Shown here: positions 1 through 32,723 of the stretch, one piece after another
How positions within the stretch are numbered: position 1 is the stretch's first letter
How the letters are laid out: every line of letters starts with the position of its first letter
From: a virus
Lineage: Duplodnaviria; Caudoviricetes
DNA length: 32,723 nucleotides
Reading direction: 5' to 3' (one strand)
Virus record (IMG/VR): IMGVR_UViG_3300007863_000008
Location: 1-32,723 of that record
The notes under the pieces: model-generated
What the model saw: the letters and a program-made list of their open reading frames with translations, nothing else
What the model was told of the DNA's origin: nothing
The model's database searches: none
Program-made: the position numbers and the translations under genes

Positions 1-51
1 GTTTCCAGCCCGTATAAAGGCCTGTTCTCTTATCTGTGCAATGTCACTCAT
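1..51 (-). CDS. 5' part of a gene running off the left edge (MSDIAQIREQAFIRAGN...), possibly an HNH-type protein
   Basis: ATG at 51 overlaps the end of the SET gene and the frame stays open to the edge. 'IRE..F.RAG' resembles the start of small HNH nucleases, but only 17 codons are visible. Confidence 0.4.
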   Translation of the reverse strand, partial: MSDIAQIREQAFIRAGN

Positions 52-361
52 CAACAGAGTACATAGTATATTTTAATGTGATTTCTTCTCCTGCTTTTAT
101 AGGTTTAATAGGGAACAAATGACTAACTATTGTGCCATCAAATCTTTTAATTTCACAGTTAGGTGTTTCACTATGATTAATAAAACCTCCTAAAGGTGTA
201 CGAAATACACTGCCAACTTCTTCGTACCATACATGTGTTACACCTAAAGAAGTCTCTAAGTCTTTTATTGCTTTAAGTGTAAACAAACCTAGACCTTCTA
301 TTTTACTAGGTTGTATAGTCATGTATGTAGGTAAAGGTCTATATGTATCTTCTTTATCCAT
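44..361 (-). CDS. SET-domain protein (putative lysine methyltransferase)
   Basis: SET motifs: SKIEGLGLF, GFINHSETPNC (NHS motif), IKAGEEITLKY (GEELxxxY). No post-SET cysteines. Confidence 0.9.
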   Translation of the reverse strand: MDKEDTYRPLPTYMTIQPSKIEGLGLFTLKAIKDLETSLGVTHVWYEEVGSVFRTPLGGFINHSETPNCEIKRFDGTIVSHLFPIKPIKAGEEITLKYTMYSVDE

Positions 362-920
362 ATACTGTTAGGTACTTTCCTGGTGGTAAGTCCCATGTTT
401 CTAGTATATCGTTCCATCTACAGTCACCATTGTTTACATCTGAATCACCTTCATAAATTGTATTAGATATTAACATAAACAATTGAGATGAACATTGACC
501 ATTTACTTTACCTATTCCCATGTCTGCCATATCTCTCAATTTATTTATATAACGTAATGTATTAGGTGTTATTTGTCCCATATCTTTTTGTGTTGTAGGT
601 CGCATTAAATCAACTGGTGCTGTTTTGTTTAAACCAACAGTTACACGTCTAGGTGCTAACTTAGCTCCATCATTTTCTAATGCACTTAAGTTATGTGTAC
701 TAGAGATAGTTAATTGCTTGTTATCTTTTCTAAGTTCGTAAGAAATCCATACTTCACTACCATTTTTATTAAGACCTAAGAATCTTTTACCACCAAAGAC
801 TTCTTTTTTATTTGCATTATCTTTCCAAGTTTCTAACTTAGCATGCCAGTCTTTTTTAGATTCTAAAGGTGTAATAATATTAATGTCTTTTGACTTAGCA
901 AATCTTGTATTCATAGTCAT
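354..920 (-). CDS. hypothetical phage protein, 188 aa
   Basis: Long ORF coupled to both neighbours (TAATG at 920, overlap with SET start), GAGGAG RBS. Confidence 0.85.
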   Translation of the reverse strand: MTMNTRFAKSKDINIITPLESKKDWHAKLETWKDNANKKEVFGGKRFLGLNKNGSEVWISYELRKDNKQLTISSTHNLSALENDGAKLAPRRVTVGLNKTAPVDLMRPTTQKDMGQITPNTLRYINKLRDMADMGIGKVNGQCSSQLFMLISNTIYEGDSDVNNGDCRWNDILETWDLPPGKYLTVYG

Positions 921-1078
921 TATTCTATCTCCTCTGCAAAGACTTCTCTGTCTATTACTTTTGTATAGCCAACAGTATCTCGTTCATATTCCATATCATC
1001 AATAGCTTGTTCCTCGTTATCAGCTTGAACTGTATATCGTGTAGTTGTAGTTTCAACTACATAAAATTCTTTAGCCAT
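920..1078 (-). CDS. small acidic hypothetical protein, 52 aa (MAKEFYVVETTTTRYTVQADNEEQAIDD...)
   Basis: Hand-translated, not in the ORF track. GAGGAGG RBS, TAATG coupling at both ends, V-x-A-x-x-E-E/Q-A motif common in small phage proteins. Confidence 0.8.
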   Translation of the reverse strand: MAKEFYVVETTTTRYTVQADNEEQAIDDMEYERDTVGYTKVIDREVFAEEIE

Positions 1079-1248
1079 TATTCCTCCTCATCTATAGGGT
1101 CAATTGTTACAGTAAACTTAGGTACTAAACATTTGACTTCTTCTTTACCACTTTCATTCTTAACAATTATTGGCATAAATCCAAAACGTTTTTCTAATTC
1201 GTTAATAAGAACTACGCCATCTGCTTCTGATACTGATATATCACTCAT
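1078..1248 (-). CDS. small hypothetical protein, 56 aa (MSDISVSEADGVVLINELEKRFG...)
   Basis: Hand-translated. GGAGAGG RBS, ATGA overlap upstream and TAATG overlap downstream; fills the gap exactly. Confidence 0.8.
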   Translation of the reverse strand: MSDISVSEADGVVLINELEKRFGFMPIIVKNESGKEEVKCLVPKFTVTIDPIDEEE

Positions 1249-1451
1249 TCTTCCTCTCCTAACTCTCCTAATTGAACGTTGTAATCTTTAACAAACTTTT
1301 CCATAAGCCAACGTAACTTACCCATATCAGGTGGAATGTTCATTTCTGTACTACCACATGCTTCTACAAATTGTTTACCCCATGTCTTCATGTATTGTGG
1401 GTTTGTAAATATATTTGTATTAACAATGCTTAATGTTTTATTTTTATTCAT
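1245..1451 (-). CDS. hypothetical protein, 68 aa
   Basis: ORF track; GAGGAG RBS; overlaps both neighbours. Confidence 0.75.
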   Translation of the reverse strand: MNKNKTLSIVNTNIFTNPQYMKTWGKQFVEACGSTEMNIPPDMGKLRWLMEKFVKDYNVQLGELGEEE

Positions 1452-1593
1452 ATTTTTTCTGCTCCTCTATATCATTTAAGATAAACTCTGCACAAGAATC
1501 ACAAACTTTATTGTCTGGATAGATTGTTAAATAACATGTAATGTTACATACAATACATACCATATTGTATATGTCTTCAATTTGTGTTTTCAT
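1444..1593 (-). CDS. CxxC...CxxC zinc-finger microprotein, 49 aa (MKTQIEDIYNMVCIVC...KVCDSCAEF...)
   Basis: Hand-translated. ATGA overlap with the transglycosylase stop; two CxxC pairs. Confidence 0.7.
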   Translation of the reverse strand: MKTQIEDIYNMVCIVCNITCYLTIYPDNKVCDSCAEFILNDIEEQKKYE

Positions 1594-2024
1594 TGTGTGT
1601 TAATTGATAATAATGCATTATCGTGTCCTTTCCAACAGTGCTTGCTACTATTCCAATGATGCCAACCATCGTTGTACACTAACCAAGCTGCTACTTTTGT
1701 CGATATTATAGGGTTCTTTCTATTACTTATTATATCAAGCTTTGGTTTTAACCAAGCCCAAGTTTTGTCATTAAATTGCCAAAGACCTACGTCATCTGTC
1801 CCATTTGTATTACGACCTACTGCTGTTTCTTTACCTCTGCTTTCGCAATAAACAATAGTCATTCCTTGTATAACATCTTCTGGTTTAAAGTATGTAGAGA
1901 TTAAACCGTGCCATTGTTCTACGTATTGAACCTGAGCTTTTACTTCTCTACATTCTATGTACTCTGATAATAAGTCAGGTGTTAGAAACATTGGAAACAA
2001 ACACCCGACTATTATCTCTAACAT
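1590..2024 (-). CDS. SLT/Rpf-like lytic transglycosylase with hydrophobic N-terminus
   Basis: Catalytic CES motif, GLWQF..KTW and terminal GWHHW are typical of lysozyme-fold SLT/Rpf domains; short hydrophobic N-terminus. Confidence 0.85.
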   Translation of the reverse strand: MLEIIVGCLFPMFLTPDLLSEYIECREVKAQVQYVEQWHGLISTYFKPEDVIQGMTIVYCESRGKETAVGRNTNGTDDVGLWQFNDKTWAWLKPKLDIISNRKNPIISTKVAAWLVYNDGWHHWNSSKHCWKGHDNALLSINTQ

Positions 2025-2290
2025 TAGCTAATGGTAGTTCTAGTAGGTACTTTAGTGCAGTAATAACTGACAAGTCCCTTAGTCTTAGTTTTAAGCGTAG
2101 TTATTTCATAACCTTCTGCTCTTAAGTTAAAGAGTATTCCACCAAATCTATGGCAATATAACTCTCTTACAAACTCCCAGTTAGTTATAGGTTCAGAGTC
2201 CATAAACTCCTCTAACGCCCATGCTACTAACTGTGTTTTACTTTTTACATATACGGGTACGTTTACCCCTCTAAATGCACTAGGTATCAT
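2024..2290 (-). CDS. winged helix-turn-helix DNA-binding protein (HTH_39-like)
   Basis: ITNWEFVRELYCHRFGGILFNLRAEGYEITT fits the IT..E....Y..R....I..LR..G..I.T phage wHTH pattern; GAAAGGAA RBS. Confidence 0.7.
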   Translation of the reverse strand: MIPSAFRGVNVPVYVKSKTQLVAWALEEFMDSEPITNWEFVRELYCHRFGGILFNLRAEGYEITTLKTKTKGLVSYYCTKVPTRTTIS

Positions 2291-2301
2291 AGCTTTCCTT
2301 T

Positions 2302-2403
2302 CTATCTATCGATAACATCAGGACGTAAAACCTGTGTTTTACTGAGTCCCTGGTATCTTCTTTTCTTTTTAGATTTAGCAGCCCTGCGCTGTAATCTATT
2401 CAT
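2302..2403 (-). CDS. small basic peptide, 33 aa (MNRLQRRAAKSKKKRRYQGLSKTQVLRPDVIDR)
   Basis: Hand-translated. TAATG-coupled to the upstream gene; NRxxRR Arg/Lys-rich start; stop abuts the next RBS. Confidence 0.6.
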   Translation of the reverse strand: MNRLQRRAAKSKKKRRYQGLSKTQVLRPDVIDR

Positions 2404-2999
2404 TAGAACGGTGACAAGTCTTCACCAGCATCGTTGGGTGCTGTCTTGACTTCTCCATCTAAGTTCCACTCTACAGGTATATCACTGTTGTCTACCCACC
2501 AGGACTTACGCCACTTACCACTATGACCACCACAGGTAACAGGGTCATTAGTACTACATACAAAGTCTGGACTTTTGTCTGACTTTTTATTGTTTCTATT
2601 GTCATATACCATTTGTTGACAGAAAGGACACTTAAGGTCATCTCTGTATTTATTTTGTTGTTCCATTTTATTTACTATGCCTCCCAACATATCTCCAGCA
2701 GGTTGCACATTGTTAGTTACTTCTTGTACTTCTAAACCTACAGCGTTTAACTTTTCTTCTATTGACATTGTATCAAAAGATTCTTGTGTAACGACTGTTG
2801 GCATACTTACTAACTTTTCTATATAAGCAAAATACATATCAAGCTGTTCATCTGTCCATCTTGTTTTATCTGTATCAAACTTCTTTAACTGTACGTATTG
2901 ATTTGCAGAACCTAAAATTTTGTGTAATGTTTCTTGTGATTCTACGTTCGTGCAAATACTTTGTACTGTTTCAGCTATAAATTGTACATCCTGACTCAT
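2403..2999 (-). CDS. Zn-ribbon protein with acidic ...EDLSPF C-terminus (recombinase-associated, putative ssDNA-binding)
   Basis: CPFC-x-VYDNR-x-KSPDFVC-x-C-x-WW motif of the type found with phage Rad52/ERF proteins; SSB-like C-terminal tip; ATGA overlap with the Rad52-like gene. Confidence 0.7.
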   Translation of the reverse strand: MSQDVQFIAETVQSICTNVESQETLHKILGSANQYVQLKKFDTDKTRWTDEQLDMYFAYIEKLVSMPTVVTQESFDTMSIEEKLNAVGLEVQEVTNNVQPAGDMLGGIVNKMEQQNKYRDDLKCPFCQQMVYDNRNNKKSDKSPDFVCSTNDPVTCGGHSGKWRKSWWVDNSDIPVEWNLDGEVKTAPNDAGEDLSPF

Positions 3000-3547
3000 G
3001 CTTCTGTACCTAAGATACTGTCCATGATTGCTGCAGCTGCAGCTTTATCTTCTTTAGACATCTTATTTTCTTTTTTACGCATGTCTACTTTGGTAACTTC
3101 TACCATAGCATCTTTGTCTGCTTGTTCCTGAGTGTAACCATCAGGTGCATAGGATGTAGCTTCTTCTTCAGTCTGCTTACTACCAGACCATAACTCTACA
3201 CCCAGACCGAACCTCATACATGCACGTTTGAATGCATCAGACTCAGCATCTTTAAGGTTGTTACCATCATTAAACTTAGCATTGCCAAGCTTAAAGGTAT
3301 CAACGTCACCGAAGCCATCGTAACTACCCATACCTTCTATGGTTATAGTACCTTTAGCACCGACTATTCTTTGCTCTCCGTTATGTGTACCATATACAGG
3401 TTCACATGACCAAGAGTATGTCACACCACTATCACGTAGTCTTTCTACATAATTAGCGTGTGGTACGTAGTCTCCGAACTTTCCAGCAGGTGCTTTTTTT
3501 ACAAGTTCCTGTGGAAATGGGGACAACAGTTTGTTGTTATTAGTCAT
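2996..3547 (-). CDS. Rad52/Rad22 (Sak-like) single-strand annealing protein
   Basis: LLSPFP..VK, YVPH..YVERL..W and LKDAESDAFKRACMRFGLGVELW (K.A.SDA.KRA...FG.G..L signature). Confidence 0.85.
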   Translation of the reverse strand: MTNNNKLLSPFPQELVKKAPAGKFGDYVPHANYVERLRDSGVTYSWSCEPVYGTHNGEQRIVGAKGTITIEGMGSYDGFGDVDTFKLGNAKFNDGNNLKDAESDAFKRACMRFGLGVELWSGSKQTEEEATSYAPDGYTQEQADKDAMVEVTKVDMRKKENKMSKEDKAAAAAIMDSILGTEA

Positions 3548-3563
3548 AACATTCCTTTCTTTG

Positions 3564-3605
3564 TTTATTTATTATGCCGTTCCGAAAAAACGGCTAATAA
3601 ATAAA
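3564..3605 (-). promoter_or_regulatory. 17-bp stem-loop immediately upstream of the recombinase RBS
   Basis: tttatttatta-t-gccgtt / ccgaaaa / aacggc-taataaataaa inverted repeat. Confidence 0.7.
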
Positions 3606-3606
3606 G

Positions 3607-3762
3607 TTATTTATTTACTATGTCTGTAAGTCTAGTCACTCCATGTTCTATTGGTATAAATTTAGTACCATTATCGGTATTAACTACAAAATATGGTTGT
3701 GAACCATACCCTGCATACTCAATAGAGACTCTCTTAACAGACTCATTTACTGTATTTGACAT
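3607..3762 (-). CDS. small hypothetical protein, 51 aa (MSNTVNESVKRVSIEYAGYGSQPYFVV...)
   Basis: Hand-translated; fills the gap on the coding strand of this arm; no clear RBS. Confidence 0.65.
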   Translation of the reverse strand: MSNTVNESVKRVSIEYAGYGSQPYFVVNTDNGTKFIPIEHGVTRLTDIVNK

Positions 3763-3778
3763 ACTATATGTAGTATAC

Positions 3779-4834
3779 CTATACTTTATCCAGTTTTACA
3801 AGGTATTCAGCAGTTACTCCATGTCCTGGTTTACAGAATAACAGCCATTGACATGGTCTACCCATGCTTGCAAGCTGCTCCATAGCATAACTGTTGTAGC
3901 TTTCTGTGCTTCCATTAACCCATAAACGTACATCGTTTACATACATTGTTGTAGGTGTATGGAAGTGTCCAGCTATTGCATAGTCAAAGTCAGGCATTAG
4001 ATTTCTTGATGCTAATGCTTTCCAACCTAGTAATTTCTTACCGAAACCATACCAAGGGAATCCGCTATGTCCTCGTACATTATCTCCATGCCATACAAAG
4101 AATTTACAGTCTTTACCAAGGTCTGCTATACCAAACCAATGGTCTTCTGTTGTACTGTCGGGTACATGAAATGATATTCTTTTATCTTTATCATATATCA
4201 TTGACATTATCTTTCCTAGCATACGGTCACTGTTGCTGTCTGGGTGATAATCTTTTCTAGCTCTACCACCAAGACTACCGTGATTACCTATAACCCATGT
4301 AACTTCTACTTCTTTGAAGTTAGCTAACAACACATCAAAGAACTGTGTCAATATTCTAGGGCCATCTATTGTTACCTGACTATAAAGACTTGCGTCTATC
4401 AAGTGTGATTGTCCTGGAAATATAAGCTCTCCTTCTACAATGTCACCCGCAACTAATACTGCGCATTTGTTAACAGGATGGGCATTTCTTTGAAGATTAG
4501 CTAGTTCTACTATCTTATGTGCATATGCAACAACACGTTTTTCTGCTATTGCTGTGTCATAATCTGGTGTTATTTTAGCTAACTGTATATCTGATAATAT
4601 AGCTACTGCAACTTCTTCATTCTTATTAGCTTTACTTAATGTTGGTTTAGGAACATTAGGTTTAGCCCATGTAGATACATTCATTCGCACAGCATCATAC
4701 ATAGCTTCAATTAAATCAGCTTTTTTATTTTTAGCTCTATCTAATTGCTTAAGTAACTTGAGATTATCAGCTTTTAATTCCTGAATTTTTAGTGATTCAG
4801 CTTCGGCTATTAGTTTATCAACGTCTTTACTCAT
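3779..4834 (-). CDS. calcineurin-like metallophosphoesterase with N-terminal coiled coil
   Basis: Motifs SDIQ (DxH variant), GDIVEG, GNHG, HGD and GHFH in canonical order. Confidence 0.9.
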   Translation of the reverse strand: MSKDVDKLIAEAESLKIQELKADNLKLLKQLDRAKNKKADLIEAMYDAVRMNVSTWAKPNVPKPTLSKANKNEEVAVAILSDIQLAKITPDYDTAIAEKRVVAYAHKIVELANLQRNAHPVNKCAVLVAGDIVEGELIFPGQSHLIDASLYSQVTIDGPRILTQFFDVLLANFKEVEVTWVIGNHGSLGGRARKDYHPDSNSDRMLGKIMSMIYDKDKRISFHVPDSTTEDHWFGIADLGKDCKFFVWHGDNVRGHSGFPWYGFGKKLLGWKALASRNLMPDFDYAIAGHFHTPTTMYVNDVRLWVNGSTESYNSYAMEQLASMGRPCQWLLFCKPGHGVTAEYLVKLDKV

Positions 4835-5060
4835 TGTTTACTACTTTCATAAAGTGATTACGTATAGCTGATTCTGATATTTTAATACCATATTCTTCTC
4901 TTAACAATCTGTGTACAACATATGGTTTTATGTTATGTCCAGAAGTTAATCGTTCTATACATCCTTGCCAGAATGGCATTGCTTCATCTGTTATTCTGTC
5001 AGCAACTGAACTTGTCTTACCATGTTCAGCTTCCTTCAGAAGTTTATCTATATCTTTCAT
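4827..5060 (-). CDS. small HTH-like protein (start probably at 5060, leaderless; ORF track start 5069)
   Basis: LREEYGIKISESAIRNH resembles a recognition helix; the ATG at 5060 lies 7 nt after a TATAAT and has no RBS. Confidence 0.7.
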   Translation of the reverse strand: MKDIDKLLKEAEHGKTSSVADRITDEAMPFWQGCIERLTSGHNIKPYVVHRLLREEYGIKISESAIRNHFMKVVNNE

Positions 5061-5067
5061 ACTTGTC

Positions 5068-5095
5068 ATTATATGTTCATTTATTTTATATACAA
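5068..5095 (-). promoter_or_regulatory. sigma70/SigA-like promoter TTGTAT-N16-TATAAT
   Basis: Minus strand reads TTGTAT ataaaataaatgaaca TATAAT gacaagt ATG; same -35 hexamer as the terminase promoter. Confidence 0.65.
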
Positions 5096-5111
5096 GGATT
5101 TAATTTATTTA

Positions 5112-5340
5112 GACGGAGCGGGCTAACCCGAAATACGAGTGTCCTACCTATGGACACGAAGTATTGAGGGAAAGCACGCAGGGCTAAATAATCAGAGTGG
5201 TGTTCACTATAGGTCACTGTTGACATGATGAATAAAATACCCTGTTGCAAGTTCTCTTTGCACTCTATTCCACTCTAATTATTGATGTAATGCTTAAGCA
5301 AAGGAAAGGAACTCTGCCACACTTGCGTGTTGCATTACTC
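5112..5340 (-). ncRNA. putative structured non-coding RNA (~230 nt), family not recognised
   Basis: Intergenic and relatively GC-rich. Helices 5287-5293/5332-5338 (enclosing a GCAA tetraloop hairpin and a UUCCUUUC-loop hairpin), 5187-5200/5270-5283 (14 bp with one U-G on the minus strand), 5132-5165 and 5119-5130. Confidence 0.6.
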
Positions 5341-5345
5341 TTTAA

Positions 5346-6773
5346 CTATACTACATTCAGTTTTAATGCATGTTCCTTTACTTCTTCTATGTTCTTAAGG
5401 TTAATAATGTTGTATTTTCTAACTAATTTATTTACATCAGCCATTAGATTAAAGCCATTTGTATCACCATGCGCACCAAACACAGCCATATCTGATACCC
5501 ATATTCTTCTAGCTGGTTGTTTACCTAACCATTCTAAAGCAGGACCATCTACAACATTACCATAACCTGAATGCTCATCTAGATATTTTTCAGTTACACG
5601 TTTACCATTCTTTGCAATGATACGTAAATCACCTGTGTCACCTTTGCCATTGTACATAGCAATAGTAACAGCAGGTAACTGCTGCATAACTTCTAAGATA
5701 TCTTGACCATTAAATGACATAGAACCTGATGCATCAATAAGTATTGTGCCTCCAAGTGCTGTTACTTTCTGTTTAAATATCTTTTTATCTATACAATATC
5801 TGTTTATATACTTAGGATTGTAACCAAAGTCAGCTGGTCTGTATGACCTACCATTCTTAAGTCTACTTTGTAAGTTAACAGTTAATGGTGGTTGATGCGT
5901 AAACATTTCACCCCATTCACCGTGACCATCAGAACTACTATATAATAATTCAGTAATATCATCTCTAGTACGTTGTTCTAAAGAACCACCACCTAACTCA
6001 TTAGATTCTTGAGCTTCACCTTCGCCTTCTCCTTCTTGTTGTGAAGATGTAGGTTTTGGTGCTGGTTTATATACTTCATCATGCTCAGGTTTGTCTCTAA
6101 ACATATCAAGTATTTTACTTAGTGGTTCTGCATACTTTTGTACTTTACGATAACTAATAGTTTGACCCCAGCTATGATTAGTAATATTATGCATGAATTT
6201 AGTAATAACTCTTTGTGCATACATAATTTGATTCTTACGAAAATCAGTAACATTAGAATCATTTCTTATCATGTCAAAACATGATGACATAACAATCCAT
6301 TCATCATTATATTTATAACTAGAATACTTACGGTTAGTATCATTATCTGGTACTCGCCATCTACTAGCTAAACCCATAAGTATTATTTCTGCAATACCTG
6401 ACTCATAAACTAATTTCATAGTTTCTTGTTGTATTACATCTAAACACTTTGAAGGTTCATATAATGCAAGCTGGTTTTCATATAAAAGATGATTAACTCT
6501 AACTTCTTCTAGTACATGAACAGCTTCTGCACGTACGCCTGGTTTTAGCTTACCCATAGTCTTAGGACTCCACTTGGCATGACCAAGTTCGTGTCTACGT
6601 ATCATACGACTATGATTAACACCACATTCCGAACACTCTCTGTCGAGTGGAACTGTCATCTGTCTGTTGAGATTGTCTGTAGAACCATCGGGACTGTTGT
6701 TAACAGTACCTACTACTTCCCATTTCTCACCAGTAACAATTTCTGGATATGGATAAGCTTTACTGTTAGGCAC
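5346..6773 (-). CDS. CobT-like protein: N-terminal HEXXH metallopeptidase-like domain plus C-terminal VWA domain
   Basis: RRHELGH followed by EEVRVN; acidic/low-complexity linker; ILIDASGSM MIDAS motif and late VSD; adjacent to an AAA+ gene. Confidence 0.85.
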   Translation of the reverse strand: MPNSKAYPYPEIVTGEKWEVVGTVNNSPDGSTDNLNRQMTVPLDRECSECGVNHSRMIRRHELGHAKWSPKTMGKLKPGVRAEAVHVLEEVRVNHLLYENQLALYEPSKCLDVIQQETMKLVYESGIAEIILMGLASRWRVPDNDTNRKYSSYKYNDEWIVMSSCFDMIRNDSNVTDFRKNQIMYAQRVITKFMHNITNHSWGQTISYRKVQKYAEPLSKILDMFRDKPEHDEVYKPAPKPTSSQQEGEGEGEAQESNELGGGSLEQRTRDDITELLYSSSDGHGEWGEMFTHQPPLTVNLQSRLKNGRSYRPADFGYNPKYINRYCIDKKIFKQKVTALGGTILIDASGSMSFNGQDILEVMQQLPAVTIAMYNGKGDTGDLRIIAKNGKRVTEKYLDEHSGYGNVVDGPALEWLGKQPARRIWVSDMAVFGAHGDTNGFNLMADVNKLVRKYNIINLKNIEEVKEHALKLNVV

Positions 6774-7491
6774 GTGCTAATGTAACAGCGTCTATCAATT
6801 CTTCTGCTTTTTCTGCAAAGATTAATTGTGCTGCTATTTCTGGAGTAAAGCCATTAGCTTGTAAGTTAAAGAACTCTGTCCATGCACGTACTGAAATACG
6901 TTCTTCATCATCCTCTACTAATGTTGTATCATTAATTACACCATGCCACTCATCTGGAAATTTTTCCATTGCTTTAGGGTGTATACTGTCAACATATATT
7001 TTTACAGGAAATCTGTCTTTCAAAGCCAATGGTAATGACTCTGGTGGACTGTTAGTTGTAGCTACGACTTGAAAGCCGTCAGCTGGTTTAACTGTCTCCT
7101 TTGTATCGTTATTTAATGTCAACATTGCTATTTCTTGGTCGTCAAGAATAGCATGTAGAAACGTCATTGCATCTGGTGATGCATGGTCTATCTCGTTAAT
7201 TACAAGACGACCACCATTTTTCCATGATTGTATTGCAATACCGTCATGCCACTCAAAAGTACCTGTGTTAGATGGCTTATAAAAACCCTCTAAGTTTGCA
7301 CTAGCAGTATCTTCTGTCATGGTTATTTGATAGATATTATCTATTTCTTTTTCTGCTGATTTACTATACGCTTTAGGCGTATTAGTTTTAACAGCACTGT
7401 ATGTCTTACCTGTACCAGGTGGGCCATAAAGTAATACTCTACGGCTATTGCCCAATACAGATTCTACTAATTCCCAGCAATCTTTTGCCAT
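6766..7491 (-). CDS. MoxR/CobS-like AAA+ ATPase
   Basis: Walker A GPPGTGKT, FEWHDG, Walker B variant LVINEID, sensor-1 ATTN, arginine finger ALKDRF, ISVR sensor-2; GAAAGGAG RBS. Confidence 0.92.
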   Translation of the reverse strand: MAKDCWELVESVLGNSRRVLLYGPPGTGKTYSAVKTNTPKAYSKSAEKEIDNIYQITMTEDTASANLEGFYKPSNTGTFEWHDGIAIQSWKNGGRLVINEIDHASPDAMTFLHAILDDQEIAMLTLNNDTKETVKPADGFQVVATTNSPPESLPLALKDRFPVKIYVDSIHPKAMEKFPDEWHGVINDTTLVEDDEERISVRAWTEFFNLQANGFTPEIAAQLIFAEKAEELIDAVTLARA

Positions 7492-7515
7492 GATTAGCTC
7501 CTTTCGTATCTGTAT

Positions 7516-8028
7516 TTATTCCTTAGTATCTCTAAGAAAATCTTCTATTTCGTCACTCATGTGATTTGTATGCTTAATAACAGCATTTTCTGTAAGTGTA
7601 TTAAGCTCATCTTCGTCATCGATTAAGCTAGCTTGTATAGCTGTTGGCTCTAACAATATCCAGTCTGAAAACAAACCTTTATCATCAAGAAATTCAGCAA
7701 ATTTAAGCACTGTTTCTTTATCAAATTCGTCTTCGTCAGGTAAAATACCTGGGTATCTAGTCATTGTTTCTGCTTTAACAACAGTGTCAATTTTGATAGC
7801 TCTAGCAATAGCTTGTTCTAATGAACTTGCTTCTACTTCGTATCGATTAGCTATACCATTTTCTATATCTAGTTCTTTATCATCATCTATTTTTTCAAAC
7901 ACTTGTTGTCTGAAATATGATATTTGTACTTGATACTTTTTTAATGGTTTGTTTTGAACCTTAATTAAGTGTCCATGCATAATATTCCTTTCGTTGCTCT
8001 GCCACAGAGAGTAACGGAAGGAATGCAT
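7516..8028 (-). CDS. acidic hypothetical protein with two in-frame candidate starts (8028 and 7980)
   Basis: ORF track. GGGAGG precedes ATG 8028 and GAAAGGAA precedes ATG 7980; contains YEVEASSLEQAI. Confidence 0.8.
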   Translation of the reverse strand: MHSFRYSLWQSNERNIMHGHLIKVQNKPLKKYQVQISYFRQQVFEKIDDDKELDIENGIANRYEVEASSLEQAIARAIKIDTVVKAETMTRYPGILPDEDEFDKETVLKFAEFLDDKGLFSDWILLEPTAIQASLIDDEDELNTLTENAVIKHTNHMSDEIEDFLRDTKE

Positions 8029-8251
8029 ATAACATTCCTCCCATACTCAATGCTATCTTACACAGGGCATTATGTATTTTATAGATAGCTCGTAACACAC
8101 AATTGGTAGGAATCCAACCTACAAAGCGACCATACTTTCGTATTCGCTATACGCATTTACTTTTATGTGTTACAAGCTACGTACGTGTAACAACCTAGAC
8201 GCTGGCTATAAAGGGGAACTAAATAGCCAGCTTGGACACATGGTCTAGGTT
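7985..8251 (-). ncRNA. putative structured RNA / cis-regulatory leader (~265 nt)
   Basis: 18-bp helix 8085-8102/8163-8180 (G-U pairs on the minus strand) enclosing a GAAA-loop hairpin (8126-8147) and a 5-bp/7-nt hairpin (8106-8122); nested 9+9 bp hairpin 8192-8251; further hairpins 8052-8089, 8016-8042 and 7985-8023. Confidence 0.6.
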
Positions 8252-8397
8252 TTATAAAGTTGTCTGATTCGGGCAGGAATGACAACTTTAATATTGCATT
8301 TTGCACAACAAACACCAATAGATACAGGTTCTGCATTATTGGTATATTCATTGTGTATGACTTCGTCACATAACCAACATGTAAATGAATCAGGCAT
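8245..8397 (-). CDS. Cys-rich zinc-binding microprotein, 50 aa (MPDSFTCWLCDEVIHNEYTNNAEPVSIGVCCAKCNIKVVIPARIRQLYKT)
   Basis: Hand-translated. CxxC...NNAxP...GxCCxxCN..VxPAR is a recurrent small phage protein pattern; overlaps the upstream stop. Confidence 0.8.
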   Translation of the reverse strand: MPDSFTCWLCDEVIHNEYTNNAEPVSIGVCCAKCNIKVVIPARIRQLYKT

Positions 8398-8623
8398 AAT
8401 CATCTGGTCCAATTACATCTAACATAGACTTACAATATATACTTGGTCTATGTACGGTGAACTCTATGTCACCGTCATTAGGTATAAGACGAACCATTGC
8501 ATCTATTTGTGCAACAGCGTCATCTACGTCAGTATCATATCCAAAATGAAAATCAACAGTTAAGATATTATCTTTTTGTCTATAGTCTTGATTTTCAAAT
8601 ACATATACATCATGTTCTTTCAT
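8390..8623 (-). CDS. hypothetical protein, 77 aa
   Basis: ORF track; ATGA coupling with the upstream gene. Confidence 0.75.
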   Translation of the reverse strand: MKEHDVYVFENQDYRQKDNILTVDFHFGYDTDVDDAVAQIDAMVRLIPNDGDIEFTVHRPSIYCKSMLDVIGPDDYA

Positions 8624-8790
8624 AATGTATCTGTATCGTATACGTTACTGATAACTGAATCTAAATCCATAAGCTTAGTTACAATAGCTTTATCAAGCTC
8701 GCTCATGTTTTGCATGGTGTTTTTAATACCCTCAAGTATCAAAACTATTTCAGTTAATTTTATATCAAGTTCATCTAATTTACTTGTCAT
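8620..8790 (-). CDS. small coiled-coil protein (start revised to 8790, MTSKLDELDIKL...)
   Basis: AGAAAGG RBS precedes ATG 8790; heptad-like Leu/Ile pattern. The ORF-track start at 8829 overlaps another gene. Confidence 0.7.
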   Translation of the reverse strand: MTSKLDELDIKLTEIVLILEGIKNTMQNMSELDKAIVTKLMDLDSVISNVYDTDTL

Positions 8791-8792
8791 TA

Positions 8793-8912
8793 TTACCTTT
8801 CTATATATTCTGGGTAGCATGGTTCGCAATAGTGTTTGTTATTAATTTCTCCACCACCATTATGTGTATGTGAATATCTACCACAACCTTCGCATAATAA
8901 CCAACCACCCAT
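8793..8912 (-). CDS. zinc-finger microprotein, 39 aa (MGGWLLCEGCGRYSHTHNGGGEINNKHYCEPCYPEYIER)
   Basis: Hand-translated; TAATG coupling at 8912; CxxC...YCxxC. Confidence 0.75.
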   Translation of the reverse strand: MGGWLLCEGCGRYSHTHNGGGEINNKHYCEPCYPEYIER

Positions 8913-9109
8913 TAGCTATTTTTCTTATCAACAGCTTTGCTTATTTGATAACTTACTGCTTCGTGAAGCATTGCACAATGATTGCCTATTTGTGTTTTAG
9001 CTCTATCATCATTACTCCAAGCTTGTAAGTCATTAAGTGTCCACTGAATAACTTGTCTTAACTCATCTACATCAAGTGTATTGAGTTTATTATTTAATGT
9101 AATATTCAT
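8912..9109 (-). CDS. hypothetical protein, 65 aa
   Basis: ORF track; GAAAGGAA RBS. Confidence 0.8.
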   Translation of the reverse strand: MNITLNNKLNTLDVDELRQVIQWTLNDLQAWSNDDRAKTQIGNHCAMLHEAVSYQISKAVDKKNS

Positions 9110-9126
9110 AGTTTCCTTTCACTTTA

Positions 9127-9164
9127 TATATATTACGTTCGCCCGAAAACGAACGTAATATATA
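9127..9164 (-). promoter_or_regulatory. perfect 15-bp inverted repeat; on the minus strand extended by two U-G pairs to a UUCG tetraloop
   Basis: tatatattacgttcg / cccgaaaa / cgaacgtaatatata. Confidence 0.75.
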
Positions 9165-9173
9165 AATATTTAA

Positions 9174-9509
9174 CTATTCTACAACGTTACCGTCATAATC
9201 ATCATCTAAATCATCTTTAAATGAACCTGTGTCAACAGTACTAGCCATAGCTAGTTGTTTTTCTACATTCTCTTTACCTTTAAGAGATGTAGGACTTGCA
9301 TCATGCAATTCCCACAGTTTAGATTGTGCGTCAGCAATGATACGCAGTTGCTCTGCAACTTCAGTATCAGTTTTATCAAGGTGTAAAAAGTAAGGTCTAC
9401 TTTTACCTTGAGTTGCTGAATAGCCATGAGTGACAGCCATTTGACTCCACTCAGTCAGTTGTGCGCCTGTTTGCGCACAGATTACCTCGTAAGGTACGTT
9501 ACTTGCCAT
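9174..9509 (-). CDS. hypothetical protein, 111 aa, acidic C-terminus; probable distant paralogue of 10528-10833
   Basis: ORF track; AGAAAGGA RBS; shares LHxD...LxELHxxSxT with the 10833 gene product. Confidence 0.8.
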   Translation of the reverse strand: MASNVPYEVICAQTGAQLTEWSQMAVTHGYSATQGKSRPYFLHLDKTDTEVAEQLRIIADAQSKLWELHDASPTSLKGKENVEKQLAMASTVDTGSFKDDLDDDYDGNVVE

Positions 9510-9515
9510 AATATA

Positions 9516-9624
9516 TATCCTTTCTATTATGTATCATCTATGTCTTTCATAGATAAATTTTTCTTTCACACCACGCTCTGAAAGAAAATATTTAGCTAAA
9601 GACATAGTTATACAAGAAAGGATA
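9516..9624 (-). promoter_or_regulatory. long RBS-sequestering leader hairpin
   Basis: Three 10-bp helices: 9516-9525/9615-9624 (contains the RBS), 9538-9547/9598-9607 and 9559-9568/9579-9588. Confidence 0.75.
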
Positions 9625-9628
9625 GTTA

Positions 9629-9847
9629 TCAAGTAGTACCTACTAGAGTTCGTGAACCCCATGTATCAGAATCAAATGGTTCGTTATGGTATTCATCTAT
9701 TAGATTTTTAAATACTACCCATGCATATGTTAATTCCATATTAATTCTATAGTCTAAGCATTCTGCACTACAGTAATACCAGTTATTATGTCTAATAACT
9801 TTATTTTTATTTACATTATCATTAAAACATTCTGAACATTTAATCAT
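9629..9847 (-). CDS. CxxC...YCSxxC (TRASH/treble-clef-like) zinc-binding protein, 72 aa
   Basis: CSEC...YYCSAEC; GGAGG RBS; ATGA coupling. Confidence 0.75.
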   Translation of the reverse strand: MIKCSECFNDNVNKNKVIRHNNWYYCSAECLDYRINMELTYAWVVFKNLIDEYHNEPFDSDTWGSRTLVGTT

Positions 9848-10137
9848 ATTAATCTTCCTCCTGCATAACTACCTGTATGCCATTCTGGGCCATTAGCCCA
9901 GATGTATTGGTTATACTCATACATGGTGATTGGTTTATAACAATTACATAATCTTTCAGGACTTTCTGAATACATAAACTCTATATCAGCACTTGCTTCG
10001 TGCAAGGCTGATAAACCTATGTATTTAGCGTCCTGACTCATGTAATTGTCATTACTAGGTATCATAGGGTAACCGTCAATATCCTGGACTGAATACATTC
10101 CAGTCCAGTCAATTGGTTTACCAATTACATCAGTCAT
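9844..10137 (-). CDS. hypothetical protein, 97 aa
   Basis: ORF track; ATGA overlaps at both ends. Confidence 0.75.
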   Translation of the reverse strand: MTDVIGKPIDWTGMYSVQDIDGYPMIPSNDNYMSQDAKYIGLSALHEASADIEFMYSESPERLCNCYKPITMYEYNQYIWANGPEWHTGSYAGGRLI

Positions 10138-10325
10138 TTTTCTAACACATCCTTAACAGCTCTGTTAAGAGTTGTACCAAATGCACTTATTTTATATAAT
10201 TTATAATTATCAAGTACTTTTTGTACATGTTCATTATATTCATCTGGTGTTAGATGTGGTTTGACAATTAGACACGCGTCATATAGACGCGTTATTTCGT
10301 CAAACAATTGTTTTTGTGTAGCCAT
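10134..10325 (-). CDS. hypothetical protein, 63 aa
   Basis: ORF track; GAAAGGAG RBS. Confidence 0.8.
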   Translation of the reverse strand: MATQKQLFDEITRLYDACLIVKPHLTPDEYNEHVQKVLDNYKLYKISAFGTTLNRAVKDVLEK

Positions 10326-10410
10326 AATTAGCTCCTTTCAATTTTCTTTTAGATATTTCATGTGGACAAGTACAACTAATTAAATGATAATTGTTTGTAC
10401 AATAACTCAT
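10300..10410 (-). CDS. Cys/His-rich microprotein, 36 aa (MSYCTNNYHLISCTCPHEISKRKLKG...)
   Basis: Hand-translated; AAGGAG RBS; TAATG coupling. Confidence 0.55.
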   Translation of the reverse strand: MSYCTNNYHLISCTCPHEISKRKLKGANYGYTKTIV

Positions 10411-10499
10411 TATTTACACTCCTTAAGATATAAACCTGCGCGTGCAAATTTATATCTAATTCGTGTAATTTGGTACTTATGTATTATATATTTAATCAT
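10410..10499 (-). CDS. basic microprotein, 29 aa (MIKYIIHKYQITRIRYKFARAGLYLKECK)
   Basis: Hand-translated; GAAAGGAA RBS at 10503-10510; stop overlaps the next ATG. Confidence 0.55.
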   Translation of the reverse strand: MIKYIIHKYQITRIRYKFARAGLYLKECK

Positions 10500-10527
10500 A
10501 TATTCCTTTCTTGAAGGTAAGTGAAGC

Positions 10528-10833
10528 TTATGCTTCACTACCTTCAAATAATGATAATTGCTTAATATTATCAATTTGTTTTTGTAATTTAGGCAACTCT
10601 TTTAATTTACGTGCAATATAGGTTTTAGATTCCTTATGCAGTTCAATTAAGTTCGGCTTGCCTCCAGCTGTCGGTTGTGCAACACAGTCGCCGTGTAGGT
10701 ACGACTTCCATGTTACCCAGCCCTTCTGTGGTCCGAAGTAGCTTTTTATAGGGTGTCTTTCGTCTGGAAATACTTCGTTATGACATATGCCACAATCGAT
10801 AGTATTTACCCATTTAGTATATTCAGTATCCAT
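10528..10833 (-). CDS. first gene of the leftward arm: Zn-binding (CxxC...HxxC) protein with C-terminal QLSLF motif, 101 aa (start revised to 10833)
   Basis: GAAAGGA RBS precedes ATG 10833 (MDTEYTKW...); CGIC...LHGDC; KQLSLF near the C-terminus. The upstream extension in the ORF track coincides with a hairpin. Confidence 0.8.
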   Translation of the reverse strand: MDTEYTKWVNTIDCGICHNEVFPDERHPIKSYFGPQKGWVTWKSYLHGDCVAQPTAGGKPNLIELHKESKTYIARKLKELPKLQKQIDNIKQLSLFEGSEA

Positions 10834-10923
10834 ATTTTCTTGTCCTTTCGTATGAATTTTCTGTCTTTCACACCTGCCAAGACAGATAAATTTTAGTACG
10901 AAAGGACTTAGAAAATAGGATAC
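10826..10923 (-). promoter_or_regulatory. long leader hairpin sequestering the RBS and start codon
   Basis: Helices 10842-10852/10897-10907 (11 bp, RBS), 10833-10840/10910-10917, 10826-10831/10918-10923 and 10861-10867/10879-10885. Confidence 0.75.
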
Positions 10924-11009
10924 GAGAATATCTATGGGTAATACTAGATTGGCATTGACATACAAGTATGACAGACCAAGACGCACTCGAAAGCCTCGGC
11001 GACAAAGGT

Positions 11010-11078
11010 CTGTAACATTAAGTTATCCTCACTGTACTGTTAGCACAATACAGTAGAGGCAAGTAACTTAATGTACAG
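11010..11078. repeat. long imperfect inverted repeat
   Basis: acattaagtta 11015-11025 / taacttaatgt 11064-11074, cctc/gagg, actgta/tacagt. Confidence 0.75.
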
Positions 11079-11110
11079 CTGGAATGTAACTCATTGTACG
11101 GATAACACTG

Positions 11111-11323
11111 TAGTTATATATAGTATCCATATCAGTACAGAGTCATATCAATACACTACATATGGTATTAAATCAATAGAGGATACTATATATAGTAGTC
11201 ACTTTACCGTAAGGTAAAGACACTCAGTACATACATACAATATATAGTATGACTACTGTAGGACTTTAGTACTGAGTGTTGTTTGACTACCCAGTGTTAA
11301 CCTTGACGTTGCTTATATAGTAT
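11111..11323. promoter_or_regulatory. array of five 16-bp quasi-palindromic boxes (ATACTATATATAGTAT-like; NrdR-box-like)
   Basis: Copies start at 11111, 11153, 11183, 11235 and 11308; a further copy lies at 3761-3776. Confidence 0.55.
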
Positions 11324-11539
11324 GTAAGGCTAAAAATATATGCTGGTAATTTCTGTAATACTGTAGGTGGCTACAGTCTTTTTAGGCACTAGCGGGCATT
11401 AGTAATTGTGTGCCTAATCAAACGCTTTCTAATGTCCTTGGGTACTGCTTTTGTCTTTCTAGTGTACTGTCTTGCCAGTCAGCAGCTTTCTACATCCCGA
11501 TTGCACCTTCACCTGTAACAAATTACTTGTGTTTGATGT

Positions 11540-11568
11540 TTGTATTTGAGAGTATAGTACCATATAAT
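11540..11568 (+). promoter_or_regulatory. sigma70/SigA-like promoter TTGTAT-N17-TATAAT for the structural arm
   Basis: TTGTAT at 11540-11545 and TATAAT at 11563-11568, 35 nt upstream of the terminase ATG. Confidence 0.7.
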
Positions 11569-11603
11569 TAGCACTACGCAAACATCTACAGAAAGTTAGT
11601 TAA

Positions 11604-13514
11604 ATGGGTCAAAATGTTGTATGTATAGCTCAAGGCTGTAGGAAGCGATTAAGTGGGAAGCAAAGGAAATTTTGTTCACCTACCTGTCAAAAGAGACAGT
11701 TCGCAGCCGACAAGCGACATAATGACAAGGTTGAGAAACCAATTAACCGTGAACTAAAATCTGATGATGGCGACTACGCTAGTGTTAGACGAGGTACGTA
11801 TTACCGAGCTTTCGTAAGTGAAGGATACGCCGAGTTACTAGCTAATGGAGACATTAGTGTAGCTGAGGTATCTTTACTCCTTGAGACTAGCTCGGCTACC
11901 GTCTCTAGAATGGCAGCTGCCTATAAAATTGACACCAGGAACTCCATCGCTGCTGACGGATGGGAAATATCTGAAGAAGCACAAAAGAGTTTAGAGAATT
12001 TTTCTAGCTTCCGCGAAAAATATTTTCGTACGGAACTAGGTAAGAAGTATGAAACAGCCCCCTTTCATACTAATTGGATAAATAACATTATAGATTCTAT
12101 TAATAACGGTAAAGAATTATTAATATTAAGCCCCCCAAGACATGGAAAGACAGAACTGTTAATACATTTTGCTGTGTATCAGATATGCAAGAATCCAAAC
12201 TTACGTATTATGTGGGTAGGTGGAAACGAAGATATAGCTAAAAATGCTCTTAGCGCAGTCCTAGACGTGCTTGACACGAACGAAGAACTTAGAGAGGCAT
12301 ACTGTCCCCCAGGTACATCTTTTAAACCAGATAACCGTTCTGGTAAGAACTGGTCACAGAATCAATTTACTGTAGGTACAAGAACTGTAGCTGGTATTAA
12401 ATCACCAACTATGGTTGCTGTAGGTAAAGGTGGAAAGATATTATCTCGTGACTGTGACTTGATTATTGCAGATGACATTGAAGACCACCAAACTACTATG
12501 CAGGCAGGTGCAAGAGAATCTACAAGACAATGGTGGACAACAACATTATCTTCACGTAAAGAGGAACACACAGCTGTTGTAGTAATTGGTTCAAGACAAC
12601 ACCCTGATGATTTATATAACCATCTTTTAGAGTCAGATAATTTTACTTCTATAGTTGAATCTGCACACAAACTAGAATGTGAACTACCAGAACATACAAG
12701 TGAAGTACATACTGATTGTATGCTATGGTCTTCTAAACGTTCACACAAATGGTTAATGTCTAGATTACATTCTGCTGAATCAACAGGTGGTAGGCAGATA
12801 TTCGAGATGGTGTACTATAACCAAACATACATAGAAGGTACACAAATTTTTACTATGAATATGGTTGACCAATGCATGCGACCTGATTTAGTTATGGGAC
12901 AACATTATAGAAATTTACATTTAGTAGCTGGACTTGACCCTGCATCATCAGGATTCCAAGCATCAGTACTTTGGGGTATAGATGCATATAGAGGCGAATT
13001 ATTTTTAGTAGATTTAGAAAATAGGCAAGGGGGCGGAGTAAGGGCTGCACTTGACCAAATGTCAGATTGGTTACACAAGTATGATTGTCGTCAATGGATA
13101 GTAGAAGAAAACGGTTTTCAAACTGCTATACGTCAAGATGATAAAATAAAAGAATTTACATTACGTAGTGGTATTCAGTTACAAGGACACCTAACAGGTA
13201 AAAACAAGCATGACCCACTATATGGTGTAGGTGCAATGGCTGATTTGTTTGAAAATAGAAAAATACATTTACCTACAGGTGATTCAGAAAGTAGTGCTAA
13301 AATACAAAAATACAGACAACAGTTGTTATACTTTGATGGTAAACCTGTTTCAAAGCGAAACAAGGAAAAAACTGATATAGTTATGGCTAGTTGGTTTCCG
13401 ATGAAGGTATTTAGACGTATGCAAAAAGAACGTCTAGCTGATGTTGGAACAGATTACGAACCAAGTTATGGAGATTTTAAATTAACTAATATGAATGATG
13501 CACCATGGGGATAG
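11604..13514 (+). CDS. terL: terminase large subunit with N-terminal Zn-finger and HTH extension
   Basis: Walker A PPRHGKT, Walker B LIIADD, coupling motif IGSRQHPDDL, nuclease motifs GLDPA, VEEN and DIVMASW. Confidence 0.93.
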   Translation: MGQNVVCIAQGCRKRLSGKQRKFCSPTCQKRQFAADKRHNDKVEKPINRELKSDDGDYASVRRGTYYRAFVSEGYAELLANGDISVAEVSLLLETSSATVSRMAAAYKIDTRNSIAADGWEISEEAQKSLENFSSFREKYFRTELGKKYETAPFHTNWINNIIDSINNGKELLILSPPRHGKTELLIHFAVYQICKNPNLRIMWVGGNEDIAKNALSAVLDVLDTNEELREAYCPPGTSFKPDNRSGKNWSQNQFTVGTRTVAGIKSPTMVAVGKGGKILSRDCDLIIADDIEDHQTTMQAGARESTRQWWTTTLSSRKEEHTAVVVIGSRQHPDDLYNHLLESDNFTSIVESAHKLECELPEHTSEVHTDCMLWSSKRSHKWLMSRLHSAESTGGRQIFEMVYYNQTYIEGTQIFTMNMVDQCMRPDLVMGQHYRNLHLVAGLDPASSGFQASVLWGIDAYRGELFLVDLENRQGGGVRAALDQMSDWLHKYDCRQWIVEENGFQTAIRQDDKIKEFTLRSGIQLQGHLTGKNKHDPLYGVGAMADLFENRKIHLPTGDSESSAKIQKYRQQLLYFDGKPVSKRNKEKTDIVMASWFPMKVFRRMQKERLADVGTDYEPSYGDFKLTNMNDAPWG

Positions 13515-15292
13515 AAAACTTAGACCTTAAAACATACAATGAGATTATTGAAAGCGCCTCTGAGTTAGTCGGTGGACAAGCAGTACAAGAAAGACAAGTT
13601 AGTAAAGCTCGTATTAAAGCTATTTTAAATGGTGGTAGTGAAGGCATGAGGTCTTTACTTGGTGATTCAATGAGTGCAGAAGATGCTGATTTGTTACCTG
13701 CACCAAACTTATTACAATCAGGTATTGATAGATTAGCTCAAAAAATATCTGGTGTACCACAAGTACGTGTAGATATTCTCAATGGTAATGAATCAGAAAG
13801 AGCTAAATTTCAAGCAGAAAAACTAGAACGAATAGTAACGTCTTATGATGCAACACAAAATCTAACTACACAGTTAGCACAAGCATCTAGATGGCTACCT
13901 GGTTATGGTTATTGTGCTTGGGTTATATCAACTAAAGTAGATAGCAATGGATTTGTATATCCTAGTGCTGAACTACGTGACCCTTATGATACATTTCCAG
14001 GAAACTTTGGACCTGACCAACAACCTAGAGAACTAGCAGTTCTTAGACGAGTGCCTAGATATAAACTTGCACAAATCTATCCAGAGTTTAAAGATGAAAT
14101 TATGAGAAAAGATGATGATGAAACAGGAGAAGATTATACACCTGTTCCTACAGAATTTATGAGTTATGATACAAACAATGCACAAGATTGGGAAGATAAC
14201 ACACGAGCTGGATTAAGAATAATAGAATATTATGACCAAGGTGGTACATACATAGTATTTCCTGAACGTAAATTAATTTTAGATTTTATACCAAACGTTC
14301 TTTCTACTCCACCGTTTGTGTTTATGAAACGTATTTCTTTCGACCAACTCAAAGGACAATATGACCATGTCATAGGTTTAATGGGTATGATGGCAAAAAT
14401 AAATATTATGTCTGCTATCGCTATGGAAGATGCAGTATTTACAGAAACAAACATTTCTGGTGAACTAGAATCTGGACAATATAGAAAAGGTAGATTTGCC
14501 GTTAACTATTTGTCACCAGGTACACAGGTCAGCAAACCACAAAATAACATGCCATATCAATTGTTCCAACAAGTGGATAGATTAGAAAGACAATTGAGGC
14601 TTGTTGGTGGTTATCCTGTTACTGATGATGCACAGTCACCTAATTCGTTTGTAACAGGAGCTGGTTTACAAGAACTTAATGGCGCTATGTCATTAATGAT
14701 AAACGAGTACAGAGAAATTATTAAAAACGCAATTGTTGAAATGGATGCTAAAAGATTAGAAATGGATGTTGTTCTAGCATACACAACAGGTGTAACAAAA
14801 AAACCTATGATAGGTTATATTAATGGTTCTGCTTTTTCTGAAAACTATCAACCATTAAAAGACATAGGTGGAGATTTAAGAACTAGACGTATCTATGGAG
14901 TAATGGCAGGATTTGATGAGCCACAAAAAATTGTAACTGGTTTGCAATTGTTACAAGCTGGTGTTATAGATACAGAAACATTACAAGATAACATAGATGG
15001 TTTAGAAAATATACAAAAAGTACAAGAACGTATTAGAAAAAATAAAGCAGAAGGTGTTTTGTTTGATTCAATATTATCTAGGTCAGCACAAGGTGACCCA
15101 CAAGCAACAATGGCAGCTATAGCAATCTACGAGCAACCGAATGCTATAACTGATATTATGAAACAGTTTTATACTCCTGAAGAACCTGGTATGACACCAG
15201 AACAAGAAGCAATGATTCAACAGCAAATGTTGGGTGGACAGGGCTTGCCACCACAAGCCCCACCATCCATTGCAGAAGCACTTGGTGGGTAA
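13505..15292 (+). CDS. portal protein
   Basis: Position directly after the terminase; 595 aa; PNLL...IDRLAQ, GYGY.AW and RDP..TFP patterns; Q/P-rich C-terminal tail as in podovirus portals. Confidence 0.82.
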   Translation: MGIENLDLKTYNEIIESASELVGGQAVQERQVSKARIKAILNGGSEGMRSLLGDSMSAEDADLLPAPNLLQSGIDRLAQKISGVPQVRVDILNGNESERAKFQAEKLERIVTSYDATQNLTTQLAQASRWLPGYGYCAWVISTKVDSNGFVYPSAELRDPYDTFPGNFGPDQQPRELAVLRRVPRYKLAQIYPEFKDEIMRKDDDETGEDYTPVPTEFMSYDTNNAQDWEDNTRAGLRIIEYYDQGGTYIVFPERKLILDFIPNVLSTPPFVFMKRISFDQLKGQYDHVIGLMGMMAKINIMSAIAMEDAVFTETNISGELESGQYRKGRFAVNYLSPGTQVSKPQNNMPYQLFQQVDRLERQLRLVGGYPVTDDAQSPNSFVTGAGLQELNGAMSLMINEYREIIKNAIVEMDAKRLEMDVVLAYTTGVTKKPMIGYINGSAFSENYQPLKDIGGDLRTRRIYGVMAGFDEPQKIVTGLQLLQAGVIDTETLQDNIDGLENIQKVQERIRKNKAEGVLFDSILSRSAQGDPQATMAAIAIYEQPNAITDIMKQFYTPEEPGMTPEQEAMIQQQMLGGQGLPPQAPPSIAEALGG

Positions 15293-15453
15293 TGGAAGAA
15301 TACGTAGAAAACGAATTTTGGGATATGGTATATAACGAATATGGTGTACAAGATGAATTTGATGTACTATCTGAAGATGTACAAAACATAATATATCCAG
15401 CAGAAGGTATTATTATTTTTATAACTAAAGATTTTTATAGAAAGGATACATAA
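15292..15453 (+). CDS. small acidic protein, 53 aa (MEEYVENEFWDMVYNEYG...)
   Basis: Hand-translated; TAATG-coupled at both ends, exactly filling the gap. Confidence 0.75.
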   Translation: MEEYVENEFWDMVYNEYGVQDEFDVLSEDVQNIIYPAEGIIIFITKDFYRKDT

Positions 15454-15869
15454 TGCCAGGGCGTGGAGGGTATAGAAAACCAACACCTACTGCTGATAAT
15501 GCAGTATCTGGTGATGGTGCTATGAGTAAAAGAACAGATGGAAATCCTTCTGCTCCTATTGCTGCTCCTGGAGGAGATTACGGTAGTAGACAAAAAATAG
15601 AAAAAGAAGTAGCTGCAACTGGTGGATTGCCTAGAGTTCAAAATTTACCAAATAGACAAATGCCTAATTTAAATGTAGCTAGACCTACTGAAAGAATAAA
15701 TGAATCATCTATTGAAGGTACAGCAATGAATGGTGGTTTAGGTATTACACAAGAAATTAAAACACAAGTAGATATATTACTAGATGTACTAGAACTCAAA
15801 AGTTCAAACCCTGCGTTAATAGCACAATTAAGAAATACTAGAAATACACAAAAACCTACAGCTTTGTAA
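15453..15869 (+). CDS. hypothetical virion-associated protein, 138 aa
   Basis: AGAAAGGA RBS; RGGYRKP...VSGDGAMSKRTDG...GGDYG...PTERxNE, Gly/Pro-rich; directly after the portal. Confidence 0.8.
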   Translation: MPGRGGYRKPTPTADNAVSGDGAMSKRTDGNPSAPIAAPGGDYGSRQKIEKEVAATGGLPRVQNLPNRQMPNLNVARPTERINESSIEGTAMNGGLGITQEIKTQVDILLDVLELKSSNPALIAQLRNTRNTQKPTAL

Positions 15870-18800
15870 TGAGTAATAATTACTTAGACCAAAAAAATCT
15901 AGCTAGATTAGCTGAGATTAATAAAACTCAAACAAAACAAATGGAACAATTTTTGTCCATGAATCCTAATTTTCAAAATAGATTTGAAACAATTAATAAT
16001 ATGTACAGTAATTTACCTTTAGATATTGTTATTGATTTATCTATGTTTAGTGAACAAGAACTACCAGTTGAATCAGAATCTATTGTTGCATTAAATAATA
16101 CAATTATAGAAGAACAAGCAATACAAGCAGCTAATGATTATCAACAATCTAAAGAAGATTATAGAGATAAAGATTACGCAGATAACATGACAATGAATTA
16201 TTTAGATGTGTTATCTTTTGGCGCAGTGTCATCATCATTGTATTGGGCGCAAAGAATAAGAACTGGTTTTGATAAGGATAATTATAATACTGAAGGTGGA
16301 ATTATAGACACTCCTATAGGAGCTATTGATGTAACTCCATCAGCACCTAACTTTGGTAAAACACAAACTCTTGTTTTATTAGCTGAAACTTTTAATGCAG
16401 CTTCAGAATTATTTGTTAAATATTCTCCTAGTTTTAGAAGTTCTATACAAAAACCTACTTTACGTAGAGATGAAGAAGGTAAAGCACGTGGAGAATTTGG
16501 TGTTGAAGTTGTACCTGGAAGTAAAGAATTTGAAGATTTAACTTTTATTGAAAAAAATGCTATGGCAATACCTGGAGTTAATCTATTAGTACCAGGTAAC
16601 AGAGCATTATTTAATGGACGTGTTTTAGCTTATGCACAACAAATGAATGCTTTAGATAGATTTATGGAAAGTGGTAAAACTAGAGAATTTGCACAACAGT
16701 ATGTTCCTATTGATTTTGCTAAATCTAAAATAAGTGATTTAGGTGTTGAAGGTAATTGGAAAGAAGAAACAAAACAGTGGGTGCGTTATGCAAAAGAAGC
16801 TCGTAAAGTTGGTGGTAGACCAGCTATAGCTCAAATTATGGAAGAAATATATAAAGGAAAACCTGTTAATTACAATAGAAAAAATAGAATAGTTGCTGAG
16901 TCTTTATTTGCTGAAGATAGTCCTGTAGTACAAGATATGGTAAACAAAGGTTATTCTTTTGAATTTTCTTCTAGAATGTTTTATGAAGATGTAGGTAAAC
17001 CAATTTATGGAAACGATGTAGCAGAAATACCATGGACAGCTATACAAACACCAAATGAAATTGAAGCGTTTGCTGGTAGACAATTTATATATACACCTGA
17101 AGCTGCAGAACAATATGAACAAACTCGTGTTAGAAATAACAACGAATTGTTTGGAGTAAAAATTCCTTATTCATCAGGAAGATATCAAGCTTCATTACTG
17201 TATGATGTTGGTTCTTCAGAATATAATCAGTTATCTGGATTTATAGATGGTGCTGAAAGAATAGTACCTGAATTAGTATTGCAAAAAGGTTTTTCTTTTG
17301 CTAGAAAACTAAAAAATTTAAGAACTGATGTTAATGCTTTATCTCGTATAGATGATGCTTCTTTATGGAGTCAAGATAAAAAAGTATCTATGATACAAGA
17401 TTTTGTCAAAAAAGAAAAAGTAAACCCTGTAACAAATGCACCTATTGAAAATGTTGATGAATTTTTACAAACTTTTGATTACAAAACAAATCTAAGAAAA
17501 TTTACACCTGATTTAAAAACAGATTTAAAAGATGCTAAAAGACAATCTGCAAAATATTTTAAAGATTATGGATTATTTGGAGGTAGAGCGCCAGGATTTT
17601 TAACAACTACTGGACCTAAGATTGTTAACAGATTAAATAAAAATGGAAACTTATCTAAATATGCAGCAGAAACTAGCGAATATAAAATAGCTACTGATGC
17701 ATTTTTAGGTAAATTTCCAGAAGCAGTACAAAAAGAAATTGTACGTATTAATAATGTAGACGAAATGTCTAAATTGTTTAACAAGATTTATAGTGATGCT
17801 GGTTTAACTTTACCAAAAATGTCTGACCCATTTAAACAAATGTCTAGTCCAATAAAAGGTTCTAATTATTTAACTGCAGGAATTAACACAGTTACAGGTA
17901 AAAATGTAAGTGTTCCTTCTTTTGGTAGTCTTATGGGTAGAACTGCTAATAAAGGTTTGCAGATTGCAGATAATGCAGTAAGAAAACCTGGTGCTATTTA
18001 TCGTTCTTTAAGACAACCACAAATAACTATGCAATTAACAGATGTTAATAAAACATTAGGTAAACAAGAATTTGCTAGATGGACTAAAACAGGACAACAA
18101 AGTCTCAGCAGAAACATGGGATTCTTTCACGAATTTACAGATGGTATGAGTCCATATTGGAAAAAATGGTTTTCTATACAACCTAGTGGTAATTTATCTT
18201 ATTCTAATAGAAGTAAAGCATACACAACATTAGTAAGACATTTAGCAAACATTGGTTATGGAGACAAACAAGCTTCAGAAGTTATTAGAGAATTTCATAA
18301 TATTAAAAAATGGAATGTACAAACTGTTAATGCTTTTGCAAGTAAGTTACGTCAACAAGACGTATTATACGTAACAGGTCGTAAAGGTACTGAAAGGTCT
18401 AAAATATTACAAAGAAGAATTGAAGATATGTTTAATGACGAAGGTCGTGTTAAAAATTATCTTATAGACCCAACAGGAAGACAAATAGATACACAATGGT
18501 CAGGTAGAAGTATCAGTGAAGAAGGAATTGTAAACTTTCATCCAACTATATCTAAAATGGGAGAAGCAGCAGATTCAGGTGCTGCATTAATAAACAACCG
18601 TGCTATACAAAGAACATTAGGTAGATTTTTTACAGATATGCCAGATGCTTTTATAAACAGTCAAGCAGATTTTGTAACACCAGAAGCGTTAGCTCAGATG
18701 GCTAAAAATATAAAAGAAGCTGGAATAAAAGGATTTTTTAAAGAACTAAAATTACCTTCAAGAAAAATTGAAGAAGATGTATTTACTTATATGGCTGATT

Positions 18801-21800
18801 TTTATACTAATCAGTTATTTAAACCTAAAGCTATTTTAAAACCTTCTTTGACTCAAAGAGTTTTACTTGAAGAACAACTTGGATTTTTTGTTCATCCTGA
18901 TTTAGATTCTGTATTTAGTCATCCAATTGATTTTATGAACTGGATTTATAGTTATGGACAATTACCTAAAAGAGCGCCTTTAAGAAAATTAATGGAACAA
19001 ATTGTTGAATCAGGCGAAGATGTTAATGAAATAACTATGGGTGTTTTATATAGAGATGCTTTACAAATAAACTTTGCTAAAAATGGATTTAATACAAGTA
19101 ATATGATAGATAAAAATAGTATTAACTATGTTCCTATAAGTGCAGATAATCCTAAAGTTTTAGGAGGATACATATTTGAGCATCTTAAATTAAGAAACAC
19201 TCCTATGAGTCGTGTAGTTGCTCGTTTAGGTTGGTCTGATGAATTAATGGAATGGGCAGATTCTACAACAGGGCTTATTACTGTTGATGGTATAGAAGTA
19301 CAGCTTCCTTCTGCAGCAAAATTAATACAAGAATTTATGGATAATTCAGGAGATACTTACGGAGATTTACGTAATAGAGATAAATTGATGGATTATTTAT
19401 CACAACTTGAAGCTGAAATAAGATTTAGAACTGGTATGCCTACACAAGAAGGTGTACATTATGGTAAATATTTATCTGGTCCAAAAGAAGGAACTAATTG
19501 GTTTGATAACTCTTTTGCATATACTGGTAATGCTACTTTGAGAGAATCTATTTGGACTGGTGTAATTAAATCAGGTGATAAAGAAATTGCATTAGCACCT
19601 TCTTATGATGATGTTTTTGCTAATTTTGGTAGTAGAAAACGTAAAAAAATGACAAATGCGTTTAAAGAACAAATTAATCTTGTAGATGAAGCAGGTGATA
19701 AGTTATTTGATTACGGTTCTGCATTAAGACCAGATACAGATGTTACTTGGAGAAAAGGTGAAGCTTTAGAAAAAATAGATTATATTGTTAATGCACAATT
19801 TGAATTTTTATTAACACAACCATTAGCAAGATTACATAGAGCGCCTGTATTTAAACAATATAGATGGTTAAGATTAACAAGTCATTTTGATACATTTACA
19901 CCTGCAGTACAAGCAGAATTTATTAAAGAAGCAGTTGCAGCTAAAATACCACAAAAAATAATTAATCAACTTAAAGGTATTAAAAAAATTAAAAGTGGTA
20001 CTAATGATAATTATGAATTATGGAGTAAAGAAGCTTCTTCTTATGCATTAGCAACAATGAAAGAAATTTTATACGATTCAAGTGAAAGACATAGATTTTC
20101 TGAAGTAACAAGAAATATATTCCCATTCCCTGAAATATATTTTGAATTAGGAAAAAGGTGGTCAAAACTTACTATGCAGAATCCATATTTTGTAAGAGAA
20201 GCTGGTTTAGTACCAAGAGTAGCTACATCTATGAATGGTGCATTTATTTATTCTGGTAATGGTGTTTTTCAAAAGAATGAACAAAATGGTGAAACAATGT
20301 TTGTTATGCCTGGTAGTAACTCATTTAATAACTTTTTATTTGGAGAAGATTCTAATTTTAATTTAGTTATGAAAGGATTTGCTAGTGGTATAAACATGAT
20401 TGCTAGTCAAGGTTTTCCTAATGTTACTCCTATGGCAGGTATAGGTGCTAAATGGGTATTTGATAAATTACCAGGAAGTGTTGAATTAACTGACGAATTT
20501 TTTGGAGACTTTCCTCCACCAGAAGGTTTTATGGATGCGTTAACTTTTGCAGATACACCTTGGTTAGAAAAAACTTATGCAGGACTAAAAGACAGTAAAT
20601 TTGGAATTGATTTGATAAGAGAAACATTTAGTGATACTTATTTAGATGAAGATTTAGAATTAAAAAATATGACTATGGATAGTGCTGTAGAAAATATGAG
20701 AGCTGATTCTACTATTACTGTATTTGATGGAATTAAATCTACACATAGTGAATTAAAATTGTTAGAAACAGGTGAATTAGATAAATATATTAAAGATATA
20801 TTTAAAGATTGGAATGGTGAAAGAGAATTATTTTTAGGTGGAGATGTAGATAATTACTACAATGAATATTTACAAACAGGGGGTAAAGCATTAGACGTAC
20901 CTGTAGGAGAACTTACACCTGCAGTATTAGATTTAGCTATTATGAGGTATTCTGCACATCAAGGTAGATGGTTAAATTTATTTAGAGGTGCTTCACAGTT
21001 TGGTTTTATTACAGGTGCAATGTTTGAGTTAACATTAAAAAACAATAATGGTAAATGGTTTGGAGTTACTACATTAGCCAAAGAACATAGAAACTTAGTA
21101 AATAAACATGGTGGAGATTATAGAGCAGCTGGTTTAGAATTTTTTAATACGTTTGGAATAGACCACGGATATTTAACACAAACTAAGAAAAAAAGAGAAG
21201 TTGAAACAGTTAGTTATGATGCTAAAACTATTCAATGGAAAAAAGATAACGCAGATAAATTAAAACGTTTTCAAAATACTTTGCAATATTTACAATTTGA
21301 TAATGTATTAGCTGAACCTTCTTGGCAAGATGTAGTAGACAAAGCAACTTTAAGACCTGATTTGTATCTTCCTAATGCAAACAATGCTGCAGCTTGGATA
21401 ATGAAAAGAAATTTTGATGACCAAGTTAATTCTAATACAAACTTAAGTGCTGATGAAAAACAATACATGAAAACTAATTATGCACTTGCGTTAATGGATA
21501 TAAAACCTGGATATAAAGCTGAGTTTGGTCAAACAGATACACCAAGCACTTCTACTAGATTTAAAGAAATGGTAGATGTATGGAGAACAGATTCATTTGC
21601 ACAAAGTACAGATGCAGGTAAAGGTTTTAAATATTTTTATGAATCAGCTTGGGTACAAGCAGAAGAAATTTCATTACAAGAAGGGTTTTCTAAAAATTAT
21701 TGGCGTATATCTGAATCTGATTTAGCTATTGTATTAAGAAAACAAGTAATTAAACAAGCATATTATACCATATCTCAGTATCCAGATTTTTATGTACCGT

Positions 21801-21937
21801 ATGTAGGAGTAATTTTGCGATTATTGTCAGATGATTCTGAGACTATGAACTATAATACAGACTTATATACAAGAAAAATAGATTCTGGAACACAAGATTT
21901 TGAACCAGAGTTAATAGATTATGAATTGGATAATTAA
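15869..21937 (+). CDS. very large putative internal virion / DNA-ejection protein, 2022 aa
   Basis: Size, no Cys seen, location in the structural operon, FPFP..YFE..RW segment like large phage polyvalent proteins. Function is inferred from context only. Confidence 0.6.
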   Translation: MSNNYLDQKNLARLAEINKTQTKQMEQFLSMNPNFQNRFETINNMYSNLPLDIVIDLSMFSEQELPVESESIVALNNTIIEEQAIQAANDYQQSKEDYRDKDYADNMTMNYLDVLSFGAVSSSLYWAQRIRTGFDKDNYNTEGGIIDTPIGAIDVTPSAPNFGKTQTLVLLAETFNAASELFVKYSPSFRSSIQKPTLRRDEEGKARGEFGVEVVPGSKEFEDLTFIEKNAMAIPGVNLLVPGNRALFNGRVLAYAQQMNALDRFMESGKTREFAQQYVPIDFAKSKISDLGVEGNWKEETKQWVRYAKEARKVGGRPAIAQIMEEIYKGKPVNYNRKNRIVAESLFAEDSPVVQDMVNKGYSFEFSSRMFYEDVGKPIYGNDVAEIPWTAIQTPNEIEAFAGRQFIYTPEAAEQYEQTRVRNNNELFGVKIPYSSGRYQASLLYDVGSSEYNQLSGFIDGAERIVPELVLQKGFSFARKLKNLRTDVNALSRIDDASLWSQDKKVSMIQDFVKKEKVNPVTNAPIENVDEFLQTFDYKTNLRKFTPDLKTDLKDAKRQSAKYFKDYGLFGGRAPGFLTTTGPKIVNRLNKNGNLSKYAAETSEYKIATDAFLGKFPEAVQKEIVRINNVDEMSKLFNKIYSDAGLTLPKMSDPFKQMSSPIKGSNYLTAGINTVTGKNVSVPSFGSLMGRTANKGLQIADNAVRKPGAIYRSLRQPQITMQLTDVNKTLGKQEFARWTKTGQQSLSRNMGFFHEFTDGMSPYWKKWFSIQPSGNLSYSNRSKAYTTLVRHLANIGYGDKQASEVIREFHNIKKWNVQTVNAFASKLRQQDVLYVTGRKGTERSKILQRRIEDMFNDEGRVKNYLIDPTGRQIDTQWSGRSISEEGIVNFHPTISKMGEAADSGAALINNRAIQRTLGRFFTDMPDAFINSQADFVTPEALAQMAKNIKEAGIKGFFKELKLPSRKIEEDVFTYMADFYTNQLFKPKAILKPSLTQRVLLEEQLGFFVHPDLDSVFSHPIDFMNWIYSYGQLPKRAPLRKLMEQIVESGEDVNEITMGVLYRDALQINFAKNGFNTSNMIDKNSINYVPISADNPKVLGGYIFEHLKLRNTPMSRVVARLGWSDELMEWADSTTGLITVDGIEVQLPSAAKLIQEFMDNSGDTYGDLRNRDKLMDYLSQLEAEIRFRTGMPTQEGVHYGKYLSGPKEGTNWFDNSFAYTGNATLRESIWTGVIKSGDKEIALAPSYDDVFANFGSRKRKKMTNAFKEQINLVDEAGDKLFDYGSALRPDTDVTWRKGEALEKIDYIVNAQFEFLLTQPLARLHRAPVFKQYRWLRLTSHFDTFTPAVQAEFIKEAVAAKIPQKIINQLKGIKKIKSGTNDNYELWSKEASSYALATMKEILYDSSERHRFSEVTRNIFPFPEIYFELGKRWSKLTMQNPYFVREAGLVPRVATSMNGAFIYSGNGVFQKNEQNGETMFVMPGSNSFNNFLFGEDSNFNLVMKGFASGINMIASQGFPNVTPMAGIGAKWVFDKLPGSVELTDEFFGDFPPPEGFMDALTFADTPWLEKTYAGLKDSKFGIDLIRETFSDTYLDEDLELKNMTMDSAVENMRADSTITVFDGIKSTHSELKLLETGELDKYIKDIFKDWNGERELFLGGDVDNYYNEYLQTGGKALDVPVGELTPAVLDLAIMRYSAHQGRWLNLFRGASQFGFITGAMFELTLKNNNGKWFGVTTLAKEHRNLVNKHGGDYRAAGLEFFNTFGIDHGYLTQTKKKREVETVSYDAKTIQWKKDNADKLKRFQNTLQYLQFDNVLAEPSWQDVVDKATLRPDLYLPNANNAAAWIMKRNFDDQVNSNTNLSADEKQYMKTNYALALMDIKPGYKAEFGQTDTPSTSTRFKEMVDVWRTDSFAQSTDAGKGFKYFYESAWVQAEEISLQEGFSKNYWRISESDLAIVLRKQVIKQAYYTISQYPDFYVPYVGVILRLLSDDSETMNYNTDLYTRKIDSGTQDFEPELIDYELDN

Positions 21938-23175
21938 TGGCGTTAACTGATATTGAAAGAAACGAGTTAGAAACTGCAATACAAGCACTAGGTGGTAATT
22001 TTGCAGATTTTACATTTTCAGAATTTAGTACAAACCCAACTAAATACGCTGGTAATACACAATTACGTTTGATACAACTAGATTTAGCAAGTAATGATAC
22101 TGCTGATGTTATTAAACAAAATGTCTTAGCAACTTTACAAGAGTTTAATGCTATGGATGTTGAAATTAAAACAGACCCTCAAGGCAATCCTTATGTTGGT
22201 GCTAAAGATTCTAGAGTTATTCCTAGACTAGATAAAGATGGTAATCCTTTGTTTCAAGATGGTAATCCAATGACTACTACTGTCAAAGAAGGTCAATTTT
22301 TTCCTTCTACTAATTTTGCTGATAGTTTTGTATCTACAATTAATCAAGACCAAAGTGCATTACAAGCTATACAAACTGCTGCAATTGATTCTGGACTTAT
22401 AACTGTAGAAGAATTAGGTAATGAAGTTAACGGTATTGGAGGAGTTGTTACTAATGCTTTAATAAATCAAACATTACAATACATAGATACTTCATATAAC
22501 AAATGGTATCCAGGTTCTATAGAAAGAACTAATTTTGAATCATTAGTAGATGACTCTAGAGGAAGTACTGAGTTTAGAAAAGATATAAATAGTTTTTATG
22601 GGGGTATACAGTTAGACCCACAAATACCTTTGAGTACAAAATACATTACAAGCAAAGAAATATTTGCTAATGGTTTGTTATCTTTCTTAGAAAATCAAGC
22701 AGATTTAGCAGAAGCAGAAGAAAACAAGTTTAATGTAGAAAGAGCATTACAAATTAAATCTGAAAATATTATGCCAAGTATGACAACATTAGCTGAAGAC
22801 TTTGAAGATTTTTATCAACAGCTTAACGGTAGACCAATAAGTGATGACTTAAAAGCAGAATTTATAGATAGTGTAGCTAAAGATTGGTCTCCTTATGTAG
22901 ATGCATTGATAGCACAAGATAAATTTATGAGAGCAGATGATGTTATGAAACAATATACAGGCACTGAAGCTTGGCAAAAAATGGGATTTGATAGTCCACA
23001 AATGGGTGGTTATGTAACATTTGAAGAATTAAGACCTGAATTTGATGTACAAAACCCTATTGCTGTTGTACAAGATAAAATTGAAGATAAAGCTGAAGCA
23101 CAAAATAAAATATCTGAAGAAGCTAAACGTATAGCAGATGCACAATACGCATATAATAAATACTTAGGAGGATAA
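21937..23175 (+). CDS. putative internal virion protein, 412 aa
   Basis: TAATG-coupled; acidic, helical-looking; context only. Confidence 0.55.
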   Translation: MALTDIERNELETAIQALGGNFADFTFSEFSTNPTKYAGNTQLRLIQLDLASNDTADVIKQNVLATLQEFNAMDVEIKTDPQGNPYVGAKDSRVIPRLDKDGNPLFQDGNPMTTTVKEGQFFPSTNFADSFVSTINQDQSALQAIQTAAIDSGLITVEELGNEVNGIGGVVTNALINQTLQYIDTSYNKWYPGSIERTNFESLVDDSRGSTEFRKDINSFYGGIQLDPQIPLSTKYITSKEIFANGLLSFLENQADLAEAEENKFNVERALQIKSENIMPSMTTLAEDFEDFYQQLNGRPISDDLKAEFIDSVAKDWSPYVDALIAQDKFMRADDVMKQYTGTEAWQKMGFDSPQMGGYVTFEELRPEFDVQNPIAVVQDKIEDKAEAQNKISEEAKRIADAQYAYNKYLGG

Positions 23176-24386
23176 TGGCTAAAAAAATAACATATGGTCC
23201 TATTGGTACAACACTTATACAAGTTGGTACTGACTTCTATTTAGGATACGAATACGATGGTGAGATATATTATTGGAGTATAGAAGAAAAAGATATACCA
23301 GCATTGTCTGAAATAGATACTGTAAGATACGACCAAAATGGAATACTTGCTAATCCTATAGAAGGTTTTCAATATATGCCTGTAACAGATTGGTCTGATT
23401 TAATTGAAGAAAAAAAAGTAATTAATGCAGGTTCATTAACAGATTTACAAGATTCTGATATGTCAATTGATTCAATGATAAACAAAATTGTAGAACGTGA
23501 AAGTACATTACCTTGGACAAAAGAAGATGCATATAAAGATTATGTTACTGAATTAATAATTGAAGACCCTACAAACTGGTTAGCTAACTTAGATGCTGAT
23601 ATGGATGATAAATTATTTGGTGAAACTGGTTTAATTACAGAATTAGGTTATTCACAAAATATGTACAATCGAGCAATAAAATATGAAAACGACCCTATAG
23701 GTAGAGACGAATTAGTAACAGATAGTATAATTGTTGTTAAAAATGTGTTGACTTCTTTACAAGCAAATTTAGATGAAAATACTATTGAATGGGTAGCTAA
23801 CAAATTAGCAAGTGCATCGTGGTCTCCAGAAAGAACAACTGCTGAATTAACTGCTGCAACTCAACCAGGATACAATTATCAAATGAGTTCAGATTTTCAA
23901 GATGTATTAAATAATGGTGTAGTTACACAAAGTAATTTAGGTGTAGATAAAGTACAACAACTTTTGGATACTTGGTTGCCTAAAGAATTACATCAACCAT
24001 ATTTAGATAGAATAAATGCAGAAGCTGGAAAATTAATTAATGATGCAACATATGAAGATACTTTTATAGAAAAGCTAAAAACCGAAAGATTTGCATTTAA
24101 TTCATCTTGGGATAAAGAAATAGCATGGTCTACAATATTAAATAATGGAATGACCTTAGCACAAAGTGTATGGGGAATTGTGCCAGAAAGTGATGATGCA
24201 GGTGTTTATGATATGTTACAAACTAATGATATAAACAAACAAAAAGAAATAGCTAGACAAATAGGTTTAGATAGAGGTTATCAAAAAACTTCAAATGATT
24301 TTTTTGATTCATTTAATGTAAGTATGGGAGGTAATGTTGTTAAAACGCAAGATTACAATATACGACAAGGAGTAGGTAATGGTTAA
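23175..24386 (+). CDS. putative internal virion protein, 403 aa
   Basis: AGGAGG RBS; coupled; context only. Confidence 0.55.
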   Translation: MAKKITYGPIGTTLIQVGTDFYLGYEYDGEIYYWSIEEKDIPALSEIDTVRYDQNGILANPIEGFQYMPVTDWSDLIEEKKVINAGSLTDLQDSDMSIDSMINKIVERESTLPWTKEDAYKDYVTELIIEDPTNWLANLDADMDDKLFGETGLITELGYSQNMYNRAIKYENDPIGRDELVTDSIIVVKNVLTSLQANLDENTIEWVANKLASASWSPERTTAELTAATQPGYNYQMSSDFQDVLNNGVVTQSNLGVDKVQQLLDTWLPKELHQPYLDRINAEAGKLINDATYEDTFIEKLKTERFAFNSSWDKEIAWSTILNNGMTLAQSVWGIVPESDDAGVYDMLQTNDINKQKEIARQIGLDRGYQKTSNDFFDSFNVSMGGNVVKTQDYNIRQGVGNG

Positions 24387-25413
24387 AGTTTATCGTAGTG
24401 ACTTAGGTTTTGGTCAAGGTTATGATGGTCAAAACTATTATGAAGTAGATGAAGATAGAGCTAAAGAATTAGAAGCTATTGGTTATTCAAGAACTCCTGT
24501 ATCAACTGAAGATAGGTCTAATCCTGGTGGTTCAATATTTACTGGAACTGATGATGTAAGTTTTTATTCTGATGTAGATGCTGCAATGTCTGGTGTATCT
24601 AATACAGCTAGTGGTCGTTCTGCAAGTACAGGTGCTGCATTAGCTAAGTCTTTATTTGCAATGTATCCAGAAAAATTAGTAGATTTATATTCAGGTTTTT
24701 GGGTACAATACGGTAATGAAAAAATAGCTAAAGGTATGTTAATTAAAACTCCAGAATACAAAAAAGAATTTGGTTATTTACTTAGAGAAGATGGAACAAT
24801 GCGTATGACTGAAATAGAAGCATTGTCTAATAAAGCTTCTTTTAAAAATACTTTGGCAGAATTTGGTATTGAATATACAGAAGCTTTTAATAAACAATTT
24901 GAAACTATGATAGAAAATGATGTTAGTCCATTAGAGTTTGATACACGTGTAAATACTGTATATCAATCTGTAATTGACGATATACCACAAGTAGTCGAAC
25001 TATATGCTAATCAATACGGTATTAATGGTGTTACACCAGAGCTTGTATTAGCTGGTTTACTTAATCCAGATATACAAGATGCAATACTTAATAATGAAAT
25101 AGAAACATTGCAAATAGGTGCAGAAGGAGTAGCTGCTGGTTTTACATTTGATTTTGATAGAGTTAATAAATTAAGAAAAGCAGGATTTACTAGACAAACT
25201 GCTAAAGGTTTATACGGTAATGCAGGAACGTTCTTAGGACAAGAACAAAGTATCGATAGAGGATTAGATATATCTACATTAGAAGAATCAGCTATTGGAA
25301 ATACAGAAGCTATGTCAGCTGTAGCAAAAGCGTCTGATGAAGCAGCAGCTGAAAGTTCTTTTATTACAGGTTCTAGAAAAAAAGGTGACAAAATTACAGG
25401 ACTTACAACTTAA
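24379..25413 (+). CDS. putative internal virion protein, 344 aa
   Basis: AAGGAG RBS; TPEYKKEF...MTEIEAL...VSPLEFDTRV; context only. Confidence 0.55.
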   Translation: MVKVYRSDLGFGQGYDGQNYYEVDEDRAKELEAIGYSRTPVSTEDRSNPGGSIFTGTDDVSFYSDVDAAMSGVSNTASGRSASTGAALAKSLFAMYPEKLVDLYSGFWVQYGNEKIAKGMLIKTPEYKKEFGYLLREDGTMRMTEIEALSNKASFKNTLAEFGIEYTEAFNKQFETMIENDVSPLEFDTRVNTVYQSVIDDIPQVVELYANQYGINGVTPELVLAGLLNPDIQDAILNNEIETLQIGAEGVAAGFTFDFDRVNKLRKAGFTRQTAKGLYGNAGTFLGQEQSIDRGLDISTLEESAIGNTEAMSAVAKASDEAAAESSFITGSRKKGDKITGLTT

Positions 25414-25430
25414 TAGTGTATAATAGTTTT

Positions 25431-25620
25431 ATGCGTTGAGAGGTCCGCAGTACAATAGACCATCAAATCGGCTTTCAGGCCTACGTTGAAAGCTTGTATT
25501 AAATACGTAGAGTAATGGACTTGTAGCTTATAGCTACCAGAGGTGCAAGTCAAGTGGTAAGGTAGCACCACGGCAAGATGCCTATGGTCTTGTCTGATAG
25601 GTTAACACATAGTGGAGGTA
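25431..25620 (+). ncRNA. structured 5' leader of the scaffold-capsid operon with a putative pseudoknot
   Basis: TATAAT at 25419-25424; hairpin 25471-25493 whose loop CTACGT is complementary to ACGTAG 25505-25510; stems 25518-25525/25544-25551, 25554-25571 and 25572-25582; closing helix 25457-25463/25584-25590. Confidence 0.55.
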
Positions 25621-25624
25621 CAAA

Positions 25625-26089
25625 ATGGAAGAATTTGATGCACCGCAAGAACATGGTGTAAAACAATTACGCGAAACAGTTGAACGTAAAGACGAACAAC
25701 TTAAAAAACTAGAAGCTGAACTGGCATCTTTTAAAGACAAAGAGCTAGATAATGTTTTTGGTAAGTTGGGATTACAAACAGACAAAGGTTTCGGTAAGGC
25801 ATTAAAACAAGTGTACAATGGACCTGTTGATACAGAATCTATTGCACAGTTTGCTAAAGACGAATATGGTTTTGAAGCTAGTGGAACTGTCACAGAACAA
25901 CCACAAACTGAAGACGTACCAGTAGCCCAAGATGATGCTCGTGCTAGAGTAGCTGCACTTGATGCAAATTCACGTTCAGATGTACCGTTAGACGTAATGA
26001 GTCAACTAGACCAAATAGTTGCTACAGGTGATACTAAGGCAAGTATTAGAGCTAGATTGGCATTACTCGACCAAGAAGAAAAAAAGTAA
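25625..26089 (+). CDS. capsid scaffolding protein
   Basis: GGAGG RBS; N-terminal coiled coil (VKQLRE...LKKLEAELASFK); acidic; immediately upstream of the MCP. Confidence 0.75.
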   Translation: MEEFDAPQEHGVKQLRETVERKDEQLKKLEAELASFKDKELDNVFGKLGLQTDKGFGKALKQVYNGPVDTESIAQFAKDEYGFEASGTVTEQPQTEDVPVAQDDARARVAALDANSRSDVPLDVMSQLDQIVATGDTKASIRARLALLDQEEKK

Positions 26090-26122
26090 CAGTTTAATAC
26101 AAGATAATAACGGAGGTAAATT

Positions 26123-27250
26123 ATGGGAGCTATTTCGCTTACCAATAATTCAATTTACGCACAGAAAATTAATAACTTTTCTGGCGAGCTATTCCGTGTC
26201 GGTGGTCAAAGAACACCTTTCTTATCTGCAACTGGAGGATTAAACGGAGGTAAGGTTTTACAATCTACATTCTGGCAAATCCAAGCAGCTGACAATGCAA
26301 CTGTATCTTCTGAACCTACTAAAGGTCAAGAAGGTGCGCAACCTACAGAATATTTAGGTCGCGATAGAGTAGCATTCACAGGTGTAACGCAGGTATTCCA
26401 TAAAGGTGTAAAGATGACTTACACAGCAATGGCATCATACGGAAACCAAAATCCATTTGACTTGTCTGCAAATATTGCAAACAGTTCTGATGGTGATGGA
26501 ACACTTACAGCTGGAGATAAGCTAGCGCTTGCTGGTGGAAATCCAATTGTTGACGAATTTGCAGAGCAAATGTCTCTAGCAATGGAAAAAGTAGCAAGAG
26601 AAGTAGAATGGTTCGCATTCAACGGTACATTTGCAGATGGTGCTAATACAACACCAGGTGCAGGTACAAGAGAAATGCGTGGACTTGCAGAATACTTAGC
26701 TCTTAACGCTAATGCTAATAACTCAGTAGCCGCTGGTGGTATCAATGGTAACATTTACTATAACGATACAGCTGGAGATGGCTCTGGAACAGACCAAAAA
26801 CTACACTGGGATACAATCGCTGGTGCATTAAAGAGGCTTTATGATGCTTCTGCACCAATGCTTAATCCTGTTTTGTGTGTAAGCCCACAACAATTGTTAG
26901 ACCTTAACAAAGAACTAACAGTTGATGGTGCTATATCTGGTGCATTAACAGCTGCTGTTTTACCAAGAGATAGAAATATCGCTGGTATCGACATTGATAC
27001 AGTTGTAACACCATTTGGTTCAATTGGTATGATGGTCATTGACCCTAATATCATTACTGCAAACAAAGCATTTATTGTAGACTTTGCATTCGTACAACCA
27101 GTATTTACCAACATCCCAGGATTTGGTACAGTATTCGTACGTGACATTGACCAAGATGATTACGCAAGAGTAGCAAAAGCAATCTACATGGAAATGGGAT
27201 ACGACTTCGGTCCTCCTTCATACCACTGTATGATTAATGATGTTGCTTAG
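26123..27250 (+). CDS. major capsid protein (HK97 fold, SU10 MCP/DUF5309-like)
   Basis: TPFLS..G, EGA.P, TQVF.K.V.MT.TA, REVE....NG, TR.M.GL and IDTVVTPFG patterns; GGAGGT RBS. Confidence 0.88.
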   Translation: MGAISLTNNSIYAQKINNFSGELFRVGGQRTPFLSATGGLNGGKVLQSTFWQIQAADNATVSSEPTKGQEGAQPTEYLGRDRVAFTGVTQVFHKGVKMTYTAMASYGNQNPFDLSANIANSSDGDGTLTAGDKLALAGGNPIVDEFAEQMSLAMEKVAREVEWFAFNGTFADGANTTPGAGTREMRGLAEYLALNANANNSVAAGGINGNIYYNDTAGDGSGTDQKLHWDTIAGALKRLYDASAPMLNPVLCVSPQQLLDLNKELTVDGAISGALTAAVLPRDRNIAGIDIDTVVTPFGSIGMMVIDPNIITANKAFIVDFAFVQPVFTNIPGFGTVFVRDIDQDDYARVAKAIYMEMGYDFGPPSYHCMINDVA

Positions 27251-27263
27251 ATAGCAAAAAATT

Positions 27264-27310
27264 TAGTAGAAACTTTCGGGTTGTAGCAATACCTCTCGAA
27301 AGTTCTGCTA
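27264..27310 (+). terminator. stem-loop after the capsid gene (terminator without U-tract, or processing/stabilising site)
   Basis: tagtagaaactttcggg ... ctcgaaagttctgcta, about 16 bp with G-U pairs on the plus strand. Confidence 0.6.
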
Positions 27311-27323
27311 TAGTTAGGAAAAT

Positions 27324-27659
27324 ATGAGTAATACATACGCAAAAACAGCAACAATAGCATCTGGTGAAACTGCAAGTGACGTTATAGATACTAAAGGTAT
27401 GGCTTTAGCAGGAGTAAGATTTCCCGCAGCTTTTACAGGAGCTACTGTAACAATACAATATAGTTTAGATGGAACAGCTAATATGAATACAGTAAATAAT
27501 GCTGCAGGTGCAGCAATAACATTCACAAAAGCCTTAAACGGTTGGTGTGCAGTTGACCCGTATACATTTGCATTAGTAAAAGGCGGATACATTAAAGTAG
27601 TTTCTGCTAGTTCTGAAGCTGCTGAAAGACAAATAGATTTAGTATTCGTTAGCGTCTAG
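27324..27659 (+). CDS. small beta-rich virion protein (decoration/spike-base-like), 111 aa
   Basis: TATIASGETASDVID...G..FPAAFTGATVT pattern; directly after the MCP. Confidence 0.6.
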   Translation: MSNTYAKTATIASGETASDVIDTKGMALAGVRFPAAFTGATVTIQYSLDGTANMNTVNNAAGAAITFTKALNGWCAVDPYTFALVKGGYIKVVSASSEAAERQIDLVFVSV

Positions 27660-27667
27660 GAGTTACT

Positions 27668-28684
27668 ATGAGTTTAAACATAGGACACCTTATAGACAGG
27701 GTTTTTAGAGAGTATCTAGAACCTAACGATGACGTATCGTCTTTCACAGTTTTAAAAGATGGTATGACTGATTCCTCTACAGATACAATAATTGATTATG
27801 ATAATACGTATCTAACATCTGAAGAAGAAGATGCATTAGGAACTGGTGCTTACATCGAAGTAGGAGAAGAACTAATGCTAGTTGCTTCATTAAATACTTC
27901 ATCACAACAAATAACTGTTGTTAGAGCTGCACGTGGTACAACAATTGCTGCACATACTACAGGTGATTTATTAAAAATTAATCCTCCATTCACTCGTAAA
28001 GTAGTCTTTGATGCTATATCAGACCAAGTAGAAAACCTTTACCCTACCCTATTTGCTGTTGAAACAATAACTGCTACTGCAAGTACAGGTTATGTTATAT
28101 TAGGTACACATGGTTCAGATGCAGATACATATAATTATTTAGTAAACCCTATAAAAGCTATATCACAGTACACAGATTTTGCAAGTAATTCAGATTCAAC
28201 AGGTAGTATGTTTGCACCTGTATCTGTACAGTTAATACAATTACCTAATCCATTTGTTTATACAGATGATTCAGGTACTGAAAGAACTAAAACATATACT
28301 GATGGACCGTCAGTAGTTAATGCATTACAGTTTTATAGTATTGCTTCTGGTAATTCAGCATATGTTACTTTCAAAAAGAAATTTATTGCACCTGCTAATG
28401 AAGCAACAACATTAGCTTCTATAGGTTTAGAATCAGAATATGAACCAATAGTTATGGCAGGAGTAGCTGCACAAATAATGTCAGGTAGAGATATACCTAT
28501 GGCAACACAAAATTATATAACTGAATCTTTACAAGCTGCTGTATATCCTGTAGGTTCATCAACAAGTATTAGAAATTCATTATTACAATATCAACAAATA
28601 CTTATACAACAAGCTAGAAAAAACTTAAGAGCAAGGTATCCTGAATCCGTATCAATAAACGGCACACATAATCCAGGTATATAA
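27668..28684 (+). CDS. putative head-tail adaptor (tail tubular protein A-like), 338 aa
   Basis: AGGAG RBS; position between the MCP and the nozzle-like gene; helical termini; inserted IEVGEELMLV...TVVRAARGT..AAH..GD beta domain. Confidence 0.6.
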   Translation: MSLNIGHLIDRVFREYLEPNDDVSSFTVLKDGMTDSSTDTIIDYDNTYLTSEEEDALGTGAYIEVGEELMLVASLNTSSQQITVVRAARGTTIAAHTTGDLLKINPPFTRKVVFDAISDQVENLYPTLFAVETITATASTGYVILGTHGSDADTYNYLVNPIKAISQYTDFASNSDSTGSMFAPVSVQLIQLPNPFVYTDDSGTERTKTYTDGPSVVNALQFYSIASGNSAYVTFKKKFIAPANEATTLASIGLESEYEPIVMAGVAAQIMSGRDIPMATQNYITESLQAAVYPVGSSTSIRNSLLQYQQILIQQARKNLRARYPESVSINGTHNPGI

Positions 28685-30672
28685 TGGTAAGAGTACCTCT
28701 TGCATCTGAGATAACAAATCCTAAAAGACACGGGTATAGTTTACAATTAGACGATTTACTTATGCGTACAGCTACAGGTCCTAATAGAGTTTTAACTGTA
28801 CAATCAGCAGAGTTTCCGCAACAAAGTATAAACCTTGCAGTCAATCCTGAAGATATTACTACAAACGTAGGACAGATTTTTTCTAGAAGTAACTTTAGTG
28901 GTGGTGAGGGATTAGACACAGCACATCAAAGAAATGGTGAAGAAGATGATGTAAGTAAATTTTTTGATTCTAAAGGTATAGATGTTTTTCATGGAGATGA
29001 AGAAGGAAGCTACAAGATACATTTATTAAAAGCTACTGATGAAATAAACGTACGTGGTGGTAGTAATGATTTACAAGGTAGTAATAACTATTTAGCACAA
29101 ACAACTAATGGTAATTTGTATCTTACTGATAATACTAGCATCTATGTATCAACAGATAATGGTGCTACATGGGCAGCAGTAACAACTGGTTTAACAATAA
29201 ATTACAACTTTACAGGTATTGTTGCTTTTGGTAATGGATTGTTTGCTACTACTGCAGATGGTACAAGTAATTCAGAGTTAATAAAATTTGATGGTACATC
29301 TACATGGACTGAAGAAACTACTCATATGAGTTCTAATGGTGGACTAACAGGTATATGGTTTTCCAAAGGACAGTTATTTATTAGTGGTAAAAAAAGTACA
29401 GCAGAATATTTGTGGGCTGTAAGTCCTTTTGATAAAACTTGGTCTGGTTCAGACTTACAAGTTGCTGATGCAATTATAGTTTCAGAGAATACACACAATA
29501 TTACAGGTGTAGTAGATGCAGGTGCAGTCGTACTTGTTTCTAGTACAGATGGAAATATTTATTCTATTAAAGATGTAGCTGGAACTATGACTCTTAAAGG
29601 GCAAACAAATGTACCTTTTGAAGAAGTGCATAGTATTTCTGCTACAGAAGGTATTGTATTTTTTGGTACAAAAGAAGTTTCTACAAATACTGGTAGATTG
29701 TATCGTTCACAATTAACTGTTGCTGATGATTTGTATGTGTTAGCTGATAGACAGTTAATAAAAGAATGGATTATATCTGGCATAGATGCTTCACCAAAAC
29801 ATATGTTTGCAACAAGAGACAGTATTTATATGGGTGTAAAAGAATCTAATACTGAAGCATATTTATGGAGATATTATTTACCAACTGCAGGATTAGCTAG
29901 AGATTTAGAAATAGGAACAGGTTCTTTTATTACAGGTATTACTCAAAGTAATGGTAAGTTTATTATTGTTGGTGCTGGAAAAGATATATATAAAGAAAGT
30001 GCAACAATATTTGTGCAAGAAGGTTATTTAATATTACCAAATGCAGACTTTTTTACATCAGAATCTAAACAATGGGTAGGTATAGAAGTAGAACATAATG
30101 AATTATCTGAAGGTAGACAAGTAGATGTTTATATATCTACTACATATGACACTATAGATAATCCAGATAGTGCTAACTGGGAATTAGTTGGGCAATCAGT
30201 TGCTGGTACTGGTGGTGTAGAGTATGAATTAAACAGAACAGCTAGATACGTTAACTCAAAGATAGTAATAAAACCTAATACAACATTTACATCTTCTCCT
30301 GAGTTTAGGTCTGTAGCTATTAGAGCTTTGCCTAGACCAGAACTTGTAGTTGTAACAATACCAATAAATTTATCTGACCAAATAGAAAGACCAAATAGAA
30401 AAAGATTACGTGTAACAGGTTTAGGTGAAACTATTTATCAAACTTTAAAAAATAAAGAAGGAGATGCTGTTACATTAATTTTGTATGAACCTAGTGAAAC
30501 CATAAGAGGTGTGGTAGAATCTGTTGAGTATCCAATTATTGAAGATGGAAAATTAGGTTCTGTTACTCAGTATTGCATGATACGTGTAAGAGGTGTTAGA
30601 GCTGAAAGTACTACTACATCTATATCTAGATTACTAGGTGTTGGTACATTAGCTGTAACTAATTTAGGATAA
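28684..30672 (+). CDS. putative tail nozzle (tail tubular protein B-like, beta-propeller), 662 aa
   Basis: Beta-rich repeats, Asp-box VSTDNGATW, FSGGEG...FFDSKGIDV N-terminal pattern; size and position fit a podovirus nozzle. Confidence 0.65.
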   Translation: MVRVPLASEITNPKRHGYSLQLDDLLMRTATGPNRVLTVQSAEFPQQSINLAVNPEDITTNVGQIFSRSNFSGGEGLDTAHQRNGEEDDVSKFFDSKGIDVFHGDEEGSYKIHLLKATDEINVRGGSNDLQGSNNYLAQTTNGNLYLTDNTSIYVSTDNGATWAAVTTGLTINYNFTGIVAFGNGLFATTADGTSNSELIKFDGTSTWTEETTHMSSNGGLTGIWFSKGQLFISGKKSTAEYLWAVSPFDKTWSGSDLQVADAIIVSENTHNITGVVDAGAVVLVSSTDGNIYSIKDVAGTMTLKGQTNVPFEEVHSISATEGIVFFGTKEVSTNTGRLYRSQLTVADDLYVLADRQLIKEWIISGIDASPKHMFATRDSIYMGVKESNTEAYLWRYYLPTAGLARDLEIGTGSFITGITQSNGKFIIVGAGKDIYKESATIFVQEGYLILPNADFFTSESKQWVGIEVEHNELSEGRQVDVYISTTYDTIDNPDSANWELVGQSVAGTGGVEYELNRTARYVNSKIVIKPNTTFTSSPEFRSVAIRALPRPELVVVTIPINLSDQIERPNRKRLRVTGLGETIYQTLKNKEGDAVTLILYEPSETIRGVVESVEYPIIEDGKLGSVTQYCMIRVRGVRAESTTTSISRLLGVGTLAVTNLG

Positions 30673-30673
30673 T

Positions 30674-30904
30674 ATGAATAACGAAATTGTAAAAAGATAT
30701 AATCAACAGAAACATCTTAAAAATAATATACATAAAGCTGTAAAAAGTAATATAGAAAATAAAGCACAAACATTTGGAGTTATTGGTACAGTAAAATCAA
30801 TTTATAAAATAAAAAAATTGGATAAAAGTATCAATAAATTAGGTAATCAATTTAAACCAACTAAAAAAACTCTGCCAAAAAATAGTTACAAAGGTTATAA
30901 TTAA
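30674..30904 (+). CDS. small highly basic (Lys/Asn-rich) hypothetical protein, 76 aa
   Basis: AGGA RBS; TAATG-coupled to the fibre gene; conspicuously A-rich DNA. Confidence 0.6.
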   Translation: MNNEIVKRYNQQKHLKNNIHKAVKSNIENKAQTFGVIGTVKSIYKIKKLDKSINKLGNQFKPTKKTLPKNSYKGYN

Positions 30905-32723
30905 TGGTAGCAAGAGAAACACAGTTACAAAACGCATACGAAACAACATTAATATCTGCATTGTCTGCAAGCTCGTCAGACCAAACAGTCTCGGTTGCAG
31001 CTTCCCCAGCAAGTATTGGTGATTTTTCATCAGGAACATCAGGATTTTATTTAGTAATTGACCCAGATAGCGACTCTACTAGAGAGTATGTTTACGTATC
31101 AGCAAAATCTGGTGTTAACTTAACAACTACTAGAAACATAGATACTTACGGTGGTGGATTAAATGCTCATTCTATTGGAGCTAAAGTTAGATTTGTTGCT
31201 ATGGCAGAAATGTTTGATGATGTACATGACAGAGTAGATACAATAATTAACGAAGCTGGTACAGCAGTTAATACAACATTATTTTTAGATGAAGATAACA
31301 TGGCATCAAACTCTGCAACTAAAGGTGTTACACAGCAATCAGTTAAAGCTTATGTAGATAGTAACGTAACTGCACAAGATTTAGATATAACAGATGGTTC
31401 TACTACAAGTGCTGTTGACTTAGATAGTCAAGCATTAACTATACAAGGTACAGCTAATGAAGCAACTGTAGGATTAACAGGACAAGCATTTACAGTTGGA
31501 CTACCAAGTTCTATCACAGTTAACGTAACAGGTAACTTAACAGGTAATGTGACAGGAAATGTTACAGGTAACTTAACTGGAGATGTTACAGGAGACGTTA
31601 CAGGTGATTTAACAGGTAATGTAACTGGTAACGTTACTGGTAATGTTACAGGTGCAGTTACAGGAAACGTAACTGGAAACCTAACAGGTAATGTAACTGG
31701 TGATGTTACTGGAGATGTAACTGGAAATTTAACTGGAAACGTAACAGGCAATGTATCTGGTACAGCTTCAGGATTATCAGCAACATTATCAGTTGCTACA
31801 GGTGGTACAGGACAAACATCTTACACAGATGGTCAATTACTTATAGGTAAAACTACAGGTAATACACTATCTAAAGCTACATTAACTGCAGGAACTAATG
31901 TAACTATAACTAATGGTTCGGGTGCTATTACAATTGCAGCTACAGATACCAACACAGAATACACAGCTGGTGATGGTTTAGATTTAACTGGTACAACATT
32001 TAGTACTGACCTTAAATCAAATGGTGGACTTGTAATAGAATCTACAGAATTAGCCGTAGATTTAGCAGCTAGTTCAATAACAGGAACACTTGATGAAACA
32101 GACGGTGGTACTGGACTTACAAGTTATACTACTGGAGATATTCTTTATGCTTCTGGTAGCAATACACTTGCAAAATTAGGTATAGGTTCATCAGGGCAGA
32201 CTTTACAAGTATCATCTGGTGGTATTGTAGAATGGGCAACAGCAACAACTGGAGATATAACAGGTGTTACTGCTGGTACAGCTTTAGATGGCGGAGGAGT
32301 AACTGGTACAGTAACATTAAATGTTGATGTAAATGCAGCTAGTGTTGTTACAGCTACTACATCAGATTATATTCTTATAGAAGATGTAACAGACAACAGT
32401 ACAAAAAAAGCTTTAATATCAGATATAGTTTCTGCAGGAGATATAACAGAAGTAAATACAGCAGCTAACTCTGGTTTAGCTGGAGGTGCAACATCTGGAG
32501 CAGTATCGTTAACTGTAGACCCATCTAACTTAGCTGATGGTACAGGTATAACAGCAGATACAGCAAATGACTTCTTAATTATGGAAGATGTTACAGATGG
32601 AACTGTATATAAAATAAATCCTAATCAAATAGCATCAGGTTCAGCATCTGCATTATCAGATGGAGATTCAGACTTTACACTTACAGATGGTATTGCTAAT
32701 GGAATACACTACGAGTTAGACAA
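30904..32723 (+). CDS. tail fibre protein, 3'-truncated by the window edge (MVARETQLQNAYETTL...)
   Basis: Hand-translated; open from ATG 30904 to the end and absent from the ORF track because it has no stop. G/T/S/A-rich; LDEDNMASNSATK..TQQSVKAYVD, GGTG.TSYT.G and GDIT.V..G..L.GG fibre modules. Confidence 0.88.
   Translation, partial: MVARETQLQNAYETTLISALSASSSDQTVSVAASPASIGDFSSGTSGFYLVIDPDSDSTREYVYVSAKSGVNLTTTRNIDTYGGGLNAHSIGAKVRFVAMAEMFDDVHDRVDTIINEAGTAVNTTLFLDEDNMASNSATKGVTQQSVKAYVDSNVTAQDLDITDGSTTSAVDLDSQALTIQGTANEATVGLTGQAFTVGLPSSITVNVTGNLTGNVTGNVTGNLTGDVTGDVTGDLTGNVTGNVTGNVTGAVTGNVTGNLTGNVTGDVTGDVTGNLTGNVTGNVSGTASGLSATLSVATGGTGQTSYTDGQLLIGKTTGNTLSKATLTAGTNVTITNGSGAITIAATDTNTEYTAGDGLDLTGTTFSTDLKSNGGLVIESTELAVDLAASSITGTLDETDGGTGLTSYTTGDILYASGSNTLAKLGIGSSGQTLQVSSGGIVEWATATTGDITGVTAGTALDGGGVTGTVTLNVDVNAASVVTATTSDYILIEDVTDNSTKKALISDIVSAGDITEVNTAANSGLAGGATSGAVSLTVDPSNLADGTGITADTANDFLIMEDVTDGTVYKINPNQIASGSASALSDGDSDFTLTDGIANGIHYELD
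31522..31761 (+). repeat. 20 x 12-nt coding tandem repeat encoding [N/D/A][V/L]TG
   Basis: NVTG NLTG NVTG NVTG NLTG DVTG DVTG DLTG ... NVSG, with synonymous variation between units. Confidence 0.92.

Follow-up and report, generated by a model that had tools for sequence, protein, structure and literature searches.

Long leader hairpins predicted to bury the ribosome-binding sites of two paralogous early genes in an uncultured marine podovirus

Two small paralogous genes, A and B, in the early region of an uncultured podovirus are preceded by leaders that fold into long bulged hairpins, or rods, in which the SD sequence is paired. Comparison of alleles indicates that the lock on gene A is under selection. 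Its 5' arm, a bulged antisense version of at least a quarter of the gene, has kept up with that gene while the protein diverged to less than 40% identity. The lock on gene B is shorter than that on A, and is conditional. In the folding models, full-length early RNA is predicted to be untranslatable at both genes, and RNA that begins within the 3' arm to be free at the SD. Leaders that bury a ribosome-binding site are known; what is unusual here is the length of the lock, the way in which it tracks its gene, the pattern of its bulges and the nature of one guarded gene, a likely clamp binder.

The window (the whole 32,723-nt stretch of DNA that was analysed, positions 1 to 32,723 of IMG/VR record IMGVR_UViG_3300007863_000008) comes from a virus record that is 77% complete. 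Its plus strand carries terminase and SU10-type capsid genes, and its minus strand the early and replication genes, among them A and B. The top annotated matches of the terminase are Streptomyces podoviruses (26%), and a blastn comparison of the A/B region with annotated phages gave no match. Relatives of the terminase lie at six loci in genome bins, three of them in a single Actinomycetota-labelled bin (G004; 51-78% identity) and the remaining three in bins labelled Gammaproteobacteria, Flavobacteriaceae and Dehalococcoidia. From these bin labels we infer a marine actinobacterial host; phages of Actinomarinales are described in the accessible part of PMC7771536. The RNA libraries that contain the stretch are marine or seawater metagenomes wherever a habitat is stated. 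Bin G004, a putative host through its binning, encodes an RNase III, and no 16S tail was found in it. About 830 stretches match the terminase patterns of this podovirus family. The relatives discussed below were drawn from the best 80 of 597 terminase-anchored loci together with loci gathered earlier, giving 32 A-like and 32 B-like representatives; a further locus (L012) was discarded as a chance match.

Gene A, a likely clamp binder, and its paralogue B

Gene A (minus strand, 10528-10833) encodes a 101-residue protein with a CxxC...HxxC zinc finger and a C-terminal QLSLF, and its product is likely to bind the host beta-clamp. The zinc ligands C14, C17, H47 and C50 are invariant in 30 of 30 aligned homologues. 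The QLSLF sequence (residues 92-96; minus strand, 10546-10560) fits the clamp-binding consensus QL[SD]LF given in the available text of PMC12867686, and is the sole such match in the six frames of the window. A looser pattern, Q-x2-4-[LAMI]F within the last 16 residues, is found in 21 of 30 A proteins and 0 of 31 B proteins, against a background of 37 of 906 ORFs in which the A members are included. A model of residues 66-101 in complex with a Streptomyces clamp, used as a stand-in, reached an ipSAE of 0.62 (best control, 0.00), a score that may echo solved clamp-peptide complexes; in the ipSAE benchmark the mark was reached by 116 of 157 solved pairs and by 2 of 215 mismatched pairs. At least 87% of the contacts were common to the runs, the partner had a pLDDT of at least 53, and the interface was formed by residues 89-96 of A.

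In its small size and its QL[SD]LF-type motif, A resembles the phage protein MuC, whose overexpression is lethal through the clamp according to the portion of PMC12867686 at hand; unlike MuC, it falls into no Pfam or PHROG family. The ESM Atlas gave only unnamed clusters for it, at 0.90. An in-frame 152-aa GTG extension of the gene is interrupted in relatives and was rejected. The lock on this gene marks its product, an early protein that is likely to bind the clamp and is conserved in a large uncultured family of marine podoviruses, as something that the phage must hold back.

Gene B (minus strand, 9174-9509; 111 residues) is a paralogue of A whose zinc site has degenerated and which carries a helical insertion and ends in an acidic tail. 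Its zinc ligands are mostly lost, it has no clamp-type tail, and Asp and Glu make up 31% of its last 20 residues. The paralogy had been proposed in a first-pass annotation of the sequence, and is borne out by a deep-alignment profile match (96%, E 4.8e-9) obtained with the bridge protein left out, for which reversed and eight shuffled control profiles gave at most 1.06%. With close homologues only, A and B gave no BLASTP match and 0.55% in hhalign. The protein motifs that the two had been said to share hold only in part: the N-terminal Cys is Asp or displaced in some B homologues, and the 'KQ' is not family-wide. A structural model of the B protein, built from a 13-sequence alignment (pLDDT 68), found no Foldseek match and no RNA-binding fold, its best VIA score (Z 4.9) being to plain helices, an outcome that speaks neither for novelty nor for absence. 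Searches of Pfam and PHROG assigned gene B to no family, and the ESM Atlas yielded nothing usable. Profile searches of the PDB returned nothing below an E-value of 0.07. Between the two genes lies a variable gene cassette (minus strand, 9626-10499) that is missing or swapped in relatives.

Structure and conservation of the locks

The leader of gene A (minus strand, 10826-10923) folds at -41.6 kcal/mol (z -9.5), which none of 200 shuffles equalled. Its anti-SD (minus strand, 10897-10907) pairs with 10842-10852 in a helix of 11 bp, as the first-pass annotation had claimed, and the SD GAAAGGA (10849-10843) is buried with an unpaired probability of 0.001. The hairpin of about 100 nt described there is real and its length was under-called: the firm part of the rod reaches 10756-10981 on the minus strand (about 230 nt; z -8.6 for 10740-11040), with the pair 10981:10756 predicted, and in it the 5' antisense arm is paired with the SD, the start codon and the first 26 codons of A. 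A weaker outer extension probably brings the rod to 10716-11012 (minus strand); the outer duplex, to about 11012:10716, was equalled by 12 of 500 shuffles, and an alternative fold exists for its outermost part. Among 13 minus-strand genes with an SD-like motif, the SD-free score is 0.0 for both A and B, 0.09 for one other gene and 0.46-0.93 for the rest. At 70 °C the unpaired probability of the SD is still 0.02 or less, and an RNA thermometer was rejected on the grounds that the SD stays shut at this temperature.

Across 14 close alleles of rod A, pairing holds in 97% of cells and both sides have changed in 13 of the 73 pairs (0 of 500 shuffles), in a test that is inflated by relatedness and in which some two-sided changes of helix 7 come from the misaligned rows L029 and L038. 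In the sister phages L105 and L085 identity has fallen to 36% and 39% for the A protein and to 61-63% for the leader, yet the rods still extend below the SD, for 99 and 86 bp, with apices that differ from the window's. The arms of these two score -89 with their own gene, versus -36 to -54 with other locked genes. Overall, the own gene is the best fit of the arm in seven of eight locked genomes, and an own-gene fit is absent from two unlocked phages. One-sided bulges over nine related rods are distributed very unequally, with 83 on the mRNA arm and 8 on the antisense arm, and the longest helix measures 8-9 bp in eight of the nine.

The leader of gene B (minus strand, 9516-9624) folds at -38.7 kcal/mol (z -8.1; 0 of 200 shuffles equal), and its SD helix has the 10 bp first ascribed to it, leaving the SD unpaired with a probability of 0.001. 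Here the anti-SD (9615-9624) pairs with 9516-9525, which includes the SD (9524-9518), and the loop lies at 9569-9578. The gene upstream of B ends in a stop codon (minus strand, 9629-9631) that lies 5 nt from the anti-SD core, and a ribosome terminating there would overlap the base of the rod. The distance from upstream stop to anti-SD core is 1-9 nt in 12 of 13 alleles, and hiding 12 nt past the stop in the folding frees the SD of B (0.78 or more) in 13 of 14. In two of 14 alleles (L002 and L029), where A adjoins B, the B lock is predicted to be open by default; a hairpin spans the gene A stop codon (minus strand, 10511-10547 in the window), and in these alleles its counterpart is predicted to take the anti-SD of B. 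No activator RNA complementary to either arm was found elsewhere in the window, the record being 77% complete.

Origin of the locks and the apex signature

In most clades of the family a short bulged hairpin stands 35-90 nt before A and B and leaves the SD free; other early genes are preceded by such a hairpin too, again with the SD free. Several sister clades carry the early-region hairpin in 3-5 copies, each consisting of a stem, a U/C bulge, GAC, a loop and GUC. The intergenic hairpin downstream of gene B in the window (minus strand, 9127-9164) is of this unlocked family type, the SD of the following gene being free. A long rod is present in 7 of the 29 A leaders that were scored, with one further leader showing a short stem at 0.27; three A rows had no SD call and hence no score, among them L085, which does have a rod. 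Long B rods occur in 6 of 32 B leaders, all from the clade of the window, and in two further leaders the SD is covered by a short local stem. On a terminase tree of 31 rows the A-locked phages form one starred clade (100/100), inside which the phages locked at both A and B form a nested starred clade (98/96).

The first-pass annotation had envisaged a duplicated cassette of lock plus effector. This idea fails, in that A and B are core genes of the family with a free SD in most clades; since the locks are confined to nested clades on the terminase tree, they are later than the gene duplication. Sequence comparison shows the locks to be late extensions of the hairpin that precedes genes throughout the family and that elsewhere does not bury the SD. 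In the lineage of the window the 5' flank of the hairpin has grown into an antisense copy of the SD and first 26-40 codons of A, and later, in the nested clade, the corresponding flank has become an anti-SD for B. With locks added stepwise on an unlocked ancestral hairpin, the terminase tree offers a direct view of such control evolving.

Both apices of the window carry the 11-mer GGTGTGAAAGA that had been pointed out at first (minus strand, 10864-10874 in rod A and 9562-9572 in rod B). These are its only exact copies in the window, where three matches occur at one mismatch or fewer versus 0.58 expected. Lack of conservation in homologous leaders, which the first-pass annotation had listed among the grounds for refuting its reading, holds for rod A. 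The sequence varies in relatives, being exact in one of nine distinct rod-A apices (the others match 8-9 of 11 positions) and in one of three rod-B apices (the others match 9 and 10), and the rods of L105 and L085 lack it. What does hold is that the A and B hairpins of one genome have an apex sequence in common, apices being more alike within than between genomes. The A/B apex score is 7.6 within a genome versus 5.4 across genomes in a set of 19 clade representatives, a difference that none of 20000 permutations reached, and the observed excess of 2.4 compares with 0.19+-0.39 for a random-hairpin control, with the rows of several genomes in which the apex picker took the wrong hairpin kept in the comparison. 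By this measure the 11-mer is the window allele of a real though degenerate, clade-specific apex signature. The likeness within genomes may stem from a phage-encoded reader or from homogenisation of the repeats.

Opening of the locks

Our best model, to which we give somewhat less than an even chance, is that both leaders are opened by an RNase III-type cut in the hairpin and loss of the upstream arm. Early RNA would fold so that each leader locks the SD of its gene, and the upper rod would then be cut, at a putative site there, by a host nuclease of the RNase III type. The mRNA-side bulges, placed every 8-9 bp in the lower lock, would spare the coding part and allow it to be unwound. Degradation or displacement of the upstream piece would then delay and limit a clamp-binding protein that is likely to be harmful if made at once. 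The B lock would also be opened by a ribosome terminating on the upstream gene. Of the three release routes that the first-pass annotation had offered, cleavage fits best. A long stem with small bulges is present above the SD in both leaders, and the unpaired probability of the SD is 0.001 on long RNAs versus 0.88-0.97 for RNA starting at or below the apex. After one cut the pieces would still bind each other with -21 kcal/mol (B) and -50 kcal/mol (A), and therefore a second step, in which the arm is degraded or displaced, would be needed. How a duplex of 50 kcal/mol is released after cutting is a question that these leaders raise.

RNA evidence comes from 8 of the 17 RNA runs containing part of the stretch (six studies), in the form of contigs that carry neither strand nor true ends. 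Among the matches listed, the contig with the start of B ends at 9556, 9552, 9552, 9546, 9543, 9586, 9606 and 9522 in the eight runs. Five of these, from four studies, thus begin in a zone at 9543-9556 (minus strand), a faint hint of a candidate processed 5' end; three end outside it (9522, 9586 and 9606), and none of the eight reaches the anti-SD at 9615-9624. The P values are post hoc and depend on the range taken, being 0.026 or 0.002 for the clustering of ends and 0.35 or 0.04 for the failure to reach the anti-SD, and reverse-transcription bias at hairpins could mimic such ends. For gene A, contigs of another allele in two runs extend, judging from the lengths of loose ends, about 25 and about 16 nt above the likely ATG; rod A is covered from end to end in two runs, and a further contig stops within the gene, at 10808. 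Gaps of the RNA libraries over the variable cassette and the upstream DNA were not counted as evidence.

The cleavage model places the locks beside known RNase III-opened leaders. RNase III is the enzyme known to act on stems of this kind. The available part of PMC5371410 describes the SD of E. coli adhE and of lambda cIII as buried until RNase III acts, and the early RNA of T7 and T3 as processed by RNase III. As in adhE and cIII, the SD here is buried in a stable bulged stem; unlike them, the phage lock also pairs with 26-40 codons and measures 90-110 bp below the SD, a single cut would leave it annealed, and the cleavage itself is predicted. Hairpins between early phage genes are likewise a feature of T7, T3 and SP82 (the last through a reference cited in PMC4838370). 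The leaders also recall the PeSL cassettes of T4-like phages (PMC2839356 and PMC4122927, each in part), in which repeated stem-loops stand before swappable genes of a variable region; unlike PeSLs, which those excerpts present as promoter-terminators, the hairpins here come with no sigma70 promoter, and a T-run follows only 3 of 31 motif copies. Rfam gave 0 matches in the window, and in five relatives two chance miRNA-type matches below the gathering score. The literature searched, mostly open-access, contained no description of such a lock in the text available; motif tables of surveys such as PMC5737381 could hold the family hairpin.

Sequestration of the SD of a harmful product is a likeness to type I toxin mRNAs, such as those of AapA and ZorO, which the accessible accounts describe as relieved by processing. 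A type I toxin reading was rejected: A and B are polar, soluble zinc-finger-type proteins of 101 and 111 aa. Type I toxins are short hydrophobic membrane peptides. As for an antitoxin RNA, the window contains no complement of the arms, and plus-strand promoter-like sites (26 versus 22+-4.7) are not above chance.

A second way to free the SD would be to start the RNA below the antisense arm, with timing of the T4 gene e type. A promoter peculiar to the phage, lying in or close to the apex, would make a short RNA devoid of that arm and would include the clade-specific apex motif. No removal of a paired upstream piece would then be required, and both RNA starting in the 3' arm and an apex sequence common within genomes would be accounted for. 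The precedent is T4 e, soc, 49 and I-TevI, where, according to the part of PMC3014915 at hand, translation takes place from shorter RNAs without the 5' arm and where, as here, a phage hairpin buries the SD or AUG of a harmful gene on long transcripts; the window also codes for a winged-helix protein at 2024-2290. Unlike the T4 leaders, these showed no host-type internal promoter, reach deep into the coding sequence and precede an early rather than a late gene. TATAAT is depleted in the leaders (1 versus 9.7 expected for A, 7 versus 14.9 for B), sigma70 sites at 10 or more of 12 positions occur in 0 of 32 and 1 of 32 leaders versus 2.3 and 3.3 expected, and none at 9 or more of 12 is so placed that RNA would begin within either rod ahead of the SD. 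With host-type promoters depleted and none suitably placed, cutting is favoured over a host promoter. A promoter of the phage's own is rather unlikely in our view, as the A apex differs among close strains, the distance from loop to start varies from about 35 to 90 nt, and WhiB is absent from three related genomes. It is distinctly unlikely that no dedicated key exists at all, rod B coupling the translation of B to the upstream gene, rod A being a fixed damper on a toxic clamp binder, and cleavage serving decay. The close upstream stops, the freeing of B when 12 nt are hidden and the two default-open alleles all speak for coupling at B; yet close stops are expected anyway in compact genomes, and the RNA of B is mostly devoid of its upstream part. 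For A, the sole upstream frame (11018-10944) is not conserved and leaves the SD at 0.001, and it was rejected as a key.

Against the cleavage model stand the scarcity of G-U pairs in the rods and the observation that a host nuclease needs no clade-specific apex sequence common within genomes. Such a sequence would be explained by a phage protein, possibly A or B, that attaches to the bulged apex and governs whether the lock is opened or cut, the apex co-evolving with its reader in each clade. The apex motif is common within genomes and differs between clades, the 3-5 copies per early region of the sister clades all place a U/C bulge before GA/UC pairs, an arrangement that we liken to the arginine pocket of TAR, and A and B are small proteins of zinc-finger type. 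We nevertheless hold this to be quite improbable: the 11-mer is not kept exactly, a protein bound to an apex 35-60 nt distant would not readily melt 70-110 bp, the apices could also have been homogenised through duplication of the repeats or recombination among them, and the B model matches no RNA-binding fold. We are similarly doubtful, though a shade less so, of a wider phage RNA regulon, in which a bulged hairpin with a clade-specific apex before each early gene would be read by a phage protein, with A and B as candidates, and in which the gene-tracking antisense arm of up to 110 bp grown here would make a protein-keyed switch that times a clamp-hijacking factor in this abundant marine family.

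Finally, the rods might act as DNA (cruciforms, single-strand hairpins near the genome end or virion polymerase promoters), or might be template-switch palindromes with no role in translation. Their pairing is almost purely Watson-Crick, with G-U pairs at 1 of 92 positions in rod A and 0 of 61 in rod B, both strands fold equally, and the region 7900-11350 of the window is structured along its whole length. The strand asymmetry of G-U pairs (43 versus 27, P 0.07) is not diagnostic, as control genes have the same bias (49/64 versus 48/60). We find a DNA-level role very improbable, since the arms follow SD and codons gene by gene, and a polymerase signature was seen neither in the virion protein of 2022 aa nor in those parts of two related genomes that were scanned. 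Template switching would erase the mRNA-side bulges, yet these are kept.

Predicted control of gene B and a promoter-like site facing its leader

In two related loci (L002 and L029), the zinc-finger gene A directly precedes its paralogue B, and a hairpin at the stop codon of A is predicted to compete for the anti-SD of B, the segment of its leader that would otherwise pair with the Shine-Dalgarno sequence (SD). The B gene of these loci is therefore predicted to be open by default, and the same modelling would have it partly shut when a ribosome occupies the stop codon of A. In the window, a sigma70-like site (10/12) lies at 9503-9530 on the plus strand and points into rod B, the long leader hairpin of B; RNA initiated here would span the apex of the rod and the anti-SD, without the SD. 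This site is likely a by-product of the start codons of B, and the number of such sites shows no excess over chance.

Relatives and neighbours of the A and B genes

A protein encoded at L125:4208-4465 (minus strand), and also in L126, retains an intact CxxC..HxxC site; the B profile nevertheless matches it at E = 7.6e-12, and it bridges the two paralogues. The small gene between A and B in three other loci (L001:5679-5885, L005:5048-5254 and L009:5715-5885) shows similarity to B over the C-terminal half of that protein (E = 5e-7 to 8e-6) and is possibly a third, truncated paralogue. In sister clades, the gene 3' of B encodes an acidic C-terminal tail with DIPF or DSPF (L059:4454-4669, L040:2203-2418, L047:1402-1614). 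This tail resembles the C-terminal tip of bacterial SSB, suggestive of a second replisome-docking early protein.

Further RNA structure in the early region

The entire early region (7900-11350) folds unusually strongly on both strands; one long stem falls within the ORF at 9844-10137. A 24-codon reading frame (11018-10944, minus strand) runs along the outer antisense arm of rod A, the leader hairpin of A; its SD sits within a hairpin at 11010-11078, and sequence comparison found the frame disrupted or lacking an SD in several relatives. At 8085-8185 (minus strand) lies a multi-branch fold of ~100 nt, which includes a hairpin resembling a T-arm; Rfam returned no match for the fold. A distant clade has a near-identical version at a different position, upstream of gene A in L094, and similar closing stems are present in L011 and L104.

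Other genes and repeats

Elsewhere, the window encodes a SET-domain protein (44-361), an SLT transglycosylase-like protein (1590-2024) and, at 5346-7491, an AAA+ ATPase beside a 475-aa gene that appears to be its vWA partner. Two related terminase genes (L071 and L073) are found ~40 kb apart on the same 54-kb contig of an Actinomycetota-labelled bin. A tandem repeat of ~25 12-nt units (31469-31774) lies within a likely tail-fibre gene of the window.
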